The notes under the pieces: generated by a model
What the model was told of the DNA's origin: nothing
Databases searched by the model: none
What the model saw: only the letters and a program-made list of their open reading frames with translations
Program-made: the position numbers and the translations under genes
Assembly: GCA_027717985.1 (NCBI GenBank)
Contig: JALLOO010000001.1
Span: 80,534-144,533 of the forward strand
DNA length: 64,000 bases
Source of the DNA: Patescibacteria group bacterium AH-259-L05
GTDB lineage: Bacteria; Patescibacteriota; Patescibacteriia; UBA2591; UBA6264
Reading direction: 5' to 3'
Shown: piece by piece, positions 1 through 64,000 of the stretch
How positions within the stretch are numbered: the stretch's first letter is position 1
Layout of the letters: every line of letters starts with the position of its first letter

Positions 1-81
1 CAAGGTCCTACCACCTCGGGAGGTCGGATCTCCAGCCATAGTATTGCCGCATCAATTATTTTACAAAATTATCTTGATCAA

Positions 82-140
82 ATAAGAACCTGACTTCGTC
101 AGAACCTTGAAGTTTGAAAGGAATAATATTTTTATCCAAA
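82..140 (+). repeat. Family-B short repeat, intergenic copy in the 5' leader of the MraY/WecA-type gene (ATAAGAACCTGACTTCGTCAGAACCTTGAAGTTTGAAAGGAATAATATTTTTATCCAAA)
   Basis: Nearly identical to 24905-24983 apart from a 20-nt nested insert there. Shares its core with 58668-58696 and 12808-12894. The core is two AGAACCT direct repeats flanking a CTGAC-TTC-GTCAG hairpin. Confidence 0.8.
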
Positions 141-144
141 CTTT

Positions 145-1242
145 ATGATATATATACTTTTTTTTATTGCAAGCTTTATACTTTCTATTTTTATAACCTT
201 TGTTGTTAAGACTCTTGCGTTAAAACTTAAAATATTAGATTGGCCAGAAGTAGGAGGACGGAAAATACATAAAAAGCCAGTTCCGCTCTTGGGCGGTTTG
301 GCTATTTTTATTACCTTTTTTGTTATTTTGTTTGTTATTTATTTGACGCCACTATGGCCAGAAGGCGCCGTAAAGCTAAAACATTTAATTGGATTATTAT
401 TAGGGGGGATAGTTATAATGGTTGGCGGATTTTTAGATGACAAATATCAATTAAAACCATATTATCAAATTATTTGGCCGATTATTGCAGTAATCATTAT
501 TGGTGTGAGCGGGATGGGAATCGAATATGTTAATAATCCTATAGGAGAAGGATATGTACATCTTGATACATATAAAATTGAGGTTATACGTTTGAGCGGG
601 ATCCCCTATTATTTTACGCCTTTGGCTGATATAGTAACGTTTGTATGGTTAATGCTGGTAATGTATGCTACTAAACTTCTTGATGGATTAGATGGATTGG
701 TAAGCGGTATAACTTTTTTGGGGGCGTTAAGTATTGCAGGATTGTCTTTTTTGACCATATTTTTTCAGCCTGATGTAGGATTAATGGCACTACTATTTGC
801 CGGCGCAGTATTAGGATTTTTATTATTTAATTTTCACCCTGCAAAAATATTTTTAGGAGAAGGAGGAAGTTTATTTGCCGGCTTTATGTTAGGGGCCCTT
901 GCTATTATTTCAGGGGGGAAATTAGCAACTACGTTTTTAATTGTGGGCTTAGCAGTATTTGATTTGTTTGGGGTAGTGGTGAGAAGGGTCATAATTTCAC
1001 ATGGTTCAGCATTTTTGCCTGATAGGGCTCACCTACATTTTCGTCTGCTCGAAGTTGGGCTTTCTCATAAAAAAGCAGTGTTATTGTATTGGATTATTGC
1101 GGTTTTGTTTGGTATTGCCGCTCTATTTTTACGCACCACCGGAAAAATTGTTGCATTAGCCATTTTATTGGCACTCTCAGTTATCTTAATTGGTTTTTTG
1201 CCTGCAAAAAAGGCTCAAATTGACAAACGAGGTGTTTCATGA
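145..1242 (+). CDS. Glycosyltransferase family 4, MraY/WecA-type polyprenyl-phosphate sugar-1-phosphate transferase
   Basis: 365-aa multi-TM ORF with motifs FLDDKYQLKP, KLLDGLDGL and NFHPAKIFLGEGGSLFAGF, typical of the MraY/WecA family. MraY versus WecA cannot be separated by eye. Confidence 0.8.
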   Translation: MIYILFFIASFILSIFITFVVKTLALKLKILDWPEVGGRKIHKKPVPLLGGLAIFITFFVILFVIYLTPLWPEGAVKLKHLIGLLLGGIVIMVGGFLDDKYQLKPYYQIIWPIIAVIIIGVSGMGIEYVNNPIGEGYVHLDTYKIEVIRLSGIPYYFTPLADIVTFVWLMLVMYATKLLDGLDGLVSGITFLGALSIAGLSFLTIFFQPDVGLMALLFAGAVLGFLLFNFHPAKIFLGEGGSLFAGFMLGALAIISGGKLATTFLIVGLAVFDLFGVVVRRVIISHGSAFLPDRAHLHFRLLEVGLSHKKAVLLYWIIAVLFGIAALFLRTTGKIVALAILLALSVILIGFLPAKKAQIDKRGVS

Positions 1243-1255
1243 TATACTGATTGCT

Positions 1256-2821
1256 ATGGTTAAGGCAAAGAAAGAAGAAATTGTGGTGTTTGCGCAAACG
1301 TATGACCGTAAAGTCAAAAAAGATATTGGCATTAAAACCAATGATCGCCGACAGCACATGTATTTATTAGGTACCGCAAAGACAGGGAAGTCAACAATGC
1401 TGGAAAACATGATATATCAAGATATATACGCAGGACGCGGCGTTGCGGTTGTTGACCCGCATGGCAAGTTGGCTTCACGGGTACTTAATTTTATCCCCAC
1501 CCATCGCATTAATGATGTTATTTATTTTAATCCTACTGACCGAGAACATCCTTTTGCATTTAATGTATTAGAAGATGTTGATGTAAGTTATCGACATTTT
1601 TTAGTTGTTTCTGGCCTGATCTCTGTTTTTAAAAAAATGTGGGTTGATATATGGGGGCCGCAATTAGAATATACGTTACGTAACATCATTTTAGCATTAC
1701 TTGAGTATCCTGGCTCAACCTTGTTGGGTATTATGCGTATGCTTTCCGATGAGGAATTTAGAGATCGCGTACTTACGCATAGTACTGATCCAGAAGTGAA
1801 GTCATTTTGGCGAGATGAGTATCCGCGCTACCCAGATCATTTACAAGCAGAAGTTATTACGCCAATTACTAATAGAATCAGTAAGTTATTATCTGTACCA
1901 TTGGTAAGAAATATTGTAGGGCAGGTGAAATCAAAAGTGAATATGCGCGAAGTACTTGATAAAGGAAAGATTGTAATTATAGATTTATCCAAGGCGCGTA
2001 TTGGAGAAGATGCGACAACCTTGTTGGGCGCGATGATGACGGTAAAAATTCAAATGGCGGCCATGGCCCGGAGACTTATGAGCGAGGATAAGCGACGTGA
2101 TTTTTATTTGTATATTGATGGATTTGATAACTTTGCCACTGATTCGTTTATTGAAACGCTATCAGAGGCACATACATATCGTCTCAACCTTGTTATCGCA
2201 CATCAATATATTGATCAGTTAGTAACAGGAGGAGATACACGTTTACGAGATGCTCTTTTTAATAATGTGGGAACCATGGTGATATATAGGGTGAGTGCTG
2301 AAGATAATACATTTTTATCTAAAACGTTGTTTCCTCGAAAGATTAAAAAAGTTGATTTAATGAATTTAGATAGGCACCAGATATATATTAAGCGTATAGT
2401 TGATGGTACCGTATCAAAGCCGTTTGCCGCCATGACCTTGCCCAGAATGGCATCCCTTGAGGGAAATAAACGTAAAATTATTACGCTCTCACAAGAGCAG
2501 TATACTGAGCCACAAAAAATTGTTGAAGAAAAAATAGCGCGATGGCGAGGCCTTATTAGCAAGGATGAACATGTATCTCCCCAAGGAGAAAAAGATATGT
2601 ACCAAGCAAGATGTGATACATGTAAGACAGATATATATATATCATTTATCCCTGATGGAGTGCGTCCCGTGTTTTGTAAAAAATGTTTAAAAGAATGGGA
2701 AAACCAGCAGAGTCATTTGCCCAGACAGGAACAAGAATATGAAAAAAAATCCCCCTTGCTGCAAGAAATTTCATTGGAACAAGCAATGAAAAAAGATCCT
2801 GTTTCATTTAAAAAAAGATAA
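1256..2821 (+). CDS. VirD4/TraD-like (type IV coupling protein family) P-loop NTPase with C-terminal CxxC...CxxC zinc ribbon
   Basis: Walker A GTAKTGKST, VVDPHGKL, IAHQYIDQL (TraG/TraD-type Q..Q motif) and C-terminal CDTCKTDIYISFIPDGVRPVFCKKC. I prefer the start at ATG 1256 (MVKAKKEE) because the 1190 start overlaps the upstream CDS. Confidence 0.6.
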   Translation: MVKAKKEEIVVFAQTYDRKVKKDIGIKTNDRRQHMYLLGTAKTGKSTMLENMIYQDIYAGRGVAVVDPHGKLASRVLNFIPTHRINDVIYFNPTDREHPFAFNVLEDVDVSYRHFLVVSGLISVFKKMWVDIWGPQLEYTLRNIILALLEYPGSTLLGIMRMLSDEEFRDRVLTHSTDPEVKSFWRDEYPRYPDHLQAEVITPITNRISKLLSVPLVRNIVGQVKSKVNMREVLDKGKIVIIDLSKARIGEDATTLLGAMMTVKIQMAAMARRLMSEDKRRDFYLYIDGFDNFATDSFIETLSEAHTYRLNLVIAHQYIDQLVTGGDTRLRDALFNNVGTMVIYRVSAEDNTFLSKTLFPRKIKKVDLMNLDRHQIYIKRIVDGTVSKPFAAMTLPRMASLEGNKRKIITLSQEQYTEPQKIVEEKIARWRGLISKDEHVSPQGEKDMYQARCDTCKTDIYISFIPDGVRPVFCKKCLKEWENQQSHLPRQEQEYEKKSPLLQEISLEQAMKKDPVSFKKR

Positions 2822-2822
2822 C

Positions 2823-4985
2823 ATGAAAACTGATAAAATTCGAAAAACATTTTTAGATTTTTTTAAGAGAAGGGGTCATGAAATTATTCCCTCATCTTCG
2901 TTAATTCCTGCTGATCCGACAGCATTATTTACTTCAGCAGGTATGCAGCAATTTGTGCCGTATTTGTCTGGTGAGGTTGAACCGCCCTATCGCCGTGCCG
3001 CAAGTGCGCAAAAGTGTTTTCGTACCTCTGATATTGATGAGGTAGGTGATGAATATCATCATACCTATTTTGAAATGCTTGGTAATTGGTCATTTGGTGA
3101 TTATTTTAAGACTGAGGCAATTCAATGGGCATTGGAATTATTGGTAAAAGAATATAAGTTACCACAGGATAAGCTTTGGGTGACTGTATTTTTAGGAGAA
3201 AGAGGCGTGTCCAAAGATACGGAAGCAGCAAAGCTGTGGGAGCAATTTGGCGTTGATAAGAAAAGAATTAAAGAGTTTGGTATGGAGGATAATTTTTGGG
3301 GGCCGGTTGGTTCAACCGGGCCATGCGGGCCATGTACTGAAATTCATTATGATCAAGGCAAAGATTTTCAAAAAGAAAAATGCTCTCTTAATGGATGCGG
3401 GCCGAATTGTAGTTGCGGGAGATTTGTTGAAGTATGGAATTTAGTATTTATGGAGTATCGCAAGACTCGTGAAGGTAAATATGAAAAATTACCTGCGCAA
3501 AACGTTGATACCGGCGCGGGATTAGAACGTCTCGCCGCAGTGCTTCAAAACAAATCATCAGATTATGAAACAGATTTATTTTTGCCCATAGTTAATACAA
3601 TTAAAGAGCTTTCGCCAATTTCTTTGTCATCTCCCCCTCTGTCTTCCCGAGCGACCCCTCCTTTGTCATCCCGAGCGACCCCTCCTTTGTCATCCCGAGC
3701 GACCCCTCCTTTGTCATCCCGAGCGACCCCTCCTTTGTCATCCCGAGCGACCCCTCCTTTGTCATCCCGAGCGACCCCTCCTTTGTCATCCCGAGCGACC
3801 CCTCCTTTGTCATCCCGAGCGACCCCTCCTTTGTCATCCCGAGCGACCCCTCCTCTGTCTTCCCGAGCGACCCCTCCTTTGTCATCCCGAGCGACCCCTC
3901 CTTTGTCATCCCGAGCGACCCCTCCTTTGTCATCCCGAGCGACCGAAGGGAGCGAGGGATCCCAACAAAATGAAAAAGCAGTTCGCGTTATTGCTGATCA
4001 TATGCGCGCCGTGTGTTTTTTAATTGCCGATGGCGTGATTCCTTCAAATGAAGATCGCGGATATATGCTTCGCCGGTTAATGCGAAGGGCGATGCGCTAT
4101 GCTCGCAGGCTTCATATGGGGAAAAATTTTTTAATCCCCATTTGCCAAGTGATCATTGATGTATATAAGGGGCAGTATCCCGAATTACAAAAAAAACAAA
4201 ATGATATTTTAACATTGGTGCAAAACGAAGAAGAAAAATTTATGAAAAGCCTGCGTGATGGATTGAAACGGTTTAGAGTATTAGTACAAGAGACAAAAAA
4301 TCAAGACGAGACTGTTTTAGATCCTCAAAAAACATTTCAACTCTATGATACGTATGGCTTCCCGATTGAATTAACCATTGAGATGGCGCAGGAAAAGGGA
4401 TTAACAGTGGATGAAGTTGGGTTTCAAAAAGAGTTTGAGCGTCATCGAAAAATATCACGCGCCGGCGCAGTGCATAAGTTTAGTGGTGTTGGTGAGTGGG
4501 GAGATAAGGTCGCGCCCCAGCACAGCGCTACCCATTTGCTCCATCAAGCATTGCGCGATGTACTAGGCGAGCATGTGCATCAAGATGGTTCTGATTTAAC
4601 GCCTGAGCGCCTGCGGTTTGATTTTACACACCCTAAGCCATTAACAAAGGAAGAGATTAAAGCAATTGAAGATTTGGTAAATAAGCAAATTGAGCGCGAT
4701 CTCATCGTGACGGTTGAAAAAAAGAAATTTGAAAATGCGGTTAAAGCTGGTGCGCTTGCTTTTTTTAGAGAGAAATATCCTAAAGAAGTGACCGTCTATA
4801 CTATGGGGGATTTTTCAAAAGAGGTATGTACCGGGCCGCATGTTAAACATACGAACCAAATTGGAAAATTTAAAATTGTAAAAGATGAAGCGCTTTCTGC
4901 AGGAGCGAGAAGGATTAGAGCAGTGGTTGAGGGGAGTACATATAAACCAAAAGGGATTTCAGTTTTTGATTCTAAAAGCATTTAA
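2823..4985 (+). CDS. alaS: Alanine--tRNA ligase, short form (no C-Ala domain), carrying a 13x8-aa repeat insertion
   Basis: FTSAGMQQF, RVIADHMRAVCFLIADGVIPSNEDRGY, and the editing-domain motifs HSATHLLHQAL and CTGPHV. 720 aa including about 114 aa encoded by the repeat. Confidence 0.93.
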   Translation: MKTDKIRKTFLDFFKRRGHEIIPSSSLIPADPTALFTSAGMQQFVPYLSGEVEPPYRRAASAQKCFRTSDIDEVGDEYHHTYFEMLGNWSFGDYFKTEAIQWALELLVKEYKLPQDKLWVTVFLGERGVSKDTEAAKLWEQFGVDKKRIKEFGMEDNFWGPVGSTGPCGPCTEIHYDQGKDFQKEKCSLNGCGPNCSCGRFVEVWNLVFMEYRKTREGKYEKLPAQNVDTGAGLERLAAVLQNKSSDYETDLFLPIVNTIKELSPISLSSPPLSSRATPPLSSRATPPLSSRATPPLSSRATPPLSSRATPPLSSRATPPLSSRATPPLSSRATPPLSSRATPPLSSRATPPLSSRATPPLSSRATPPLSSRATEGSEGSQQNEKAVRVIADHMRAVCFLIADGVIPSNEDRGYMLRRLMRRAMRYARRLHMGKNFLIPICQVIIDVYKGQYPELQKKQNDILTLVQNEEEKFMKSLRDGLKRFRVLVQETKNQDETVLDPQKTFQLYDTYGFPIELTIEMAQEKGLTVDEVGFQKEFERHRKISRAGAVHKFSGVGEWGDKVAPQHSATHLLHQALRDVLGEHVHQDGSDLTPERLRFDFTHPKPLTKEEIKAIEDLVNKQIERDLIVTVEKKKFENAVKAGALAFFREKYPKEVTVYTMGDFSKEVCTGPHVKHTNQIGKFKIVKDEALSAGARRIRAVVEGSTYKPKGISVFDSKSI
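3621..3962 (+). repeat. Family-A repeat: tandem array of 13 x 24 bp (CCCCTCCTTTGTCATCCCGAGCGA-type) plus terminal hairpin arm, in frame in alaS
   Basis: 3633-3944 is 13 phased 24-nt units translated as (PPLSSRAT)13. Two units carry the CTGTCTTCC variant. The 3945-3961 arm GAAGGGAGCGAGGGATC pairs with the last unit. Confidence 0.95.
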
Positions 4986-4988
4986 TGT

Positions 4989-5681
4989 ATGTATACAATA
5001 AAGCTTGAACAATTTTCTGGCCCGTTTGATATCCTCCTTAGTTTAATTGAGAAAGAAAAATTAGATATTACTGAAGTTTCATTATCCAAGGTAGCTGATG
5101 AATTTCTTAAATATGTACATACACTGGAAGAGGTAAGCGCGCAAGAACTTGCTGATTTTTTAGAAGTCGTTGCAAAGCTGATTTTGATTAAATCGCGGCT
5201 TTTGATTCCTGAGGCTATATTTGATGAAGAAGAAGCTGATGAGCTTATTGATCAGTTAAAGATTTATCGCGAATTCGCACATGCATCAAAAGGTGTATCA
5301 CACTTAGTAGCTGCGCCGTTGTATTCATTTGCTAAAGAAAAGATACCGTTAGCCGAAACATCAAATATTACCTTTGACTTAAAAGTAGATCCATTACTTT
5401 TGGAAAAAAACTTTAAAAGCATTGTATTTGACATTTTAGAGCAGATTAAGCTTTCACAAAAAAGTATAAAGAGAAAAGTGATTTCTTTGCGAGAAAAAGT
5501 TAATGAATTGCTTATTTTGCTTAAAAAACATGAAAAAGTTATATTTAACCCCCTACTGAAAGGCAAGAAGCGCATTGAGCAGGCAGTAATGTTTTTAGCA
5601 GTGTTAGAATTAATGAAGCAAAAAAAAGTGCAGGTACAACAAAAAGAATTATTTGGTGAGATTGTAATTAAACAAATATAG
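4989..5681 (+). CDS. scpA: Segregation and condensation protein A
   Basis: N-terminus FSGPFDILLSLIEKEKLDITEVSLSKVADEF is typical of ScpA. It is followed directly by scpB. Confidence 0.85.
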   Translation: MYTIKLEQFSGPFDILLSLIEKEKLDITEVSLSKVADEFLKYVHTLEEVSAQELADFLEVVAKLILIKSRLLIPEAIFDEEEADELIDQLKIYREFAHASKGVSHLVAAPLYSFAKEKIPLAETSNITFDLKVDPLLLEKNFKSIVFDILEQIKLSQKSIKRKVISLREKVNELLILLKKHEKVIFNPLLKGKKRIEQAVMFLAVLELMKQKKVQVQQKELFGEIVIKQI

Positions 5682-5683
5682 AC

Positions 5684-6214
5684 ATGGCACTAAAGTCAAT
5701 ATTAGAAAGTTTATTATTTATTGCGCATCGGCCATTAGAAAAAAAAGAAATGGCAGCGTTTGCTAATGGATCTAAAGAAGAGGTTGATGAAGTGCTTACT
5801 ATATTGATTAATGAATATAACAGCAGGGGAGGAGGCATTAAAATTATTCAAAACAACAATGAGTATCAAATGGTAACGGCGCCGCAAAATAGTGAAGTAG
5901 TTTCAAAATTTTTAAAGACTGAAATTACCGGAGAATTAACGCCTGCATCATTAGAGACTTTATCAATTATTGCGTATCGGGGGCCGATTATAAGAGATGA
6001 GTTGGAGCAGATCCGTGGGGTAAATTGTTCTATTATTTTACGGAATTTACTCATTAAAGGATTAATTATTGAGATTAATAAAGATAAGCAGATATATAAT
6101 GTGAGTTTAGATTTTATCCGCCAACTCGGTATTGTGGATATTAAAGAACTCCCTGATTACGACCGCTTAAAACGAGATATTCCCTTATCTTCACTCATAA
6201 GCGAAGAAGAGTAA
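5684..6214 (+). CDS. scpB: Segregation and condensation protein B
   Basis: ILESLLFIAHRPL and SIIAYRGPIIRDELEQIRGV winged-helix motifs. Adjacent to scpA. Confidence 0.85.
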   Translation: MALKSILESLLFIAHRPLEKKEMAAFANGSKEEVDEVLTILINEYNSRGGGIKIIQNNNEYQMVTAPQNSEVVSKFLKTEITGELTPASLETLSIIAYRGPIIRDELEQIRGVNCSIILRNLLIKGLIIEINKDKQIYNVSLDFIRQLGIVDIKELPDYDRLKRDIPLSSLISEEE

Positions 6215-6286
6215 GCTCTCATAGTTCAACGGATAGAACACAGGTTTCCGGAACCTGCAATGGAGGTTCAATTCCTCCTGAGAGCA
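6215..6286 (+). tRNA. tRNA-Arg (anticodon CCG)
   Basis: Hand-folded cloverleaf: acceptor GCTCTCA/TGAGAGC, D arm GTTC/GAAC, anticodon arm CAGGT-TTCCGGA-ACCTG (CCG at positions 34-36), T arm GGAGG-TTCAATT-CCTCC. No CCA is encoded. Confidence 0.85.
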
Positions 6287-6298
6287 TTTTGAATTAGA

Positions 6299-7633
6299 AT
6301 GGTAAAAATAGTTTTAAAAAAAATGATTCCCAATCAATTTTTATTGTTATATCATAAGATTTTGGCATATGTAGCTGCGTTTTTGTATGGGCATCCAAGT
6401 AAAAAAATGATTGTTATTGGCGTAACCGGAACTTCAGGCAAGTCAACCGTAGTTAATTTAATTGCAAGCATTTTAGAAGCTGCTGGACATAGATGTGGTT
6501 TAACTACCACATTTAATTTTAAAATTGGCAATAAAGAGATTGTTAATACCATGCGCATGACCATGCCGGGTAGATTTAAGCTGCAAAGTCTATTAAAGCA
6601 AATGCATAGAGCTGGATGTGAGTATGCTATTATTGAAACAACCTCTCAAGGAATTGTTCAATTTCGACATATAGGCATTAATTATGATATGGCCGTGTTT
6701 ACGAATTTATCTCCTGAGCATATTGAATCACATGGAAGTTTTAAAAAGTACCGTCAAGCTAAAGAAGTGCTATTTAAACATGTAACTAAAAAGAAGAATA
6801 AGGTAATTAATGGCAAGAAGATTAAAAAAATAATCGTGGTAAATAGTGATGATGAAAATGCAGAACATTTTTTAAAGTACAGGGCTGATGAAAAATATGA
6901 ATATGGAATACAATGTAAAAGACAAAGTACAGGGCATAACATTATTAAAGCAGAGGATATTGTATCAGGCATTAGGGGGGTAGAATTTAGTATTCAAGGG
7001 ATGGCATTTCAATTGCAGTTGCTGGGTACATTTAGTGTATATAATGCGTTAGCAAGTATAAGTGTTGCGTTATCACAGGGCATAGATTTATCTACGTGCC
7101 AGAAGACATTAGAGGGCATACAAAATATGCCAGGGAGAATGGAAATAGTAGCGCGTGAACCATTAGTTATTATTGATCAAGTATATATACCTGACTCCTT
7201 AGAGAAAGTTTATAAGACTATTGAAAGTTTCAAGTATCAAGTATTAGATTCTAAGACGATTTGTGTATTTGGTGCAGCAGGCGGGGGAAGAGATACGTGG
7301 AAGCGACCAGTTTTGGGAAGAGTTGCACAAAAATATTGTGATTATATAATCGTTACTACTGAAGATCCATACGATGAAGATCCACAAGTAATTATTAATG
7401 AGGTAATTTCTGGTATAGCGAATAATCAAGACTTAATTAAACACAAAAAACTTTTTATGATTCTTGATCGTGAGGAAGCTATTGAAAAAGCATTAGAAAT
7501 TGCACAAAAAAATGATATTGTTGTTATAACAGGTAAGGGCGCAGAGCAATCAATAGTGATAAAAGGTAAAAAAATACCATGGAGTGATAAAAAAGTAGTA
7601 AAAAAGTTGTTAGAGCATAAAAGGAGTGTGTAA
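6299..7633 (+). CDS. Mur ligase family protein (MurE-like UDP-N-acetylmuramoyl-tripeptide synthetase)
   Basis: P-loop VIGVTGTSGKST, Mur central and C-terminal domains, and TTEDPYDEDP (compare the MurE DNPRxEDP region). Confidence 0.72.
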   Translation: MVKIVLKKMIPNQFLLLYHKILAYVAAFLYGHPSKKMIVIGVTGTSGKSTVVNLIASILEAAGHRCGLTTTFNFKIGNKEIVNTMRMTMPGRFKLQSLLKQMHRAGCEYAIIETTSQGIVQFRHIGINYDMAVFTNLSPEHIESHGSFKKYRQAKEVLFKHVTKKKNKVINGKKIKKIIVVNSDDENAEHFLKYRADEKYEYGIQCKRQSTGHNIIKAEDIVSGIRGVEFSIQGMAFQLQLLGTFSVYNALASISVALSQGIDLSTCQKTLEGIQNMPGRMEIVAREPLVIIDQVYIPDSLEKVYKTIESFKYQVLDSKTICVFGAAGGGRDTWKRPVLGRVAQKYCDYIIVTTEDPYDEDPQVIINEVISGIANNQDLIKHKKLFMILDREEAIEKALEIAQKNDIVVITGKGAEQSIVIKGKKIPWSDKKVVKKLLEHKRSV

Positions 7634-7682
7634 AAACTGTGGATAACCTATTTCTTTGCTTATTTAAGGGGAAAAATCATGC

Positions 7683-7711
7683 TTGACAAAACAAAATTAA
7701 TATGCTATTGT
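7683..7711 (+). promoter_or_regulatory. Predicted sigma70-type promoter upstream of rpoB (TTGACA-17-TATTGT)
   Basis: -35 at 7683-7688, 17-nt spacer, -10 at 7706-7711. A perfect TGTGGATAA 9-mer lies at 7638-7646. Confidence 0.4.
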
Positions 7712-7848
7712 AAAATACAATCTAATAAATTTACCCTTTTGTATCAGGGTAATAGACTAATTTTGTCCCCTTGAATATTATTTAGAGACAAAATTGAATT
7801 AAAAAATCCCTTATAGATATCTTGAGGGGATTTTTGCGTCTTGTATCT

Positions 7849-10800
7849 ATGCCCATCTCTACTAAACAACGTAAAACATTTTTTACTTCAAAATTTGATC
7901 TGTCCTTGCCTGATTTAGTTGAAATACAAAAGGCTTCGTATGATTGGTTTTTGAAAAAAGGAATTAAAGAATTATTTGAAGAATTCTCTCCTATCGAAGA
8001 TGCAGTAGGGAGAAATCATGAATTACATTTTAAAAGTTGTTCATTAGGAGCACCAAAATTTGATGAAATCACGAGTAAAAATCGCAACCTAACCTATGAA
8101 GCGCCCTTGACCGTAAAAGCGCGCTTAATTAATAAGAAAACTGGCAAGAAGACTTCGCAAGAAGTATATTTTAGTGACATTCCGCTGATGACAAAACGCG
8201 GAACGTTTATTATTAATGGTATTGAGCGTGTTGTAGTGCAACAGCTTGTGAGGTCGCCCGGCGTATTCTTCTCAGGAGAATTAATCAAAGGGCGACTTTT
8301 TTATGGCGCAAAGATTATTCCTGACCGTGGTGCATGGTTTGAGCTTGAAACTGATACGAAAGGTGTGATGTGGGTGCGCATTGATAGACAGAGGAAAACG
8401 ACCATAACCGCACTCCTGAGAGTTTTTGAGCTTGGTACGGATAAAGAAATTTTAGATGCGTTTAAACAATTTAAAGACGGATCAGGACTAGATTATATTA
8501 AAGCAACCCTTGAAAAAGACCCTTCCTCGACTGAACAAGAGGGGTTGATTGAGGTGTATAGAAAAATTCGGCCAGGAGAGCTGGCAACGGTTGATAATGC
8601 TAAATCATTGATTTATGCTATGTTGTTTAAATCAAACCGGTATGATCTAAGCAAGGTGGGGCGGTATAAAATGAATCAACGACTCGGTTTTGATAAAAGT
8701 GTAAAAGAGCGCGTATTGCGCCAGAAAGATATTGTTGCGGTAATTGCTGAGATGATACGACTGAGTATCAATCAATCATTACCTGATGATATCGATCATT
8801 TAGCGAATAGACGAGTACGTGCTGTTGGTGAATCAGTTCAGAATAGGATGCGTGTAGGAATGTTACGGCTTCAAAGAATTATTCGGGATAGAATGAGTGT
8901 TGTTGAGCAAAAAGCATTAACGCCAGGACAATTGATTAATGTGAGGCCCATTACGGGCGTGATTAGAGAGTTTTTTATGTCATCGCAATTATCTCAGTTT
9001 ATGGATCAAACCAACATTCTTTCAGAGCTTGAGCACAAACGCAGGTTAACCGCGGTAGGCCCGGGAGGTCTCACCCGAGAGCGTGCTGGCTTTGAGGTTC
9101 GCGATGTACATAGAACGTATTATGGGAAAATTTGTCCGATTGCAACACCGGAAGGCCCAAATGTTGGTTTAGTAAACCATCTAAGCTGTTATGCACGACT
9201 GAGCGAATATGGCTTTATGGAGACCCCGTATCGTAAGGTAGTAAAGGGAAAACTTACTAATGAAATTGCCTATTTAAATGCGCATGAGGAAGAGCAACAT
9301 ATTTTAGCGCCCTATTCTACTCCCATTGATAAAAATGGGAACATTAGTGAAGAAGGAGTTGAAGCACGAATTCATGGCCGTCCAGGATTTTGTCGGTCTA
9401 AAGAAGTTGAATTTATTGATGTAGCGTCAAATCAAGTTGTCAGTGTAGCGACCAGTTTGATCCCCTTTTTAGAGCATGATGATGGTGTACGGGCTTTGAT
9501 GGGGACTAACATGCAACGACAAGCAGTGCCGTTAGTAAGACCAGCTTCTCCTCTTGTGGGAACGGGAATTGAGGCGCGTATTGCAAAAGATTCTGATCAT
9601 ATGATTCATGCTCAAAAAGCAGGACGAGTAACGAGTATTGATGCAAATCATGTTACTATTTCTTACACTTCAGGCGGAGAAGAAATATATTACCTTAATA
9701 AATTCCAACGATCTAATTTTGATACATGCTTTAATCAGCGGCCAACCGTAGCCAAGGGACAAAGGATAAAAGCTGGCGAGATTTTAGCAGAAGGACCTTC
9801 AATTGAAAATGGAGAGTTAGCCTTGGGACAAAATATATTGGTTGCGTTTATGCCATGGGAGGGAGGAAATTATGAAGATGCCATTTTAATATCGTCACGA
9901 TTAGTGCAAAGTGATCTGTACTCTTCGCTTCATATTGATGAACACACCATTGATATTCGCGAGACAAAGTTTGGACCGGAAATGATGACGTGTGATATTC
10001 CTAATGTAAGTGAAGAAAAGTTAAAAAATCTTGATGATGAAGGAATTGTGCGCATTGGTGCAGAGGTACAGTCTGGAGATATTTTAGTGGGCAAAATTAC
10101 ACCAAAGGGCGAGATTGAGCTGACCGCAGAAGAAAAACTTTTGCGTGCGATTTTTGGAGAAAAAGCGCAGGATGTTCGTGACTCCTCTTTGTATTTAGAG
10201 CATGGTGAGCATGGGAAAATTATTGATATAAAAATATTTTCCCGTGATAAAGGAGATAAATTGCCGTCAGGGGTAATTAAATCTATAAGCGTGTTAATTG
10301 CTGATCTGCGTAAGATACAAATTGGTGACAAAATGGCAGGCCGTCATGGAAATAAAGGAGTTATATCGCGCATTGTGGCCGAGGAAGATATGCCATATTT
10401 AAAAGATGGCACACCCGTTGATATTATTTTAAATCCATTAGGTGTAGTTTCTCGAATGAATTTAGGACAAATTTTAGAAACACATTTAGGTTTAGCTGCC
10501 CAGGCATTAGGGTATAAGGCAGCAAGCCCTGTATTAAATGGCGTTACCATGATTGAGATTAAACGTGAACTTAAGCGTGCAGGGTATTCTGAGAGCGGTA
10601 AGGCTATGCTCTATGATGGAAGAACCAGCGAGCAATTTAAGGAGCCCATAACCATTGGCTATATTTACATGATGAAACTCAATCATTTGGTTGAAGACAA
10701 AATTCATCAACGTTCAATTGGGCCATATTCATTGATTACCCAGCAGCCATTAGGTGGAAAAGCGCAGTTTGGAGGGCAGCGATTTGGAGAAATGGAAGTA

Positions 10801-11046
10801 TGGGCGCTTGAAGGATATGGTGCTGCGCATGCCCTTCAAGAAATGTTGACCATTAAATCCGATGATGTGGTTGGACGAACTAAGGCATATGAGTCAATTA
10901 TTAAAGATGAACCTATTAAGGAGATTCATATTCCAGAATCATTTAGCGTATTGGTGCGCGAATTAAAGGGATTAGCGTTGGGGGTTGATATGTTGCGTCA
11001 TGGCAGGAAACTCCCCGCGCGACGCGATAAGAAATCGAGGCGCTAG
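7849..11046 (+). CDS. rpoB: DNA-directed RNA polymerase subunit beta
   Basis: GPGGLTRERAGFEVRDVH, NMQRQAVPL and GGQRFGEMEVWALE. I prefer the ATG at 7849 (MPISTKQRK) over the upstream TTG at 7822. Confidence 0.96.
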   Translation: MPISTKQRKTFFTSKFDLSLPDLVEIQKASYDWFLKKGIKELFEEFSPIEDAVGRNHELHFKSCSLGAPKFDEITSKNRNLTYEAPLTVKARLINKKTGKKTSQEVYFSDIPLMTKRGTFIINGIERVVVQQLVRSPGVFFSGELIKGRLFYGAKIIPDRGAWFELETDTKGVMWVRIDRQRKTTITALLRVFELGTDKEILDAFKQFKDGSGLDYIKATLEKDPSSTEQEGLIEVYRKIRPGELATVDNAKSLIYAMLFKSNRYDLSKVGRYKMNQRLGFDKSVKERVLRQKDIVAVIAEMIRLSINQSLPDDIDHLANRRVRAVGESVQNRMRVGMLRLQRIIRDRMSVVEQKALTPGQLINVRPITGVIREFFMSSQLSQFMDQTNILSELEHKRRLTAVGPGGLTRERAGFEVRDVHRTYYGKICPIATPEGPNVGLVNHLSCYARLSEYGFMETPYRKVVKGKLTNEIAYLNAHEEEQHILAPYSTPIDKNGNISEEGVEARIHGRPGFCRSKEVEFIDVASNQVVSVATSLIPFLEHDDGVRALMGTNMQRQAVPLVRPASPLVGTGIEARIAKDSDHMIHAQKAGRVTSIDANHVTISYTSGGEEIYYLNKFQRSNFDTCFNQRPTVAKGQRIKAGEILAEGPSIENGELALGQNILVAFMPWEGGNYEDAILISSRLVQSDLYSSLHIDEHTIDIRETKFGPEMMTCDIPNVSEEKLKNLDDEGIVRIGAEVQSGDILVGKITPKGEIELTAEEKLLRAIFGEKAQDVRDSSLYLEHGEHGKIIDIKIFSRDKGDKLPSGVIKSISVLIADLRKIQIGDKMAGRHGNKGVISRIVAEEDMPYLKDGTPVDIILNPLGVVSRMNLGQILETHLGLAAQALGYKAASPVLNGVTMIEIKRELKRAGYSESGKAMLYDGRTSEQFKEPITIGYIYMMKLNHLVEDKIHQRSIGPYSLITQQPLGGKAQFGGQRFGEMEVWALEGYGAAHALQEMLTIKSDDVVGRTKAYESIIKDEPIKEIHIPESFSVLVRELKGLALGVDMLRHGRKLPARRDKKSRR

Positions 11047-11079
11047 GTCTTGAAAATTAATTAACATTAATTTCATCGC

Positions 11080-14000
11080 ATGCCGACACCATCAACAATT
11101 TCCACATTAACGTTACCATCTGATAAAAGAAGACATCAGGCTGATTTTGATGCGATACGTTTACATCTCGCATCACCAAAAGAGATTATGGAGGAATGGT
11201 CATATGGGGAGGTTACGAAGCCAGAAACCATTAATTATCGATCTCGTAAGCCAGAGCGCGACGGCTTATTTTGTCAGAGAATTTTTGGTCCGGTAAAAGA
11301 CTGGCAGTGCGCGTGCGGCAAATATAAAAAGCTGCGCTATCGTGGTATCACGTGTGATCGTTGCGGCGTTGAGATAACGCGATCGTTAGTACGGCGTGAA
11401 CGCTTGGGCCATATTAAACTTGCTGCACCAGTAGCCCATATTTGGTTTTTGCGCAGCGTCCCATCAAAAATCGGGCTGTTGTTAGATATGTCAGTTGCGG
11501 CATTAGAAAAAGTGGCTTATTTTGCTAATTTTATCATTACCCATGTTGATGAAGATTTAAAAGAAAAAGCGCAAGAAAAATTAGAGCAAGAGTTTAATGA
11601 TGAGAAAAAAGCGCTTAAACATGAAAAACATAACGATTCAAAGGAATATGCAAGGAGACTTGAGGATCTAACGACAGCATATAAAGAAACAAAGCGTGAA
11701 ATAACAGAGTTATATGAAAAGCGTTTGTTAACTGAACTAGAATATCGCGAGCTTTCGATGAGCTATGGGCATATTTTTGAGGCTGGTATTGGTGCAGAGG
11801 CAATTTTAAAATTACTTGAAAATCTTGATTTGTCTAAACTTGCACGAGAACTTGAAAAGAAGCGGGGAGAAACAACCAATCCTACTAAAAAGAAAAAATT
11901 ACTCCAGCGTATAAAGTATGTCCACAATTTTATTACCAATAATGTCAAGCCAGAGTATATGGTGCTCCGTGCAGTGCCCGTGATTCCACCAGAACTAAGG
12001 CCATTAGTGCCGTTAGATGGCGGCAGGTTTGCGTCTTCAGATTTAAATGATTTGTATCGACGGATAATCAATCGCAATAATCGTTTAAAACGATTGTATG
12101 ATTTGCATGCGCCAGAGGTGATTTTACGCAATGAAAAGAGAATGCTTCAAGAAGCAGTTGATGCATTAATTGATAATGAAATGCGTTCAGGGAAAACAAC
12201 CATTGCCTCGACTGGGCAGCGAAGGCCCTTAAAATCTTTAGCTGATATTTTAAAAGGAAAGCAAGGGCGATTTCGACAGAATTTACTTGGGAAGCGCGTA
12301 GATTATTCAGGCCGATCTGTTATTGTGGTTGGGCCGCGCCTGAAGTTAAGTCAGTGCGGTCTGCCAAAGCTTATGGCAGTGGAATTGTTTAAGCCGTTTA
12401 TTGCTTCTGAATTAATTAAGCGAGAAATTGTTCATAATGTGAGATCCGCCAATCGTTTAATTGAGACAGGGACTGAAGAGGTATATGCTATTTTAGAAGA
12501 AATTATTAAAGATACACATGTATTATTGAATCGTGCGCCAACACTTCATCGATTAGGCATTCAAGCGTTTCAGCCTGTATTGATTGAAGGAAAAGCGATT
12601 CAAATTCATCCCTTGGTATGTGCAGCATTTAATGCTGATTTTGATGGAGATCAAATGGCGGTACACGTTCCTATTACGAGTCAGGCACGTGATGAGGCAA
12701 AAAATATTATTCTCTCAACACACAATTTGTTAAAGCCGGCAACGGGCGAGCCAATTGTGACCCCAACGCAAGATATGATCTGGGGCGCATATTATATGAC
12801 CTATTGTGAGCGGAGCGAACAACAAGGTTCTGCGAAGCATGGTTCTTATGACGAGCGGAGAGAGGAACAAGGTTCTGCGAAGCACGGTTCTTATATTCAC
12901 AAAAAAAGTAAAAAAGAATATCCGAATTTTAGTAGTATCGATGAAGCAGTGTTGGCATACTCAATCGGGAAAATTACGCTTCAAGAGAAAATTAACGTTA
13001 GAGTTGATTCTGAGCGCAGACAAGTGAGTGTGGGGCGGTTATTATTTAATGCAATTCTGCCAAAAGGAATTTATACTATGGATACCGTGGTTGATAAAGG
13101 GACGTTAAAACAAATTGTAATTAAAACAATTCAAAAATATGGCAGAGATAAGACAGTTGAATTGTTGGATCAAATTAAACAAACTACACTCACGTATTTA
13201 ACAGGATCAGGGCTTTCGTGGGGAATGGATGATTTGCCTGACTTGGAGCAAAAAAAAGAGATTCTTGCTGAGGCAGAAAAACGCATTGATGAGATTAGAA
13301 ACCAATATGAAACCGGTTTGTTATCTGAAAATGAACGATATTTAAAAAGTATCGAAGTGTGGATTAGCGCAAAAGATAAAATTACTGAGGTGGTGAGAAA
13401 ACGAGATCCTGAATTTAGTCCTATATTTTCTATGGTTGAATCCGGTGCACGGGGTTCATGGGCACAGCTTACCCAAATGTTTGGTATGCGTGGTATTGTA
13501 TCTTCGCCAACCGGCAGATTAATTGAGCTTCCTATTAAATCTTCATTTAAAGAAGGATTTAATGTGTTAGAATATTTTATTTCTACCCATGGTTCGCGAA
13601 AAGGTGTATCTGATACCGCGCTTCGTACGGCGAGTGCGGGATATTTAACCCGGCGCATGGTTGATGTATGTCAGGACATTATTATTACTAAAAATGATTG
13701 TAAGAGTGCAAAGGGTTTTAAGTTCACGCGTGAAGACAATACAAAAATGGGAGAAAATTGGCAAACGCGTTTATTTGGCAGAGTAGCAGAAAAGGCAATC
13801 CATGACCCAAAATCAAAGGCTGTTATTGTTCGCAAAAATGATGTTATATCATATGATAAGGCAGAGGAAATACAAAATGCAGATCCTGAAGAGGTAAGGA
13901 TTCGATCGGTATTAACGTGTCAATCAGTGCGCGGTATATGCGCGCGATGCTATGGCTATGATTTAAGCTATAACGAGCCGGTTAAGATTGGTACACCAGT

Positions 14001-15012
14001 CGGTATTATTGCAGCTCAAAGTATTGGTGAACCAGGAACCCAGCTGACGCTGAGGACGTTTCATACAGGAGGTGTTGCGGGTAAAGATATTACACAAGGG
14101 CTTCCGCGTGTTGAAGAGCTGTTTGAAGTTAGGCCAGTAAAGCGGAAAGCAGTTATGGCAAAGCATAAGGGCACTGTTAAGATTATCTCATCAGATGATC
14201 AAAAAAGAGTTAGGATTACCTATCTGAGCAGACAAGAAGATACGTATACCATTGCGGGCAAAAAAGCCAAGCTTAACGTTAAGCAAGGGCAAAAATTAAA
14301 AAAGGGCGATAGTATTGCAATATTACCCTCCTTGTCATCCCGCGCCTCGCGCGGGAAGACAAAAGAAGTGTCATCTTCTGGGAAGAAAATCACGGCGCGG
14401 CATAGTGGAGAAGTTGCTATTGAAGATACGGTGGTTACGGTAACATATGAGGGGGAAAAACATGAAGAGTATGATGTGGCCGGATATACCATATGGGTTA
14501 AAGACAAAGATAAGGTAGAGAAGGGTCAGCAATTAACTGATGGAAGTTTGGATTTGCGTGAACTCTATACATTGCGCGGCAAAGAAGAGGTAGAAAAATA
14601 TATATTGCGGGAAATTCAATATATTTATTCATCTCAGGGGCAAAGATTAAATGATAAGCATGTTGAGCTCATTATTCGTCAAATATTTTCCCGCGTATTA
14701 GTAGTGGATTCTGGTGATACTGATCTTTTGCCCGGAGAGATTGTACCCAAAGCGTATGTAATTGAAGCAAATAAGATAGTTGAAAAAGAAGGTAAGAAAT
14801 CGGCCAAAGTAAAGGAGCTGCTCACTGGTATCACCCGGGTTTCACTCTCGACCGATAGCTGGCTTTCTGCTGCGAGTTTTCAAGAAACATCTCGTGTGTT
14901 AGTTAATGCGGCAATTAGCGGGCGGCCTGATTATTTACGCGGGTTAAAAGAAAATGTAATTGTGGGACAATTAATCCCTGCGGGAACCGGTTTGGAATCT
15001 AGAAAGGCCTAG
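11080..15012 (+). CDS. rpoC: DNA-directed RNA polymerase subunit beta-prime, with two repeat-derived in-frame insertions
   Basis: Zn finger CACGKYKKLRYRGITCDRCGV, catalytic NADFDGDQMAVH, and trigger-loop region DITQGLPRVEELFE. Confidence 0.96.
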   Translation: MPTPSTISTLTLPSDKRRHQADFDAIRLHLASPKEIMEEWSYGEVTKPETINYRSRKPERDGLFCQRIFGPVKDWQCACGKYKKLRYRGITCDRCGVEITRSLVRRERLGHIKLAAPVAHIWFLRSVPSKIGLLLDMSVAALEKVAYFANFIITHVDEDLKEKAQEKLEQEFNDEKKALKHEKHNDSKEYARRLEDLTTAYKETKREITELYEKRLLTELEYRELSMSYGHIFEAGIGAEAILKLLENLDLSKLARELEKKRGETTNPTKKKKLLQRIKYVHNFITNNVKPEYMVLRAVPVIPPELRPLVPLDGGRFASSDLNDLYRRIINRNNRLKRLYDLHAPEVILRNEKRMLQEAVDALIDNEMRSGKTTIASTGQRRPLKSLADILKGKQGRFRQNLLGKRVDYSGRSVIVVGPRLKLSQCGLPKLMAVELFKPFIASELIKREIVHNVRSANRLIETGTEEVYAILEEIIKDTHVLLNRAPTLHRLGIQAFQPVLIEGKAIQIHPLVCAAFNADFDGDQMAVHVPITSQARDEAKNIILSTHNLLKPATGEPIVTPTQDMIWGAYYMTYCERSEQQGSAKHGSYDERREEQGSAKHGSYIHKKSKKEYPNFSSIDEAVLAYSIGKITLQEKINVRVDSERRQVSVGRLLFNAILPKGIYTMDTVVDKGTLKQIVIKTIQKYGRDKTVELLDQIKQTTLTYLTGSGLSWGMDDLPDLEQKKEILAEAEKRIDEIRNQYETGLLSENERYLKSIEVWISAKDKITEVVRKRDPEFSPIFSMVESGARGSWAQLTQMFGMRGIVSSPTGRLIELPIKSSFKEGFNVLEYFISTHGSRKGVSDTALRTASAGYLTRRMVDVCQDIIITKNDCKSAKGFKFTREDNTKMGENWQTRLFGRVAEKAIHDPKSKAVIVRKNDVISYDKAEEIQNADPEEVRIRSVLTCQSVRGICARCYGYDLSYNEPVKIGTPVGIIAAQSIGEPGTQLTLRTFHTGGVAGKDITQGLPRVEELFEVRPVKRKAVMAKHKGTVKIISSDDQKRVRITYLSRQEDTYTIAGKKAKLNVKQGQKLKKGDSIAILPSLSSRASRGKTKEVSSSGKKITARHSGEVAIEDTVVTVTYEGEKHEEYDVAGYTIWVKDKDKVEKGQQLTDGSLDLRELYTLRGKEEVEKYILREIQYIYSSQGQRLNDKHVELIIRQIFSRVLVVDSGDTDLLPGEIVPKAYVIEANKIVEKEGKKSAKVKELLTGITRVSLSTDSWLSAASFQETSRVLVNAAISGRPDYLRGLKENVIVGQLIPAGTGLESRKA
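12808..12894 (-). repeat. Family-B-related tandem duplication (42 + 45 nt) in frame in rpoC
   Basis: Two consecutive copies of GAGCGGAG(C/A)GA..CAAGGTTCTGCGAAGCA(T/C)GGTTCTTAT encode ERSEQQGSAKHGSY / DERREEQGSAKHGSY. The core matches CAAGGTTCTGACGAAGTCAGGTTCTTAT at 58668-58696. Confidence 0.8.
14327..14365 (+). repeat. Family-A repeat (long-palindrome subtype) in frame in rpoC
   Basis: CCCTCCTTGTCATCCCGCGCCTCGCGCGGGAAGACAAAAG. A 14-bp stem (TTGTCATCCCGCGC / GCGCGGGAAGACAA) with one mismatch. Encodes [13 protein letters not shown]. Confidence 0.85.
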
Positions 15013-15040
15013 ATTTTAGATTTAAGATTCTAGATTTATG

Positions 15041-15068
15041 AGTTTGCTTTACTATGCAAACTTTTTAT
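15041..15068 (+). terminator. Rho-independent terminator-like hairpin after rpoC
   Basis: AGTTTGC-TTTACTAT-GCAAACT followed by TTTTAT. The stem is AT-rich, so only moderate support. Confidence 0.45.
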
Positions 15069-15076
15069 GCTATAAT
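15068..15076 (+). promoter_or_regulatory. Extended -10 promoter element (TGcTATAAT) upstream of ftsK
   Basis: TG at 15068-15069 and TATAAT at 15071-15076. The -35 is weak (TTTACT). The family-A repeat at 15109-15182 would lie in the leader. Confidence 0.4.
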
Positions 15077-15108
15077 GATCACATTAATGATCTTGAATTA
15101 CGAAATAG

Positions 15109-15182
15109 CCCCACCTTGTCATTCCGAGCGAACTGCCCCCTTTTGTCATTCCGAGCGAGCCCAAAGGCGAGCGAGGAATCTC
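15109..15182 (+). repeat. Family-A repeat, intergenic copy (two TTGTCATTCCGAGCGA units plus GAGCGAGGAATC arm) in the ftsK leader
   Basis: CCCCACCTTGTCATTCCGAGCGAACTGCCCCCTTTTGTCATTCCGAGCGAGCCCAAAGGCGAGCGAGGAATCTC. Same architecture as 3921-3961 and 18121-18169. Confidence 0.9.
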
Positions 15183-15206
15183 AAACATTAATGAGTATTG
15201 ATTTTT

Positions 15207-17390
15207 ATGGCTAAAAAAAGACAAAGAAAATCAACAAAGCTTCGAAAAGAGCGTAAAACAAAAAAGAATAGAAAAAGGAGGAAAAAGCAAGGATTTGAAA
15301 AAATGAGTGAATTTCATCGTCAGGCTATATCCATTATTTTGATAGCCCTGTCAGTAATTTTGTTGTTAAGCCAAATTGGACTTGCCGGTATAGCAGGTGA
15401 GTTTTTCGCACTCGGACTTCAAATATTATTTGGCTGGGTGAGCTGGTTTATCCCGGTGATATTTTTAATTTTAGCGTTTATTAGTATTAAATATGATGCA
15501 ATTCAAGATCAGAGTATACTTCGCCTAAAACGGCCGCCTTCATTTATTACTCGTTTTCTCGTCCTAATACTCTTAGCAGTTATATTATCTTCAGCACTTC
15601 ATGTCTCATTTATTAATAATCCAACCGCATTAAACGAATTACAAGGCGGTGGATATATTGGGTATGGCATTAGTTATGTGATGGTGAAAACCTTTGGCAA
15701 TTGGGCAAGTTGGATTATTTTCGCAGCCGCTTTTATTATTGGGTTGTTTGTTGCGCTTTCAGGCATGATAAAGAAAAAACCGAAAAAAGAAGAACGGGTA
15801 GTGGTAAAACAGAGCTTTATACATCGTATTTTTGAAAAAATAAAAAAACTCATATCTCATAAACAGCCAGCAGTTGAGAGCACATCAGAAACAGAAAAGT
15901 TGCTTGAAGTATTACCAGAGGATGAAGGAGCTTTATCCTCTCCCTCAAAACAAAAACCAACACTTCCTATTACGGCGATAAAATCATATCAAAAAGCTGA
16001 TATGCCGTTACATCTATTAGATAGCGCCAGCTCTAAACCAAACGCAGGAGATATTAAGGCGAATAAATTAATTATTAAGCGTACATTAGAGAATTTTTAT
16101 ATTCCGGTGGAAATGGGAGAGGTAAAGGTTGGCCCTACGGTAACACAATATACATTAAAGCCAGCAGAAGGCGTAAAATTATCTAAAATTACCACGCTTC
16201 ACAATGATCTATCAATGGCATTAGCAGCGCATCCGATTCGTATTGAAGCGCCCATTCCCGGCCGATCTATGGTAGGGATTGAAGTGCCGAATGTCCGTGT
16301 TGCCGTGATTCGCTTAAAAGAAATGTTAGTGAGCGATACGTTTAAAAAACGAAAATCAAATTTAACTATATCGCTCGGCCGTGATGTAGCAGGAAGAATT
16401 TGGTTGGCAGATTTATCTAATATGCCGCATATGTTAGTAGCAGGCAGTACGGGATCAGGAAAAACAATATTTTTAAATTCAGTTATTATAAGTTTAATTT
16501 ATCAAAATGCGCCTGAAGATTTGCGTTTTATTTTAATTGATCCAAAACGCGTTGAGCTTACGTTATATAATGAACTGCCGCATTTATTAACCCCCGTTAT
16601 CGTGGATGTTGATAAAACAATTAATGCCCTGAAATGGACTATTGGTGAAATGGAGCGTCGGTTTGACATAATGCATGACGCACAAAAACGAAACATTAGT
16701 ACGTATAATAGCGCGTTTTCTAATAGTAGACTCCCCTATATTATTGTTATTATAGATGAGTTAGCGGATTTAATGGTTACCGCACCACATGAGGTGGAAA
16801 CCTGTATTATTCGTTTAGCGCAGATGGCACGTGCAACAGGAATCCATTTAGTGATGGCAACCCAACGCCCGTCGGTTGACATTATTACGGGATTAATTAA
16901 GGCAAATATTACCACGCGCGTTGCGTTTTCAGTAGCTTCTGCAGTTGATTCACGAACCATTTTAGATTTTTCTGGTGCAGAACGGTTGTTAGGACGGGGA
17001 GATATGCTATTTATCTCGCCTGAGATTTCAAAACCACGGCGTTTGCAGGGCCCGTATGTTTCTGATATCGAGATTAAAAAAGTAGTTGAGTATTTAAAAA
17101 ATATTGCGAAACCTTTGTATAAAGAAGAAGTTACGGAATCACAGCCAGATGATATACGTTCTCATTTTGGCGATTTAAAAAAAGATGAACTTTTAGATGA
17201 GGCGCGCGAGACAGTAATTGCAGCGGGGAAAGCATCGGCATCATATTTACAGCGGCGACTGCGTATTGGCTATGCCAGGGCCGCGCGACTCCTAGATTTA
17301 TTAGAAGAAGAGGGGACTATTGGGCCTCAAGAAGGATCAAAACCACGAGAAGTATACACGTCTTCTTCTAATAAAGAAGACGCGGAGTAG
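15207..17390 (+). CDS. ftsK: DNA translocase FtsK/SpoIIIE
   Basis: N-terminal TM segments, Walker A VAGSTGSGKT, Walker B IIVIIDELADLM, and a C-terminal gamma winged helix (SYLQRRLRIGYARAARLLD). ATG 15207 is preferred. Confidence 0.92.
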   Translation: MAKKRQRKSTKLRKERKTKKNRKRRKKQGFEKMSEFHRQAISIILIALSVILLLSQIGLAGIAGEFFALGLQILFGWVSWFIPVIFLILAFISIKYDAIQDQSILRLKRPPSFITRFLVLILLAVILSSALHVSFINNPTALNELQGGGYIGYGISYVMVKTFGNWASWIIFAAAFIIGLFVALSGMIKKKPKKEERVVVKQSFIHRIFEKIKKLISHKQPAVESTSETEKLLEVLPEDEGALSSPSKQKPTLPITAIKSYQKADMPLHLLDSASSKPNAGDIKANKLIIKRTLENFYIPVEMGEVKVGPTVTQYTLKPAEGVKLSKITTLHNDLSMALAAHPIRIEAPIPGRSMVGIEVPNVRVAVIRLKEMLVSDTFKKRKSNLTISLGRDVAGRIWLADLSNMPHMLVAGSTGSGKTIFLNSVIISLIYQNAPEDLRFILIDPKRVELTLYNELPHLLTPVIVDVDKTINALKWTIGEMERRFDIMHDAQKRNISTYNSAFSNSRLPYIIVIIDELADLMVTAPHEVETCIIRLAQMARATGIHLVMATQRPSVDIITGLIKANITTRVAFSVASAVDSRTILDFSGAERLLGRGDMLFISPEISKPRRLQGPYVSDIEIKKVVEYLKNIAKPLYKEEVTESQPDDIRSHFGDLKKDELLDEARETVIAAGKASASYLQRRLRIGYARAARLLDLLEEEGTIGPQEGSKPREVYTSSSNKEDAE

Positions 17391-17405
17391 ATAAAAAATT
17401 ATTAC

Positions 17406-18149
17406 ATGTCGTTTACTTCAAAACAAGTGAGATCAGATACCTTAGGGCATGTGTTACAACAAACGCGCGAGGATAAGGGATTGAGTCTTAAAGATGTAGA
17501 ACAAAGTACGAGCATTGTTAAAAAATATTTAGAATATTTAGAAGCAGATGATTTTTATAAATTCCCCAGTACAACATATACGCGCGGGATTCTCAAACGT
17601 TATGCAGAGGCGTTAGAATTGGATGCGCGAAGTATTATAAATCAATGGGAACGAGAATATAGCGCTCCTTTGTCATCCCGTCCCCCCTTGTCATCCCGTT
17701 CCCCTTTGTCATCCCGTTCCCCTTTGTCATCCCGCGCGAAGCGCGGGAAGACAAAGGAAAAGTTGTCATCCCGCATCCCACTAAAGTGGGCTTCTCCTAA
17801 AAACGTTGTAGTACTGGCAATCCTTATCTTGATTTTATTATATATTGGTGTTAATATTAAAACAGCGATAGCACCACCATTAATTGAGATTATACATCCG
17901 CCAGATGAATTTATAGCTTCAAAGTCCAGCATTGTCGTACAAGGTACAACAAAACCTCATATAGAAGTATTTATAAACAATCAATTAATTGGCATCGCTG
18001 ATGCTTATGGGGGCTTTGAACAAGTCGTGGCCTTATTGCCTGGTTTAAATACCATTGAGATTTCAGCCAAGAAAAAATATTCGCGTATGCGAACCATATA
18101 CCGCCAGATCGTATTAGAAGCCCCCTCCCTTGTCATCCCGAGCGACTGA
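17406..18149 (+). CDS. RodZ-like HTH/transmembrane protein, with repeat-derived internal segment and repeat-derived C-terminus
   Basis: N-terminal XRE-type HTH ([38 protein letters not shown]), one TM ([16 protein letters not shown]) and a C-terminal beta-rich domain, as in RodZ. Confidence 0.6.
17665..17790 (+). repeat. Family-A repeat cluster (4 x 18-nt TTTGTCATCCCG units, a 17-bp-stem palindrome, one more unit) in frame in the rodZ-like gene
   Basis: Encodes [41 protein letters not shown]. The palindrome is CCTTTGTCATCCCGCGC-GAA-GCGCGGGAAGACAAAGG at 17721-17757, with a GCGAAGC centre. Confidence 0.9.
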
Positions 18150-18169
18150 AAGGAGCGAGGGACTGATTC
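18121..18169 (+). repeat. Family-A repeat spanning the rodZ-like stop codon and the recA leader
   Basis: CCCCCTCCCTTGTCATCCCGAGCGACTGAAAGGAGCGAGGGACTGATTC. It encodes the last 9 aa (APSLVIPSD) and the TGA stop (18147-18149) of the upstream gene. Confidence 0.9.
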
Positions 18170-18189
18170 GTATATTAATATTGATTTTT

Positions 18190-19197
18190 ATGGCACAACA
18201 AGACCAAAAACAAGACAGGAAAAAAGCTGCAGAATCTGCAGTTGAACAGTTGCAGTCTCGGTTTGGCGAAGGGGCTATTATGAAGCTGGGAGAAGCAAAA
18301 AAAATGAAAGTAGATGTGATTCCCACCGGCTGTCTTTCCCTTGATTTAGCATTAGGCGTTGGAGGCATTCCTCGCGGCCGGGTTATAGAAATTTTTGGAC
18401 TTGAGATGACTGGAAAATCAACCCTGGCGCTTCATATCATAGCTGAAGCACAAAAAAAAGGCGGTATAGCCGCTTTTGTTGATGCCGAGCATGCGTTAGA
18501 CCCAGATTATGCCAAGCGCATTGGTGTTAAAGTTGATGATTTATTAATTTCTCAGCCAGATACAGGAGAGCAAGCCTTAGAGATTGTTGAAACATTGGTT
18601 CGCTCAAATGGGGTAGATGTGATTGTGATAGATTCAGTAGCTGCATTAACACCAAGAAAGGAGATTGAAGGCGAGATGGGAGATCATCATATTGGCCTTC
18701 AAGCCCGTTTAATGAGTCAAGCGCTGCGAAAGTTAACCAGCATCGTGGGTAAAACAAAAACTGCAGTTATTTTTATTAATCAAATTCGAATGAAAATCGG
18801 AGTTTATTTCGGGAACCCTCAGACCACGACCGGAGGGTTGGCTTTAAAATTTTATTCATCAGTTAGAATTGAACTGCGCCGTTTAGTACAAATTAAAAAA
18901 GGTGATGAAGTAATAGGCAATCGGGTTAAGGCAAAAGTAGTGAAAAATAAAGTAGCCCCACCGTTTAAAATTGCTGAGTTTGAGATTATGTATAACGAAG
19001 GAATTTCATATACGGGTGATTTGCTTAACTTAGGCGCAAAATATGGTTTGGTAACAAAAAAAGGCAACACCTTATACTATGATAAAGAAAAACTTGGTGT
19101 TGGCTGGGAAAATGCAAAAAATTATTTAAAAGAAAATTCTAAAATGGCAGCTGATCTAAAAAAACAAATCCTCAAATCCCTCAAAGAACAAGAATAA
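18190..19197 (+). CDS. recA: Recombinase RecA
   Basis: [19 protein letters not shown] (P-loop), [12 protein letters not shown] and [13 protein letters not shown] 18190 (MAQQDQK) is preferred, because the 18130 extension is encoded by the repeat. Confidence 0.95.
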
Positions 19198-19215
19198 AAT
19201 TCAGTATTTTAAAAA

Positions 19216-19250
19216 ATCCAGCTTCTCACTGATGAGAGCCGGATCTTTTT
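19216..19250. terminator. Bidirectional terminator-like hairpin between convergent recA and the HEPN gene
   Basis: An A6 tract, then the imperfect stem ATCCAGCTTCTC / GAGAGCCGGAT, then a T5 tract. Confidence 0.5.
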
Positions 19251-19261
19251 ATTTTCTAATT

Positions 19262-19633
19262 TTATTTAAGATTAGTTAATAATTTATCAACTTCTTGTGG
19301 AAATTTTAAAGCTTTTTTAAAAACTGCATCAGCCATCTTTTCATTATAAGTGTGGGCAATACGGTTTCTGTTGTCTAAAAATTCAAACCATGTTTCAACA
19401 TTTTCAATTAATTCTAGTTTTCCAGCTTGTCTTAGACAATTTTTAGGACTTTGGCAATTAAGGCCCTGGTCTCTAATATATTCCTGAATAGTTTTCCATC
19501 CAAGTTCAAAAGTAAATTCAAATCTTTGAACAGTAGCATCTTTATTCATTCTAGTAGGACTAGCCTTTGTTGCTTGTTTAAGTCTTTGGTTAGCTTTTTT
19601 AAGATCTTTAATTAAACTATAAAGTTTTGTCAT
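19262..19633 (-). CDS. HEPN-domain protein, HI0074-family nucleotidyltransferase substrate-binding subunit (toxin of a HEPN/MNT pair)
   Basis: VQRFEFTFELGWKTIQEY and the RNRIAHTY (Rx4-6H) motif. Overlaps the upstream MNT gene by 4 nt. Confidence 0.85.
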   Translation of the reverse strand: MTKLYSLIKDLKKANQRLKQATKASPTRMNKDATVQRFEFTFELGWKTIQEYIRDQGLNCQSPKNCLRQAGKLELIENVETWFEFLDNRNRIAHTYNEKMADAVFKKALKFPQEVDKLLTNLK

Positions 19634-19914
19634 AATTGTTTTATTTTAGACAAAGCTATGTCTTTAAATTTTTTATCAACGAATGAAAAATCAACAATAT
19701 CAACGTTATATGGCAGGTCAGATTCTTCTAATGCCTCTTCAATTAAAATCTTGGTGCTTGAAGGAATGGGTTTTTTGCTCCAAATGCCAATATCATAGTC
19801 ACTGTATTTTTTAGCTTTACCAGTTGCTCTAGAGCCAAAAATAAAGACTTTGTGAACTTTAGGATCAAGAAATTGAAAAATGATTTTTTTAATTGTTTTT
19901 TCTGCTGATTTCAT
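19630..19914 (-). CDS. Minimal nucleotidyltransferase (MNT) domain protein (antitoxin partner)
   Basis: IFGSRATGKAKKYSDYDIGIW (GS...DxD pol-beta-type NTase motif). 94 aa. Confidence 0.8.
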   Translation of the reverse strand: MKSAEKTIKKIIFQFLDPKVHKVFIFGSRATGKAKKYSDYDIGIWSKKPIPSSTKILIEEALEESDLPYNVDIVDFSFVDKKFKDIALSKIKQL

Positions 19915-20121
19915 AATTTATCTCTCATACATTATAGTGTACTATATTTGTTAAAAATTTTCGTATATGTGGTGCTGAGCAAAGTCGTTTGCTTAATCAG
20001 GGCGCTTATGTATTAGGATAACATAATACAAAAAAAGAGTAAATGGGCAGATTTGTCCAATACAAGATGAGCCCCGAATAGATCCCGCTTTCTCACGCAA
20101 AATGAGCCCCAAATTGCGTTA

Positions 20122-21429
20122 TCACAAATACCAGACAGGAATAAATTTAATAGACGTAGAGTTGATTTTTGTTTCTCCCCAAAATCCTTTTGTGAGAATT
20201 AACCCTTTTTGAGGCTTATATTGAGATACAAAATTTCTAAAACTCCTTGAGATATATGCAGATTTTAAGGCAGAATATTTTATTTCTACGGGGATAAGAT
20301 CTTTTGGTCTTTCTATAATGAAGTCTACTTCAGCGCCTGCTTTTGTTCTCCAGTATTTTAGTTCTAGTTCATCATCCTGTTTTCTTAATTGAGAAAAAAC
20401 TACATTTTCTGCTAATGCACCCATATCTGTTCTTAAGGAAATGGCGTTAAAATTATTAATAATATAGTTTCGGAGCCCTGAGTCAATAAAGTAGGTTTTA
20501 GGTGATTTTCTTATCTCTGTTGTTTTATTGGTAAAAAATGGTTTTATAAGTGAGATAATAAAGGTTTCTTCTAAAACAGAAAGATAGTGTTTAACTTCTT
20601 CAAAGTAACTGCCAGAATCATCAATAAGCGAATCATATTTAATTAGATTGCCTGTTCGGAGCCCTAATAAATTAATTAGTTTTTTAAACGTTGAAGTATT
20701 GGTTATTTTTAAAAGTTCTATAATATCTTTTTTAATATACGTATTATAAATATTTTTAAGCACTGTTCTTTTTGTTTCGTTATCATTGGTTTTTAATACC
20801 TCTGGATACCCTCCCCATATAGTATATTGTTCAAATAGTTTTTCAAAATCTTTACTAAAAATATCTTTTTTGGGAGAAATGAAGGGCTGAGAATCATCAA
20901 TAAATGCTTTTACTTGCTTAGATTTTTCCTGGTAAACATTATTGAGTTGTTTAGATTTAACTTGTAAAAACTCCTCAAAATCAAATTGCCACAGATCAAG
21001 AAAAAATACCCTTCCTACTAAAAATTTGGCTGTCTTTCCGGTTAGCTCTAAAGAAGAAGATCCGGTGATGATAAATTTAATATTATCAAATGTATCGTAT
21101 AATAGTTTTAAAATGTGTCCGCCTTGTTCTAGGTAGTGAAATTCATCTATTAAAAGATAAAATGTTTCTTTTTTGTCTGAAATTATACTTTTTATAGCCT
21201 CTCGTGCATCAAGAGTAAATTTTTCTAACATTTCATCATCTTCAAAGGTAATGAATATTATGTTATCTGGATTTACTTTTTTTTCTTGCGTTAACCATTG
21301 TTCAAGCATTCTCAAAAGAGTAGTTTTGCCTGCTTGCCGCGGACCCTTAATAGCTAAAATTTCTTTTCTATCTATCCATTTTTTAACATAAGTAAATAAG
21401 TTTCGGTTTAAATATCGTTCTTTTCCCAT
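20122..21429 (-). CDS. AAA+ ATPase with DUF4143-type C-terminal domain (AAA_14 family)
   Basis: Walker A IKGPRQAGKTTLL, LLIDEFHYL, YFIDSGLRNY, and a C-terminal restriction-endonuclease-like EVDFII motif. I prefer the start at ATG 21429 (MGKERY) because the promoter and repeats lie inside the longer ORF. Confidence 0.8.
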   Translation of the reverse strand: MGKERYLNRNLFTYVKKWIDRKEILAIKGPRQAGKTTLLRMLEQWLTQEKKVNPDNIIFITFEDDEMLEKFTLDAREAIKSIISDKKETFYLLIDEFHYLEQGGHILKLLYDTFDNIKFIITGSSSLELTGKTAKFLVGRVFFLDLWQFDFEEFLQVKSKQLNNVYQEKSKQVKAFIDDSQPFISPKKDIFSKDFEKLFEQYTIWGGYPEVLKTNDNETKRTVLKNIYNTYIKKDIIELLKITNTSTFKKLINLLGLRTGNLIKYDSLIDDSGSYFEEVKHYLSVLEETFIISLIKPFFTNKTTEIRKSPKTYFIDSGLRNYIINNFNAISLRTDMGALAENVVFSQLRKQDDELELKYWRTKAGAEVDFIIERPKDLIPVEIKYSALKSAYISRSFRNFVSQYKPQKGLILTKGFWGETKINSTSIKFIPVWYL

Positions 21430-21435
21430 AAAAAG

Positions 21436-21495
21436 TTTTAATAATAGTAGGGTTATTACTAAATACTTTTTAATAATAGTAGGGTTATTACTAAA
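21436..21495. repeat. Two 28-nt direct repeats (TTTTAATAATAGTAGGGTTATTACTAAA), 32-nt period, upstream of the AAA ATPase
   Basis: Copies at 21436-21463 and 21468-21495. The distal copy overlaps the predicted -10 and spacer. The proximal copy lies between the -10 and the ATG. Confidence 0.85.
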
Positions 21496-21501
21496 AGTCA
21501 A
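21473..21501 (-). promoter_or_regulatory. Predicted sigma70-type promoter (TTGACT-17-TATTAT) for the AAA ATPase gene
   Basis: On the minus strand, -35 is at 21501-21496 and -10 at 21478-21473. A perfect TTATCCACA/TGTGGATAA 9-mer lies 6 nt upstream, at 21508-21516. Confidence 0.5.
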
Positions 21502-21519
21502 CCCAACTTATCCACAGGC

Positions 21520-22218
21520 TCAAAATATTTTGTAATACAACATCCCTATATATTCATGAAATGCAATATCAGTTTTTCGTAAGTTTTCTGCATTGGGGAA
21601 TATGTCAGTAATAGCATAGATAAATTCTACTTTAAAATCAGTTGGCGCAGGAATAGGTAAGGTTCCTGCTTTTTCAAATATATACATTGAGCGCGGCATA
21701 TGATAGGCAGACGTAACTAAAAAGAACGGTTTATTATTGACCATTTCTTTAACATAGTATGCACTTTCTTTTGTTGTTCGTGACGTATCTTCTAGCAGTA
21801 TATTATTTTCAGGAATACCTCGATCTTTTAAAAATATTTTTACTTTTTCAGCCTCATTTATTTCAGGATTGAGCGGCCGCGAGCCAGAAATAATTATTTC
21901 GAGAGGATTGTCTGCTAAAGAATGTAATCGCAAAATCTCACTTGCACGCAAAACATTACCTTCTTTACCTCCCAAGAGCAATACAATGGTATCAGCAGAA
22001 TTAATATTTTTTTCAGTAACGATAGAATATTTGTTTTCAAGAGGATATAGGAGCAGATCAGCAATAGGGGAAAGGGAAAAAAGATAATATAAAATAAAAC
22101 CAGTAATAAGCAGTATTTTTCCGAGTTTTTGTTTCCATACAATCAGTCCTATTAAAATAAAAACACCCACAAACACACTTGGCACTATAAATTGTTGCAC
22201 AAGTTTAAACAACATCAT
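21520..22218 (-). CDS. DUF218 (YdcF/ElyC-like) domain membrane protein
   Basis: N-terminal TM helices and the TSAYHMPRS motif characteristic of DUF218. Confidence 0.7.
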   Translation of the reverse strand: MMLFKLVQQFIVPSVFVGVFILIGLIVWKQKLGKILLITGFILYYLFSLSPIADLLLYPLENKYSIVTEKNINSADTIVLLLGGKEGNVLRASEILRLHSLADNPLEIIISGSRPLNPEINEAEKVKIFLKDRGIPENNILLEDTSRTTKESAYYVKEMVNNKPFFLVTSAYHMPRSMYIFEKAGTLPIPAPTDFKVEFIYAITDIFPNAENLRKTDIAFHEYIGMLYYKIF

Positions 22219-22277
22219 ATATTAAAAGTATATTGTATTTTTTCACGTATTTACTAAAGAAATAAAAAGGAATAAGT

Positions 22278-22511
22278 TCAACAGTAGTTTTTTTTATTTT
22301 TTTCTTGCGCGGATTCATATACAATTCTCCAATCCCCAACTCTAAATTTAAAAAAACCCCTGAAGGGTTTGCCTAAAGGGAGAGGTGTAATATAATCAAA
22401 ATTATTTATAAACCAATTTAATTTATGCAGAATCCTCTTTCTAACGGGAAGATCTAATCGTCCTAAATCTTCCTCTGCTTCATCGGTAATAATAAATCGC
22501 CATTGCCTCAT
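22278..22511 (-). CDS. RelE/ParE-family toxin-like protein (C-terminally short)
   Basis: FKFRVGDWRIVYE matches the RelE/ParE core. The ORF ends soon after, within A7/A8 homopolymer runs, and the usual C-terminal HRK..Y segment is not seen. Confidence 0.5.
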   Translation of the reverse strand: MRQWRFIITDEAEEDLGRLDLPVRKRILHKLNWFINNFDYITPLPLGKPFRGFFKFRVGDWRIVYESAQEKNKKNYC

Positions 22512-22513
22512 AA

Positions 22514-22714
22514 TCAGTACTTTGCCAAAACATCTTTAAGGGCCTTAACTTTTCCTGCCTGTTTAGACCGGACAGATTTTTTTAAACGTTTAATAGCCTC
22601 GGGTCTAAGCAGCATACCAAAATCAGGATCGCTCAATATTTCTCTTAGAGCGCCAACTACTTCGCGATGAGCCATTTCACTAATTTTTCCATTTTTAGTT
22701 AAAGTTTTGGCCAT
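22514..22714 (-). CDS. Putative antitoxin partner of the RelE-like gene
   Basis: Small (66 aa from MAKTLTK) and 2 nt upstream of the toxin-like ORF. I do not recognise a family. The start is chosen downstream of the predicted promoter. Confidence 0.4.
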   Translation of the reverse strand: MAKTLTKNGKISEMAHREVVGALREILSDPDFGMLLRPEAIKRLKKSVRSKQAGKVKALKDVLAKY

Positions 22715-22733
22715 AGTTTGATTATACTTTACT

Positions 22734-22762
22734 ATTTTAGGGAAATTCCCAAAAATAGTCAA
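22734..22762 (-). promoter_or_regulatory. Predicted sigma70-type promoter (TTGACT-17-TAAAAT) for the antitoxin/toxin pair
   Basis: On the minus strand, -35 is at 22762-22757 and -10 at 22739-22734. A perfect TTATCCACA/TGTGGATAA 9-mer lies at 22780-22788, 17 nt upstream of the -35. Confidence 0.5.
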
Positions 22763-22814
22763 TACCACTTACATGCCACTTATCCACAACTATAAAAGTC
22801 GGACTTTTTTAAGT

Positions 22815-22847
22815 GAGACCGGGTTTCCTCTTGAGAAACCCGGTCTC
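22815..22847. terminator. Perfect 13-bp hairpin downstream of the wzz-like gene
   Basis: GAGACCGGGTTTC-CTCTTGA-GAAACCCGGTCTC. T-rich on the plus side and A-rich on the minus side, so orientation and function are uncertain. Confidence 0.45.
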
Positions 22848-22883
22848 TTATTCTTTCAATTTACACGTTACGGGTTATTATAT

Positions 22884-23858
22884 TTACAATCTTACCTTCC
22901 TAAAATACTCACTCGCAAACGCATAAAATATACCAATAAACAATCCTAAAATTCCCGCAATCATCACATTTTGAGTTCTGTTGGGAGCGATTCTTGTCTC
23001 AGGCGGAGCCGCCGCAACCTCAACAGTGGTGGGCGTTGTTTGATATGCTTTTTCAAACTCTTTTTGCTGTAACTGTTGATCAATATTTATTAATTGCTGC
23101 TCTAAACTTAAAATTTGCGCTTTTTTATTCTCTTCTTGATTTTTAACACCTGCTAATAAATTAATATAGCTTTCAGCAATGCGTCCTTGTCCTTCAGATT
23201 GCACATTAGCCCTTTTGCTAATTTCTTTTTCATAATACATAATATCTTCTTCCAGACGAGCAGCATCTTGTTTAATTTTTTCAATATCTTTAAAAGTTTT
23301 TTCTTTATTTTTTTCAATTGTTTCAATTTCTTTATTTAATGTTTTTTCAGCTTCAGAAAAAAGTAGTTGATGCCGATTATTCAATATTTCAACAACCGCA
23401 TTAACCATTTCAACTGATTTTTCTGGCGTTTGTCCCCGGCCTTTTATACGTACAAAGGTAGATTTTTTTATAGCATCAATATCAAAACGACCTTTTAGGG
23501 CTATAGGAAATATTTCATTAGATAATCCTAATTTTGAATGAAGTCGTTCTAAGGTTATTTCCCGATCAAATATTGCCTTAATATCATCAACACTTTCTAT
23601 GTTTGACCCTTTTATTTGTGAGATTTTTACTAAAGATGTTGCCTCAAATGTTTCAGGCATAGTTAAACTAATGACCGCAGTAAGTATTACCGCTGCAAAA
23701 AAAATCGCCAAGATTTGCACTTTTCTTTTTAAGAGCACATCAATATAATCACGCAAATCAATTTCCTCCTCATAAACAACATTGTCATTGCGAGGCGCCG
23801 TAGGCGCCGAAGCAATCTCATTTTGCTCCTTGTTTTTTTCTTGATTTTGATTTTCCAT
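22884..23858 (-). CDS. Polysaccharide chain-length determinant (Wzz-like) protein
   Basis: N-terminal EEEIDLRDYIDVLLKRK followed by a TM, a long coiled-coil periplasmic region, and a C-terminal TM (IAGILGLFIGIFYAF). Confidence 0.65.
   Translation of the reverse strand: MENQNQEKNKEQNEIASAPTAPRNDNVVYEEEIDLRDYIDVLLKRKVQILAIFFAAVILTAVISLTMPETFEATSLVKISQIKGSNIESVDDIKAIFDREITLERLHSKLGLSNEIFPIALKGRFDIDAIKKSTFVRIKGRGQTPEKSVEMVNAVVEILNNRHQLLFSEAEKTLNKEIETIEKNKEKTFKDIEKIKQDAARLEEDIMYYEKEISKRANVQSEGQGRIAESYINLLAGVKNQEENKKAQILSLEQQLINIDQQLQQKEFEKAYQTTPTTVEVAAAPPETRIAPNRTQNVMIAGILGLFIGIFYAFASEYFRKVRL
23782..23819 (+). repeat. Family-A-like GC-rich hairpin repeat in frame in the wzz-like gene N-terminus
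   Basis: TTGTCATTGCGAGGCGCCGTAGGCGCCGAAGCAATCTC: the same TTGTCAT lead and ATTGC-GA...GA-GCAAT architecture. Encodes EIASAPTAPRND on the minus strand. Confidence 0.6.
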
Positions 23859-23872
23859 AGATTGGTCGATTG

Positions 23873-24103
23873 TTAAATTCTTGTTAAAATATCTAAATAT
23901 TCTTTTGATGATATACCTAATATTCTTAAATTGTTGCGTATAATAAATATTGGCAGTTCAGAGTATCGAGGAATTATTACTGGTCTTTTTAGATCATCTC
24001 TCCACTAAGTTCGGCGATCTCCTTTTTCTCTTACAAAGTGACAGCCAACAAATAATACAAATTTTTCAAATTTTTTCCAATGAATAGGAACCAAACGAAA
24101 CAT
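23873..24103 (-). pseudogene. hicA: HicA-like toxin gene interrupted by an in-frame TAG
   Basis: Single frame: MFRLVPIHWKKFEKFVLFVGCHFVREKGDRRT-TAG(24007-24005)-WRDDLKRPVIIPRYSELPIFIIRNNLRILGISSKEYLDILTRI. GDR replaces the usual GSH motif. Confidence 0.6.
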
Positions 24104-24108
24104 GTAGT

Positions 24109-24399
24109 TTAAGCATTTAATGGTACTTTGACGCTTTCCAATTCTTGTGAAACAACTGCTGGCGGCATCCATTTTGTTTTTACCCGTTTCCATCCCAACT
24201 CTTGCAAGACCTCGGATAAAGTACCTCTTTTAAGTGTTTCTTCAAAAAAGATTTCAACAGCTTCATTAAACCGTTTTTTTGCCTCATCATAGTTTTTTCC
24301 GCATGTAGATAAATCAAGCGCTGGCGTATAAGCAATAAAGGTTTTCCCTTCGCGGAAAACAGATACTGGTAAATTAACTTCTACTTTTACTCGTTTCAT
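24109..24399 (-). CDS. hicB: HicB-like antitoxin (UPF0150 family)
   Basis: REGKTFIAYTPALDLSTCGKNYDEAKKRFNEAVEIFFE is typical of the HicB N-terminal domain. It sits 5 nt upstream of the hicA remnant. Confidence 0.7.
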   Translation of the reverse strand: MKRVKVEVNLPVSVFREGKTFIAYTPALDLSTCGKNYDEAKKRFNEAVEIFFEETLKRGTLSEVLQELGWKRVKTKWMPPAVVSQELESVKVPLNA

Positions 24400-24448
24400 A
24401 AATTTTTATTGGTTATTGATTGTTTATAACAAGCAGTCTAATTGATAT

Positions 24449-24477
24449 ATTATATCATCGTTTTTTAAACCAGTCAA
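24449..24477 (-). promoter_or_regulatory. Predicted consensus promoter (TTGACT-17-TATAAT) for hicB
   Basis: On the minus strand, -35 is at 24477-24472 (inside the 3' end of the galE-like gene) and -10 at 24454-24449. Confidence 0.5.
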
Positions 24478-25453
24478 TAGTTAATTTTAGGCCGGTATTT
24501 AAATCAATTTTTGGCTTCCACCCAAGCTCTCTTTTTATTTTTTCCCAATCAAGCGCACTTCGCTGCAACTCTCCTTTAATAGGCGGTTCATATTTTTTAG
24601 ATATTTTAGAATTAGTAAATTGAGTTAATTTTTTAAAAATTTGATTAACACTAGTTTGCTTCCCAGTGCCAACATTGTATATACCTATTTTATTTCCTCC
24701 AAGAGCCAATAAATTCGCACGTACCACATCTTCAACATACACATAATCCCGTGTTTGTCTGCCAGATCCGTTAATAGTACATGGTTTGTTGTTCAATATA
24801 TTGAGAATAAATATAGCAATAACTCCTGCTTCTGCAAGCACATTTTGTCGTGGGCCATACACATTTGCGTATCTGAGCACAACGTAATCCAGCCCAAATT
24901 GTTTATAAGAACCTGACTTCGTCGCGCTAAGCGCGACTTTGTCAGAACCTTGAAATTTGAAAGGAATGATATCTTTATCCAAATTATAATAAATTTTTAA
25001 ATATTTTTCAACCGTGAGCTTGCTTAACCCATAAGGCGAAGTTGGCTGAGCAGTGTAACTTTCAAGTGTAGGTATTTTTTTTGTTTCCCCATAGATAGCC
25101 CCACCAGTTGAAGAGAAAATAATTTTTTTTACTTTATATTTTTGCGCGTTTTCAATAACATTAAGCGATCCTAATATATTAACATCAGCGTCGAATACAG
25201 GGCTTTCTAAAGAGGCTCTTAAATTGATCTGTGCGGCACAATGAAATACAATGTCAGGTTTTTCACTAATAAAAATCTCATTAACTTTTTTATCTCGAAT
25301 GTCTATCTTAAAGAATTTTGCTTTTGGATTTATATTTTTTTTTAATCCAGTCGATAAATCATCAATTATATATACTTTATGCCTATTTTGAATGAGAGAG
25401 TCCACAAGGTGAGAACCAATAAACCCCGCCCCACCAGTTACTAAAATTTTCAT
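24455..25453 (-). CDS. NAD-dependent sugar epimerase (UDP-glucose 4-epimerase GalE-like), with a repeat-derived 26-27-aa insertion
   Basis: ILVTGGAGFIGSH and YGLSKLTVEKY (YxxxK). The conserved run ...KIYY / KQFGLDYVVLRYANVYGPRQ is interrupted by NLDKDIIPFKFQGSDKVALSATKSGSY. Confidence 0.8.
   Translation of the reverse strand: MKILVTGGAGFIGSHLVDSLIQNRHKVYIIDDLSTGLKKNINPKAKFFKIDIRDKKVNEIFISEKPDIVFHCAAQINLRASLESPVFDADVNILGSLNVIENAQKYKVKKIIFSSTGGAIYGETKKIPTLESYTAQPTSPYGLSKLTVEKYLKIYYNLDKDIIPFKFQGSDKVALSATKSGSYKQFGLDYVVLRYANVYGPRQNVLAEAGVIAIFILNILNNKPCTINGSGRQTRDYVYVEDVVRANLLALGGNKIGIYNVGTGKQTSVNQIFKKLTQFTNSKISKKYEPPIKGELQRSALDWEKIKRELGWKPKIDLNTGLKLTIDWFKKR
24905..24983 (+). repeat. Family-B repeat, full-length copy with nested GCGC palindrome, in frame in the galE-like gene
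   Basis: Collinear with 82-140 apart from an extra GCGCTAAGCGCGACTTTGTC. The palindrome GTCGCGC-TAA-GCGCGAC is at 24921-24937 and is flanked by GACTTCGTC / GACTTTGTC. Confidence 0.9.
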
Positions 25454-25457
25454 GTTT

Positions 25458-27344
25458 TTATTTATATGTAGGAATGAGTTCCTTTAAAATTTTAATTATA
25501 TTATCTTTATTTCTGTCAGTAAGAGCAGTTTTTAATTTTTCTAATCCATTAATTAATTTTTGTTCATCAAAATCACTTAATTTGGCAATAAATATTTTTT
25601 CGTGTTTTGTTGGTGTTTCTGAATCAGTAAGAAGTTCTTCAAACATCTTTTCTCCTGGCCGCGGCTTAATAAAAACAATAGGAATATCTACATCAGGTTC
25701 GTATCCGGCTAATTTAATCATTTCTCTGGCTAAATCAAGCACTTTCATAGGTTTTCCCATATCAAGAACAAAAACTTCACCTCCTTTACTGGTAGCGCCT
25801 GCTTGCATAACAAGTAAACAGGCTTCAGCAGTTACCATAAAATATCTTTTCATGTCTGGACCAGTGACTTCAACTGGTCCGCCTTTTTTAATTTGTTGTT
25901 CAAAAATACCAACTACATTTCCCTGAGAATCAAGCACATTGCCAAATCTGACTGCGCAGAATTTGGTTTTGTCTTGTTTATTTAACCATAAACAAATCAT
26001 TTCCCCGACCTGTTTTGTTGCTCCCATAACAGAACTTGGGTTAACTGCTTTGTCAGTAGAAATAAGAACAAGTTTTTCGGTTCCATATTTTAGAGCTGTT
26101 TCCCCAACAATTAAAGTACCAAATATATTATTTTTAACTGCTGCATCTGGATGGGACTCCATTACTGGTACATGTTTATACGCAGCAGCATGAAATACAA
26201 CGTCAGGTTTAAAAGTATTAAAAAGCCATTCTATTTTGTCCTTATCACAAATATCACCCACAATAAAAGATTTTGATATATTTGGATATTTCTTTTTTAA
26301 ATCTCGTTCTAAATGGAAAATTCCAGTTTCATTTTGATCTAGAGCAATTAAATTTTCTGGTGAGAAGTTTAATATTTGTTCGCACAAGTGTGAGCCAATA
26401 GAGCCAGCCGCGCCAGTAACTAAAACTGTTTTGCGAGAAATAAATTCTTTAATGGATTGTGTATCAATAGTAACGGCATCTCGTCCTAGAAGATCTTCTA
26501 TAGAAACTTCGCGAATATGGCTTAAGCTAACCTTTTCAGCGAGAATTTCTTTTGTTCCGGGTAAAATTTTTATTTTTTCAACCCCAGCCTTCCTAGTTGA
26601 TTCAACAGTTTCTCGAATAGCTTTTTGAGAAGCTGAAGGCATGGCGATAATAAGCTCTTCAACGTTATGTTTTTTTATAATATCAGGTATGTTTTTTCGT
26701 GTTCCTAATACTTTAACCCCATGGATTAAAACCCCTTGTTTCATAGGATTATCATCAATAAATCCAACTGGAGCATAGGGGCTGTTTTTAGAAGATAAGA
26801 TATGTCTAGATAGTTGTTCTCCGGCGTCACCAGCGCCAATAATTACAACAGGAATTCCTTTTCTTTTTTTGCCATTGTAAGAAATTCCTCGTTTAAGTCC
26901 ATGTAAATAAATTCTTTTAGAAAAACGAAGTCCACCCGTTGTTAAAAGGGTTAAAAAGCCTGAAATAAAAATAATAGAGCGGGGAAATCCAGCAAAAATA
27001 GGATGTTCACGAAAGATAAAAAGTTCAGTGCCCACAACAAGAAAACTGACAACAACGGCTCTAAATAATTTTAAAAGTTCGTTAACACTAATAAAGGACC
27101 ATGAGATAGAATATAATTTTTCCAGCCAAAAGAAAAAAATAGTTACCGGCACAGCTAACAGAATAAATCCTTTTATCATTGTAGAATATTCTTCATATGG
27201 AATCGATCCATCAAATCGTAGAAAAAATCCCAGCCAGCACGATAAAGTTATCAGGACAATATCACCAAGTAGAAAGAAAATCGTTCTTTTAGTTGTTGTC
27301 CGAGCAAGAATTTTTTGTTTAAGTTTTTTAATCGCGGATTTCAT
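25458..27344 (-). CDS. Membrane-anchored polysaccharide biosynthesis protein CapD/PglF/WbpM-like (nucleotide-sugar 4,6-dehydratase family)
   Basis: Four N-terminal TM segments, two Rossmann folds (VVIIGAGDAGEQ; VLVTGAAGSIGSHL). 628 aa. Confidence 0.8.
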   Translation of the reverse strand: MKSAIKKLKQKILARTTTKRTIFFLLGDIVLITLSCWLGFFLRFDGSIPYEEYSTMIKGFILLAVPVTIFFFWLEKLYSISWSFISVNELLKLFRAVVVSFLVVGTELFIFREHPIFAGFPRSIIFISGFLTLLTTGGLRFSKRIYLHGLKRGISYNGKKRKGIPVVIIGAGDAGEQLSRHILSSKNSPYAPVGFIDDNPMKQGVLIHGVKVLGTRKNIPDIIKKHNVEELIIAMPSASQKAIRETVESTRKAGVEKIKILPGTKEILAEKVSLSHIREVSIEDLLGRDAVTIDTQSIKEFISRKTVLVTGAAGSIGSHLCEQILNFSPENLIALDQNETGIFHLERDLKKKYPNISKSFIVGDICDKDKIEWLFNTFKPDVVFHAAAYKHVPVMESHPDAAVKNNIFGTLIVGETALKYGTEKLVLISTDKAVNPSSVMGATKQVGEMICLWLNKQDKTKFCAVRFGNVLDSQGNVVGIFEQQIKKGGPVEVTGPDMKRYFMVTAEACLLVMQAGATSKGGEVFVLDMGKPMKVLDLAREMIKLAGYEPDVDIPIVFIKPRPGEKMFEELLTDSETPTKHEKIFIAKLSDFDEQKLINGLEKLKTALTDRNKDNIIKILKELIPTYK

Positions 27345-27355
27345 TTCAAATATTG

Positions 27356-28276
27356 TTATTTGTTGGATAACAAACTTTTTACTCTTTCCACAATTGTTTC
27401 TGGCGTGAGTCCATATTCTTTTCGTAAGAAGTCTCGACTTCCTATTTTTTTTGCAAACGTGTCATTAACCCCGATTCTTTGAAATATAATTCTTTTTGAC
27501 ATATTTTCCATTAATATTTCTGCTACTGCACCGCCCAGCCCTCCCAGAATAGTATGTTCTTCAATGGTAACCACAGCGTTGGTTTTTTGAGCCGTTTTTA
27601 AGATTGTTTCTTTATCGATTGGTTTAATGGTATGCATGCTTATGACTTCTACATTGATATTTTCTTTTGAAAGGAATTCTGCAGCCTCGATAGCCGGCTC
27701 TAACATCCCCCCTGTTGTTATCATAGATATATCATTTCCCTCGCGCACTGTTATTGCTTTACCAATTTTGAAATCAGGAGGTGTTTGATGGATTCGTTTA
27801 CTCATAGAAAGACGTAGATAGCAGGGCCCTCTTTTTTTAATAACCGCTTTTGTAGCAAGGCTTGCTTCAATAGGGTCATTTGGTGCTATAACAGTCATAT
27901 TGGGCAAAGATCTTAGAATGGCAAGATCTTCTGTAGGGTGGTGTGTTGATGCTAATGCGCCATAGTGAAAGCCACCGCCAACAGCAACGATCTTTACATT
28001 ATGGTTGTGATAACATACGTCACTTCGAATTTGTTCTAAACAGCGAAGAGTAGGGAAGTTGCCAATGGAGTAGGTAAAAACTGTTTTCCCTGTGCTTGCC
28101 AGACCAGCTGCAATTCCAGTCATATTCTGCTCTGCAACGCCAGCATTAAGAAATTGATTTGGAAATTGGGCCTGAAAATCTTCAATAACTGAATACCCAA
28201 GATCGCCCGTAATAAAAAAGATATTTTTATTTTTCTCTGCGACTTCAGTCAGTGTTTTAATAAAGGCATTTCTCAT
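27356..28276 (-). CDS. Transketolase, C-terminal (pyrimidine-binding) subunit
   Basis: GVAEQNMTGIAAGLA and a 306-aa size typical of split transketolase. Overlaps the N-terminal subunit gene by 4 nt. Confidence 0.8.
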   Translation of the reverse strand: MRNAFIKTLTEVAEKNKNIFFITGDLGYSVIEDFQAQFPNQFLNAGVAEQNMTGIAAGLASTGKTVFTYSIGNFPTLRCLEQIRSDVCYHNHNVKIVAVGGGFHYGALASTHHPTEDLAILRSLPNMTVIAPNDPIEASLATKAVIKKRGPCYLRLSMSKRIHQTPPDFKIGKAITVREGNDISMITTGGMLEPAIEAAEFLSKENINVEVISMHTIKPIDKETILKTAQKTNAVVTIEEHTILGGLGGAVAEILMENMSKRIIFQRIGVNDTFAKKIGSRDFLRKEYGLTPETIVERVKSLLSNK

Positions 28277-29112
28277 AAACCAAAATCTTCTTTTTTAATA
28301 TTTAATTCATTAAATGCTTGTTCTAAGAGTTTTTCATCCATATTTTTGTAATGCCATGCTACGGTATTTTCCATAAAACTTACCCCCTTTCCTTTTATAG
28401 TATGGGCAATAACAAACAAGGGCTTTCCTTTTTTAACAGGGATAGGTGTAAGCGCTGATTCGATTTCTGTATGGTTATGTCCATCGATCTCTTTTACGGT
28501 CCATCCAAATGCTTTTAGTTTATCAGCAACGGGCTCAAGATCAAGTGTATCTTTTACCGGTGCTAAACTTTGAATTTTATTATAATCTAAGATAACAATT
28601 AAGTTATCTAATTTGTGATAAGGAGCGAAAAGAAAGGCCTCCCAATTTGAGCCTTCATCCATTTCTCCGTCGCTTACGATAACGAACGTACGATATTTTT
28701 TTTTATCTCGTTTTCCCGCAAGTGCAACTCCACAGGCAAACGGTAGTCCATGCCCTAATGATCCAGTTGAAAGCTCAATGCCGGGAACATTGAGTTTGGT
28801 AACATGTCCTGCAAGTTTTCCATCATCTTGATAATACGTGTCAAGCCATGACATTGGGAAGAATCCTTTGAGCGCTAATGCCGCATATACAACAGCGGCT
28901 CCGTGTCCTTTGCTCATAATAAATCGATCTCGATCTTCCCATTCTGGGTTTTTGGGATCAATATTTAAAATATTTTTATATAAAACAGCGATAATATCTA
29001 CTGCTGAAAGGTTTGATCCAGCGTGAGCACTTTGTCCTTGATATACCATCTTAAGAACATATCCTCTAATTTTTTTCGCTTGTTCCTGGTAGTTTTTTTC
29101 TTTGGTATGCAT
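28273..29112 (-). CDS. Transketolase, N-terminal (ThDP-binding) subunit
   Basis: SAHAGSNLSAVDI, GSLGHGLP and VSDGEMDEGSNWEA (ThDP/Mg motif). Confidence 0.8.
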   Translation of the reverse strand: MHTKEKNYQEQAKKIRGYVLKMVYQGQSAHAGSNLSAVDIIAVLYKNILNIDPKNPEWEDRDRFIMSKGHGAAVVYAALALKGFFPMSWLDTYYQDDGKLAGHVTKLNVPGIELSTGSLGHGLPFACGVALAGKRDKKKYRTFVIVSDGEMDEGSNWEAFLFAPYHKLDNLIVILDYNKIQSLAPVKDTLDLEPVADKLKAFGWTVKEIDGHNHTEIESALTPIPVKKGKPLFVIAHTIKGKGVSFMENTVAWHYKNMDEKLLEQAFNELNIKKEDFGL

Positions 29113-29184
29113 AATGTTATTTTTTGTGTTATGTTTTTATAATCTGGCAATAGAAATATTAAACCCTTTAAACTTCCAAGGCTC

Positions 29185-29205
29185 TGGCCTCATTTTTTGT
29201 ATTTC
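29185..29205. repeat. 21-nt direct repeat TGGCCTCATTTTTTGTATTTC (copy 1)
   Basis: Identical to 29455-29475. Lies 10 nt beyond the stop of the small Cys-rich ORF. Confidence 0.85.
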
Positions 29206-29214
29206 CTTATTTTT

Positions 29215-29394
29215 TTATTTAACGCTAGATTCCTCTCGCACTGTTTTATTATTTTGTCTATGCTTTCTGTCGGTGCAGAGACACGCTTTTAGTGGATGTT
29301 GGTAATCTGTACAGTCTGGCGCTTGACAAGCACATGGTGTATCAGATACTCCTTCACAGCCACCAGTACAGATATAATGTTTGTGATTTTCCAT
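29215..29394 (-). CDS. Small Cys/His-rich protein (59 aa), putative metal-binding; not in the supplied ORF track
   Basis: Hand-translated: MENHKHYICTGGCEGVSDTPCACQAPDCTDYQHPLKACLCTDRKHRQNNKTVREESSVK. Seven Cys in CxxxC, CxC and CxC spacing plus four His. Same strand as the operon and fills an otherwise empty 375-nt gap. Confidence 0.5.
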   Translation of the reverse strand: MENHKHYICTGGCEGVSDTPCACQAPDCTDYQHPLKACLCTDRKHRQNNKTVREESSVK

Positions 29395-29454
29395 AATTAA
29401 TAATTAGCTAGTTATTTTTTTTTAACTATGGACGGGAACATCGAGGCGATTTTT

Positions 29455-29475
29455 TGGCCTCATTTTTTGTATTTC
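29455..29475. repeat. 21-nt direct repeat TGGCCTCATTTTTTGTATTTC (copy 2)
   Basis: Identical to 29185-29205. Lies 13 nt beyond the stop of the methyltransferase gene. The adjacent GAGGC...GCCTC stem followed by a T run looks like a terminator when read on the plus strand. Confidence 0.85.
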
Positions 29476-29487
29476 GTTTATTCTTTA

Positions 29488-30267
29488 TTACTGTTTATGC
29501 GCTACTGCAAAGAATACCTTATATTGATGACCGGGAACATTATGAGGAATAGGCATTGGCGGGGAATATTTGACCATGCCATGTTTAATTTCTGGTGGTA
29601 ATTCTAATAATTTGCCAAAAAGAAGTCTTTTAAATACTTCCTTGCCTTTCATTGTTTTTGGTATAAGATGCAATTTGACAGCAACTCTTTTTATAATGGA
29701 TATAATTTTGTTTTTCAATGATTTTGTTGAGATAGGGCAATCAGCAAAGAATTTAATATCTTTGAAATTATGATTTTTTAGCAAATTATATAATTCTGGT
29801 ACAGAATAATATTTATAGCTAAAAGGACTTTTATTAAAATCAGACCAGTCTTTATTAACCGTGCCAATAATTAAGGTCCCTGTTTTTCTAAGTACACGCC
29901 AGGCTTCTTTAAGAAATTTTTCTGGATGTTTTAAATAATAAATAGCTTCATATATGATAATCACGTCAAAAGAGTTATCTTCAAAAGGTAGATTGTGGGC
30001 ATCAAATGAGCGGAGTTCAATATTGTCTCTTCCCTGATAATATTCTTTTGCATATTTTAAAATATTTTTATCAATATCTCCGCCAATTACTGTTTTGGCT
30101 TTTTTAGCCAAAAATCCTAATCCTTGACCGGCGCCGCATGCTACTTCAAGAACGTCTTTGTTTTCACAAAACTGAGCAGCAAAATAATAACGGTTACAGC
30201 TTCTGGCAAATTGTTCTTTAGAGGCTTTAGATCTAGGGAGCTCTGTGATAGTGCTATAGTCAACCAT
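29488..30267 (-). CDS. Class I SAM-dependent methyltransferase
   Basis: VLEVACGAGQGLGFLA (motif I) and FDVIIIYEAIYYL. Confidence 0.75.
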   Translation of the reverse strand: MVDYSTITELPRSKASKEQFARSCNRYYFAAQFCENKDVLEVACGAGQGLGFLAKKAKTVIGGDIDKNILKYAKEYYQGRDNIELRSFDAHNLPFEDNSFDVIIIYEAIYYLKHPEKFLKEAWRVLRKTGTLIIGTVNKDWSDFNKSPFSYKYYSVPELYNLLKNHNFKDIKFFADCPISTKSLKNKIISIIKRVAVKLHLIPKTMKGKEVFKRLLFGKLLELPPEIKHGMVKYSPPMPIPHNVPGHQYKVFFAVAHKQ

Positions 30268-31366
30268 AAAAAGTGTGGATTGATTTAATTACGTATTTAA
30301 TTTGACTTTCATTAAGTTCAGGAATTAAGGGCAGAGAGATTACCTCTTTAGCAAACTGTTCTGTGTTGGGTAAATTAAAATGCGAAAGTTTTAGGGATTT
30401 TTGATGGTGAATAGGGATTGGGTTTGAAATGATTGTTTCGATACTTTTTTCTTTTAGGAATAAAGCAAGTTTATCTCGTTTTCGAGCCTTGATTACATAG
30501 TTTTGATAAACATCGAAAAATCGTCCCTTTGATTGCGGAGGGGGAGGGAGAAAGATTTTATTTATATTAGATAATCCTTGATGGTATATAGCAGCTAATT
30601 TTCGTCGTCTCTTGATCCAAGAGGGAAGATATTTGAATTTTACATTAAGAACGGCTGCTTGAAGATTATCTAAACGACTAGTAAATCCATAACACACTAA
30701 TTTGTTTTTAGTTTCTCGGCCGTGATCCCTTAATAAGCGAATTTTCTTTGCTAGAATTTTGTTATTCGTACAAACTATTCCAGCATCTCCAAGCGCACCA
30801 AGAAGCTTTGCTGGGTAGAAACTGAAGCAGCTAGACAATCCAAACGATCCTGCTTTTTTGCCGTCAAATTTAGCACCAAGCGCTTGGGCAGCATCTTCGA
30901 TTAGTATTAGATTATGCTTTTTAGCAATAGTCATTAATTTTTTCATATCACAAACCCGGCCATTAAAATGAACAGGAATAATTGCTTTAGTTTTGTTTGT
31001 AATTACTGCCTTCAATTTATCCATATCCATATTATAGTCATCTCCAACATCAACCAAAATCGGCCTAGCGCCGCAATGGATAATGGCCTCTATTGTGGCG
31101 ACAAACGTATGAGCTACAGTAATCACTTCATCACCTTTTCCTATACCAGCAGCGCGTAACGAAAAGATTAAAGAATCGGTACAACTATTCACCCCAACTG
31201 CATATTTAACACCCAGAAATGAGGCTGTGTTTTTTTCAAATTTTTCCACGTCACTACGAAGGATTAAATCACCCCTTGATAACGCTCTTGTTATTGTCGT
31301 GTCTATTTCCTTTTTTAGATTCTTATACTGGAGCGGATAATTTACAAATGGTACTTTATATCGCAT
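30260..31366 (-). CDS. DegT/DnrJ/EryC1/StrS-family PLP-dependent sugar aminotransferase
   Basis: FSFYPAKLLGALGDAG (PLP lysine region) and LIEDAAQALGA. Confidence 0.85.
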   Translation of the reverse strand: MRYKVPFVNYPLQYKNLKKEIDTTITRALSRGDLILRSDVEKFEKNTASFLGVKYAVGVNSCTDSLIFSLRAAGIGKGDEVITVAHTFVATIEAIIHCGARPILVDVGDDYNMDMDKLKAVITNKTKAIIPVHFNGRVCDMKKLMTIAKKHNLILIEDAAQALGAKFDGKKAGSFGLSSCFSFYPAKLLGALGDAGIVCTNNKILAKKIRLLRDHGRETKNKLVCYGFTSRLDNLQAAVLNVKFKYLPSWIKRRRKLAAIYHQGLSNINKIFLPPPPQSKGRFFDVYQNYVIKARKRDKLALFLKEKSIETIISNPIPIHHQKSLKLSHFNLPNTEQFAKEVISLPLIPELNESQIKYVIKSIHTFYG

Positions 31367-31390
31367 GTTATTTAGATAGATAAAGTAGTT

Positions 31391-32146
31391 TTATTTAATA
31401 GTTGCGTATCCTATATATGGGTCAAATTCTAATCTTTCTATTTTTAGTTTATTTATCCCCACTGTTTTAAGAAGTGCCATTGTCTCTCCTGGCCAGATCG
31501 GGTTATCTAATTCATCAAAAGCGATAATGGCGCCTTTTGGCATCCTTGGATAAAAATGTTCAAGGGCAACTTTTGTTGGTTCGAATAGATCGAAATCTAA
31601 AAATAATAAACTTACAACAAGATGTTTATTATTTTTAATAAATTCCGGGATAGTTTTAATAGCGTCACCCTTTATCAACTGGACCTTATTTACATGTCCT
31701 AGGAATCTGGTTGAGTCGTATATTTTTATTAAATTATTTAACTCCTTAAAGGAATCAGCCGAAAGAGCCCCAGTCTTTATTTTAGAAAATTTACTTTTAT
31801 CTTCTTTTACTACAGAAGGAAAACCACCAAAAGTATCAAATCCATATATTCGTCTTGTTAAATTGACTGGTTCGAAAATAGCACTCATTTTAGCCCATGC
31901 CATTAGTCCAAATCCACGATGAACACCACATTCTATAATAGATCCTTTGATTGTTAAAATTTTTTTAAAAATTTCATATAATGTAAAAAGTCGTGTAAGC
32001 TTTTGTCGTCTAATATATTTAGTAAAATCGTCCAGTTTTGTTTCGAGATTATCTGGACATGTAATAAAAGCTTGAGCCAGTTTTTTAACCTCCTCTTTTT
32101 CAGTACTTGTTCTCAGCCCTCCTTCGGGAACAATTTTTTTCTCCAT
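31391..32146 (-). CDS. TylF/MycF-family sugar O-methyltransferase
   Basis: GSIIECGVHRGFG and LLFLDFDLFEPT, typical of macrocin-O-methyltransferase-like enzymes. Confidence 0.75.
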   Translation of the reverse strand: MEKKIVPEGGLRTSTEKEEVKKLAQAFITCPDNLETKLDDFTKYIRRQKLTRLFTLYEIFKKILTIKGSIIECGVHRGFGLMAWAKMSAIFEPVNLTRRIYGFDTFGGFPSVVKEDKSKFSKIKTGALSADSFKELNNLIKIYDSTRFLGHVNKVQLIKGDAIKTIPEFIKNNKHLVVSLLFLDFDLFEPTKVALEHFYPRMPKGAIIAFDELDNPIWPGETMALLKTVGINKLKIERLEFDPYIGYATIK

Positions 32147-32229
32147 AGTTTGTATCTGATTAAATTTTGTTAGTTATTGTTCTAAGATTATGATATCCTA
32201 ATAGGCAGGGTTAGTCAATTTATCAAAAT

Positions 32230-32823
32230 TTAACGTTTGAATAGGATTTTAATAGTTTTTAGTATGATTTTTATGTCAATCCAGAGCGAATGATTTTTAA
32301 CATATTGTAAGCCAAGTCTGACTTTTTCAGGATTTATTTTTTCCATATAATCCTTATCAGGATCTTTACTTCCACGAAGAATTTCTTCTTCATTTGGAAA
32401 TGCAATAGAAGCATAATCAGTTATTCCTGGGCGTACACTTAAAAGAGCTTTTTCTTCTTGAGTGTAAAGCTTAACAGCCCAGGGGACTTGAGGTCGAGGA
32501 CCCACAAAGCTCATTTCTCCTTTTAGAACATTAATAAGTTGTGGCAATTCATCGAGCTTATATTTTCTAATAAATCTGCCAATTTTTGTAATACGAGGAT
32601 CGTCTTCCGCCGTTGAGGTGGGCCCAAGCTTTTCAGCGTCTTTGATCATAGTTCTGAATTTATAGATTCTAAAAGGTTTTTCATTTTTTCCTATACGAAG
32701 GCCTCGATGAAAAACATGTCCTGGCGAATCCAGTTTTATGGCAATACTTATAATTAAAAGAAAAGGAGCAAGGATGAACAGCCCTATTAAAGAGCAAAAA
32801 GTATCAAATAATCTTTTAATCAT
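32230..32823 (-). CDS. Small monotopic phosphoglycosyl transferase (PglC/WbaP C-terminal type sugar transferase); initiating enzyme
   Basis: KRLFDTFCSLIGLFILAPFLLI re-entrant helix, DELPQLINVLKGEMSFVGPRP and PGITDYA. Confidence 0.85.
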   Translation of the reverse strand: MIKRLFDTFCSLIGLFILAPFLLIISIAIKLDSPGHVFHRGLRIGKNEKPFRIYKFRTMIKDAEKLGPTSTAEDDPRITKIGRFIRKYKLDELPQLINVLKGEMSFVGPRPQVPWAVKLYTQEEKALLSVRPGITDYASIAFPNEEEILRGSKDPDKDYMEKINPEKVRLGLQYVKNHSLWIDIKIILKTIKILFKR

Positions 32824-33619
32824 TTTTATTAATAGAATGTTTTCGTGGTTCTGAGAGGATATAAGCAGTTTGCCATGCTAACCATTTTAATAATGGTATT
32901 CTCAGTAATATAGAATCTATTATTTCGAAAGATCTTAGTAGAACATTGAATCCAGGTAAATTATGAAAAGGGATGGCTAATACTGTAGTTAAGTGAAAGA
33001 ATTTAATATCCTCAATTTTATTAAAGTTTTTTTTTGCTATCATTATATCATTTTTACTTAAAATATGACGCATTTCCCATTCGGTTCTTAGATGAGGTGT
33101 CATTTTTCTATATAACTGAAAAATAGGATTATAGACTAATGGTTCATTACAAATAACTTTTCCTTGTGGTTTAAGTACCCTGGCTAATTCAGGATAAACT
33201 TTTTTAACATCAAGGTGATGGAGAACACCACAACAAACAATAATGTCAAAATAATTGTCCTCAAAGTTTAATTTTTCAGCATCCATTACAAGAAAAGAAG
33301 TGTTTTTTTCAACACCTTGTTTTATGGCCAATTTATTGCAGTTTTGAATTGAAATATCTGAAATATCTATTCCTGTTGCCTGAGCCCCTTTTTTGGCTAA
33401 GAAAATAGTCATTGCTCCGTTTCCGCAGCAATAATCCAATGCTCTTTTATTCGGACAGTTTTGAATTATCCAATTATTAACAAATTTTCTACTTTTTCGA
33501 GTAACAGAATAAATTTTTTTATTAGAGGTTAAATATTCGTATTCAAGTACATCATTTTCTAGCGTTTTGTTTCTTACTTTATTATGAAATTTTGCCTCCT
33601 CTTGTTTTCGTGAGTCCAT
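32816..33619 (-). CDS. Class I SAM-dependent methyltransferase
   Basis: ALDYCCGNGAMTIFLAKKG and FDIIVCCGVLHHL. Confidence 0.75.
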   Translation of the reverse strand: MDSRKQEEAKFHNKVRNKTLENDVLEYEYLTSNKKIYSVTRKSRKFVNNWIIQNCPNKRALDYCCGNGAMTIFLAKKGAQATGIDISDISIQNCNKLAIKQGVEKNTSFLVMDAEKLNFEDNYFDIIVCCGVLHHLDVKKVYPELARVLKPQGKVICNEPLVYNPIFQLYRKMTPHLRTEWEMRHILSKNDIMIAKKNFNKIEDIKFFHLTTVLAIPFHNLPGFNVLLRSFEIIDSILLRIPLLKWLAWQTAYILSEPRKHSINKND

Positions 33620-33652
33620 AGGTTTATTTTTTAAAAATTTTATTAAGACATA

Positions 33653-34858
33653 TTATTGGCTAATATTTTTAAGTAATTTACTAGCCAATATTCGCATATC
33701 ATGATATTTTTTGACATAATTTAAGCCGTTTTTTCCCATTTGAATTCTCTGTTCAGGTGTCATAGTAATTAATTTTTTAATAGCTTGCGCTAAAGCTTTA
33801 GGATTTTCTGGTGGTATAGTAATTCCTGCTTTTGCCTCGGCTACAGGATTATTTCCGCCCTTTACTGCGTAGAGGATTGGTCTTTGCGATGAAAGATAGT
33901 CAAAAAGTTTAACTGGGCTCATGCCGTATTTTAATAAAGAAAGATCTTTAAAGCTATAAACGAAAGCATCTGCTTCTCCCATTGCATCTGCTATTTTTTC
34001 TTTAGGGATGAGTCCACGGAATTCTATATTTTGTAGACCTAATTTTTTTGAGTATCTAATAATATTCTTTTTTTCTGAGCCGTTGCCAATAAAAATGAAT
34101 TTTACCTTGTATTTTCCTTCATTTTGCAGTATTTTATCTGCTTCTAACACGATTTCTAAGCAGTGATATTTTGAGTATCCGCCGATATACATTATCGCAA
34201 AAGTTTCAGAAGTCCCGCCATTATACGGTTTGAGATTTTTATACCGAGATAAGTCTACTCCATTAGGAATCCAGACAACTTTATTTTTCGAGATGCCGTA
34301 TTGAGATAGGTATTCACTGACATAAGGCAGTAAGGTAATTATTTTTTTAGCCTTTTGAGCAAGAAATTTTTCTAAAACTCTCAGGCCCCAAGTGATAGGA
34401 TTTTTATCAGATAAAGCCCCCATATCAATAAGCGTCTGCGGCCAAAGATCAGTAATTTCAAAATAAAAGTGACATTTTTTTACTCTTGATAGTAAGTATG
34501 CTGAAAGTACAGCAAAAGGATGAACACACGTTCCTATAATAACATCAGGCTTTTCTTTTAGTTTTTTGCCGATCCAAAAAGCTCTCCAGGAATAATTTAA
34601 GACGTTTATAACTCGGCGCCAATCATTTTTTTGATAAGGAAACGTTTTAATAAAAATAAATCTGACGCCATCATAATCTTTAGCTTTCCATTTCTCGTCT
34701 TTTTGAAGCTCCTCATCTTTCAAGCTATAGTGACTAAAGCTCGAGGCAAAAACACTTACGTGATGACCCTTTTTTACTAGCTGCTTTCCTAAGTCATAAC
34801 TTCTGGTAGCTTGTCTATCCGGAGGGTCGGCATAATGATTTAAAATCCATAGATCCAT
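33653..34858 (-). CDS. Glycosyltransferase family 4 (WbuB-like)
   Basis: N-terminus ILNHYADPPDRQATRSYDLGKQLVKKGHHV is typical of the WbuB-type GT4 enzymes. Confidence 0.75.
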   Translation of the reverse strand: MDLWILNHYADPPDRQATRSYDLGKQLVKKGHHVSVFASSFSHYSLKDEELQKDEKWKAKDYDGVRFIFIKTFPYQKNDWRRVINVLNYSWRAFWIGKKLKEKPDVIIGTCVHPFAVLSAYLLSRVKKCHFYFEITDLWPQTLIDMGALSDKNPITWGLRVLEKFLAQKAKKIITLLPYVSEYLSQYGISKNKVVWIPNGVDLSRYKNLKPYNGGTSETFAIMYIGGYSKYHCLEIVLEADKILQNEGKYKVKFIFIGNGSEKKNIIRYSKKLGLQNIEFRGLIPKEKIADAMGEADAFVYSFKDLSLLKYGMSPVKLFDYLSSQRPILYAVKGGNNPVAEAKAGITIPPENPKALAQAIKKLITMTPEQRIQMGKNGLNYVKKYHDMRILASKLLKNISQ

Positions 34859-34880
34859 GATATGTTTTTTAATATAAATT

Positions 34881-34912
34881 AAGTGCTATCCAATACATTA
34901 TTGATAGCACTT
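34881..34912. terminator. Perfect 10-bp hairpin between the Gfo/Idh/MocA and GT4 genes
   Basis: AAGTGCTATC-(12 nt)-GATAGCACTT. Flanks are only moderately U-rich, so it could be a terminator, an attenuator or a processing site. Confidence 0.35.
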
Positions 34913-34969
34913 TGTATCTCTTTTTTAATAGATTTGTATTGGGTCTTAAGATCGAGAAAGGGAATGTGC

Positions 34970-36004
34970 TTACGTGATCTGTATTTTTTTTGCATCACTT
35001 TTTAAAGATGTTTGTCCTGCCTCTAATATTTTGACTACAGCAAGACCATTATATCCATCGCTGAGAGGTTGTTTATTTTTTTTAATACACTCGATGAAGT
35101 GTGAACATTCAACGTGGAGAGGTTCTCGAAAGGTGAAATGAGGAATATGTATATCACCCTTTCTAATAAAGAGTTTAAATTCTTCTTGTGTTTTAGGGAT
35201 GGCGAGCTCTTCACGAATATGAGAAGGTTTTTTATATATCCCTTTATCAAATAGTTGAATTTTAGTGTTATCTGATACATCATCATAGACAAGCATTTTT
35301 TTACTCCCGACAATAACTGCGCGGCGGACTTTATTTGGGTCAATCCAGCTTGTATGAATTTGAACAAAGACTTTATCTGGAAATTCTAAATTTAAGAAGA
35401 CAACATCTTCAATTCCATCCTGTAGATAGTCTACGCCGTGTGCAGAAACCCTGAGAGGTGATTGATTAAGCCAATAGAGTGCAACGGAAATATCATGGGG
35501 GGCAAAGTTCCACATGGCATTAACATCGTCTCGGACTCTTCCCAAATTGAGTCTTTGAAAGTAAATGTAGTGGATTTTACCTAATTCACCTTTATCAATA
35601 TATTCTTTTGCTTTTCTTACTGCGTCGTTATAAAGAAAGGTATGTCCAGTCATAAGAATTTTTTTGTTTTTTTCTGATAAAGTTATGAGTTTTTTTGCCT
35701 CAGAAACTTTGGTTGCCAAAGGCTTTTCAATAAAGACATGTTTTCCTTTATCTAAAGCTTTTTTACCAAATTCATAATGGAGTTGTGCTGGTAAAGCAAT
35801 TATCACTGCCTCAATTTCAGAATTATTAAGAATATCATCAAAGTTTTTAGTCAGTACAATATCTGGATATTGTTTTTTTATAAAATCAAGCCGCTCATCT
35901 CGATAATCACATACACTGTGAAGATCGACGTCTTCAATAGCATAAAAGTTCCTGATCAAATTTGGTCCCCAGTAACCAGCACCGAGGATAGCTATTTTAA
36001 TCAT
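34970..36004 (-). CDS. Gfo/Idh/MocA-family NAD(P)-dependent sugar oxidoreductase
   Basis: IAILGAGYWGPN Rossmann motif and the EKPLA motif. Confidence 0.8.
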   Translation of the reverse strand: MIKIAILGAGYWGPNLIRNFYAIEDVDLHSVCDYRDERLDFIKKQYPDIVLTKNFDDILNNSEIEAVIIALPAQLHYEFGKKALDKGKHVFIEKPLATKVSEAKKLITLSEKNKKILMTGHTFLYNDAVRKAKEYIDKGELGKIHYIYFQRLNLGRVRDDVNAMWNFAPHDISVALYWLNQSPLRVSAHGVDYLQDGIEDVVFLNLEFPDKVFVQIHTSWIDPNKVRRAVIVGSKKMLVYDDVSDNTKIQLFDKGIYKKPSHIREELAIPKTQEEFKLFIRKGDIHIPHFTFREPLHVECSHFIECIKKNKQPLSDGYNGLAVVKILEAGQTSLKSDAKKIQIT

Positions 36005-36104
36005 ATTTTGTTTATTTCTTTTTAAGGTTTGTGGTAAGATTAAAGGTTATTATAAGTTTAACATAATATTTTTTTTTGTAAATACCTAGACGAGAGCAGA
36101 CAAT

Positions 36105-36887
36105 TCAATCACCCTCTTTTGTTAATTGTTTATTAATTTTATTGACTAGTTTTAATAATTTTAGATCAACATTAACCATATCACCCAGTTGTATTAATGA
36201 ATTTGTGTCTTTTGGCAAACAGGTGCCTCCATATCCGCGATACCCCTCAAACAGTACATCTAAATGTGAATGGTTGATTCGTGGATCTGTACCAGCCATA
36301 TCTTTAATTCTATCATAATTAATGTTTAATTTTTGACACAAGTCATAAATTTGATTGGCAAATATTACCTTGGTTGCTAAAAATATATTTTTAAAATATT
36401 TTGCCATTTCTGCTTCCGTAGCTGGTACAATAAATTCATGAGGGGCTTTAGGTAAAATTTTTAATATAGTTTGTGCTATTGATTTACTTTTTTTGGTATA
36501 GCCAATAATTTGTTCATGAGGATTTGCCATATCTTTTTTTGCTGACCGTGCCCGTAAAAACTCTGGATTAAATAATACTTTATGTTGCGGATATTTTCTT
36601 TGTATTTTTTCAGTTGTTCCAGGAAGGACCGTAGATTTAATGACTATAATTTTTTCACCTTTTATAATAGAAAATACGTCTTCTACTGCTGAGAGATCAA
36701 ATCCTATTTTTTTATCATAAGGGGTGGGTACACAGATGAATATAATATCAGCCTGATTTATTTCGTCAGGGCTGCCAATATTTTTATATTTATCATAGAG
36801 AAGGGCATGGGGGAATACACTGGCAATTGCTCCTCCAACTACTCCTACACCAATTATTCCAATTTTTTTATTTTTAGAGCTTGTCAC
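36105..36887 (-). CDS. Nucleotide-sugar dehydrogenase family protein (short, UDP-glucose/GDP-mannose dehydrogenase-like)
   Basis: KIGIIGVGVVGGA, IIFICVPTP and the catalytic-Cys motif GGTCLPKD. Only 260 aa, so the usual C-terminal domain appears to be missing. Confidence 0.65.
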   Translation of the reverse strand: MTSSKNKKIGIIGVGVVGGAIASVFPHALLYDKYKNIGSPDEINQADIIFICVPTPYDKKIGFDLSAVEDVFSIIKGEKIIVIKSTVLPGTTEKIQRKYPQHKVLFNPEFLRARSAKKDMANPHEQIIGYTKKSKSIAQTILKILPKAPHEFIVPATEAEMAKYFKNIFLATKVIFANQIYDLCQKLNINYDRIKDMAGTDPRINHSHLDVLFEGYRGYGGTCLPKDTNSLIQLGDMVNVDLKLLKLVNKINKQLTKEGD

Positions 36888-36911
36888 AGTTTTTTTTATT
36901 AATTTATTTTA

Positions 36912-38030
36912 TCACGCTTTAAAGTTTTTATAAGCCTTAAGTAATTTTTTACTTTCATTTTCCCAATTATATTTTTCTGAAATCGCCTTTCTGCCGTTTT
37001 TTCCCATTTTTCGTGCTTTTTCCGGATGTTTTATTAAATACTCAATAGCCCTGGTAATTTCTTGTATATTTGTTGGATCAACAGTAATTCCACATTTATT
37101 TCCTTCCACAATTTCTTTATACAAAGCAAAATTTGAGGCAATCACTGGCAGTTCAGCCAACATATATTCAAAAAGTTTGTTTGGTAGACAGCTTATATTG
37201 TTAGCGTATGGAAGGTAGGTGACAATACCAATACAGGCTTGTTTAGAATATTTTTCTTTCTCTTTAAATGAAACCCAAGGAATCATCCTGATGTGTTGAC
37301 TTATATTTAATTTTTTAATTAATTTTTCGATTTTTTCAGCAAAGGAAGCTGGTGCAATTGTGCCCACTAAATATAGCTTCCATTCAGGGTATTTTTCTAT
37401 TACTAATGCGAAAGCTTTGATTAATTCGTATATCCCTCTGATTTCTGACATCCATCCTAAGTAGATGATGTGTTTTTTGCGCGTTGAAGATTTATATAGT
37501 TCAGATAAATCCAACAAAGGATAGTTTTCTATTCGTTCTGTTTTGACTTTCATTTTTTGATAACGTTGGCCAATAATGGGCGTAGTATAAATTACAAGGT
37601 CTAAAAAAGGAACTAATATTTTTTCTATAAAAGCAAAGGATTTACTTGCTATTTTTCTTAGATATACTGGAATCCAGATTCTATCTAATATAACATTGGG
37701 ATAGTGTTCATGAACGTCATAGATAATTTTTGCCCTTGTTAAAATTTTTAGCAAGACGCCAAATGGCAATAGTTCCGGATCATGAAAATGATAAATATCA
37801 GATTTTTGTTTGAACGCTAATTTTAATAGCTTCCAGTCGATTAATATACGCCTGAATCTGTTTTTTGGTTTTGGTAAAGCAATAATTTTAATACCATCAA
37901 CCGTTTCATTCTGGTCGTGTTGAGCAATTAAGGTTACATTATAACCGGCTCCAGCCAAGGTTTTTGCTTGTTTATGAAAAATCCGTACGTCAAAAGTAGG
38001 ATGAACTGAGGTTAAAATACAAACTTTCAT
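36912..38030 (-). CDS. Glycosyltransferase family 4 (GT-B)
   Basis: EYMLAELPVIASNF (the E-x7-E region of GT4) and a two-Rossmann layout. Confidence 0.7.
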   Translation of the reverse strand: MKVCILTSVHPTFDVRIFHKQAKTLAGAGYNVTLIAQHDQNETVDGIKIIALPKPKNRFRRILIDWKLLKLAFKQKSDIYHFHDPELLPFGVLLKILTRAKIIYDVHEHYPNVILDRIWIPVYLRKIASKSFAFIEKILVPFLDLVIYTTPIIGQRYQKMKVKTERIENYPLLDLSELYKSSTRKKHIIYLGWMSEIRGIYELIKAFALVIEKYPEWKLYLVGTIAPASFAEKIEKLIKKLNISQHIRMIPWVSFKEKEKYSKQACIGIVTYLPYANNISCLPNKLFEYMLAELPVIASNFALYKEIVEGNKCGITVDPTNIQEITRAIEYLIKHPEKARKMGKNGRKAISEKYNWENESKKLLKAYKNFKA

Positions 38031-38132
38031 AAATTTAGTATATTTTAATCAATGAATTGTTTTAGCCAGGGTCCTATTAAGAAAATCCAGCAAAGTATAT
38101 AGTAATTCAGATTAACCTTTCCGGCTCGATGT

Positions 38133-39422
38133 TTATTTAGAATATTTATAAGATTTTTTAGATTGTAGATACCTTGATTTCTGCGGTCTTAAAATATTAT
38201 TAAGTGCATATGCTACTCCAATCCAAATAAAAAGGAAGCGAACCGTGTTAATTCCTCCGCTTAACATAGCGTCTAAAAAAGTAAAGATAAAAAGTGCTAG
38301 AATCGTATTTGTTAATATATATTTTTTTGGTTTATTCTTTTTAAGATGAAGTAAATGAAAAAAAGAAAATCCAATAAGCAGAATAAGTAAAATAAGACCA
38401 AAAAATCCTAATTCAGAACCAGTTTCTAAAAGTATATTATGGGGATATACCCACCCTTTTTCATTAAGAGCAAAGTTCTGAAACCCTCCCACGCCCAGTC
38501 CTGCGACAGGATGGAGATAGAGTCCTTTCAATGCCGTAGAGAACATTCCCAACCTTTCTTCTATTGGGCTTATCTCTCCTGGCGCTGAAAAAATGCCTTT
38601 AATTCGTAGCAAGGAGATTTGAGTAAATTCAGGAAAGACAAGGAAAGATAAGCCGATTAAAAGAATAACCACGATTACAAATACGAAGGCTGATTTATTA
38701 ACACTGAACCTTTGTATGTTAAAAGAGAATAAGAGCATTAAAATTACTGTCAATATTAAAATAAGTAGCGGTGCTCTTGCCGCGATATATACAAGGCTGA
38801 ATAGATTGATTAATAATACCGTAGACCATAATAGTTGTTTTTTAATATTTTTTCCTCTCATAAAATAAAACAGAGTTATAATGACAGTTATCCCAGAAAT
38901 TATACCCAGAGTGAGATAATCGGCACTGAATGCCAGGACTACCTCTCCGCTTCTACCGGAAATGAGAGCAGCGATACTCGTTAGGGTAGATAAGCCGATT
39001 ATCATATAAAAGAACCTTTTCAAAATAGTTTCATTTTTAAATAGAAATAGCGGTCCAAAAGCAGCTAAAGCAGTAAGCGTAATAAATTTAAAAAATTTTT
39101 CTGCGCCGTAGGTTGAGGCAGAGGTATAGGTGAGGCTCAGGAACATGAGGACAGCTATTCCTAAGTAAGGTAAAAATAGTTTTGAAGAAATTCGGACGAT
39201 ATGCCACTTTTTTTTAAGAACATTTTTTAAAATGACTAAGACAACAATAGCGCCGAAAAAAACGGTCAAGTCAAAAAATTCAGGAAAAAGATTTTCTAAT
39301 TGCGGCGTTGCCTTAAAAAGGCCAGCAGTAAGAAAAAGAGCAAGGCTGATTTCCGAATACTTCCACAAAAGCGGTAAGATAACAAATCCCAAGATGATAT
39401 AAAGCAAGATTGAAGTAATCAT
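38133..39422 (-). CDS. O-antigen polymerase/ligase family (Wzy-like) membrane protein
   Basis: At least 10 TM helices and the loop HPVAGLGVGGFQNF...YPHNILLETGSELGFFG (Wzy_C type). Confidence 0.7.
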   Translation of the reverse strand: MITSILLYIILGFVILPLLWKYSEISLALFLTAGLFKATPQLENLFPEFFDLTVFFGAIVVLVILKNVLKKKWHIVRISSKLFLPYLGIAVLMFLSLTYTSASTYGAEKFFKFITLTALAAFGPLFLFKNETILKRFFYMIIGLSTLTSIAALISGRSGEVVLAFSADYLTLGIISGITVIITLFYFMRGKNIKKQLLWSTVLLINLFSLVYIAARAPLLILILTVILMLLFSFNIQRFSVNKSAFVFVIVVILLIGLSFLVFPEFTQISLLRIKGIFSAPGEISPIEERLGMFSTALKGLYLHPVAGLGVGGFQNFALNEKGWVYPHNILLETGSELGFFGLILLILLIGFSFFHLLHLKKNKPKKYILTNTILALFIFTFLDAMLSGGINTVRFLFIWIGVAYALNNILRPQKSRYLQSKKSYKYSK

Positions 39423-39451
39423 GTTTTTAAAAATCCTTAATAGTAATAATA

Positions 39452-40972
39452 TTAATCAATATAGCCTAGGTTTCTCAATTTTTCCTTAAGTTTTTCTTCC
39501 TCTTCTTTTGTGTAAACCTCTTCTGGCGGAATTGATACAGTTTTTTGGTTCTTTCTTCTTTTTGATTTTCTGTCTTTCATTTCTTCTAACCAATTTATTA
39601 ATATTTTTTTATGTTCAGTTGCAATATCTTTTTTTGTCTTAGCAATATTATTATTCTCCAATGGATCTTTTTCTAGATCATATAGTTCTTCAACATCTCG
39701 TGCCCCTATTCCATACTTACAGCAGGGGTCGTTATTTAAAGGAGAGAGAATGTATTTAAATTTTTTAGTCCGTAGAGCAAATCTCCATTCTGTCGCGCCG
39801 TCCATAGTAATGGCAAATGGCCAGGATTTGTTCTCCTCTTTAATTAAAGGGAGTAGGTTCTTACCGTCAAAGTCATAAGGAGCTAGATCAATACCTAACA
39901 ATTCTAAAACAGTAGGTAGCATATCAGTATGTTGTACAAACCCTTTGATTTTTTTTCTTTTAGGCAATCCCGGTCCGGACAATATTAAAGGAACATGTGT
40001 TACTTGTTCATATAAACCAAAATGGCTGAGGAAGAGTCCCTCGCGAAGAAAATTATCTCCATGGTCGCCGGTTATTATAAAAATGGTTTTGTCAAAGATA
40101 TTATTTTTCTTAAGGTCCAGAATTAAGCGTTTAATTTCATCATCAACATATCTGATCCCCGCGTTATAACAGGACTCTATTTCTCCAGAATATTTTATTC
40201 CTTTAAGATCATTTTTTGTGAACTGCATTAACTGATGATTATTAGAGATGCGCTTTAATAAGCTTGCTGTTTTTCCCCCTTTCTTATCCGGCCTGAACAT
40301 TTGTTTATATTTTTTGGGAATGGTATCAAATGGAAGATGGGCGTCTGTGTAATGAATGTTAAGAAAAAATTTATCCTGTTTTTTTAGCTGTTTTATTAAT
40401 GTCAGGGCGGTATTTGTCATCGACTCTGCGTTTATAATGCCTTTTGACACCCCAAAAAGCTTTGTGATAAAGAAAAAACTATTCTGTAAAGAAAAGGGGA
40501 CGTTTTCAAAAATTTTACGAGCGATTGACCGTATTTTATTAGATTTAATGAACGAAACCGGCCTTATAGATTTATTTAGTCCAATTTCTTTTTCTGAATC
40601 ACCATAAAAGTCAAAACCTCTTTTGTGCCAGCGGTATAGCCAACTAACCGCAAAGGTATGGTACCCAAACTGTTTAAGTATTTGAGCTATACTGACAGAA
40701 CCACTAGAGTAAAATTGTTTCATTTCTTCTTCTGTAACGTCCGTACCGTGATGTGCAATGCCATGAGAAACAGGAAACCTGCCTGTGAACATAGAAGTTA
40801 GAGACGGGTCTGTGTGGTTGATACAGCAATATGCATTTTCAAAAATTACTCCATTTCTCGCTAAAGAATCTATAGTGGGGCTGGTTGGTTTTTTATACCC
40901 ATAACAGCTTAGATTTTCTGTTCGAAGCGCATCTATTACAATGAGAATGATATTATAAGGTAATTGTTTCAT
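39452..40972 (-). CDS. Sulfatase-like (alkaline-phosphatase superfamily) protein with Thr at the nucleophile position
   Basis: NIILIVIDALRTENLSCYGY, HTDPSLTSMFTG (aligns to the C/S-x-P-x-R-x4-TG motif as T-D-P-S-L) and ITGDHGD. Confidence 0.7.
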   Translation of the reverse strand: MKQLPYNIILIVIDALRTENLSCYGYKKPTSPTIDSLARNGVIFENAYCCINHTDPSLTSMFTGRFPVSHGIAHHGTDVTEEEMKQFYSSGSVSIAQILKQFGYHTFAVSWLYRWHKRGFDFYGDSEKEIGLNKSIRPVSFIKSNKIRSIARKIFENVPFSLQNSFFFITKLFGVSKGIINAESMTNTALTLIKQLKKQDKFFLNIHYTDAHLPFDTIPKKYKQMFRPDKKGGKTASLLKRISNNHQLMQFTKNDLKGIKYSGEIESCYNAGIRYVDDEIKRLILDLKKNNIFDKTIFIITGDHGDNFLREGLFLSHFGLYEQVTHVPLILSGPGLPKRKKIKGFVQHTDMLPTVLELLGIDLAPYDFDGKNLLPLIKEENKSWPFAITMDGATEWRFALRTKKFKYILSPLNNDPCCKYGIGARDVEELYDLEKDPLENNNIAKTKKDIATEHKKILINWLEEMKDRKSKRRKNQKTVSIPPEEVYTKEEEEKLKEKLRNLGYID

Positions 40973-41033
40973 ATTTTACTAGAATAGTTATTTTTAATTA
41001 GTATTATTGAATTGAGATTACATTTTGATAACC

Positions 41034-43721
41034 TTAATATATTTTTGATACATAAACTATCGGATATGTCTCGGCCAGACCAACCTCATAATCCTCGCCG
41101 ACGCCTGGCCTCCAGGCCATATATGAAATAAAAGCTTTTTGGCACATTTCTTTATTATTGATTGAGTCGAATATTCTGATTTTAAACCCATCTTTTGTTA
41201 CATTTTCTATCTGATAGTTAAATATATTACAGCCATCTTTTATTCTTGCCGAGCTCAAAACAACAGGTTTTATATCAAAAGGAGAAGGGAATTTAATATA
41301 CTGAGATGAAGTATTATCTGCTATATCAATTTCTGCGTTATGCATTTCTTGGGACTTTTTTTCACCATAACTAACCGAAATACTTTCTCTGACAAAATAA
41401 GAAACGAGCCCTTTAAAATCAGAGTCGATATTCTTGCTGTCAGCATAAGGGAGAGGACAAATATCAAAGCTGCGGGAAGTTATATTTTTTATATACACTC
41501 CAAAGCCTGGATTGTCACTCGTGGATAATTTTGCTATTATCACCGGATCTTTATATGGGTTTATAAAGTTTATTGTTTTACACTGATTTTCTAATTTAAC
41601 TTCACCCCCTTGATTTACACTGCCTATAACGACGTCTTTATTGTCCCAGACAAAATAAGCTATTTGTTGTTTTTGGCCAAAATCGTTATTGGAGTCCCTT
41701 ACATCCAATTTCATTTTAGCTTGAGAGGGTCCTATATCTTTAATCAACAGGTTGATCGGCTTATCAATATTGCTGGCAGTTTGGGCCTCGGCCATGACAA
41801 CGGGCCGACTATCAAAGTCTGGTTTAAAATAAACCGGCTGCCATGTACTGCCTATAAAACCCGGTGTCAGTATCTCGTTAATTGCATCCTCCTCCCACCC
41901 TAGGGAATCATTAAAAAAAAGACTTTTGATGTATTGAAATTTTTCAGGATTATTTTCTTTTAAGTCTTCTAGATAAGGCCGAACTTCTGATCCAATATGA
42001 GTGGTAAAATCATAAGCTATAATCTTATTTATTTTGAAGATTTTTATTCTCCCATTAGCAAATTCTATAACCTTGGTAAAACCTGGATTTGCATAATAAT
42101 ACAAAGATTCAAAATTCGTTTTAGAAGAAGTTACAATCACATAATCAATTGATTTATTTTCTAAAATATCTAGCAGATCATCTTCAATTATGGCGCTAAT
42201 TCTTTTGCTAGTCTTGTGCCACCATCCATCGAAGTAAAGAAATAAAACCTTTTTTTTCTGTGTTGCTTTTTTTTGTGGGATTGTTGCGATATCTGATCTT
42301 AAAAGAGGGATAGTATGAATAGGATAATTGCCCCGGGTGTAGAAATAGATACCTTGTCGGTATGTATGATCTGTCAAGAAACGAGAGCCTGGCGGAATAT
42401 TTTTAAGTATCCATTCCCCAGCCTTTTTAACCGGAGGGTAAAAGTTGTCACCAGCTTCTGGTTGTAAATTATACTCTTTATTAAAAATATCTCCGATGGG
42501 CCTAATTGTTTTGAGATAGTCCAGCATATTATTTTCGCCCACGGTAATCTGGATTAGTACTGCTGATATAACTAAAATAACACTCACTGTTATACCGGGC
42601 TGAGCTGTGAATTGTTTAATTTTGAAAAAGGTTTTTTTTCTCGTCACAGTCCTTGCCAGCCAAATTAGGAAATGAGCCAGGATAAGATAAGACAAGAGGA
42701 AGAACAAAAAGGTATGACCGGGCCTACCGCCCCATAGGCCGCTAAAATATATAATTGGGACAAGAAGAAGAAAACATACTGTTAGGACTATATCAGCCTT
42801 ATGTTTAAATACGGCTCGGATGAAGGTAAAAATCCAGGCAATCAAAAACAGAGGGGCAAGAATAAAATGAGGAGCCAAAATAAGACGATAATATTCTAAA
42901 AGACCTGATATGTAGTATGTCTGGCTAGCTGGAGGTAGATAAGGATAATTCCCTGATAGAAAGGGTCTTAGAACAACCTGCGCAGCCCTACCTCCTCCCT
43001 TGCCAAGCAAGGGAAGTTCTCCGTGCCCTATGTATCCATATAGTAGCCATGGCAGAATACCCACTAATAAGGCCAGAGAGAATAATATGACACCATAGAG
43101 ATTTTTTCGGGTACGATATTTTTTTATAAATAGCCAGAGCAGAATTGGAAAAGGAAAGAATAGTATAGTTAGTGTCTTAACTAAGAAACCGGCAGCCAAT
43201 GCTATTCCACTTGTCACAAATAACCACCATATATTTTTTTTAAAAGCAAGGACACAGAGTAATATGGACAAGAGTGTAAAAGTAGGGACAATGTGGTCAT
43301 AATGGATTAGGGCCGACCATTGACTTATACTGTATGAAGACAGTACGAGAAGACCGGCAGCCAGGCCTACTTTTTTGTTCCAGAGCTCCTTTCCTAAAAA
43401 GTATATAATTAAAGGATTTATTATATAAAATAATCGGTTCAGCAAAAAAATACTTTTAATTGATATGTCGAATAGCCAGAAAAATACAGCAACGAGAAAT
43501 GGAAAGCCTGGCGGCTTTAGGAAGATTGGGGACAAATCTGTGTCAACATAGCCCAGACCTTTATAAATGTTTAAACCCAAAGACTGGTACCATGATCCAT
43601 CGGTTGGTACGTTAACTTCTTTAAGAGGAGAAAGTAAGACCGCGATAATCAATAACCATGCCCAGAATGGGACTTTTTTTATCCAGACTTTAAATAAGCT
43701 TATAATATTTAACAGCGTCAT
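41034..43721 (-). CDS. GT39/ArnT/PMT-like polyprenyl-phosphate-dependent glycosyltransferase fused to three C-terminal H-type-lectin-like repeats
   Basis: About 12 TM helices in aa 1-390 with a first-loop VPTDGSWY region. In aa ~625-870, three internal repeats of the pattern x-F-x-x-P-F/Y-x-x-x-P-V-V...I-x-N-I/V-T-x-x-x-F-x-I...I-x-Y-x-x-W. Confidence 0.65.
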   Translation of the reverse strand: MTLLNIISLFKVWIKKVPFWAWLLIIAVLLSPLKEVNVPTDGSWYQSLGLNIYKGLGYVDTDLSPIFLKPPGFPFLVAVFFWLFDISIKSIFLLNRLFYIINPLIIYFLGKELWNKKVGLAAGLLVLSSYSISQWSALIHYDHIVPTFTLLSILLCVLAFKKNIWWLFVTSGIALAAGFLVKTLTILFFPFPILLWLFIKKYRTRKNLYGVILFSLALLVGILPWLLYGYIGHGELPLLGKGGGRAAQVVLRPFLSGNYPYLPPASQTYYISGLLEYYRLILAPHFILAPLFLIAWIFTFIRAVFKHKADIVLTVCFLLLVPIIYFSGLWGGRPGHTFLFFLLSYLILAHFLIWLARTVTRKKTFFKIKQFTAQPGITVSVILVISAVLIQITVGENNMLDYLKTIRPIGDIFNKEYNLQPEAGDNFYPPVKKAGEWILKNIPPGSRFLTDHTYRQGIYFYTRGNYPIHTIPLLRSDIATIPQKKATQKKKVLFLYFDGWWHKTSKRISAIIEDDLLDILENKSIDYVIVTSSKTNFESLYYYANPGFTKVIEFANGRIKIFKINKIIAYDFTTHIGSEVRPYLEDLKENNPEKFQYIKSLFFNDSLGWEEDAINEILTPGFIGSTWQPVYFKPDFDSRPVVMAEAQTASNIDKPINLLIKDIGPSQAKMKLDVRDSNNDFGQKQQIAYFVWDNKDVVIGSVNQGGEVKLENQCKTINFINPYKDPVIIAKLSTSDNPGFGVYIKNITSRSFDICPLPYADSKNIDSDFKGLVSYFVRESISVSYGEKKSQEMHNAEIDIADNTSSQYIKFPSPFDIKPVVLSSARIKDGCNIFNYQIENVTKDGFKIRIFDSINNKEMCQKAFISYMAWRPGVGEDYEVGLAETYPIVYVSKIY

Positions 43722-44572
43722 TTTTTGAATAGTTTTTTTAAAACACCCGGTAGTAAGTTATAAAAATATAATCTGGCACTATTTCCCTTTATCAGGGGAT
43801 CAACAAGTTGATGCCTTAGTCGAATTTTTAAAAAGTATTTTAAGTCTTTAAAACTCAAATCTCTAAGCGAAAATATTAATTTATTTTCACTCGTTGGGTG
43901 CATGAAAATTATAGCAGTTTCTCCCTGTTTTATTCTCCTTAGCTTACGAACAGGATAGGAGGGAAAGTATCTCCAACCATCTGCCACTACCAGATGGTCT
44001 AAGATATGATAGTAATTAAATCTTTTATCTTGTTGAGGCCCCATGCCAATGGTGAAATCATGATATAATAGACCTAATTCTTTAGGAGGAACGTCTTTAT
44101 AAATATCTCCATTTATTTTTCCGAGCGCGTCCATAGCAGGATGGCCGTGATAAACCATTCCTTTTATATCTTTGCCAATAAGGGCCGACAGCCTTCTAAC
44201 ATCCTTTTTTATATTTTTCAAGGCATTTTCCCCTAACGCGAGCTCTTCATAATAGTGGTCGGTATGCAGTCCCACTTCAAACCCCCTACTTGAGACAAGT
44301 TTGGGAATGGGCGAGTTCCAGGTGTTATAGTATCGTTCCGGATGTGTTAAGAAATAAAACGAGCCATGAATATTTTTTTGTTTTAAGTGCGTTGACAACT
44401 TACTGCATAGATCAAGCTCTTCATCTACATCAATACGTACGATTACATTGACTTTATTTTTTTTCGGTTGAGCGTTTCTTTTTATAAAGTATTCATAAAC
44501 AGAATAAGTTTGATATTTTTCCTTTGACAGTTCTTCGAAGAGTAGTTTATAGGGTTTTGCAATCCTCTCCAT
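43718..44572 (-). CDS. Putative polysaccharide deacetylase-like (CE4-like) protein
   Basis: VRIDVDEE and GLHTDHY resemble NodB motifs 1 and 2. This is a weak by-eye assignment. Confidence 0.4.
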   Translation of the reverse strand: MERIAKPYKLLFEELSKEKYQTYSVYEYFIKRNAQPKKNKVNVIVRIDVDEELDLCSKLSTHLKQKNIHGSFYFLTHPERYYNTWNSPIPKLVSSRGFEVGLHTDHYYEELALGENALKNIKKDVRRLSALIGKDIKGMVYHGHPAMDALGKINGDIYKDVPPKELGLLYHDFTIGMGPQQDKRFNYYHILDHLVVADGWRYFPSYPVRKLRRIKQGETAIIFMHPTSENKLIFSLRDLSFKDLKYFLKIRLRHQLVDPLIKGNSARLYFYNLLPGVLKKLFKK

Positions 44573-44575
44573 AAT

Positions 44576-45754
44576 TTATTTTTTTTTATTTGAGTAATAG
44601 AGTTCTAAGTAAAGCTCTTGGGTTTTTTTTACATGATCATTAAAGTCAAACTCTTTTTCAGCTTTTTTTCTAGCACGTTGGCCCATTTCTTGAGCCCTTT
44701 CTTTGTCTTTAATTAGCTTAATAATTGCTTTAGCCAGTGCCTCAGGATTTTTAGGAGGAATGATAATACCTGTTTGGTTATTATCTATAAATTCTCGCAT
44801 TCCTTGGGATTTTCCCTCCGTAGCAATTACTGACTTGGCCTCTGCCATTGATTCAAGAGTAGCCATTCCGCCGACCGGGTCGTCCATTGTCTCTACACTG
44901 ATATCAAGTGCGGCAATTATTTCCGGGATATCAGATCTAAATCCAGTAAAAATAACACTGTCACTAATGTTAAGTCTTTGAGCCATTTTGATCAATTTAT
45001 TTTTAGAAGGCCCATCGCCCACTATCATAAATTTTGCTTCAGGGATTTTTGGAAGGACTATCGTTGCTGCTTCTAGGAATAGATCAAATCTCATTGATGA
45101 TACTATCCTGGCTATTTTGCCTATTACCGGTGTATTAATATTTATATTAAATTCTTTTCTAATTTTTTCTCCAGATATGTCAGGATTAAACTTATTTAAA
45201 TCTATACCGTGGGGGATATAGCGAATTTTATCTTCGTTTATTCCTCGTTTCACTAGCTCATCTTTAATTGTTTTAAGGAGGGCGATAAATTTTGTCACCC
45301 AATATGTAAAGGGAAGTAATTTAAAAATCTTATAATGCAGACGTTCATAGCTTTGCATGGTGCACCCAGGAGTGCGGATTGATGGAATTCCTGCGATTCG
45401 AGCAGCTGATACTCCTACTATGTAGGAAAAAATACCATTGGTATGGACAATATCAATTTTTTCTTCGCGAATGAATTTAATTACTCTGTAAATAGGATTA
45501 ATACAAATCCAGGGTTTAATTATCGGTACCTTAAAAGAGGTGAGTCTTTTCAGTATTTGATCGGTCTCTGCATATTTGAGTAGTCCTAAATCGGCATTTA
45601 TAATTCTCTGACGCCAAGAGCCGTCTATAGCGTAGCCTACTATGCAATCGAATCTTGATTTATCTAGTTTTTCAGCTATTAAGATTGCGTAGTTTTGCTG
45701 TCCTCCTATACCAATATTATCAAGGAGCATGAGTACTTTAATTTTTTTCGTCAT
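44576..45754 (-). CDS. Glycosyltransferase family 4 (GT-B)
   Basis: LESMAEAKSVIATEG and a typical GT4 N-terminus KVLMLLDNIGIGGQQ. Confidence 0.7.
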   Translation of the reverse strand: MTKKIKVLMLLDNIGIGGQQNYAILIAEKLDKSRFDCIVGYAIDGSWRQRIINADLGLLKYAETDQILKRLTSFKVPIIKPWICINPIYRVIKFIREEKIDIVHTNGIFSYIVGVSAARIAGIPSIRTPGCTMQSYERLHYKIFKLLPFTYWVTKFIALLKTIKDELVKRGINEDKIRYIPHGIDLNKFNPDISGEKIRKEFNININTPVIGKIARIVSSMRFDLFLEAATIVLPKIPEAKFMIVGDGPSKNKLIKMAQRLNISDSVIFTGFRSDIPEIIAALDISVETMDDPVGGMATLESMAEAKSVIATEGKSQGMREFIDNNQTGIIIPPKNPEALAKAIIKLIKDKERAQEMGQRARKKAEKEFDFNDHVKKTQELYLELYYSNKKK

Positions 45755-46527
45755 AAGTTTTGGGGCTTATAGTTCAAGATATTTTGTAATTCTTTCCGTT
45801 CGGGAAAATTTATCAGCACTGCTCGGTTCAAGCCTTGATAAACAAAGAGACTGCCAGCAGCTACTGCCGATGCCCCAGACTTAGTTGATTGTTCTAAGTG
45901 TTCAATTTTGCCAGCGCCGCCGCAGGCAATTAAGGGAATAGTGATTGAACTAGAGACTTGTTTGATTAGATTAAGGTCATATCCTTCCATTGTCCCGTCT
46001 TGGTCAATCGAGTTTAAAAGTATTTCTCCCGCACCAATTTTTTCCATCTGACTGGCAAAATCTATAGGGTTTAGTTTAGTTGGTTTTGTTCCAGAATGAG
46101 TATAGACTCTGTATTTTCCGCCCAGCTTTTTTTTAACATCAATTGAGACAACAATGCTTTGGCTGCCAAATAAACTGGAAGCTTTTCTAATAAAGTCTGG
46201 ATTTTCAACTGCATAAGAACAAATGACAATTTTTTCTACACCCAAACTGAATATCTGCCTCATGTCATCGATATTTCTAATGCCGCCGCCATAGGCCATG
46301 GGCATAAAGCATTCATTAGTAATCTCAGATATAAGTTTAAATGGGGGTTTTCTGTTTTCATTCGTAGCATCAATATCAAGAAAAACTAGTTCATCAACCT
46401 CGAGATTGTTATAAATCCGGATCGTATTGATTGGATCGCCAATATAATTTTCATTCTTAAATTTGATTGTTTTGACTAAAGACAAGTCCTTAAGTAACAG
46501 ACATGGCATTACTCTTTTCATCAACAT
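45751..46527 (-). CDS. HisF-like cyclase subunit (WbuZ-type, glycan amidotransferase complex)
   Basis: (beta/alpha)8 HisF motifs (DELVFLDI, LIACGGAGK). Lies in a glycan cluster next to HisH-like and WbuX-like genes. Confidence 0.75.
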   Translation of the reverse strand: MLMKRVMPCLLLKDLSLVKTIKFKNENYIGDPINTIRIYNNLEVDELVFLDIDATNENRKPPFKLISEITNECFMPMAYGGGIRNIDDMRQIFSLGVEKIVICSYAVENPDFIRKASSLFGSQSIVVSIDVKKKLGGKYRVYTHSGTKPTKLNPIDFASQMEKIGAGEILLNSIDQDGTMEGYDLNLIKQVSSSITIPLIACGGAGKIEHLEQSTKSGASAVAAGSLFVYQGLNRAVLINFPERKELQNILNYKPQNL

Positions 46528-46533
46528 AGATAT

Positions 46534-47151
46534 CTATATATGTTCTGCAAAGTTTTTTAATAATTTCATACCAAATTTATGACTTTTTTCAGGATGAAAT
46601 TGAGCGCCGATAAGGTTATTATGTTGGATCATTGAAGTAAAATTATACCCATGGTATGTCGTTGTCAATATGTCTTGGGAATCATTGCAAACAATGTGAT
46701 ATGAATGGACAAAGTAAAACCTGGCATCTTGATACATATTTTTTAAGACAGGACTTTGTTTTTTTGTTGTAATGGTATTCCAGCCCATGTGCGGGATTTT
46801 TAAATTTGTTTGATCATTGTTAAATTTGAATCTGACTGTTTGGGCATTAATCCATGCGAGGCCAGGGAGCTGCCCTTCTTCACTCTTTTTACTGAATAGC
46901 TGCATACCAAGACAAACTCCCAAAATCGGCGTTTTCTCTTTGATAACTTTATGGTTTAAAATAGGGATGAGACCCGAATCTTTGAGATTTTTCATTCCAT
47001 TATCAAATGCACCCACGCCGGGTAAGATTAACTTATCAGCACTCATAATGTCTGAGGTGTTTGAAGAAATAAGGCTTTTTGTTCCAATTTTTTTGAGCAT
47101 ATTTTGGACCGAGCCTAGATTTCCTACTCCATAGTCAATAATTACAATCAT
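46534..47151 (-). CDS. HisH-like glutamine amidotransferase subunit (WbuY-type)
   Basis: GVCLGMQL (catalytic Cys), HSY and FHPEKS. Confidence 0.8.
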   Translation of the reverse strand: MIVIIDYGVGNLGSVQNMLKKIGTKSLISSNTSDIMSADKLILPGVGAFDNGMKNLKDSGLIPILNHKVIKEKTPILGVCLGMQLFSKKSEEGQLPGLAWINAQTVRFKFNNDQTNLKIPHMGWNTITTKKQSPVLKNMYQDARFYFVHSYHIVCNDSQDILTTTYHGYNFTSMIQHNNLIGAQFHPEKSHKFGMKLLKNFAEHI

Positions 47152-47167
47152 ATATTTTCCGTTTTAT

Positions 47168-48304
47168 TTAAGTCTTCTCTTTAGATGTGTATTTTATAAA
47201 AAATGTTTTTGGTACAAGATTCATTTTATACAGAATCCAAAAGAGCGGCCGCATTTTTTCAAATGTTTTTTTATAGGTTTTATAATCTTTGTATGATTTA
47301 AGCGGTAGAGCCATAATCTTTTCAGATTCCTCGTTTGATAACCCAAGTCGTTTTTTAAAGTATTCTACAAGCCCCTCTTCTAAATAGGGCGGCTGACTGT
47401 ATATCTCTAGTGCTTGTTCGCGGGTTATTTTACCGGCTCTCACAGACGCAGATAAGCTATGGTCTCTATTATCTATACCAAATTTTTTTGGTAGATAATA
47501 GCTATGGAAAAATGCCGTCATCCTGTTTTCCAAGTGATGCCCGCCATAGTACATCCAATTAAATTTTTTCTCCAAAAATTTTTTCGCTTCCTCTTTTGAA
47601 TATTTTATATACCACAGAGGACGAATTTTTTTAATTCTTTTTAATAGTATCCATTTTAAAAAGGTCAACAGTTTCATATTTGGGAATGTTTTGATTTTGT
47701 ATGTACCCAATTTTTTTTGTATATCATCTATATATTTTCCGTCAAAATACATTGTCCCCAAAGGTGAAACCCCTTCTGCCATAAATGAGTGTCCCTCTAA
47801 AATATATTTAATTCCATATTTATCTGCTGCCCGATATAGAACTTCGGCTAATCCTAGGTCAGTGGGTGCATCAAGTTCAGGTACACTCGCTTTAAAGAAC
47901 GATAAAAAAATGTCATCCATCTCTTTGTTATCCACCACATGGGTATATAAATCAACATTAAGTTTTTTTAATACCTTATAAATGTTTTCTGTTGCAATAT
48001 CAGTGTTCCAGGTGTTGTCATAATGTGCGGCCAAAGGGCGAAGCCCTAGCTCAACTGCTTTATAAATCATATATGAAGAATCTGTTCCTCCACTTACTCC
48101 TACCACACAATCATATTTTTTGTTTTTTCCAGCCAGTTTTATTTGCTCTACAATCTCATAAAATTTTTTTTCTCCTTCATCTGTCCCGGTCTTATATTCC
48201 TGTTTAAGTTGTTCAATTAAGTGACAGTAATTACAAACGCCCTTATCGTCGAAAATGATTCCTGCTGTATTTTCATCATAAATACACTTGGTACAAATTT
48301 TCAT
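47168..48304 (-). CDS. N-acetyl sugar amidotransferase (WbuX/LPS-biosynthesis PP-loop ATPase family)
   Basis: N-terminal Zn ribbon CTKCIYDE...CNYCH and the PP-loop VVGVSGGTDSS. Confidence 0.75.
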   Translation of the reverse strand: MKICTKCIYDENTAGIIFDDKGVCNYCHLIEQLKQEYKTGTDEGEKKFYEIVEQIKLAGKNKKYDCVVGVSGGTDSSYMIYKAVELGLRPLAAHYDNTWNTDIATENIYKVLKKLNVDLYTHVVDNKEMDDIFLSFFKASVPELDAPTDLGLAEVLYRAADKYGIKYILEGHSFMAEGVSPLGTMYFDGKYIDDIQKKLGTYKIKTFPNMKLLTFLKWILLKRIKKIRPLWYIKYSKEEAKKFLEKKFNWMYYGGHHLENRMTAFFHSYYLPKKFGIDNRDHSLSASVRAGKITREQALEIYSQPPYLEEGLVEYFKKRLGLSNEESEKIMALPLKSYKDYKTYKKTFEKMRPLFWILYKMNLVPKTFFIKYTSKEKT

Positions 48305-48305
48305 G

Positions 48306-49193
48306 TTATTTTTTTATTTCCCAATCAGTTATGGTTACATAACCATCTTTTGTGGCTATTTTTATTTCTTTTTCATCTTGACTCAAAATAAATCCTGACT
48401 TATAAGGGATTTTATCAATTTTAGTAGGGAGCTTAGCAGACCAGGCTTTTATCTTTTGCCCTTTTTTATCAAAAAAAAGGGCTCCAGGATAAGGCTTGGT
48501 TTGGGCCCGTATCCAATTGTATATTTCCCAAGAGGTTTTATTCCAGTCAATTAATCCTTGTTCCGGCCTCCTTTGAGGAAAATAGGTAGCCTGAGCTTCA
48601 TTTTGTTCTATTCTAGGCGCCCGCCCCATTTCTATTAAAGGAATATATTTTTTTAAGATTTGTAAGGACGCTGCAGTGGCTTTATCATAAACCGTCTTTA
48701 TCGTATCTTTTCTAGTAATAGAGAATTCTTTTTGTGCAATAATATCTCCATTGTCTACGCCCTGAACAAAGTAAAAAAAACTAACACCAGCTTTTTTTTC
48801 TCCATTGATAATTGCCCATACTAATGGTGCTCCGCCTCGATATTGAGGCAGTAACGAAGCATGAATACCTGCGCAGCATAAGCGAGGAATATCTAAGATA
48901 ACTTTTGGGATTATGTAATACCAGCCGGCCACGAAAATAAAATCTGGCTTATAATTTTTGATTTGATTTACATATTGTTTCATTTTGCCTGTAACCTCAA
49001 CCATGGGAATGTTAAATTTTTGAGTAATTGTTTTAAAGTTTTTGTGTGTAACGATTTTTACTGGTTTTTTAGAATAAGAGATTGTAAAGGACTGAGGAAT
49101 AGTATAGATGGCGACTATACTTTTTTTCATTTCTAAAAGCTTCTCAAGGCAGGTAAAACCAAATTCAGTTGAGCCCATAAAAATTATTCTCAT
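48306..49193 (-). CDS. Formyltransferase (Fmt/ArnA-N-like; probable sugar N-formyltransferase)
   Basis: HASLLPQYRGGAPL and IIFMGSTEFG. Located in a glycan cluster. Confidence 0.75.
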   Translation of the reverse strand: MRIIFMGSTEFGFTCLEKLLEMKKSIVAIYTIPQSFTISYSKKPVKIVTHKNFKTITQKFNIPMVEVTGKMKQYVNQIKNYKPDFIFVAGWYYIIPKVILDIPRLCCAGIHASLLPQYRGGAPLVWAIINGEKKAGVSFFYFVQGVDNGDIIAQKEFSITRKDTIKTVYDKATAASLQILKKYIPLIEMGRAPRIEQNEAQATYFPQRRPEQGLIDWNKTSWEIYNWIRAQTKPYPGALFFDKKGQKIKAWSAKLPTKIDKIPYKSGFILSQDEKEIKIATKDGYVTITDWEIKK

Positions 49194-49204
49194 ATTTTCA
49201 TCTG

Positions 49205-50302
49205 TTAAACTTGTTTATTTTTTTTTCTGCCGGAAACAAAATAACCTGCATATTTCCACCCTTTTGGCTGAATAAATTGTATGTTATAAAGGTTATTGTT
49301 TTTAAACCAAGATTTAATTTCTTCCCGAGCGTGATGACTTACATATTTAGGATGATACCAGTCAAGATTTATTAAAGTAGAGCTGTCAAAACCTAAGCTC
49401 TTGTTATAAAAACATTTTAAAAAGTGGTCATAAATAAATTTCTGCAGATTATACCTTCCCTTTTTAATTTCTAACAAAGGTATATCGCAGTCTATAATTA
49501 AAGGTTGTTTAAGTTTTTGCAAGGACTTCCCTAATTTTGTCATTTGTTCTGAAAATTTTAAACATTGTGCAAAAGTCATTTCTGTTGATATTTCTCTAAT
49601 TTTCTCATCAGCTAATTCTCGAAGAAAGGGTTTTTTGCAATATATATAAATTCCAATAAGTCCACCAGGTTTTAAGTGGTTGCACAACGCTTGGAAAGCT
49701 TTTTTAGCGTCTCCGGTGTGATGTAATACGCCGATCGAAAAAATGATATCGAAAAAGTTTTTTCTAAAAGGCAAGCGAAGTAGATCGGCCTGAGCGATAA
49801 AAACATTCGAGATATTTTTCGTTAGTTTATAGGCTGTTTCAACAGATAGTGACAGATCAACTGCGAACCTGTTTACCTTTTTATTTCTATTGAACAGGTA
49901 TTCACTCCATGCGACTCCGCATCCCACATTTAAACAATTCATGTTATCTTTAAACAATTTGTTTAATTCTGTTGCCTTTTTAACACCAAGTGTAGCAAGA
50001 AGTTGTTCTTTAAGTAGTTTGAATTCAGCTTTGTCATCTAGCCCCCATACTCGATATGTTTTTTCTCTCCATTTGTCTCCAAAACTTTTTCCTGTTTTTG
50101 TTGCGCCAGAAGCGGCTGTCCGAGACTCGTCATAAAACCTTTTTGGTACAAATCTGGGGATGCCATCAATTATTGGATAGGTATGTTTTTGAAAAATAAG
50201 TCTGCCGCGAATAATTTTTCCGCCCCGAGAGGAATTAATTTTAAGTTCCAGCGGTTCGTTCGTTAGCGGATCAATCAGAAAATGAATCCATTTTTTTTGC
50301 AT
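49205..50302 (-). CDS. SAM-dependent methyltransferase with N-terminal Trm112-like zinc-ribbon-like segment
   Basis: YPIIDGIPRFVP, LNVGCGVAWSEY and FDIIFSIGVLHH. Confidence 0.7.
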   Translation of the reverse strand: MQKKWIHFLIDPLTNEPLELKINSSRGGKIIRGRLIFQKHTYPIIDGIPRFVPKRFYDESRTAASGATKTGKSFGDKWREKTYRVWGLDDKAEFKLLKEQLLATLGVKKATELNKLFKDNMNCLNVGCGVAWSEYLFNRNKKVNRFAVDLSLSVETAYKLTKNISNVFIAQADLLRLPFRKNFFDIIFSIGVLHHTGDAKKAFQALCNHLKPGGLIGIYIYCKKPFLRELADEKIREISTEMTFAQCLKFSEQMTKLGKSLQKLKQPLIIDCDIPLLEIKKGRYNLQKFIYDHFLKCFYNKSLGFDSSTLINLDWYHPKYVSHHAREEIKSWFKNNNLYNIQFIQPKGWKYAGYFVSGRKKNKQV

Positions 50303-50314
50303 AACTTATATTTT

Positions 50315-52198
50315 TTAAAAGGTGGATTTTTTATCAATAAATATTTTATTCCAGTGCTCAAAGCACAGTAATGACCAAATGAAAAGGCGGTGATTTGTTT
50401 TGCCAGAGACATGTTCATTTATTATGTTTTCTACAAACGTAGGCTGAAAATAGTTATATATTTTTGCGTTTTTATTCAGAAGCAAATCAGAAATATAGTC
50501 TATGCTTTCCCCCCTAAACCAGGTAGCATCAGGAGCGGAGAACCCCTGTTTTATTTGATTGGTTATGTGAGACGGCACGTAGCGAGACATCGCTTTTCGC
50601 AGAATTATTTTTCCATCTCTCGTCCTTGTTAAGTATCTTTGCAATTCATTCTCGTCTGCCTTTATAACCTTGTTTAGGTTGCGCAATTTAAGTTTTACAG
50701 GAATTTTCATAGCAAATTCTACTAGGTCATTGTCCATGAAGGGAACCCTGCTTTCTAAGCTATGGGCCATACTTAATTTGTCTTCTACAACGAAAAGTCC
50801 ATGGAGAAACGTTTTTATTTCAAAGTATAAAGATTTATTTATGTGATCTTCAGGAGCATATACTTTTTCTTTTTGTTGTTTTATCACATTTTTAAATACG
50901 TCAAATGTTGAATATTTTTTGATTTGTTCTAATGTTTCTGGTTTGAAAAATCGAGATAGGGCATTTTCAGGAACGAGTCGTTGCCAGTAGTGATAGTATT
51001 TTTCTATATATTGATTAGAATCGTGGCTTGCTGCTGCCTTATAGTATCGCCAGGGGTAGCCTGCGAAAAGCTCATCTCCTCCTGCGCCAGATAAAACAAC
51101 TTTTACAAAATTACTTGCCAGCCGGGCAACATAATAGTTAGGATAGCATTGACCAACCCGCAGATCTTCTAAATGCCATATGAGTTTTTCCATAACCCTT
51201 TCCATATCACCAGCCTTAAGCACTACTTCATAGTGTTCGGTTTTATACAAATAAGATAATGCTTCAGCTTTTTTTCTCTCATCAAACCCCAGCTCTAATC
51301 CTGATGCAGAGCTTAAATCAAAGCCGCAGGTAAAGGTACACAGGTGTGGCAGATGCCGACCAGCTACAGAGGTTATGGATCCTGAGTCCATGCCGCCACT
51401 TAGATACGATCCTACCGGAACATCGCTCATAAGTTGTCGTTTCACTGCTTGAGCAAAGAGTCGGTCTAGTTCTTGTATATATTCTTGCTCAGATAAAGGG
51501 TGTGAAGGTTCTTCAAAACGATAATCCCAATAGGTAACCTGTTGAAATGACTTGCCATCATTGCTTTTTATAGTGGCAAACGTACCAGGTGGTAATAGTC
51601 TAATGTTAGAAAATAGCGTTTTGTCAGAAAAAATGTTTTGAAACGTAAAGTATTCAAGAAGTGCAGGAGCGCATACCGCTGCCTTTACTCGAGGATCTTC
51701 AAGAATAGCTTTTATTTCTGAAGCAAAAATAAAAGTATTATTTTTAAAATAGTAATACAGGGGCTTTATCCCATATCTATCTCTTGCTAAAAATAGTTTT
51801 TTATTTTTTTCATCCCAGATTGCAAACGCAAACATGCCATTGAATTTATCCAAACATTTTTCCTTCCATTGTTCATACGCGTGAAGAATGACTTCAGAAT
51901 CTGTATTTGATATAAATGTGTGTCCTTTATTTTCTAATATTTTTTTTAACTCTTTAAAATTATAGATTTCTCCATTATAAACTAACCATAGTGTTTTATC
52001 TTCATTGGTCATTGGCTGACGGCCAAGCTCGGTTAGATCAATAATTGATAACCGCCTATGTCCTAATCCAACATTAGCATTAATATAAATACCTTTATCA
52101 TCGGGTCCTCGATGAATCATAGTATCGCGCATTTTTTCTATATTTTCTGCTGATACTTTTTTTCCATCCAAATTTATTTTACCAATGATTCCACACAT
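50315..52198 (-). CDS. asnB: Asparagine synthase (glutamine-hydrolysing) family amidotransferase
   Basis: MCGIIGK (Ntn Cys2) and the PP-loop SGGMDSGS. 627 aa. Confidence 0.85.
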   Translation of the reverse strand: MCGIIGKINLDGKKVSAENIEKMRDTMIHRGPDDKGIYINANVGLGHRRLSIIDLTELGRQPMTNEDKTLWLVYNGEIYNFKELKKILENKGHTFISNTDSEVILHAYEQWKEKCLDKFNGMFAFAIWDEKNKKLFLARDRYGIKPLYYYFKNNTFIFASEIKAILEDPRVKAAVCAPALLEYFTFQNIFSDKTLFSNIRLLPPGTFATIKSNDGKSFQQVTYWDYRFEEPSHPLSEQEYIQELDRLFAQAVKRQLMSDVPVGSYLSGGMDSGSITSVAGRHLPHLCTFTCGFDLSSASGLELGFDERKKAEALSYLYKTEHYEVVLKAGDMERVMEKLIWHLEDLRVGQCYPNYYVARLASNFVKVVLSGAGGDELFAGYPWRYYKAAASHDSNQYIEKYYHYWQRLVPENALSRFFKPETLEQIKKYSTFDVFKNVIKQQKEKVYAPEDHINKSLYFEIKTFLHGLFVVEDKLSMAHSLESRVPFMDNDLVEFAMKIPVKLKLRNLNKVIKADENELQRYLTRTRDGKIILRKAMSRYVPSHITNQIKQGFSAPDATWFRGESIDYISDLLLNKNAKIYNYFQPTFVENIINEHVSGKTNHRLFIWSLLCFEHWNKIFIDKKSTF

Positions 52199-53369
52199 TT
52201 TTTATGTTTGTTATAAGATAATTAAATTCTTTATTGGTCATTTGAGGATAAAATGGCAAGGCTACTGATAATCTGTCAGCAACTAAAGCGTTTGGGAAGT
52301 CAGTTAAGGCAATATTATATTTTTTCTTATAATAATTTGTGGTATGAACAGCATGTGTTCCTGGTCGTGCTGCAATACCAACTTTTTCGAGTCTATCCAT
52401 AAATTTATTTCTTTTTTGATATAGCGATGATAGTTTTCCTATATTAAGCCCACCGCTTTTATTAAATGGCGATTCAGGCCAGAAAAGACACACAAAAGCT
52501 TGGTAGCCATGAATATAGTTTTTTAGGACGATTGGCGGCTTGAGCCAAGGAAACTGTTTTAAGGAGGAGTAAAGTTTTTTAGCTAAAGCCTTTTTCTTTT
52601 TAAGGATTTGAAAAAGTTTTTTTACTTGTTCAATGCCAATTGCTCCTTGGATATCAGTCATGCGGTAGTTATATCCGCGAATATTAAAGTCGGGCAAAAG
52701 ATAGCCAGCTTTTTTATGTCTTTGAAGATCTGATTTAGAAGCGCCATGATCGCGAAGCGCATTTACCATGTTAGCAATTTTTTTGCTGTTGGTTAAGATC
52801 ATCCCGCCCTCGCCACAAGTTATAGATTTTCGAGGGTGAAAGCTTAAGCATCCTGCATCTCCCATAGCTCCAGCATGTTTTTTATAGTAGAAGCCGCCTA
52901 TAGCGCAGGCTGCGTCTTCAATAACTTTCAGTTTATACTGACGAGCTATTTTTAAAATCGGTCTCATATCAGCACAAAGACCAAAAAGGTGAACCGGCAT
53001 GATAGCTTTTGTTTTTTTAGTTACTTTTTCTTCTATTTTCGCTGGATCTATATTAAAGGTGTTGAGATCAATATCAACAAAAATAGGCGTAGCGCCCACA
53101 TATTCAACAGCGTTTACTGATGCAATATAGGTAAAAGAAGGAACAATAACCTCATCTCCTTGTCCAATGCCAGTAGCTATTAAAGCGAGGTGAAGAGCCG
53201 TGGTGCAAGAAGTGGTTGCTTTAGCATACTTAACTTTAGTAAATTGAGCTATTTTTTTTTCAAATGTAGCTACTTTGGGTCCCTGTACTACCCAACCGCT
53301 CTTGAGCGGTTCCTGAACTGCTTGTAGTTCTTTATTGTCAAACCAAGGCTTAGTAATAGGGATTTTCAT
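52179..53369 (-). CDS. DegT/DnrJ/EryC1/StrS-family sugar aminotransferase
   Basis: VIEDAACAIGG and FHPRKSITCGEGG. Confidence 0.85.
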   Translation of the reverse strand: MKIPITKPWFDNKELQAVQEPLKSGWVVQGPKVATFEKKIAQFTKVKYAKATTSCTTALHLALIATGIGQGDEVIVPSFTYIASVNAVEYVGATPIFVDIDLNTFNIDPAKIEEKVTKKTKAIMPVHLFGLCADMRPILKIARQYKLKVIEDAACAIGGFYYKKHAGAMGDAGCLSFHPRKSITCGEGGMILTNSKKIANMVNALRDHGASKSDLQRHKKAGYLLPDFNIRGYNYRMTDIQGAIGIEQVKKLFQILKKKKALAKKLYSSLKQFPWLKPPIVLKNYIHGYQAFVCLFWPESPFNKSGGLNIGKLSSLYQKRNKFMDRLEKVGIAARPGTHAVHTTNYYKKKYNIALTDFPNALVADRLSVALPFYPQMTNKEFNYLITNIKNVWNHW

Positions 53370-53380
53370 ATGTATATAAT

Positions 53381-54352
53381 TTAGTTATTGAGAAGCTTTT
53401 TAGATACTTGACTATCTCGCCACTTAATTACTTCTTCAATCCCTTCATCTAGTTGTATTTTTGTTTTAAACCTTAGGTCTTTTTCAGCTTTATTAGTTGA
53501 GCCTATTCGATGGGTTACAAAGGTTAACCCTTGGGGTAGATATTGTATTTTTTGTTTTGAGTTAGTGATTTTTAAAATGAGTTTAACCAATTCTTTAATA
53601 GTAGTTCTCGTACCTGCGCCAATGTTATAAAATTCATCTGTTTTATTGCTTTTTAAAGCCAGAATGTTTGCTCGAGCTACATCAGCAACATGAATAAAGT
53701 CATAGGACTGAGATCCGTCACCATAAATTTGTGGTGGTTTATTTTTGTAGAGTCGATCAAGGACCTTCATAATCACAGAAGTATACACACTTTTATAATC
53801 CTGGCGAGAACCATATATATTCATATAGCGCAGTCCAACGTGGTTAAGTCCATAACGTTCATTGAAAGCTCGACACATCTGTTCACCAGCAACTTTTGTT
53901 GCTCCATAAAAGGTTCGATTATTAAAAGGGTGGTCTTCAGTCATAGGAATCTCTAAGGCATTTCCATAAACTGATGCTGAGGAAGAGTAAATCAATTTTT
54001 TGATTTTGTTTTTTAAGCATGCTTCAATCACATTAAAGGTGCCTCGAACATTAACCTCAAAAGCAGCCCGAGGATAATCATAGCAATGTTTGAGCCAGAG
54101 TGCAGCTAGGTGAAATACATAATCTTTTCCTTTGAGCACAGTGTTGAGTACATCAGTGAAGAGAATATCTTCTTTTAATAAGGTAACGCGCTTGTCTCTA
54201 AGTGCATTTTTAAGATTATCTTCTGTGCCTCGAGTGAGATTGTCATATACAACAATTTCTTTAACTGGTTCTTTAAGTAATTGGTCAACTAAATGAGAAC
54301 CAGTAAATCCTGCTCCTCCAATGACCACAATTTTTGTATTTTTTAATTCCAT
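53381..54352 (-). CDS. NAD-dependent nucleotide-sugar epimerase/dehydratase
   Basis: IVVIGGAGFTGSHL and YGATKVAGEQ (YxxxK). I prefer the start at ATG 54352 (MELKNTK) because the predicted -10 overlaps the longer ORF's start. Confidence 0.8.
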   Translation of the reverse strand: MELKNTKIVVIGGAGFTGSHLVDQLLKEPVKEIVVYDNLTRGTEDNLKNALRDKRVTLLKEDILFTDVLNTVLKGKDYVFHLAALWLKHCYDYPRAAFEVNVRGTFNVIEACLKNKIKKLIYSSSASVYGNALEIPMTEDHPFNNRTFYGATKVAGEQMCRAFNERYGLNHVGLRYMNIYGSRQDYKSVYTSVIMKVLDRLYKNKPPQIYGDGSQSYDFIHVADVARANILALKSNKTDEFYNIGAGTRTTIKELVKLILKITNSKQKIQYLPQGLTFVTHRIGSTNKAEKDLRFKTKIQLDEGIEEVIKWRDSQVSKKLLNN

Positions 54353-54401
54353 AAAAAGATGTTCCTTATGTTCGTCTTGTTTTGATCCACCTCCCTTTAT
54401 T

Positions 54402-54431
54402 AGTATATACATTTTAAGGCCAAATTGTCAA
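54402..54431 (-). promoter_or_regulatory. Predicted internal promoter (TTGACA-18-TATACT)
   Basis: On the minus strand, -35 is at 54431-54426 and -10 at 54407-54402, in the 97-nt gap after the wzx-like gene. Confidence 0.4.
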
Positions 54432-54449
54432 GATTAGTCTTGTATCTTT

Positions 54450-56003
54450 TTAGCCTCGTTTTTGCTGGTTTTGTATGGAATAAAACAATTTATTTTTTAC
54501 CGCAGTAAGTATCTCTTTATCTTCAGGAGGGAATACATTCATTTTGTTAAGGATAAATAAATAACATATGAATGTTAATAAAGATATTATACCTATCATT
54601 ATAATGTTTTCTACAACAATATAATTTTTAGTAATATAAAATACAGATATAAATAAAAACAATCCAACCACAAATGTTTTTAAATATTGGGAGCTAAAAG
54701 GATGTATATTTTTTTTAATTTTTAAATATAAGAGAGCCATCAGTTCTATCACAAGGGAAGAAAATGCAAGTGAAAGCGCTGCGCCAGTAATACCGAGCCG
54801 GGGAATCAATAGCAACATAAGCGAAATATTAAGCAACGCTCCAATTATAGAGATGACTAGAATAAATTTTGTTTTTCCAAATACATTAAGAAGTTCTCCT
54901 ACAGAGCCGCTTAAAACGTTTATAAACATTCCAACAGATAATATCATTAACGGGAGAGCAGCAGGCAAAAATTGTGCGCCGAAAAGAGTTCTTAAAATTA
55001 ATTCTGGGAAAAAGAAAAAGAAAAAAAATAAAGGCAATGTAATGGTTGTTGCCCACCGCGCAATATTTTTATATATAAGTTCAATTTCTTTTAATTTGTT
55101 TTTTCCATGCAGATCGGTGGCAACCGGCATAATAATTCTATTCGTTGCGTAGAGAAACGAGGGTAAGAGTATAGCAATGGGCAGGGCCGCGCTATAAAAA
55201 CCTACTTCTTGAGTTGAGAGAAAAAATCCTATGAGTAGAATATCAGCTCTTTGTCTGAATATATCGACAATAAGTGATCCAGCCAATGGAAGGGAAAAAG
55301 AAACCATTTCACCAGACGCACTTTTTGCCCTTACTTTTTTTATACTTGAGTATAATTTACTTTTCCTAATAACAAGAATTGCTAATACGGTGACAAATAT
55401 GAGCGGAATTAAGTATGAGTATGGAGTATAGTAAATCGAAAATCCAAAGATTATAAGTCCTAGTAAAATCATCAATCTTAAAAGAAGGTTAAGTATATTA
55501 TCATGAATAATAATATTTTTCATGCTTTTCATTCCTCTAAATATTCCCAGAATATAGTTAAATACTGAAAGAATAGGGATAGTTATGGCAAATATTTTAA
55601 TTATAGATATAAGGTTTTGGTTTTTAAAAATATGGGTTGAAATCCATGTAGCGTTTATATAGATTAAGCTTGCGAAAATAATACTGGTAATTATTATTAT
55701 TTTTGCCCCAAATATAAGTCCGCCCTTAAGTTTTTCATAATTTTTTTTTGCCCGAAATAAGGGTATAAATCGAGCAATACCTATATCAAGTCCTAGTAAA
55801 GAAATACTCGCACATGTTATCAAAACTGCCGTTCCCAAGCTAAACATACCATACGCAGAAGGGCCGTAATAACGGCCCATTACTATTTTAAATGTATAGT
55901 TGAACAAGATTCCTACAATTGTTCCAATAAGAATGATTCCAGCTCCTTTCACAACCTCATTATATGGTTGTATAGAAGGGAGACGATTTTTGTTATTTTG
56001 CAT
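54450..56003 (-). CDS. wzx: Wzx-type polysaccharide flippase (MOP superfamily)
   Basis: 517 aa with about 14 TM helices and the typical polysaccharide_biosynthesis-protein layout. Overlaps wecB by 11 nt. Confidence 0.75.
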   Translation of the reverse strand: MQNNKNRLPSIQPYNEVVKGAGIILIGTIVGILFNYTFKIVMGRYYGPSAYGMFSLGTAVLITCASISLLGLDIGIARFIPLFRAKKNYEKLKGGLIFGAKIIIITSIIFASLIYINATWISTHIFKNQNLISIIKIFAITIPILSVFNYILGIFRGMKSMKNIIIHDNILNLLLRLMILLGLIIFGFSIYYTPYSYLIPLIFVTVLAILVIRKSKLYSSIKKVRAKSASGEMVSFSLPLAGSLIVDIFRQRADILLIGFFLSTQEVGFYSAALPIAILLPSFLYATNRIIMPVATDLHGKNKLKEIELIYKNIARWATTITLPLFFFFFFFPELILRTLFGAQFLPAALPLMILSVGMFINVLSGSVGELLNVFGKTKFILVISIIGALLNISLMLLLIPRLGITGAALSLAFSSLVIELMALLYLKIKKNIHPFSSQYLKTFVVGLFLFISVFYITKNYIVVENIIMIGIISLLTFICYLFILNKMNVFPPEDKEILTAVKNKLFYSIQNQQKRG

Positions 56004-57135
56004 ATTCGTGTTGATGAATAATTTTTACAATTCGCTGCGCTGTTTTTCCATCCCAATACTTGGGAGATTTTCCTTTTTTGCCACGACCCGATAAGATTTT
56101 ATTTATCTCCCTTATAATTCTATTTTTGTTTGTTCCAACAACAATGTTAGTTCCAATCCCTACGGTTACGGGTCTTTCAGTATTTTCTCGAATCGTGAGA
56201 CAGGGGATTTTCAGAATGGTAGTTTCTTCGGTAATCCCGCCGCTATCAGTGATAACAAACTTACTACTTGCCATGAGTGAGAGTATATCAATATAGTTGA
56301 TGGGCGGAATTAAAATTAGGTTTTTTATATTTTTAATCCACTTCTCAAGTCCGAATTCTTGTATTCTTTTTTTTGCTCGTGGATGAACTGGATAGATTAT
56401 TTTTATTTGTTTTTGAATTTCTTTAAAGGCAGAAAATAATTCCTTAAGTGTTTTTTTATTGTCAACGTTACTCGGACGATGAAGCGTTAAAATAGCATAT
56501 TCTTTTGGCTTTACATTAAGCTGGTTTAATATTTTTAGTTTTTGTTTTGCATTTTTAATTTTTGGTAATTGATTTTTTAATGTGTCTATCATTATATTGC
56601 CAACATAAAATATTTTTTTTCTCGGAATTCCTTCATTGGTAAGATTGGTAATACCGATTGGATCGCTTACAAAAAGATAATCTGCAATGTGATCAGTAAG
56701 GAGGCGGTTAAATTCTTCGGGCATAGTTCGGTCAAAACTTCGAAGACCTGCTTCTATATGTGCGACAGGAATCTGTAGTTTGGCAGCTACGAGTGCTCCT
56801 GCAAGTGTTGAATTAACATCGCCAACCACAATAACCAGTTGTGGTTTTTCTTTTAAACAGACCTTTTCGAATGCAATCATTATTTTACCAGTTTGGGTGC
56901 CGTGTAGATCTGATCCAACACCGAGGTTGTAATAAGGGTTTGGTATATTCAAGTCTTTAAAAAATACTTTAGACATTTTAAAATCGTAATGCTGTCCAGT
57001 ATGAACCAAAATTGTTTTAAATTGAGGATATTTTTTAAATTGAGGATATTTTTCAAATTCTTCAAGTAATGGGGCAATTTTAATAAAATTTGGTCGTGCG
57101 CCAACAACACATATAATTTTTGTCCTTTTAGGCAT
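55993..57135 (-). CDS. wecB: UDP-N-acetylglucosamine 2-epimerase (non-hydrolysing)
   Basis: VHTGQHYD, VGDVNSTLAG and DSGGITEE. Contains a KYPQFK x2 duplication. Confidence 0.85.
   Translation of the reverse strand: MPKRTKIICVVGARPNFIKIAPLLEEFEKYPQFKKYPQFKTILVHTGQHYDFKMSKVFFKDLNIPNPYYNLGVGSDLHGTQTGKIMIAFEKVCLKEKPQLVIVVGDVNSTLAGALVAAKLQIPVAHIEAGLRSFDRTMPEEFNRLLTDHIADYLFVSDPIGITNLTNEGIPRKKIFYVGNIMIDTLKNQLPKIKNAKQKLKILNQLNVKPKEYAILTLHRPSNVDNKKTLKELFSAFKEIQKQIKIIYPVHPRAKKRIQEFGLEKWIKNIKNLILIPPINYIDILSLMASSKFVITDSGGITEETTILKIPCLTIRENTERPVTVGIGTNIVVGTNKNRIIREINKILSGRGKKGKSPKYWDGKTAQRIVKIIHQHEYAK
57017..57052. repeat. Perfect 18-bp tandem duplication (TTAAATTGAGGATATTTT x2) in frame in wecB
   Basis: 57017-57034 is identical to 57035-57052 and encodes KYPQFKKYPQFK. 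Confidence 0.9.
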
Positions 57136-58246
57136 AAAATTTTTTAATTGTTTTTATAATTTTACTCTGGTTTTTATTTGACAATTCTGGGTAGACTGGT
57201 AGTGACAAAATTTCTTTGCTTGCTTGTTCTGCTTCGGGAAAGTCGCCTCTTCGATATCCTAAATCTCGAAATACCGATTGTAAATGTAATGGTACGGGAT
57301 AGTAGATAATCGTAGGAATAGTGTGTTGGTGTAGGTAGGTTTGCAATTTATTTCTCTGTTTTATGCGAATAGTGTATTGGTGATAGGCATGGGTATTATG
57401 CTTTTCGACAAAAGGAGTATGAATTTGTTTTATATTTTTGAGGGCATGATTATATACGGCGGCTTTTTGTTGCCGTGATCTTATCCAGGAGTTTAAATAT
57501 TTTAATTTAACATTGAGAACCGCAGCTTGAAGTGCATCAAGTCGAGAATTTATGCCCAACATATTAGCGACGTATTTTTGATATCTTCCATGAATTCTCA
57601 GTAATTTGATTTTTTCAGCTATTTTTTTATTATTTGTAACGATCATTCCTCCATCACCATAGGCGCCGAGATTTTTAGAAGGGAAAAAAGAAAAGCAGCC
57701 AAAGTCCCCGATTGATCCAATTGGCTTGCCCTTGTATCTGGCTCCGAGCGCTTGGGCTGCATCTTCAATAACTTTGATTTTATATTTTCGAGCAATAGAT
57801 GTGATAGCATCCATGTCTGACGATTGACCATATATGTGGACTGGTATAATTGCTTTTATTTTTTTTCGTCTATTAGGTGAGATGTGTTTAATAGTTTTTT
57901 CAAGTTTATGGGGATCAAGAGTATATGTTTTTGGATCAATATCAACAAAAATTGGCTGAGCCTCGCGAAGTACGATAACGTCAGCGGTTGCGATAAAGGT
58001 AAACGGCGTGGTGATTACCTTGTCGCCAGGACCGATATCGAGTGCCATAAGTGAGAGAAGGAGCGCATCAGTACCAGAATTTAAGCCGATTGCATATTTA
58101 GTGTCGCAATATTTAGCAATTTCTTTTTCAAATTTTTCTACTTCTTTACCCAAAATAAACTGACCACTGTTTAGAACGTTTTGGATGGCTTGGTTAATTT
58201 CTTTTTTAATTGACCTATATTGAGCGTTAAGATCAAGATATTTCAT
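57128..58246 (-). CDS. DegT/DnrJ/EryC1/StrS-family sugar aminotransferase
   Basis: VIEDAAQALGA and FFPSKNLGAYGDGG. Confidence 0.85.
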   Translation of the reverse strand: MKYLDLNAQYRSIKKEINQAIQNVLNSGQFILGKEVEKFEKEIAKYCDTKYAIGLNSGTDALLLSLMALDIGPGDKVITTPFTFIATADVIVLREAQPIFVDIDPKTYTLDPHKLEKTIKHISPNRRKKIKAIIPVHIYGQSSDMDAITSIARKYKIKVIEDAAQALGARYKGKPIGSIGDFGCFSFFPSKNLGAYGDGGMIVTNNKKIAEKIKLLRIHGRYQKYVANMLGINSRLDALQAAVLNVKLKYLNSWIRSRQQKAAVYNHALKNIKQIHTPFVEKHNTHAYHQYTIRIKQRNKLQTYLHQHTIPTIIYYPVPLHLQSVFRDLGYRRGDFPEAEQASKEILSLPVYPELSNKNQSKIIKTIKKFYA

Positions 58247-58401
58247 AGCTATTATTTAATTTTTATTAGTTTGCCATTTGTATTTAAAGATTTTTGACAG
58301 GCATCGAGTATATTAAGTATCTTAGAAGTTTTCTCTCCTTAATCAAGTCATGCCATGAACATAAACAGTTTTGGGCATAAGTTAATATTAAAAATTGAAG
58401 A

Positions 58402-58650
58402 TTACCAATCTTCAATAATTTTTTTTGTTTTATTTTTTAATTTATGATATATGCTGGCGGTTTTCCTCTCAGCTTTTGGCGAGATTAATCTTAATATTTC
58501 TGCTCCTACAATTTTATATCTACCGCCAACTTTATTGGCTCTGATAATACCTTTTTTTAGCCAACGTTTAATTGTACTTTCACTTATTTTTAAAAAATTT
58601 CTGGCTTCTTTTGTAGTATAAATTTTATTTGGTTTAATTTCATCCATCAT
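58402..58650 (-). CDS. Excisionase/MerR-superfamily helix-turn-helix DNA-binding protein
   Basis: YTTKEARNFLKISESTIKRWLKKGIIRANKVGGRYKI matches the excisionase-family HTH signature. 82 aa. Confidence 0.65.
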   Translation of the reverse strand: MMDEIKPNKIYTTKEARNFLKISESTIKRWLKKGIIRANKVGGRYKIVGAEILRLISPKAERKTASIYHKLKNKTKKIIEDW

Positions 58651-58667
58651 AACGATTTAATTGAAAA

Positions 58668-58696
58668 TCAAGGTTCTGACGAAGTCAGGTTCTTAT
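58668..58696 (-). repeat. Family-B repeat core in the 5' leader of the HTH gene
   Basis: The plus strand reads TCAAGGTTCTGACGAAGTCAGGTTCTTAT, the reverse complement of 82-110. It lies 18 nt upstream of the ATG at 58650. Confidence 0.85.
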
Positions 58697-58722
58697 AAAG
58701 AGACACCCATTAACCTTAGATT

Positions 58723-58751
58723 ATTATATCAAAGGTGTCAATAGGTGTCAA
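58723..58751 (-). promoter_or_regulatory. Perfect consensus sigma70 promoter TTGACA-17-TATAAT
   Basis: On the minus strand, -35 is at 58751-58746 and -10 at 58728-58723. Probable start of the 58.6-to-22.9-kb transcription unit(s). Confidence 0.6.
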
Positions 58752-58770
58752 CAGGTATCAACAGGTTTAT
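58731..58770. repeat. Four 10-bp phased direct repeats (AAAGGTGTCA ATAGGTGTCA ACAGGTATCA ACAGGTTTAT) overlapping the -35
   Basis: Helical-phase spacing of the A-GGT-TCA core, directly upstream of and overlapping the consensus promoter. Confidence 0.75.
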
Positions 58771-58883
58771 AAGTGGAAAACTTTTTTATATTTTCTGTTC
58801 TTTATTGCATCTCTAGCAGCAAACACCGTAGCAGTTTTTTGAACAATTTTGATTGTAATTAAATCCAGAATGATTAGCTAAAA

Positions 58884-59867
58884 TTAAAACACAATCATAA
58901 TTTTTAAAGATTTGCGGAGTACTTTACTAGATTTTATGTCCAACAATACCCCAACAAAAGCGCCACCAAGGGCTAATGATATTGAAACAATATGGATTAG
59001 GAAACTGTAAATAACAGCATCATGTTTAGCAACCCCAATCAAGAGTAATCCAAGAGTCAAACCTCCTTCTTTGTAACCAAAACCACCAATGGTGTTTAAA
59101 GGAATTAATCCTGCAACTACAGATATAGAAGCAATGAGTATTGCTTCGCCATATGAAATTGCTAAACCAATAGATATACAAAACAATTGAACCATTAAAA
59201 AATTTGAACCCCAAAATAGAACTGTGGTAATAAACAATTGTTTTTTCTTTTTTTTATTAATTTTTAAAGCTTCTGATATAGAATACAAGTTATTATTAAT
59301 TTTTTTCAACCATTTATTTTTATCAGAAACCAGTTTATTTGAAAGATTAGCAAATACTTTAACTATTTTATTAAGATATTGAATTGATAACCAGGCAATA
59401 AGAGCGATTAAAAAATATCCAATATACAATATTTTTTTATTTTCAATATCAATATTACTAAAAAAAATTAACCCTCCACCTAAAAATAAAGCTATTACCA
59501 AGATATCAAATATTCTTGTGAGTAATATACTTGATAAACCAGTTGAAATTGCTTGATTTGTATTTTTTTTAATTAAGTATGGGAAAGTTAATTCTCCTAT
59601 TCCGCCGGGAAACAACCTTGTATACAAGTTATAAAAAAGGGTTATTCTGAAAATATCAAGTATTTTCAAACGAACCGCCAAACTATAGTTAAATCTAATT
59701 GCCCTTATTAAACTTGAAATAAATGTAAACAAAAAAGCAATAATCATCAATGGATAATTGATTTTTAATTTAAAGTCTTGAATTCTACCAAGATCAATTT
59801 GTTTAACTAGCAAGACAATTATAATAATAGAAAATATTGTTCCAAATATTATTTTTTTCCTTTTCAT
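58884..59867 (-). CDS. Flippase-like / LPG-synthase-TM (UPF0104) family membrane protein
   Basis: 327 aa with about 8 TM helices and a basic N-terminus. The layout is typical of UPF0104 proteins found beside glycosyltransferases. Confidence 0.5.
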   Translation of the reverse strand: MKRKKIIFGTIFSIIIIVLLVKQIDLGRIQDFKLKINYPLMIIAFLFTFISSLIRAIRFNYSLAVRLKILDIFRITLFYNLYTRLFPGGIGELTFPYLIKKNTNQAISTGLSSILLTRIFDILVIALFLGGGLIFFSNIDIENKKILYIGYFLIALIAWLSIQYLNKIVKVFANLSNKLVSDKNKWLKKINNNLYSISEALKINKKKKKQLFITTVLFWGSNFLMVQLFCISIGLAISYGEAILIASISVVAGLIPLNTIGGFGYKEGGLTLGLLLIGVAKHDAVIYSFLIHIVSISLALGGAFVGVLLDIKSSKVLRKSLKIMIVF

Positions 59868-60769
59868 CCGTTATTTTTTTTAATATATAATTGTATAATC
59901 GAGCCCTTTTTAATCAATGCTTCAAAAGCCGTAAAAGGATAAACAATGATTTGCAATAACATATAAATTATCAATAAATGTTTTGGATATTTACCTTGAT
60001 ACGTTTTTCTAATTCTTTTTGGTGTAAAAATAGGAAACAACGATAAGACCAGTGCGCTTGATGATGTTTTATGTGAAAAGTATTTAACTTTCTCTATTTT
60101 TAGATTGTTATAAGCCTTAATCAAATATTTTAATGACTTTAAATTAAAATGGTTTAAATGAATGGGTATTTGTAATGGTTGCCATTTTTTCTTAAATAAC
60201 TTATAGCCCAAAGAATTAATATTTGGTAATTCAATTATTAATATACCTTCAGGTTTTAATAATTCCACAGCCTTTTCTAGAGATTTTTTTGGATTATATA
60301 AATGCTCAAGCACATGAAGACAAACAATAGCCTTAAACTGCTCATGATTAAAATTTGAATTTTCTATTGTTGTGTTAATTAAATTTTTATTTTGATAGCT
60401 TTTGTTATATAAGTCTATGCCTAAGCAGTTAAAATTAGTTTTATTTAATAAATTCACAAAAGATCCATCACCAGCGCCCCAATCTAGTATTTGGTCGCTC
60501 TCAGAAGCATTTTTCTTTAAATATTTAATAATGTTATACACTCTAATCTTATAAAACAAACCTAAAAGACCTTGTGAAAGGCAGCCTGGCTTTTGCCAAT
60601 ATTCTTCATTATAGTATTTGTTTAATTGTTCTTGATTTGGGACTGGATCAGTGCTTACAAATGAACATATTAAACATTGTTTTAATGAATAAATTTCATT
60701 AAATGATGTTTTATAATCAGATAGCAATGTTTTAAACTGATCTCTATTACAAATTCTACATTTTTCCAT
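59864..60769 (-). CDS. Class I SAM-dependent methyltransferase with N-terminal Cys4 ribbon
   Basis: CRICN...CLICSF, ILDWGAGDGSF and AIVCLHVLEHL. Confidence 0.7.
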   Translation of the reverse strand: MEKCRICNRDQFKTLLSDYKTSFNEIYSLKQCLICSFVSTDPVPNQEQLNKYYNEEYWQKPGCLSQGLLGLFYKIRVYNIIKYLKKNASESDQILDWGAGDGSFVNLLNKTNFNCLGIDLYNKSYQNKNLINTTIENSNFNHEQFKAIVCLHVLEHLYNPKKSLEKAVELLKPEGILIIELPNINSLGYKLFKKKWQPLQIPIHLNHFNLKSLKYLIKAYNNLKIEKVKYFSHKTSSSALVLSLFPIFTPKRIRKTYQGKYPKHLLIIYMLLQIIVYPFTAFEALIKKGSIIQLYIKKNNG

Positions 60770-60772
60770 AAT

Positions 60773-61516
60773 TTAATTTGTATGAGTTGGCTTTTGAGCC
60801 TTAACAAAATAATTTAGCGTATAATTCCTTTTTTTATCAATAAAATCAATGGAACTTAGTATTGACGGAATAATTAAGACAAATAATAAATATGAAATTA
60901 ATTCGAAAGGAAAAAATAACACTCTTACAGTACGATTTTTTATTTGCCAAAACATTGTTTTTGGGAGAACCGTAAGTCGATTTGCTAAATATTTAAAATA
61001 ACCGCATGAAGGTTTTATATAAATTACTTTAAATCCTGTGCTTTGCAGAATATGTTGCAAGCCAAAGTTTGTATATCGATAATAATCATGAGGTGCTTGA
61101 TGAACGCCCCAACCTTGAGGCGCAGAAATATAAATTGTTCCACCTGGTTTTAGAATGCGAAAAATTTCATTTAATACTTTTTTAGGCTCTTTAACGTGTT
61201 CAAGTACTTGTGTACAAATGACACTATCAAATTTATTATCAGAAAAGGGAGTATTTTCTAAATCATAAACATAATCTAATTTGCTATAATCCCACGTATC
61301 ATCTCCATAAGCTATATCAACGGCAACATACTTTTGTTTATTAAATATTGATTTATATTGGCACTGTCCTGCACCTGCATCAAGAACAGTTTTATTTGGG
61401 CCTATGTCTTTTGCAGCAGAAATTAAAAATTTGCGAATGTCATATTCGCTGCTTGATATAGTTCTTTTTATAAAGTTTGGACAATATTTGTTATAAATTG
61501 TACTTAAAATTTTCAT
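60773..61516 (-). CDS. Class I SAM-dependent methyltransferase (type 11) with C-terminal hydrophobic segment
   Basis: VLDAGAGQCQY, FDSVICTQVLEHV, and a C-terminal FFPFELISYLLFVLIIPSIL segment. Confidence 0.7.
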   Translation of the reverse strand: MKILSTIYNKYCPNFIKRTISSSEYDIRKFLISAAKDIGPNKTVLDAGAGQCQYKSIFNKQKYVAVDIAYGDDTWDYSKLDYVYDLENTPFSDNKFDSVICTQVLEHVKEPKKVLNEIFRILKPGGTIYISAPQGWGVHQAPHDYYRYTNFGLQHILQSTGFKVIYIKPSCGYFKYLANRLTVLPKTMFWQIKNRTVRVLFFPFELISYLLFVLIIPSILSSIDFIDKKRNYTLNYFVKAQKPTHTN

Positions 61517-61520
61517 ACAA

Positions 61521-63026
61521 TTACATATAACCTAATGATTTTAATTTTTTAATTGTGTCATCGTCTTGGCTCTGTTTAGCCCCAATTTTATGGCGCTTTT
61601 GATGTAAAAATTTGTTTAAAGAATTTTCTAGGCTTTTCGAAATATCCTGTTCAATCTCATATAAATTTACTGTCTCCCCCGGATCGTTTTTGATATTGTA
61701 TAATTCTCTTTTTGAATTTCTTTGTTTTTTTAATTTTTCTTCAATTTTTGTATATAAATTTTTTTGTTTACGAATAATAAAATTGTCCCAGAATTTTTGT
61801 AATAAAAAAATTCTGTATTTTTTATTCTTCCAAAATCTATAACAGAACATTTTGAACAAAACAAATATATTTTTTATTGATTTATTTTCTATGATTTTCT
61901 CAGGTTCCCTAATTAATTTCCATTCATTGGTTCTATAAACAATACGTTTATTTTCAAAATATTTTGGAAAATACGTTTCAGAATATATGAAATCCTTTAT
62001 TTTTTGCTCTTTAGTTGATTGGTCTTTTAGTATATCTAAAATATTTTTACCAATTACATTCTCTGGCATTTTAAATTTAAACCTATTTATTATCGTTGGG
62101 AAAATATCGCCATTACTCACTAAACAATTTACCTTTTTTTCTTTAACGTCTTTTGCCATAGGTCCACTAATGATCAAAGGGATTCTTATAATACTTTCAT
62201 ATAATGTTCTACCATGTCCAATATATTCGTGTTCACCCAAACTTTCTCCATGATCACTAGTAAAAATAATTGAAGTATTTGAATTTAGATTGTTATTGTT
62301 AATAACATTAATTATTTTACCAATACAATCATCAATATTTTTAACGCCACCTTCATAAAGTTCTTTAAATTGATTAATATCGCTTTCTTTTAGCTCTAAA
62401 TTGCCTTTATTAAATTCTTCTGCTTGTTTTACTGATCCATTTATAATGCCAACATATTCTTGGGACTCCTTGCGTATAAAACGCTTTGGCGGTGAATACG
62501 GAAGATGTACATCCCAAAAGTGTAGGAAAAGCATGAATTTATTATCTTTGTTTTTTTTAATCCATTTAATAGCCAAGTCTGTTATAACTTCTCCCCAACG
62601 AAAAATAACTTCATTTTGTGTGTCTGAAATAATTTTTCTATCATTATAAAATCCTTGCGTTTCAAAGACGTCATTATAATAATCAAAACCGCGGTCAAAA
62701 CCACGAGTTTTATCTAAAACAAAAGAGCCTATTATTGCTCCGGTTTTATAGTCATTTTTTTTGAAAATTTCACCTAAAGTAGTAAATCTATCGCTCATTA
62801 CATATGAAAATTCTCTTACGCCGTGTTGAAATGGATAAACGCCAGTTAGTAAGGTACTAAAAACTACCGGAGTGACAGTTGATACGGTAAATGCATTATT
62901 AAAAATACAGCCATTTTGAGCTAAATTATCAATGTTTATTGTTTCACTTTTGTCATAACCATAACACGACAAATAATCAGGCCTTAAAGAATCTATAAGA
63001 ATGAATATTAGGTTTTTATGACCCAC
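61521..63026 (-). CDS. Sulfatase-like (alkaline-phosphatase superfamily) protein, paralogue of 39452-40972
   Basis: NLIFILIDSLRPDYLSCYGY and FTSDHGESLGEH. No C/S-x-P-x-R motif. Shares the C-terminal LKSLGY-type ending with the other copy. Confidence 0.7.
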   Translation of the reverse strand: MGHKNLIFILIDSLRPDYLSCYGYDKSETINIDNLAQNGCIFNNAFTVSTVTPVVFSTLLTGVYPFQHGVREFSYVMSDRFTTLGEIFKKNDYKTGAIIGSFVLDKTRGFDRGFDYYNDVFETQGFYNDRKIISDTQNEVIFRWGEVITDLAIKWIKKNKDNKFMLFLHFWDVHLPYSPPKRFIRKESQEYVGIINGSVKQAEEFNKGNLELKESDINQFKELYEGGVKNIDDCIGKIINVINNNNLNSNTSIIFTSDHGESLGEHEYIGHGRTLYESIIRIPLIISGPMAKDVKEKKVNCLVSNGDIFPTIINRFKFKMPENVIGKNILDILKDQSTKEQKIKDFIYSETYFPKYFENKRIVYRTNEWKLIREPEKIIENKSIKNIFVLFKMFCYRFWKNKKYRIFLLQKFWDNFIIRKQKNLYTKIEEKLKKQRNSKRELYNIKNDPGETVNLYEIEQDISKSLENSLNKFLHQKRHKIGAKQSQDDDTIKKLKSLGYM

Positions 63027-63037
63027 TTAAAATTAAT

Positions 63038-64000
63038 TTAAACGTTTCTCATTAAAACTAGTTTTAAAATATAGAATTTTTGAACCTTCCTATTTTTAAG
63101 TACAATACACCTTTTCTTTGAATAAAGAGGTAAATAAAAAAGAGCAATTATCATACAAATCATTGAAAAGAAGGCAAGAGGAATAGACAATAGTAATTTT
63201 TGAATAAATGGAATTCGTAATTCTACTATTTTAAATAAGTTCCCTACAAATAGCATTGGGAAAAAGATTACGAATTCAATATTTGTCATATTTTTATAAA
63301 AAGCAAAAACTCTATTCATAATTGCTTTAGCGGCAATTTTTAAATGAAATAAATTAAACTTTGGATTGCTATAATGTAGATGAAAAATAATTGAATCTCG
63401 TACGGCGCATATTTTTAAGCCTAGATTATGAAGCCTCATTGATAAATCTGTATCCTCAACGTACATTTTAAATTGTTCATCAAAAAGATACCCTAATTTC
63501 TTAATTGTTTTTTTAGTAATAATAAATGCACCGCCTGAAAGTATTTTTGGGTATAATATTTTTTTGTTTTTGTTTTTATAATATTTCCCATAGCCAAAGA
63601 TAGATAAACTATAATAATATAGACAATTTAAAAACGAAGATCTGTCCATAGTCTTAAATTCTTTAGTTTCTGGCATAAGCATGTTTGATGTACATGCTCC
63701 AATATTATCATGACCAATAATTTTTTGCACAAGGTTTTTAAGCCAGTGCTGATGACAAATAATGTCTTGATTGAGGAATGCAAGATATTTATACTTGGCG
63801 TGCTTTATGGCATGGTTATTGCCAGCGGCAAAGCCAACATTGCTATACAATACCATGTATCTAACTTTTTTGAACTCTTTAGTGATAGAAATGGTATTGT
63901 CTGTTGAGGCATTATCAACAACAATAATTTCATATTTTTCTCTTGGATAAGATTGGTCCTCTAAGGATTTTAATAGATTTCTAATATATTTGCTTCCATT
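63038..64000 (-). CDS. Glycosyltransferase family 2 (5' end beyond the window edge)
   Basis: The frame stays open to nt 64000. Hand translation of 63857-64000 gives ...YEIIVVDNASTDNT..., followed by NVGFAAGNN, FLNQD and VEDTDLSMR. Confidence 0.75.
   Translation of the reverse strand, partial: NGSKYIRNLLKSLEDQSYPREKYEIIVVDNASTDNTISITKEFKKVRYMVLYSNVGFAAGNNHAIKHAKYKYLAFLNQDIICHQHWLKNLVQKIIGHDNIGACTSNMLMPETKEFKTMDRSSFLNCLYYYSLSIFGYGKYYKNKNKKILYPKILSGGAFIITKKTIKKLGYLFDEQFKMYVEDTDLSMRLHNLGLKICAVRDSIIFHLHYSNPKFNLFHLKIAAKAIMNRVFAFYKNMTNIEFVIFFPMLFVGNLFKIVELRIPFIQKLLLSIPLAFFSMICMIIALFYLPLYSKKRCIVLKNRKVQKFYILKLVLMRNV

Follow-up and report, generated by a model that had tools for sequence, protein, structure and literature searches.

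A probable recent in-frame insertion of a two-unit hairpin repeat array in the RNA polymerase β′ gene of a Patescibacteria group bacterium

Introduction

In the classical view, REPs do not occur in coding sequence, and we know of no function for the Gut-1 hairpins (RF01706). Palindromic repeats that lie in frame inside genes have been described in Rickettsia as the Rickettsia palindromic elements, or RPEs (Ogata et al. 2000, summarised in PMC10969869), and pneumococcal BOX and other intragenic MITEs, including ERIC, Correia and the cyanobacterial MITEs, have been reviewed as well (PMC10969869; PMC3184786). Our literature searches returned nothing relevant for the sequence motif described below, nor for CPR bacteria in combination with REP, MITE or intragenic repeats.

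Here we analyse a 90-nt segment of rpoC in AH-259-L05 (hereafter L05), together with its relatives in the window, that is, the whole 64-kb stretch of DNA analysed, and in other genomes and metagenomes. We consider it very probable that these 90 nt are a recent in-frame insertion of a two-unit array, which derives from a small, non-coding hairpin repeat family.

Results

The 90-nt segment of rpoC

The rpoC product is 100% identical to the NCBI β′ entry of L05, all five of five Rpb1 Pfam domains are found in it, and the catalytic NADFDGD motif occupies residues 518-524. The bounds of the insert (Table 1) were set by alignment to the sister genome AH-259-L07 (hereafter L07). TAT stands directly 5′ of the insert, which itself ends in TAT, so that 12802-12891 is an equivalent placement. 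The first-pass annotation had read the protein here as YYMTY-CERSEQQGSAKHGSY-DERREEQGSAKHGSY-IHKK, which is correct on translation, and had placed the segment directly after the conserved QDMIWGAYYMT block of β′, at a lineage-variable position. This is indeed where it lies, as the length of β′ at this site differs among orthologues and among solved structures, with Thermus β′ carrying a longer segment. In an AF2 model of a β′ fragment, the insert has a pLDDT of ~40 and no secondary structure, with flanks at 84-95. The GC content is 51% in the insert, 40% in the remainder of rpoC and 35% in the window.

A repeat search of the window returned 42-nt copies at 12808-12849 and 12853-12894, spaced by 45 nt, and Tandem Repeats Finder reports a period of 45 with 1.9 copies, 90% matches and a score of 146 for 12808-12894. 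The insert thus divides into two 45-nt units, identical at 38 of 45 positions, each composed of a short GAGCG-type module and a 27-nt core of the form CAAGGTTCTG..GGTTCTTAT.

Table 1. Coordinates in the window of the rpoC insert, its parts and related features
Feature	Coordinates	Strand	Description
rpoC (RNA polymerase β′)	11080..15012	+	host gene, intact ORF, 1310 aa
In-frame insertion in rpoC	12805..12894	+	90 nt, aa 576-605 = CERSEQQGSAKHGSYDERREEQGSAKHGSY
Unit 1 module	12805..12822	+	(T)TGT-GAGCGGAGCGA-ACAA, short stem closing GAGCG..GCGA motif
Unit 1 core	12823..12849	+	CAAGGTTCTGCGAAGCATGGTTCTTAT; degenerate hairpin TGC-GAA-GCA
Unit 2 module	12850..12867	+	GACGAGCGGAGAGAGGAA; 6 of 18 positions unlike unit 1 module
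Unit 2 core	12868..12894	+	CAAGGTTCTGCGAAGCACGGTTCTTAT; one synonymous difference from unit 1 core
Second in-frame insertion in rpoC	14323..14385	+	"family A" GC-rich palindrome, 51 nt net
Intergenic copy	82..141	-	canonical 28-nt core (82-109) and AT-rich hairpin module
GT4 gene	145..1242	+	core 82-109 lies 36-63 nt upstream, reverse to the gene
In-frame insertion in galE-like epimerase	24899..24979	-	81 nt, 27 aa DKDIIPFKFQGSDKVALSATKSGSYKQ
galE-like host ORF	24455..25453	-	
Canonical 28-nt core	58669..58696	+	19-46 nt upstream of HTH_17 gene (58402..58650, -)
Sigma-70 consensus promoter	58751..58723	-	12/12 match, upstream of core 58669..58696

A dispersed family of hairpin repeats

The CAAGGTTCTG..GGTTCTTAT core, with linkers of 10 and 9 nt, is matched exactly four times in the window, where shuffled sequence would give 0.00 matches. 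A covariance model recovers exactly five copies at four loci in the window and no other significant match, and a looser, mismatch-tolerant scan of the same stretch gave no further copies above the null rate. The rpoC segment is therefore a member of the repeat family found at the other three loci, as had been proposed in the first-pass annotation: its linkers are exact, and both of its cores match covariance model R1 (E = 5.6e-10), the unit 1 core at 32.5 bits. Only a 3-bp stem is left in the rpoC core, and its fold shows no gain in stability over shuffled sequence (z = 0.09), which makes it a degenerate member of the family. The unit 1 module is built like the module that precedes the core in other family copies, for example TTAC-GAGCGAAGCGA-GTAA, and that of locus L110 reads TTGTGAGCGATAGCGAACAA. 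The unit 2 module is identical at 12 of 18 positions to the module of an array in a phosphoglycerate mutase gene (locus L232).

Among the remaining copies in the window, the galE insert, which holds the fifth and longer copy, joins an AT-rich module, common to the intergenic copy at 82..141, to a long core (24905-24952) with a nested GTCGCGC-TTA-GCGCGAC hairpin. Its RNA fold has a z of -4.95, and the nested hairpin recurs in one intergenic copy of L07. The galE insert was not found in 35 homologues, nor in the solved structure 4zrm. Both coding hosts in the window read the element as QGS..GSY, and both intergenic copies are reverse to the downstream gene (GT4 on the plus strand, HTH_17 on the minus strand), all as first annotated. 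The perfect sigma-70-type promoter (Table 1) places the core at 58669..58696 in the predicted HTH_17 5′ UTR, in reverse orientation. The reverse orientation was not found to be a rule for such leader copies, which elsewhere occur both ways.

Beyond the window, the family is represented at more than 240 loci in Patescibacteria and in gut or rumen Clostridia (at least 119 from the genome scan and at least 120 from the metagenome scan). Each unit combines a short, variable hairpin module with a core that follows it. In this core a variable stem-loop is framed by (C)AAGGTTCT(G) and (CA)GGTTCTTA(T), two linkers that hardly vary, and the hairpin in the middle shows compensatory changes, as in the pair 11-21, which is CG in 16 cases, AU in 10, and GC and UA in 1 each. 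The observed covariation of the stem is reached in 0 of 500 shuffles, and the G-U/U-U base of the stem is found on one strand only. Copies lie mostly between genes, usually in head-to-tail arrays of 2-4 units, which at some loci are perfect tandem arrays, and in 18 of 160 copies the stop codon of the neighbouring gene is the TAA of the element's own end.

No Rfam family covers the element, either in the window at the gathering threshold or, at E-value thresholds, in eight element-rich loci and positions 12700-13000. In viral contigs, which served as a background control, all 33 of 33 pattern matches proved to be random or coding and to lack a hairpin. The exact rpoC core variant has no source copy in the metagenome contigs by exact search. 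No protein family is enriched beside the copies when the 1279 ORFs of the 119 listed loci are clustered. Y1/IS200-like genes near three copies were considered as movers and set aside, as they have flanking repeats of their own that differ from the element (Y1_Tnp in L055 and L022), and tblastn of these proteins gave no match in the window or in locus L120.

Copies inside genes

Among the matches listed, about 13 events in ~240 arrays (~5%) are in-frame arrays inside real genes. Besides rpoC, the hosts are galE, HflX, RsmG, LspA, phosphoglycerate mutase (iPGM), Acs, ThrC, Pol I, Tgt, TatD and a MiaB-like gene. The array in phosphoglycerate mutase carries SERSEEQGSAHRAGSY three times, which gives almost the peptide of the rpoC insert. 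The copy in Tgt (L057) shows up as 48 additional residues when the protein is set against solved structures. All 13 of the 13 validated coding copies are in frame and stop-free, a count that carries an ascertainment caveat because open frames were searched for. Together with the strong depletion of copies from genes, this agrees with the broader part of the first-pass annotation: coding copies have to be stop-free and in frame. Across the family they are rare and biased 10:3 towards the QGS orientation. Selection against stops and frameshifts would explain both this rarity and the forward bias.

Comparison with the sister genome

The 90-nt insert is a presence/absence polymorphism. It is missing from L07 rpoC as a clean gap, in genes that share 94% nucleotide identity and 90% protein identity. 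The first-pass annotation had suggested an alignment with β′ orthologues; in it, the insert is absent from all 60 of the closest (90-57% identity, L07 included). Absence from L07 and from 59 other orthologues points to a recent in-frame insertion. TAT on both sides of the insert is seen in a single pair of empty and filled alleles, and the general test for a TTAT/TAT target-duplication pattern comprised only 12 cases.

The rpoC alignment alone contains three element indels between L05 and L07, with more in rpoB and in spacers, and family copies lie at different positions in L07, where two were found within 23 kb. By this evidence, the elements move within the AH-259 lineage. The insertion at 14323..14385 is present in L05 and not in L07 in the pairwise alignment of rpoC; it is likewise element-derived, an event separate from the 90-nt insert, and represents the same phenomenon in another family.

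Discussion

The first-pass annotation had described the rpoC segment as a duplication, and had proposed that copies persist in genes in one open orientation and one open frame. A combined version of these ideas, in which slippage or unequal exchange doubled a single inserted 45-nt unit where it lay, with a strict filter that admits only QGS..GSY coding copies, is conceivable but in our opinion doubtful. The tandem arrangement itself stands, since the units are adjacent, in register and largely identical, and local amplification in the family is evident from perfect tandem arrays at other loci. Doubling in place is nevertheless uncertain, as the differences between the units are distributed unevenly, with 6 in the 18-nt modules and 1 in the 27-nt cores (Fisher p = 0.012), a pattern that an older, pre-formed array fits better. 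Module divergence (6/18) also exceeds the 12.5% divergence at four-fold sites since the split of L05 and L07 (binomial p = 0.019). Given that arrays of 2-4 units are the norm in the family, a pre-formed dimer may have been inserted as one piece. With regard to the filter, neither coding copy in the window departs from the QGS..GSY reading, coding copies overall favour this orientation, and the canonical 29-mer, including its leading T, does have stops in all three reverse frames, as had been stated. The stop claim does not extend to the rpoC variant, however, in which two of the three reverse frames lack a stop, and at least one reverse frame is open in 76 of 77 core variants. Reverse copies are found in intact Tgt (L057), TatD (L235) and MiaB-like (L249) genes, the very case that had been named beforehand as refuting a single open orientation, so that the strict filter fails. 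A single open frame does not hold either, as the ten forward coding copies are spread over the three frames (QGS..GSY in 6, KVL..VLI in 2 and SRF..FL in 2).

Three further explanations concern what the 90 nt are rather than how they came to be doubled. The element could act as RNA in the rpoC message, as a regulatory or processing structure, or it could be an intervening sequence that is cut out ahead of translation. The covarying stem of the family is in line with this, as is the fact that canonical copies, owing to the G-U pairs that flank the stem, fold better on the CAAGG strand, on which they resemble weak intrinsic terminators. Yet the rpoC copies fold no better than shuffled sequence, intergenic copies between co-directional genes have no consistent orientation (16 same, 29 anti), and excision would make the frame and the lack of stops in 13 of 13 coding copies needless, bearing in mind that open frames were searched for; we regard an RNA role as very unlikely. 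Slightly harder still to credit is that the 30 residues form a functional, lineage-specific insertion domain of β′, akin to the sequence insertions in RNA polymerases of other bacteria and kept for changed regulation of the polymerase. The reading frame is intact and the site is naturally variable in length, Thermus having a longer segment here, but the residues are of low complexity and predicted to be disordered, and they are unique to one genome, being missing in a sister at 90% protein identity, so that neither conservation in the lineage nor a folded domain was found. The peptide motif is encoded by the element and accordingly turns up in unrelated enzymes as well, which counts against a domain of β′. 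The least probable explanation of all is that the insert arose as an artefact, during single-cell amplification or in the assembly. The DNA does come from a single amplified genome, repeats are easily mis-assembled, and many MAG copies of the family lie at contig ends; against this, the insert has clean, in-frame junctions and is located far from the ends of a 154-kb contig, in its middle, and comparable in-frame copies are present in many independent assemblies.

The reading we prefer is thus the recent insertion of a two-unit array. After the split from L07, the 90-nt array would have entered rpoC between Tyr575 and Ile606 (that is, between ACC TAT and ATT), 52 residues past NADFDGD, where the length of β′ already varies. 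As the length of the insert is a multiple of three and its frame is free of stops, it would be translated as a 30-residue peptide, which is hydrophilic, rich in Gly, Ser and Glu, and predicted to form a disordered loop. The insertion would have been tolerated rather than purged, and the peptide is probably translated and neutral. More tentatively, the AAGGUUCU-hairpin-AGGUUCUUA unit might represent an undescribed, cross-phylum class of mobile hairpin arrays with near-invariant linkers and covarying stems, possibly spread by host-encoded or single-strand-specific means with a preference for TA-rich sites and stop codons, and acting as an active source of new peptide segments in AH-259 β′, β, AlaRS and GalE.

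If so, such a class would be an active origin of new peptide segments in essential proteins of ultra-small genomes. Independently of that reading, active selfish repeats are present even in the most reduced bacterial genomes and can enter essential genes (β′, β, AlaRS, GalE) without killing them, so that core proteins can readily acquire loops specific to a lineage. For annotation and phylogenetic practice, insertions seen in CPR marker genes, rpoB and rpoC among them, can stem from such elements, and should be masked in alignments rather than interpreted as adaptive domains. The family is a widespread one with conserved structure outside Rfam, its linker motif gives a starting point in the search for the machinery that moves it, and the L05/L07 pair provides dated filled and empty sites.

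How does the family compare with the repeats described previously? Like REP/BIME sequences, it consists of imperfect palindromes of 20-40 nt, mostly extragenic and often at gene ends, and its arrays are mosaics in which conserved linkers connect the hairpins. It was not assigned to REP/BIME, as it has no 5′ GTAG, its flanks are AAGGTTCT and GGTTCTTA, and its hairpins are direct, not alternating; a REP with RAYT arrangement was rejected too, on account of the unrelated repeats carried by the Y1_Tnp genes near copies and of the negative tblastn result in the window and L120. With Gut-1 it shares successive hairpins whose stems vary and covary, a short conserved linker between them and an occurrence in gut Clostridia, and in locus L063 Gut-1-like units adjoin a family copy (39.3 bits against a threshold of 50). 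The Gut-1 linker is GUGAAAU, however, and not AAGGUUCU or AGGUUCUUA, and no family copy reaches any Rfam threshold. Similarity to pneumococcal BOX and intragenic MITEs is seen in the modular, internally repeated module of roughly 45 nt and in occasional copies inside genes, with in-frame fusions. In contrast to MITEs, no terminal inverted repeats are evident in the family and no related autonomous insertion sequence was seen, and its target duplication is uncertain, amounting only to TAT.

The closest analogue appears to be the RPEs, likened by behaviour and not by sequence. As far as the summary of RPEs in PMC10969869 goes, they differ in being longer, roughly 100-150 bp, whereas family units of 45-81 nt fall below this length, and in being confined to one genus, whereas the family spans phyla (Patescibacteria and Clostridia). 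The family is also modular, with a module and a core, tends to form tandem arrays, and has only ~5% of its arrays inside genes. Within the same summary, the likenesses are several. Both are dispersed and non-autonomous, the present family in many copies (four loci in the window, two in 23 kb of L07 and more than 240 elsewhere), and both are hairpin-forming as families, as seen here in the covarying stems and the galE copy but not in the degenerate rpoC copies. Both differ in presence or absence between close relatives and have no linked transposase. Finally, both lie in frame in unrelated housekeeping genes of a small-genome bacterium, where they add a short peptide and leave the reading frame of the host gene intact.

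A tandem family-B insert in beta-prime

The tandem family-B-like repeat in rpoC reported by the first-pass annotation is real, and it belongs to a wider phenomenon than was then proposed. Tandem Repeats Finder returns a 45-nt period (1.9 copies, score 146), a second repeat search confirms the pair, exact matches to the common core CAAGGTTCTG..GGTTCTTAT number four in the window and none in shuffles, and a covariance model finds exactly five family-B copies in the window and nothing else significant. In context, the insert reads YYMTY-CERSEQQGSAKHGSY-DERREEQGSAKHGSY-IHKK. The window's beta-prime is 100% identical to the NCBI record of Patescibacteria group bacterium AH-259-L05 (L05; contig of 154 kb). 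In the orthologue alignment that the annotation had proposed, the 30 inserted residues are unique to the query among the 60 closest beta-prime proteins, and the nearest relative, the sister genome AH-259-L07 (L07; 90% protein identity), passes directly from YYMTY to IHKK. The two rpoC genes share 94% nucleotide identity, and ACCTAT and ATTCAC flank a clean 90-nt gain in L05; TAT stands immediately before the insert and again as its final three bases. GC content is 51% in the insert versus 40% in the remaining rpoC (window, 35%). Judged by sequence comparison, the 90 nt in L05 rpoC is a recent insertion. Separately, the C-terminal end of rpoC and the following spacer differ between L05 and L07.

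The insert starts 52 residues past NADFDGD, directly after the conserved TPTQDMIWGAYYMT block, and orthologue lengths differ exactly here, in agreement with the variable position expected at the outset. Solved structures also vary in length at the site, the Thermus segment being longer than that in the 8i23 chain (1188 residues). An AlphaFold2 fragment model (beta-prime residues 441-807, 54 homologues) predicts no regular structure across the insert, with pLDDT of about 40 versus 84-95 on either side.

Of the 45 positions, 7 differ between the two units: the 18-nt module accounts for six and the 27-nt core for one, a synonymous change (Fisher p = 0.012). Four-fold degenerate sites of L05 and L07 rpoC have diverged by 12.5%, which sets an upper bound on the neutral divergence of anything arising after the split, and the module divergence of 33% exceeds this bound (p = 0.019). 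A single unit could have doubled in place within rpoC, or a two-unit array could have formed before it arrived there. Given the unequal divergence of module and core, and given that arrays are the usual state of family B, arrival as a pre-formed array appears no less likely than duplication within the gene.

Features of the window and of related loci
Feature	Position	Strand	Remarks
rpoC	11080-15012	+	ORF, 1310 codons
rpoC tandem repeat	12808-12894	+	family B
Family-B copy	24905-24952	-	fifth, longer copy; inside galE-like gene
galE-like insert	24899-24979		27 residues, DKDIIPFKFQGSDKVALSATKSGSYKQ
Family-B copy	82-141		intergenic
Hairpin-like segment	1-40		GC-rich, CAAGGTCCTACCACCTCGGGAGGTCGGATCTCC; family-B-linker-like start, otherwise different; cut by window edge
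Family A palindrome	14323-14385		51 nt, in-frame rpoC insert, L05 only
Family A palindromes	15108-15182, 17667-17770, 18122-18162		
Family A relative	L07 locus ~11731-11760 (window ~13005)		30 nt, in rpoC, reading TPEVSSRASEGSQ; L07 only
GC-hairpin inserts	L07 locus ~7143-7196 (window ~8473-8491)		15 + 21 nt, inside rpoB, L07
Alanyl-tRNA synthetase	2823-4985	+	ORF
Repeats therein	3585-3992		24-nt unit, ~13 in-frame repeats (CCTTTGTCATCCCGAGCGACCCCT)
Short tandem repeat	15010-15038		TAGATTT, 7/14-nt period, immediately 3' of rpoC stop codon
Promoter	58723-58766	-	TTGACA-17-TATAAT, upstream TG
HTH_17 gene	58402-58650		small, excisionase-type
Gut-1-like units	Clostridial MAG locus, 10-139		adjoin family-B copy

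Structure and spread of family B

Scans for the linker pair, allowing any 5-35 nt in between, run on one genome per species and separately on metagenomes, yielded at least 119 family-B loci in genomes and at least 120 in metagenomes. The free middle is almost always a perfect stem-loop whose sequence varies from copy to copy (CTGAC-GAA-GTCAG, CTGCC-GAAG-GCAG, CTGATGC-GAA-GCATCAG). Across 31 distinct aligned cores the variable stem pairs covary (pair 11-21: CG 16, AU 10, GC 1, UA 1), 0 of 500 shuffles reach the covariation score of the real cores, and the real structure pairs in 95.6% of cells versus less than 51% for slid partners. On viral contigs, used as background control, none of 33 matches to the linker pattern carried the hairpin. 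The matches listed come from Patescibacteria, including Nealson-, Sacchari-, Shapiro- and Paceibacteria, and from Clostridia of the gut or rumen. A second small hairpin usually lies upstream of the core, often TTAC-GAGCGAAGCGA-GTAA, and head-to-tail arrays of two to four units are common; the rpoC units are built alike, with TTGT-GAGCGGAGCGA-ACAA followed by the core. The AT-rich hairpin module upstream of the galE core recurs in the intergenic copy near the window start. RNA folding is strong for the galE copy (z = -4.95), and for the rpoC copy is no better than in shuffled sequence (z = 0.09).

Most arrays among the matches listed are intergenic. Between co-directional genes, 16 share the genes' orientation and 29 oppose it (p = 0.07), which argues against a strictly transcript-oriented function. 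In 18 of the 160 hairpin-type copies listed, a long opposite-strand ORF ends exactly at the TAA within the element's ATAAGAACC end; the genes stopping there, at loci L043, L155 and 16 others from genomes and metagenomes, include DnaK and ribosomal protein L7/L12. This pattern suggests that elements may insert at a stop codon or across one, or else into TA-rich targets.

Beside another window copy, a perfect sigma-70 consensus promoter, embedded in 10-nt iteron-like repeats (TCAACAGGTG x3.9) upstream of the HTH_17 gene, looks from its sequence like a putative autoregulated operator.

Coding copies and the orientation filter

About 13 insertion events in the roughly 240 arrays listed lie within real genes, in frame and stop-free, each checked against Pfam or solved structures. 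Ten are forward (the QGS..GSY orientation: rpoC, galE, a sigma-70 region 4 protein, HflX, RsmG, LspA, phosphoglycerate mutase, Acs, threonine synthase, Pol I) and three reverse (Tgt, TatD, a MiaB-like enzyme). The galE residues are missing in 35 epimerase homologues, as they are in the solved structure of the Thermotoga enzyme (4zrm). The phosphoglycerate mutase of metagenome locus L232 holds three perfect 48-nt units, each reading SERSEEQGSAHRAGSY, whose module matches the unit 2 module of rpoC at 12 of 18 positions; since nearly the same peptide occurs there, "ERSEEQGS..GSY" is a signature of the element and not of beta-prime. On this contig (Ga0210019_1001679) two genes are affected, and acetyl-CoA synthetase carries several different element-derived repeats, including KNLACGKNLV.. 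four times; the locus is a case of extreme intragenic colonisation.

The first-pass annotation had proposed that insertions survive in genes only in one open orientation and frame. The canonical 29-mer is indeed closed in all three reverse frames, but the rpoC variant is open in two, and 76 of 77 distinct cores have at least one open reverse frame (mean open frames, forward 2.29, reverse 1.60). The three reverse coding copies are the very finding named beforehand as decisive against a strict orientation filter, and the forward copies use all three frames, so the strict form of the filter is refuted and the mechanistic claim is unsupported. What survives is the general idea of selection against stops and frameshifts, which would explain why few copies are coding and why most of these are forward. 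The 10:3 bias is not significantly different from the forward fraction of about 0.59 that stop content alone would give, by a rough estimate on the cores.

Turnover between L05 and L07

Besides the 90-nt insert, the rpoC alignment holds two more element-type indels, both related to family A, the separate GC-rich palindromes of these genomes (CCTTTGTCATCCCGCGCG-AA-GCGCGGGAAGACAAAGG, with relatives that carry GAGCGA motifs), which also occupy the rpoC-ftsK spacer and sites within an HTH_25 gene or at its end. Additional element-type indels occur over 15 kb of synteny, the GC hairpins in L07 rpoB among them; with inserts of L07 in both rpoB and rpoC, both essential genes have been struck independently in both lineages. 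L07 has its own family-B copies at sites other than those of L05, one sharing a nested GTCGCGC-TTA-GCGCGAC hairpin with the L05 galE copy. These differences show turnover of the repeats between two very closely related genomes. In alanyl-tRNA synthetase, the 24-nt unit is built out of a single arm of the family A palindrome, and the Pfam tRNA-synt_2c match is broken in two around the repeats.

Comparison with known systems

In the literature searched, no description of such elements from Patescibacteria turned up, which is no proof that there is none, and no Rfam family matches family B. No linked protein was found near the copies at the loci listed. IS200-like Y1 genes lie near a few copies; their flanking repeats are unrelated to family B. 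Of the features of a MITE, terminal inverted repeats, target duplication and a parent IS, none is established here, and family B lacks the defining features tested of REP/RAYT. It also lacks those of the Gut-1 motif, which is nearest in design, with hairpins separated by GUGAAAU. At L063, the Clostridial locus, Gut-1-like hairpin-linker units (RF01706, 39.3 bits, below threshold) adjoin a family-B copy, which suggests mosaic arrays assembled from different hairpin-linker families. In behaviour, family B resembles the palindromic elements of Rickettsia, which are selfish hairpin repeats that sit in frame within many housekeeping genes (PMC10969869), but differs from them in unit size, modular tandem build, low intragenic fraction and cross-phylum spread.

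Follow-up and report, generated by a model that had tools for sequence, protein, structure and literature searches.

A RodZ-like gene of a Patescibacteria bacterium carries a probable cluster of in-frame, (C/T)GTC-tagged hairpin repeats

Introduction

The gene for a RodZ-like membrane protein of Patescibacteria group bacterium AH-259-L05 contains, within its reading frame, a run of short tandem units that leads into a long palindrome. The locus raises the question of whether this cluster is a device of the gene in which it lies or one copy of a more widely dispersed element, and of how such an element comes to be read as protein. We addressed this question in a stretch of 64,000 nucleotides (64 kb) of one contig of this genome, which we call the window and to which all coordinates refer. 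A sequence-only reading of the window had described the run and its palindrome as a feature of the rodZ-like gene, had noted an unusually stable motif at the centre of the palindrome and had pointed to a related array in alaS. It had also proposed that only in-frame expansions survive in open reading frames and that the hairpin could affect translation, replication or recombination locally.

Two bodies of published work bear on elements of this kind. Chenal et al. (Nat Commun 2025; PMC11893778) described Ssn, small single-domain GIY-YIG enzymes that bind such hairpins as ssDNA only, and on the tagged strand only, and that cut a few nucleotides 5' of the tag. In that report ssn genes are typically flanked by repeats (NTS-ssnA-NTS), only 2% of the NTS of N. 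meningitidis are intragenic, and a cytosine directly after the palindrome (...GGGAAT-C) is described as critical for Ssn binding; its authors note an IS-like architecture only, with no demonstrated transposition by Ssn (PMC11893778). Di Nocera et al. (BMC Genomics 2013; PMC3733652) had defined a superfamily of CGTC-tagged REPs. It gives the tag as CGTC, often TGTC, and describes stems that 'almost invariably' begin with complementary AT, short loops and head-to-head dimers; members are equated with Neisseria dRS3 and with RPE-4/RPE-6 of Rickettsia conorii, and the repeats are reported without a dedicated transposase. The paper also documents copies inside known genes, where they code for extra residues, and cites Ogata et al. 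(2000) for Rickettsia palindromic elements that lie in frame in ORFs.

Results

Structure of the cluster in the RodZ-like gene

The host gene (17406-18149, + strand, from the ORF list) codes for a RodZ-like membrane protein of 247 aa with an N-terminal HTH_25 domain of the RodZ type (residues 17-76; Pfam, E 2.5e-20), a linker, one TM helix recognized by its hydrophobicity and an Ig-like C-terminal domain. The cluster (17665-17790) lies in the linker and, as had been claimed, is translated throughout, between the HTH domain and the TM helix. It opens with three truncated 5' half-units (17667-17720, + strand), each composed of a C-rich leader, a TTGTCAT tag and CCCG, which follow one another with a period of 18 nt and code for PLSSR(P/S). 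The left arm of the palindrome forms the fourth unit. The earlier description of four 18-nt units was reproduced by Tandem Repeats Finder, which reported a run at 17667-17734 with a period of 18, 3.8 copies, 94% matches and the consensus CCTTTGTCATCCCGTTCC; matches to the motif start at 17670, 17688, 17706 and 17724.

The palindrome itself (17721-17757, assigned to neither strand) is a complete, double-tagged hairpin that we term 'type 2', with the sequence CCTTTGTCATCCCGCGC-GAA-GCGCGGGAAGACAAAGG. It is 37 nt long and codes for 12 residues. The stem of 17 positions with one A·A mismatch, which the sequence-only reading had reported, can be read directly from the sequence: 8+8 base pairs (16 pairs) flank the mismatch, and the apex is GCGAAGC. 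The stem reaches this length because the tag sits on both strands, the bottom strand reading TGTCTT-CCCGCGC. The fold energy was computed as had been proposed. As ssDNA the palindrome folds at -19.3 kcal/mol, compared with -5.7 +/- 1.8 kcal/mol for shuffled sequences (z -7.7; 0/200 as good), a second DNA fold gave z -8.9, and the RNA fold of 17655-17800 is dominated by the same hairpin. The d(GCGAAGC) mini-hairpin, known from the work of Hirao and co-workers, is unusually stable. Precisely this heptamer caps the rodZ palindrome, but it forms only the tip of a larger element that is recognized by protein and is not itself the functional unit; the related copy in rpoC has a CTC loop. We considered an intrinsic terminator as a reading of the rodZ hairpin and ruled it out, as no T-run lies downstream.

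Beyond the palindrome, a fifth half-unit, TTGTCATCCCG (17763-17773, + strand), is a match to the motif and marks the right edge of a variable cassette that is described below. This unit and the small hairpin CCCAC-TAAA-GTGGG (17777-17790, + strand) were both present where they had been described. The small hairpin folds at -3.8 kcal/mol (z -2.9) and probably stands outside the repeat family; relatives carry CCCTTTAAAGTTAG and AAAGTTGG at this position, neither of which forms a hairpin. The cluster in the linker thus consists, in order, of three truncated 5' halves, one complete double-tagged unit and one more 5' half. The gene also ends in a separate copy, of the form that we call 'type 1' (18121-18163, + strand; CCCCCTCCC-TTGTCAT-CCCGAGCGA-CTGAAAG-GAGCGAGGGAC), which provides the final 9 codons of the RodZ-like protein (APSLVIPSD) and the stop codon and is read in a frame that differs from that of the linker copies.

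Other copies in the window

With at most one mismatch allowed, TTGTCATCCCG matched the window 22 times against an expectation of 0.58, and 0/100 shuffles reached 22. The motif is carried by five loci: alaS, rpoC, the rpoC-ftsK spacer, the rodZ-like linker and the rodZ-like 3' end. Each copy runs on the + strand in the direction of the genes, and none lies beyond the first 19 kb; no copy of the motif was found across 45 kb of genes on the minus strand. A 16-mer found near start codons was tried as a general promoter motif and dropped, as it had two exact copies only.

In the alaS array (3621-3962, + strand), about 13 half-units recur every 24 nt and lead into one complete type-1 hairpin; the array codes for (PLSSRATP)n. 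Tandem Repeats Finder reported a period of 24 and 12.9 copies, which agrees with the period given in the sequence-only reading, and the shared motif bears out the link with the rodZ run that had been drawn there. Units 1 and 10 of the array are variants, which gives it a higher-order pattern. Residues 265-383 of AlaRS, 119 residues coded by the repeat, correspond to only 6 residues in the solved AlaRS 9jc7, and the stretch separates the first aligned block of the protein from the second. When the peptide (PLSSRATP)n was used as a protein query, 0/8000 candidates were found at E <= 0.001.

The copy in rpoC is a type-2 palindrome (14332-14362, assigned to neither strand) of sequence TTGTCATCCCGCGC-CTC-GCGCGGGAAGACAA, which folds at -14.8 kcal/mol (z -6.8) and codes for 12 residues. 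It resembles the rodZ palindrome in its near-identical arms, its A·A mismatch and its reading frame, with the loop CTC instead, and a TGTCATC half-unit comes next, at 14369. In the intergenic rpoC-ftsK copy (15110-15182, + strand), two left halves 27 nt apart are accompanied by one right arm, in an ATTCC/GGAAT variant of the stem. The alaS, rpoC and rodZ-linker copies share one frame, TTG TCA TCC CG, read as LSSR. The tag is TGTCTT instead of TGTCAT in two alaS units and on the bottom strand of both palindromes. In every array of the window, 5' halves come first and a single complete unit comes after them.

The two unit types differ in their stems. Type 2 has a perfect core of 8 bp and a 3-nt loop. 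In type 1, a G·A/A·G interruption divides the stem into 5 bp and 2 bp, and the loop measures 3 nt in the consensus and 7-9 nt in the window copies. Nearest-neighbour folds of the type-1 units in the window are weak and not significant (-3.5 to -6.9 kcal/mol), and their arms are conserved and complementary despite these computed energies. A scan of the window at the Rfam gathering threshold returned one tRNA only, with no known intron or ribozyme family. A reading of the alaS and rodZ runs as CRISPR arrays was rejected, their units being arranged head to tail without spacers and inside ORFs.

Comparison with orthologues and a close relative

We found 35 homologues of the RodZ-like protein, mostly of 215-226 aa and without the linker insert. 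The 16 orthologues that were aligned have short linkers, with neither the linker insert nor the C-terminal extension, and most of them end in ...VLEE. The palindrome is missing from all orthologues. The orthologue comparison that the sequence-only reading had suggested therefore does not refute that reading, the inserted linker being wholly missing from the orthologues.

The closest homologue belongs to Patescibacteria group bacterium AH-259-L07 (locus L001), where the genes are syntenic (rpoB-rpoC-ftsK-rodZ-recA) and the DNA is 92-96% identical to the window. The repeat sites that were compared (rodZ linker, rodZ 3', rpoC and spacer) are all empty or different in L001. The rodZ 3' site is filled in the window and empty in L001, the L001 rpoC is shorter by about 51 nt that span the palindrome, and the sequence of its rpoC-ftsK spacer is unrelated to that of the window. 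Within the rodZ linker, the first unit, the second unit through the end of its TTGTCAT and the last half-unit are common to both genomes, and the palindrome is missing from L001. What lies between is a lineage-variable cassette of 68 nt (17695-17762, + strand), located exactly between two TTGTCAT tags; its equivalent in L001 has 131 nt and is made up of TTGTCATTGCGAGG-type units. The blastn HSPs align 17406-17694 with L001 10001-10289 and 17763-18120 with L001 10421-10778. The first match ends, at 17694, on the final base of a TTGTCAT tag, and the second begins, at 17763, with the opening base of the tag that follows. Relative to a genome that is 92-96% identical, everything between these points in the rodZ cluster has been replaced, which supports the local effect on recombination that had been suggested.

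The repeat family in other genomes

A scan with the 15-mer TTGTCATCCCGMGCG, with one genome per species, gave at least 120 stretches. Among the matches listed, the majority of hosts were Acidobacteriota; Verrucomicrobiota, Planctomycetota, Gemmatimonadota and Pseudomonadota were represented too, as were Bacteroidota, Actinomycetota, Chloroflexota, Omnitrophota and several other phyla. No Patescibacteria genomes were among the 120 matches listed. The family consensus is TTGTCAT-CCCGAGCG-NAGC-GAGGGATC. Among the matches listed, a matching right arm was found in 101/131 GAGCG-type matches and an inverted partner within 200 nt in 34/138. Double-tagged single hairpins of the rodZ kind occur in other genomes too. 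The structural description of the rodZ feature therefore stands, but its specificity to this gene does not, as the window contains five insertions of a family that spans several phyla and the rodZ cluster is one of them. The GCGAAGC centre fared similarly: it is present, and it is broader than rodZ, since 57 of the 102 complete copies elsewhere among the matches listed have a GCGNAGC apex, with GCGAAGC the commonest form (23/102). A metagenome scan with the window-specific loop variant CCCGAGCGACYGAARGGAGCGAGGG returned 12 untagged hairpins on unrelated contigs, with no relatives of this genome and no GIY-YIG gene, and a literature search with variants of the motif sequence gave an unrelated match only.

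The arrays outside the window share a polarity. Of 151 complete elements from other genomes and viral contigs, 18 carry an additional left half at most 45 nt upstream and none an additional right half downstream. The elements were retrieved by a left-arm pattern, which may have raised the number of left halves to some extent but cannot account for the zero count of right-half extras. This one-sided polarity fits the oriented biology of Ssn and, we infer, disfavours symmetric hairpin stalling as the sole cause. Array periods elsewhere range from 12 to 46 nt, and multiples of three make up 6/15 of them, with no excess. The intragenic periods in the window are 24 and 18, which fits the earlier proposal that only in-frame expansions survive in ORFs. 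One array (locus L090) has at least 6 x 17 nt in non-coding DNA; an ORF that covers it was dismissed, as its translation looks like a spurious GC-rich frame. In text searches, neither PMC11893778 nor PMC3733652 was found to mention such tandem, truncated or partial units, or slippage.

Association with GIY-YIG genes

The motif flanks a gene of 108-127 aa on both sides, with the copies inverted, in 4/4 loci inspected, all of them from Acidobacteriota (L030, L135, L137 and L138). The product is a GIY-YIG protein (PF01541). At L030 the gene codes for 108 aa, and the right copy of the motif provides the last eight residues and the stop codon. Repeat-coded C-terminal peptides were found in 108 of the best 120 of 4148 homologues of the L030-type protein. 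In N. gonorrhoeae the L030 protein has a single match (48% identity, E 1e-16), at a locus flanked by the canonical NTS repeats CGTCATTCCCGC..GCGGGAATC; this NTS-flanked locus is ssnA. NCBIfam holds no model for the motif-flanked GIY-YIG protein.

A search by regular expression and a home-made HMM found no GIY-YIG/Ssn gene in the 64-kb window, nor in 17 kb of L001, so that for this genome the link to the enzyme is drawn through the family. By the same means, GIY-YIG genes were found in only 2/120 of the genome loci listed and in 0/80 viral loci. Since such adjacency is rare, most copies would be solo, like REPs relative to their enzymes.

We also compared the units with the published description of the Ssn-related motif (SRM). 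Used as a regular expression, the published string HGTCWYN(0-2)YYVSBRHN(0-5)WNVSBRGN(0-2)RNCYNB matches the NTS control and has no match in the window, the five elements or the Acidobacteriota consensus. Taken singly, the features of an SRM fare as follows. The oriented (H)GTCWY tag 5' of the palindrome is found in the copies, which carry TGTCAT, and the rodZ and rpoC units form a hairpin from an inverted repeat of about 20-50 nt. A C directly after the palindrome is present in the alaS unit (GGGATCC) and in the spacer unit (GGAATCTC); the rodZ 3' unit reads GGGACTG. The rodZ and rpoC palindromes end in GGGAAGAC, not in GGGATC, and a C comes next only when the palindrome is drawn to include the extended stem. 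Because of this ending in rodZ, the C that is reported to be critical for Ssn binding falls out of the canonical register.

Discussion

The rodZ feature is, in all probability, a cluster of oriented (C/T)GTC-tagged REP/SRM hairpin repeats that was inserted in frame in the cytoplasmic linker of the RodZ-like protein. The basic unit consists of a C-rich leader, a TGTCAT tag, an AT-CCC stem start, a GCGNAGC apex and GGG-AT-C. On the strength of its dispersal, of the motif that flanks Ssn-family genes and of the anatomy of the tag, we file it with the (C/T)GTC-tagged REP and Ssn-related-motif repeats, which include dRS3 and RPE-4/6. The repeat is of a selfish kind already known, unusually placed, and not a gene-specific device.

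The likeness to SRM/NTS repeats lies in the oriented (C/T)GTCAT tag before an AT-initial hairpin, in the C after the stem of type-1 copies such as the alaS unit, in the many dispersed and clustered copies and in the presence of the motif on both sides of GIY-YIG genes homologous to ssnA. Unlike SRM/NTS repeats, the stems in the window carry a G·A/A·G interruption (type 1) or extend over both tags (type 2), and the copies lie inside essential genes, form arrays of 5' halves and reside in a Patescibacteria host with no ssn gene in view. REP/REPIN elements with RAYT, as Nunvar et al. (2010) and Bertels & Rainey (2011) are said to have described them, reportedly have a GTAG tag and an IS200/IS605-type tyrosine transposase. 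The family discussed here shares with them short tagged hairpins, inverted doublets and a single-copy enzyme gene flanked by its own repeats, but its tag is TGTC(AT), not GTAG, and the flanked gene is of the GIY-YIG type, not a RAYT.

Like the Rickettsia palindromic elements, the window repeat is palindromic and translated, lies in essential genes of a reduced genome and is missing in orthologues; read-through in frame within an intact conserved gene whose orthologues lack the insert was found for alaS, rpoC and the rodZ-like gene. Classical RPE-1 is longer, about 100-150 bp, and the window units, of about 30-40 bp and with tandem half-units, are unlike it. The link to RPEs depends on PMC3733652, which equates RPE-4/RPE-6 with CGTC REPs. 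With these CGTC/TGTC REPs the window units share the TGTC tag and the A-T start of the stem (TGTC followed by AT-CCC...GGG-AT), and the likeness extends to short loops, to head-to-head dimers and to copies that add residues to the products of known genes. They partly differ from the four families of PMC3733652, which have uninterrupted stems of 8-9 bp and a 4-5-nt loop and come mostly from alpha-Proteobacteria, with Patescibacteria not among the hosts named in the sections consulted.

For tagged repeats of this kind, a mechanism can be proposed by analogy with what has been shown for the Ssn of Neisseria and Wolbachia. The repeats' own nuclease would recognize the folded unit as ssDNA, on one strand only, and would cut at a distance of a few bases, 5' of the tag. 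The shared orientation of all copies in the window and the one-sided arrays are consistent with such strand-specific binding and nicking. The nick, or a stall at the hairpin, could lead to duplication of the 5' half; arrays might afterwards grow by ordinary tandem-repeat slippage, and new cassettes may be exchanged between tags. Within genes, survival would be expected only where a copy preserves the frame and lies in a tolerant linker or at a domain junction. The outcome for the protein would be a passive, fast-evolving linker rich in Pro, Ser and Arg, with no designed function.

A bolder version of this scheme, which we put forward tentatively and consider rather unlikely, takes the one-sided 5'-half arrays and the tag-bounded cassette as footprints of the birth and spread of tagged repeats. 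An Ssn-type nick immediately 5' of the tag would prime strand-displacement synthesis that stalls in the hairpin, the tag and left arm would be duplicated by the stalled synthesis, hairpin cassettes would be captured between tags, and essential proteins would be actively remodelled. Were this so, a streamlined Patescibacteria genome would be remodelling its AlaRS (by 119 residues), its RpoC and its RodZ-like protein.

The family identity could also be kept with a driver other than Ssn, namely polymerase stalling or template switching, gene conversion or another transposase of the RAYT-like kind. That neither the window nor L001 contains an ssn gene is in line with such a driver, as are the variant units at positions 1 and 10 of the alaS array, which are typical of slippage or unequal exchange. 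The CGTC-tagged REPs were likewise reported in 2013 with no dedicated transposase (PMC3733652), and for Ssn an IS-like architecture only, not transposition, has been demonstrated (PMC11893778). However, if stalling at the hairpin were the whole cause, the direction of the fork should decide which half is duplicated, and the count is 18 left to 0 right. The motif is moreover the inverted flank of Ssn-family genes in 4/4 loci inspected, and it codes for the C-terminal tail in 108 of the best 120 of 4148 homologues. An unsystematic look beside the copies noticed no tyrosine-transposase-like gene, which speaks against a RAYT-like driver. We regard a driver of this sort as improbable.

A selected feature specific to the gene is far harder to sustain. 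Under such a reading, the linker would be an adaptive low-complexity spacer grown by slippage, and the strong hairpin would have a cis effect on the expression of rodZ-recA or on replication nearby. As DNA the hairpin is indeed very stable, and it also appears in the RNA fold; the insert is located in a linker where length could matter, and the three intragenic sites are all in the LSSR frame. Against these points, the motif occurs at four other loci of the window, non-coding DNA included, and across phyla; the orthologues work without the insert; unrelated units fill the same slot in a relative that is 92-96% identical; and neither a T-run nor another regulatory signature is present 3' of the hairpin. 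Together these observations make a gene-specific role very unlikely.

An error of assembly is scarcely credible, as is an intervening sequence excised before protein synthesis: short-read assemblers can miscount tandem units and 119 repeat-coded residues are a large burden for AlaRS, but the outer rodZ units recur in the independent assembly of L001, all copies keep long ORFs open, the Rfam scan of the window matched one tRNA only, and translated in-frame REPs are documented in Rickettsia by work cited in PMC3733652.

With the cluster assigned to the tagged REP/SRM repeats, the kind of element and its residence in frame within genes are already known. The Patescibacteria host, the 119-aa stretch in AlaRS and the one-sided arrays of 5' half-units are possibly new; these, the size of the alaS insert and the tag-bounded rodZ cassette are variant features that merit modest follow-up. 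For tagged REP/SRM repeats, a cognate enzyme has been known only since 2025, with Ssn, and the one-sided stutter of tag and left arm, together with break points that fall exactly at the tags, offers clues that can be tested against the nicking position of Ssn. The comparison also points to a gap in the published SRM search, as a very abundant class of form TGTCAT-CCCGAGCG-NAGC-GAGGGATC, which flanks Ssn-family genes, escapes the string. For annotation, a linker rich in Pro, Ser and Arg or an unusual C-terminus of a Patescibacteria protein can derive from repeats and be specific to a lineage.

Repeat arrangement within the window

Every tagged repeat of the window, that is, every copy of the dispersed TGTCAT-tagged hairpin repeat, lies on the plus side of a gene convergence point at ~19200-20000, where gene orientation changes from plus to minus and the cumulative GC skew also reaches its maximum. 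The minus-strand side of the window has a lower G+C content (about 0.27-0.37), and no tagged repeat copy was found on it. Two small minus-strand ORFs of 123 and 94 aa occupy 19262-19914, and their translations look like those of a putative HEPN-type protein and a putative nucleotidyltransferase. At the matching position after recA in L001, the syntenic locus of the relative AH-259-L07, HEPN and NTP_transf_2 genes lie side by side, called on the opposite strand from the window ORFs.

The elements in the rpoC-ftsK spacer and at the rodZ-like 3' end are each followed by an identical 16-mer, TATTGATTTTTATGGC, at 15196-15211 and 18179-18194. The window contains no third exact copy; the first overlaps the start codon of ftsK, and the second that of recA. 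The 16-mer is missing from L001 at both corresponding places, and ftsK has acquired one additional GCT codon. These observations suggest either a longer module common to the two loci or gene conversion between them.

Higher-order pattern is seen in the alaS array, where the variant unit CTGTCTTCCCG occurs at 3639-3654 and 3855-3870, as the first and the tenth of roughly 13 units. The tag of these two units, TGTCTT, is also the bottom-strand tag of both double-tagged palindromes, in the rodZ-like linker and in rpoC. The right arm of this palindrome is GGGAAGACAAAGGAAAAG, which codes for GKTKEK and is similar to native lysine-rich coding sequence at or adjoining both insertion sites (compared over window 14349-14395 and 17741-17762). 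This native sequence is represented by GGAAAACAAAAAG in rpoC (L001 6760-6807) and GGCAAGAGTAAAAAAAAG in rodZ (~2205-2235 of L002, a second locus with rodZ). The resemblance could reflect a target preference or a coincidence of composition.

An 88-nt in-frame insert in rpoC at 12805-12892, consisting of two 45-nt units (GAGCGGAG..AACAAGGTTCTGCGAAGCAYGGTTCTTATGAC), belongs to a repeat family distinct from the TGTCAT-tagged one. Comparison of the window with L001 showed that rpoC of the latter does not contain the insert. The GCGAAGC core is present again in this insert, and a CGTCAT tag lies on its bottom strand.

Tagged units and related genes elsewhere

Genuine tagged units, including arrays of half-units (the tag plus the start of the left arm), were identified on the viral-classed contigs L217, L139, L151, and L174; a narrow HMM found no gene like that of the small GIY-YIG ssDNA nuclease Ssn on these contigs. 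Several other viral matches are due to chance and fall within a conserved phage gene. In the plasmid collection, a 2.17-Mb N. gonorrhoeae record (L220, NZ_CP119142.1, 1881319-1882373) is listed under plasmids; its reading frame resembling the Neisseria gene ssnA lacks an ATG in frame where the start would be expected, as the ATG upstream lies in another frame. In two different Acidobacteriota genomes, the carA-carB spacer houses a motif-flanked GIY-YIG cassette (L137 1345-1923 and L138 1334-1962). An untagged hairpin, CCCGAGCGACTGAAAGGAGCGAGGG, lies 2-5 nt 5' of ATG start codons in five unrelated low-GC metagenome contigs (L124, L128, L131, L132, and L133), with a Shine-Dalgarno-like GGAG within its loop or right arm.

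Follow-up and report, generated by a model that had tools for sequence, protein, structure and literature searches.

Comparison with related genomes shows that one copy of a palindromic repeat, here called family A, entered the last sense codon of a rodZ-like gene in Patescibacteria group bacterium AH-259-L05 (L05) after its split from the sister genome AH-259-L07 (L07), and that an ancestral ...VLEE-TAA end with a 10-nt spacer thereby became a repeat-encoded C-terminus and a 40-nt recA spacer. The recA start region also shares an identical 16-mer, TATTGATTTTTATGGC, with that of ftsK, the other gene with a family-A copy in its leader. In the reading we favor, to which we assign a probability of about 0.55, insertion of a selfish family-A element remodeled the rodZ-recA junction, and the shared tract arose by a one-off short-tract copy between the two leaders.

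The window is the whole 64,000-nt stretch analyzed, and its relevant features are collected in Table 1. Its AlaRS, RecA and FtsK products are 100% matches to L05 proteins. The closest comparison genome, L07, is syntenic with L05, with 85-96% nucleotide identity in genes; the second comparison at the rodZ-recA junction is the more distant relative L021. In all, the junction was read in 14 relative loci, and 11 homologs entered the RodZ-like alignment.

Table 1. Genes, family-A copies and leader features in the window
Feature	Position	Strand	Details
alaS family-A array	3640-3962	+	13 tandem 24-nt left arms and one terminal hairpin, in frame
rpoC family-A hairpin, GCGC type	14325-14372	+	in frame; absent in L07 rpoC
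Best sigma-70-like promoter of the region	15048-15076	+	TTTACT-17-TATAAT with TG
10-nt direct repeat ACATTAATGA	15081-15090 and 15185-15194	+	brackets the ftsK-leader element; only two exact occurrences in window
Family-A copy, rpoC-ftsK spacer	15109-15185	+	fold -17.6 kcal/mol, z -3.5
Its left arms	15109-15132, 15136-15158		followed by inner stem-loop GCCCAAAGGC
Its right arm GAGCGAGGAAT	15169-15179		closing CTCAAA
16-mer TATTGATTTTTATGGC at ftsK	15196-15211	+	includes start codon (15207); preceded by ATTAAT (15187-15192) and GAG
ftsK	15207-17390	+	727 aa; Pfam FtsK domains; same start annotated by NCBI (MDA2935671.1)
RodZ-like gene	17406-18149	+	247 aa; Pfam HTH_25 2.5e-20, TM segment, C-terminal domain
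Family-A array, RodZ-like linker	17665-17762	+	four 18-nt left arms and a perfect GCGC-type hairpin
Family-A hairpin copy, rodZ-recA junction	18121-18169	+	read directly; absent from orthologous site in L07 and L021
Its left arm CCCCCTCCC-TTGTCATCCCGAGCGA	18121-18145
Its loop CTGAAAG	18146-18152
TGA stop of RodZ-like gene	18147-18149	+	within the hairpin loop
Its right arm GAGCGAGGGA	18153-18162		closing CTGAT(TC)
Tail, right arm to recA ATG	18163-18189	+	27 nt; ATTAAT (18174-18179) and first 11 nt of the 16-mer
16-mer TATTGATTTTTATGGC at recA	18179-18194	+	includes start codon (18190)
recA	18190-19197	+	335 aa; Pfam RecA 1.1e-131; same start annotated by NCBI (MDA2935673.1)

Stop-codon donation at the rodZ-recA junction

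In both L07 and L021 the junction reads GTATTAGA(A/G)GAGTAA-TTAAAAATTT-ATG, that is, ...VLEE-TAA-TTAAAAATTT-ATG, without a repeat, and in the alignment with L07, 66 nt in L05 replace 12 nt. Because both relatives lack a repeat at this site, the insertion is the derived state. The initial annotation had read the junction copy in a frame of its own (APSLVIPSD), with the TGA that ends the rodZ-like ORF inside the repeat. Direct reading bears out both observations: the last nine residues of the RodZ-like protein (18120-18146) are repeat-derived, and the TGA falls in the hairpin loop. As the same loop, TGA included, stands in a noncoding family-A copy in the L07 adk leader, the stop arrived with the element. 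The other coding copies use the LSSRA frame (alaS, rpoC and, as PLSSR..., inside the RodZ-like gene itself), and in the recA reading frame the junction copy is open in the usual PPLSSRA frame.

The further suggestion that stop donation reflects a rodZ-like 3' end remodeled by insertion is well supported by the relatives. The RodZ-like homologs (n = 11) end in VLEE, VLEK or other short tails, none with repeat sequence, and at recA no homolog shows the repeat, L07 and the more distant relative retaining GAAGAGTAA-TTAAAAATTT-ATG. An alternative genetic code with TGA as a sense codon can be rejected, given that TGA is an ordinary stop here, ending 13 of the 50 ORFs of the window, and that homologs end at the same place. 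An assembly artifact is an unlikely source of the junction, since L07 shows the same gene order and collinear flanks. A candidate target-site duplication at recA (TCGTATTA / TCGTATATTA) was also rejected, since the shared 6-mer is expected by chance and an extra 9-nt deletion would be needed.

An independent parallel occurs in the same window with a different repeat family, B. There, a family-B unit inserted at the ATGA overlap of ruvX and a GT4 glycosyltransferase gene (77-144) donates both a TGA and a new leader.

Family-A copies and the ftsK leader

Family A is a hairpin of about 35-50 nt whose core, TGTCATYCCGAGCGA, has 18 matches in the window against 0.05 expected. An outer stem ATYCC/GGRAT encloses a middle segment GAGCGA/GAGCGA, in which G-A, A-G, G-C, C-G, G-A and A-G pairs are possible, followed by a short stem with its loop. 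Left arms may be multiplied in tandem, up to 13 times, with periods of 24 or 18 nt. The junction copy keeps this pattern of stem, GA-GC-GA and stem, with an RNA fold of -14.2 kcal/mol. Across four copies, covariation is not significant, with a single compensatory pair (C-G to U-A).

Of the five family-A loci in the window, three are intragenic and another overlaps with a stop codon. In alaS, rpoC and the RodZ-like gene the reading frame continues through the repeat, with Pfam domains intact on both sides. The alaS array reads (PPLSSRAT)x13 and is absent from L07, whose AlaRS has 609 aa versus 720 aa, while the array in the RodZ-like linker reads PLSSR...AKRGKTK (fold -29.4 kcal/mol, z -7.6) at a site where L07 has other repeat content. 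Presence or absence between L05 and L07 at alaS, rpoC and the rodZ-recA junction indicates recent mobility, and family A turns over fast; as far as seen, it is confined to the AH-259-L05/L07 Patescibacteria lineage.

The initial annotation also noted that the ftsK leader is arranged like that of recA, with a repeat from 15109 and the ATG at 15207, and this arrangement is present. Since the best promoter of the region lies upstream of it, the ftsK-leader repeat is probably in the 5' UTR. The L07 ftsK leader, although TTTTATGCTATAAT is found upstream of ftsK there too, is not alignable to that of L05 and holds a family-B element instead; a protein search with the N-terminal half of FtsK gave no further relative for this comparison. 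The direct repeat ACATTAATGA brackets the L05 element, its left copy standing 18 nt away. At the recA, alaS and rpoC copies native bases have been replaced, and no clean target duplication is visible; the family-A arms are inverted repeats.

The start region shared by ftsK and recA

Both leaders carry ATTAAT followed by the 16-mer, as the initial annotation had stated, though the spacing differs: ATTAAT overlaps the 16-mer by one base at recA, and GAG separates them at ftsK. This is no generic start context: the 16-mer occurs exactly twice in the window, and the seven further matches with 3 mismatches include none at either leader. Among 1225 gene-start pairs, ftsK and recA have the longest identical run upstream of the ATG (11 nt, next best 7), 0.018 pairs with a run of at least 11 nt being expected, and no other similarity between upstream regions rises above background (score 32 for this tract, at most 22 elsewhere). 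No counterpart of the 16-mer was found in L07 or the other loci, 25 in all, that were compared. The recA tail has only TTT (plus ATGGC) in common with the L07 spacer TTAAAAATTT. Two apparent likenesses were rejected, neither exceeding the background of 80 upstream regions: one between the recA tail and the leader of ftsK in L07 (ATTCGTAT), the other between the tails at L07 adk and at ftsK (ATCTCA..CATTA).

In our favored reading, the family-A hairpin would be selfish or neutral DNA and no dedicated regulator of recA or ftsK. Of the 16-mer, TTTATGGC, about half, would be native to recA, which it already precedes in L07, and the Met-Ala start is probably native to ftsK, MAKKR starts occurring in distant FtsK homologs. 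The remaining TATTGATT and ATTAA(T) would have arisen during junction remodeling, most likely by a one-off short-tract copy, through ectopic conversion or template switching, between two repeat-adjacent leaders 3 kb apart, with the pre-existing TTTATGGC(TAAA) identity as its right-hand anchor. The direction from ftsK to recA is slightly favored, since relatives otherwise show no variation in the 10-nt recA spacer, but polarity of donor and recipient is obscured by the other element occupying the L07 ftsK leader. No Shine-Dalgarno sequences were seen upstream of the approximately 50 genes of the window, and selection in such a genome for an unstructured, AU-rich stretch of about 27 nt before the AUG may explain the lengthened spacer.

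Some observations count against this reading. The recA and ftsK hairpins are not each other's closest copies: the recA-leader hairpin is identical to the L07 adk copy and near the alaS copy (C variant), whereas the ftsK-leader hairpin is a T variant with two left arms and another loop. Next to the hairpin, the two leaders have 11-16 nt that are unrelated (8 of 16 matches); a single contiguous copy of hairpin and tail therefore does not fit, and the reading has to assume a short-tract event of its own. A purely accidental copy does not foresee the constant spacing of the conserved right arm GAGCGAGGRA, which ends 27 nt (recA), 28 nt (ftsK) and 27 nt (L07 adk) before the ATG, in three of three intergenic copies. 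This constancy hints at a link to initiation. The distance of 20 nt initially given for recA holds when counted from 18169, but the conserved right arm itself ends 27 nt before the ATG.

That spacing would be expected if the mobile unit were the hairpin together with a tail of about 27 nt (ATTAAT..TATTGATTTTTATG) that ends at, or supplies, the start-codon context, a unit that might be likened to the family-B hairpin and tail or to Neisseria REP2. Such a unit would account for the recA leader, in which, compared with L07 and L021, tail and hairpin are new at the same time. Family B indeed moves as a hairpin with a 38-nt tail and has landed exactly on a start codon, and the insert at recA has a length divisible by 3, with the recA frame open through it. 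The third intergenic copy speaks against it, however: the L07 adk hairpin is identical, but its tail is unrelated to the recA and ftsK tails, so that the tail is common to two of three intergenic copies only. Between ftsK and recA, moreover, the tail bases nearest the hairpin are not the same and the hairpins belong to different subtypes despite the perfect 16-mer, and half of the 16-mer already stood at recA in L07. A scan of a metagenome collection for the right arm with TTGATTTTTATG gave seven matches, all attributable to chance and lacking the left arm, and no further hairpin with the 16-mer. We consider this unit unlikely, and the earlier proposal that the repeat carries or targets an initiation context is not demonstrated.

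Function offers another account, in which ATTAAT..TATTGATTTTTATGG would serve ftsK and recA as operator, RNA-protein site or translation enhancer, under selection at both, for instance to co-regulate them, and possibly acting with the hairpin. It gains from the perfect identity of 16 nt amid differing neighbors, from the probable location of both sites on one ftsK-rodZ-recA transcript with a single strong promoter, and from a U-rich context in a genome of mostly A-rich leaders. The tract is not conserved, however, the recA spacer being TTAAAAATTT in L07 and L021 and the leaders of relatives unrelated, and near-matches to the motif are not enriched (16 found versus 14 expected). Nor is there promoter geometry in the tail, where ATTAAT as -10 and TTGATT as -35 were rejected as no partner hexamer lies at the proper distance; a known RNA family was likewise rejected, with no Rfam match. 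A LexA/SOS box can be set aside as well, since the GGTTCT...GGTTCT motif in the relatives' leaders is mobile family B, also found inside rpoC. We regard a shared functional site as a distinctly doubtful explanation.

The same comparisons bear on the initial proposal that the hairpin is a shared cis-regulatory element of the two genes. None of the relatives examined (14 loci with the junction read) has it in front of recA, the L07 ftsK leader carries a different repeat, an identical hairpin lies upstream of adk in L07, and further copies are found inside alaS, rpoC and the RodZ-like gene. A role as a conserved regulator of recA or ftsK is, by this evidence, not supported.

More speculatively, in this CPR lineage, in which no Shine-Dalgarno sequences were seen, the hairpins might be modular 5'-leader builders. 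Inserted at stop/start junctions, they would free the downstream cistron from coupling to its neighbor and, here with the portable tract ATTAAT..TATTGATTTTTAUG, provide an unstructured stretch of constant length, about 27 nt, on which translation initiation of recA, ftsK and adk would depend. We give this idea little credence; were it true, ultra-compact genomes would regularly gain new C-termini, stops and initiation regions from selfish repeats.

Least probable of all is coincidence, by which two AU-rich Met-Ala leaders with a recurrent TTTTTATGG context would happen to share 7-8 more bases: the window has 7 occurrences of TTTTTATGG where 3.2 are expected, one further instance (30264-30272, minus strand) lies at a gene start, TTTATGGC was already at recA in L07, and the match was noticed post hoc among many possible pairs, but the expectation for runs of at least 11 nt is as low as given above, the probability for this specified pair is about 1.5e-5, ATTAAT extends the match, and ftsK and recA are exactly the two window genes with an intergenic family-A hairpin.

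Relation to known repeats and consequences for compact genomes

Like the REP/BIME elements of Enterobacteria and Pseudomonas, family A consists of imperfect hairpins of about 35 nt that are numerous and often stand at gene ends, but three of its five window loci are intragenic. Direct reading found no GTAG head, and a scan of 17 window ORFs found no RAYT transposase domain. REPs near stop codons are said, in work by Liang, Rudd and Deutscher from 2015, to affect translation of the upstream gene. Neisseria REP2, as Morelle et al. reportedly described in 2003, places a promoter and ribosome-binding site just upstream of ATGs, and it resembles family A in lying directly upstream of start codons and contributing the 5' leader. 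REP2, however, is about 120-150 bp long, has a recognizable promoter and RBS and is common to many genes, whereas the family-A tail is shared by two genes only, lacks both a promoter and a Shine-Dalgarno sequence, and does not accompany the third intergenic copy.

Also comparable are the Rickettsia palindromic elements (RPE; Ogata et al. 2000), with units given as about 105-146 bp in a table of PMC3184786. Both are selfish palindromic repeats that sit in frame in housekeeping genes without destroying them and vary in presence between close relatives, though family A is set apart from RPE-1 to RPE-8, by description, in its 35-50 nt units, its Patescibacteria host and its left arm repeated in tandem up to 13 times. 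Gene 3' ends extended by repeats are known from BOX/RUP/SPRITE in pneumococcus, BRE in Bordetella and Yersinia/E. coli MITE fusions (PMC3184786, where Neisseria REP2 is also mentioned among repeats). As in those cases, in-frame fusion of family A to a gene 3' end gives a new C-terminus and stop; the sequence families and hosts differ, and here the empty site in two relatives documents the event to the single codon.

Remodeling of the rodZ-recA junction by a repeat is an already known kind of event, and the 16-base start region common to ftsK and recA is real. Annotation is affected in practice: the repeat-bearing AlaRS goes under the name "alanine--tRNA ligase-related protein" at NCBI, and exact look-up of the repeat-bearing RodZ-like and RpoC products, as plain ORFs, did not find them in the protein collection. 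More broadly, the empty sites in two relatives reveal at single-codon resolution how small palindromic repeats reshape the ends of genes and the junctions between cistrons in a streamlined CPR genome. Between genomes that have diverged by only about 5-10%, these repeats alter essential genes (alaS, rpoC and the ftsK-rodZ-recA operon). A function of the constant spacing or of the 16-mer, should one be shown, would matter for the question of what marks a start site in bacteria that initiate without Shine-Dalgarno sequences.

The RodZ-like 3′ end lies within a repeat copy

The RodZ-like ORF between ftsK and recA (17406-18149; Pfam HTH_25, 2.5e-20) has its nine terminal codons and, consistent with the initial annotation, its stop inside the recA-leader copy of family A, a short hairpin repeat; the TGA (18147-18149) lies in the hairpin loop CTGAAAG. 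AlaRS, RecA and FtsK from the window match AH-259-L05 proteins on a 154-kb contig at 100% identity. TGA ends 13 of 50 ORFs and is thus an ordinary stop in the AH-259-L05 genome. The resulting APSLVIPSD tail occurs in no RodZ-like homologue: the alignment ceases at ...VLE in every one, and most end VLEE* or VLEK*. All 11 relatives identified in the genome collection have ftsK, the RodZ-like gene and recA in this order. The rodZ-recA junction reads GTATTAGAAGAGTAA-TTAAAAATTT-ATGGCT in the sister genome AH-259-L07 (L07; collinear with the window in loci L001 and L025, genes 85-96% identical) and GTATTAGAGGAGTAA-TTAAAAATTT-ATGACT in the more distant L021 (RodZ-like protein 55% identical); as both junctions are repeat-free, the repeat-free state with a 10-nt spacer is ancestral. 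Relative to L07, 66 nt stand in place of 12 nt, inserted after the first base of the RodZ-like last sense codon. Upstream of L07 adk, the 32-nt hairpin recurs unchanged, loop included, as non-coding DNA, so the TGA did not arise at the rodZ-recA site. Together, the repeat-free junctions and the homologues without the tail bear out the proposed remodelling of the 3′ end by insertion, and we conclude with high confidence that the repeat donated a stop codon to the RodZ-like gene. Within 18116-18192, the recA frame is open across the whole 66-nt insert, in family A's usual frame, with in-frame TTG codons at 18130 and 18181; the net gain, 54 nt, is divisible by three.

Lineage-specific family-A copies and a parallel family-B insertion

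The window contains 18 occurrences of the family-A core TGTCATYCCGAGCGA (0.05 expected); every copy is on the + strand, among the + strand genes that occupy 3.6-18.2 kb. Loci are laid out as at least one left arm followed by a single hairpin of one of two types, both matching predicted folds; in type 1, the paired GAGCGA strands can form G-A, A-G, G-C, C-G, G-A and A-G. A single compensatory change is seen in the outer stem (C-G to U-A, ftsK copy), four copies being too few for significance. No Rfam family matched the repeat, and full-text literature searches turned up no account of it. As first noted from the sequence, the copy ending the RodZ-like gene is read in its own frame: the coding copies in alaS, rpoC and the RodZ-like linker are all offset from it by one base, giving (PPLSSRAT)x13 in alaS and PLSSR...AKRGKTK in the linker.

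Family-A copies other than the recA-leader one are also lineage-specific, with the alaS array and the rpoC copy missing in L07 and different repeats present in its RodZ-like linker. The alaS arms add ~111 aa of (PPLSSRAT)n to AlaRS (720 aa vs 609 aa in L07, which has no insert) between two stretches of the catalytic-domain match, and the L05 product is listed by NCBI as 'alanine--tRNA ligase-related protein'. The exact repeat-bearing RodZ-like and RpoC (11080-15012) products have no entry in a 15-billion-protein collection, in which FtsK and RecA, neighbours on the same contig, do; public annotation may treat the former two otherwise, as pseudogenes or with different start codons. The spacers that follow rpoC, secY and ftsK include short periodic AT-rich stretches (TAGATTT, CAAAAAT and TTTAGGG-like units), and L05 and L07 have nothing in common in these tracts. 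The cumulative GC skew reaches its peak at ~19200-20100, where + strand genes give way to convergent - strand genes; this region beside ftsK and recA may be a replication terminus. The changeover point carries a HEPN/nucleotidyltransferase pair (19262-19914); in L07 such a pair also directly follows recA, but on the + strand.

An independent parallel event in the window involves family B, the second repeat family. At 77-144, a 62-nt unit (TAAGAACC-TGAC-TTC-GTCA-GAACCTTGAA plus a 38-nt tail) occupies the site of an overlapping ATGA in L07 (ruvX stop, family-4 glycosyltransferase start). ruvX now ends ...DQI-RT-TGA, two residues (RT) longer, its TGA being supplied by the element, and the downstream glycosyltransferase gains a new leader. 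The unit recurs at another L07 locus (94% identical), and a third tailed copy lies at ~24906-24990. Landing at a junction, donating a stop and supplying a new leader is thus a recurrent outcome, not special to recA. A TA target duplication is possible at the ruvX site. Family B (AAGGTTCTG-loop-GGTTCTTA) also has two in-frame copies within rpoC, neither of them present in L07, and interrupts an epimerase gene, dividing its Pfam match into two parts. Several distant relatives carry it in the leader of ftsK or recA, in some cases with a GTCGCGC-TTA-GCGCGAC hairpin nested in its loop, and TATAAT often ends intergenic copies.

Sites and organization of the repeats and associated features (L001 and L025, L07 loci; L004, L006 and L008, loci of other relatives)
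Feature	Copies	Period or structure	Window	Relatives
Left arms, alaS	13	24 nt	3640-3962	
Left arms, RodZ-like linker	4	18 nt		
Left arms, before ftsK	2	27 nt		
Hairpin type 1 (alaS, ftsK leader, recA leader)		ATYCC-GAGCGA-(short stem-loop)-GAGCGA-GGRAT		
Hairpin type 2 (rpoC, RodZ-like linker)		CCCGCGCG...CGCGGG, fully Watson-Crick		
Hairpin-to-ATG tails			18163-18189; 15179-15206	L025 2016-2042
ruvX/glycosyltransferase comparison			77-144	L025 7300-7320; L025 13268-13331
Family-B sites			12805-12893; 24906-24990; 58670-58695	L001 7577-7631; L004 3740-3763; L006 6716-6741; L008 1286-1317
AT-rich periodic spacer tracts			15010-15045	L025 1893-1927; L001 7380-7440 and 9860-9995

The shared ftsK and recA start region

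The 16-mer TATTGATTTTTATGGC occurs exactly twice in the window, at the ftsK and recA starts, with ATTAAT close upstream both times as the initial annotation described, and NCBI gives the same start codons. Upstream regions in this genome are A-rich, with no Shine-Dalgarno sequence seen. Of 1225 gene-start pairs, none matches ftsK/recA in the length of identical sequence preceding the ATG (11 nt, next 7; 0.018 pairs expected), and when 80 L05 and L07 genes were compared, no other upstream similarity rose above background. The 16-mer is not a generic start context, given this unmatched run and its absence from the corresponding positions in L07 and all other loci. Since L07 recA is already preceded and begun by TTTATGGC, and distant FtsK homologues include Met-Ala-Lys-Lys-Arg starts, the lineage-specific part is TATTGATT plus ATTAA(T).

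Our preferred reading is that a short tract was copied once from one leader to the other, as a single contiguous copy of hairpin and tail does not fit: the two hairpins are different variants, and the bases adjoining them are unrelated (8/16 match) whereas the distal 16-17 nt match perfectly. Rival readings are a portable leader, a selected site and coincidence. Also against a contiguous copy, the L07 adk leader pairs a recA-type hairpin with an unrelated tail, and a search of the metagenome collection for right arm + N5-30 + TTGATTTTTATG gave seven matches, none with a left arm. The suggestion that the repeat carries or targets an initiation context is unproven. The 10-mer ACATTAATGA occurs just twice in the window, flanking the ftsK-leader repeat (15081-15090 and 15185-15194), with similar bases 3′ of each copy (TC-TTGAATT vs GTATTGATTT); the pair could have arisen by duplication of the target or of a small segment.

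The proposal of a shared cis-regulatory hairpin for two DNA-metabolism genes is not supported, and a conserved regulator of such genes can be excluded, the hairpin being missing at recA in all relatives and replaced by another repeat at L07 ftsK, with copies before adk and inside three unrelated genes; comparison of recA and ftsK upstream regions in related genomes revealed no conserved hairpin or 16-mer. The region's best promoter (TTTACT-17-TATAAT with TG, 15048-15076, kept in L07) lies upstream of the ftsK-leader repeat and none comparable precedes recA, suggesting that both hairpins probably share one ftsK-rodZ-recA transcript. GAGCGAGGRA ends 27 nt before the ATG at recA, 28 nt at ftsK and 27 nt at L07 adk, a spacing common to all three intergenic GAGCGA-type hairpins despite their differing tails; from these three cases, we infer that it could reflect the shortest unstructured leader that permits initiation when no Shine-Dalgarno sequence is present.

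Repeats extending gene 3′ ends are a documented phenomenon (PMC3184786, section 15), and family A resembles known small palindromic repeats in its in-frame insertion and gene-end remodelling; it is an undescribed member of this known class of repeats that remodel gene ends.
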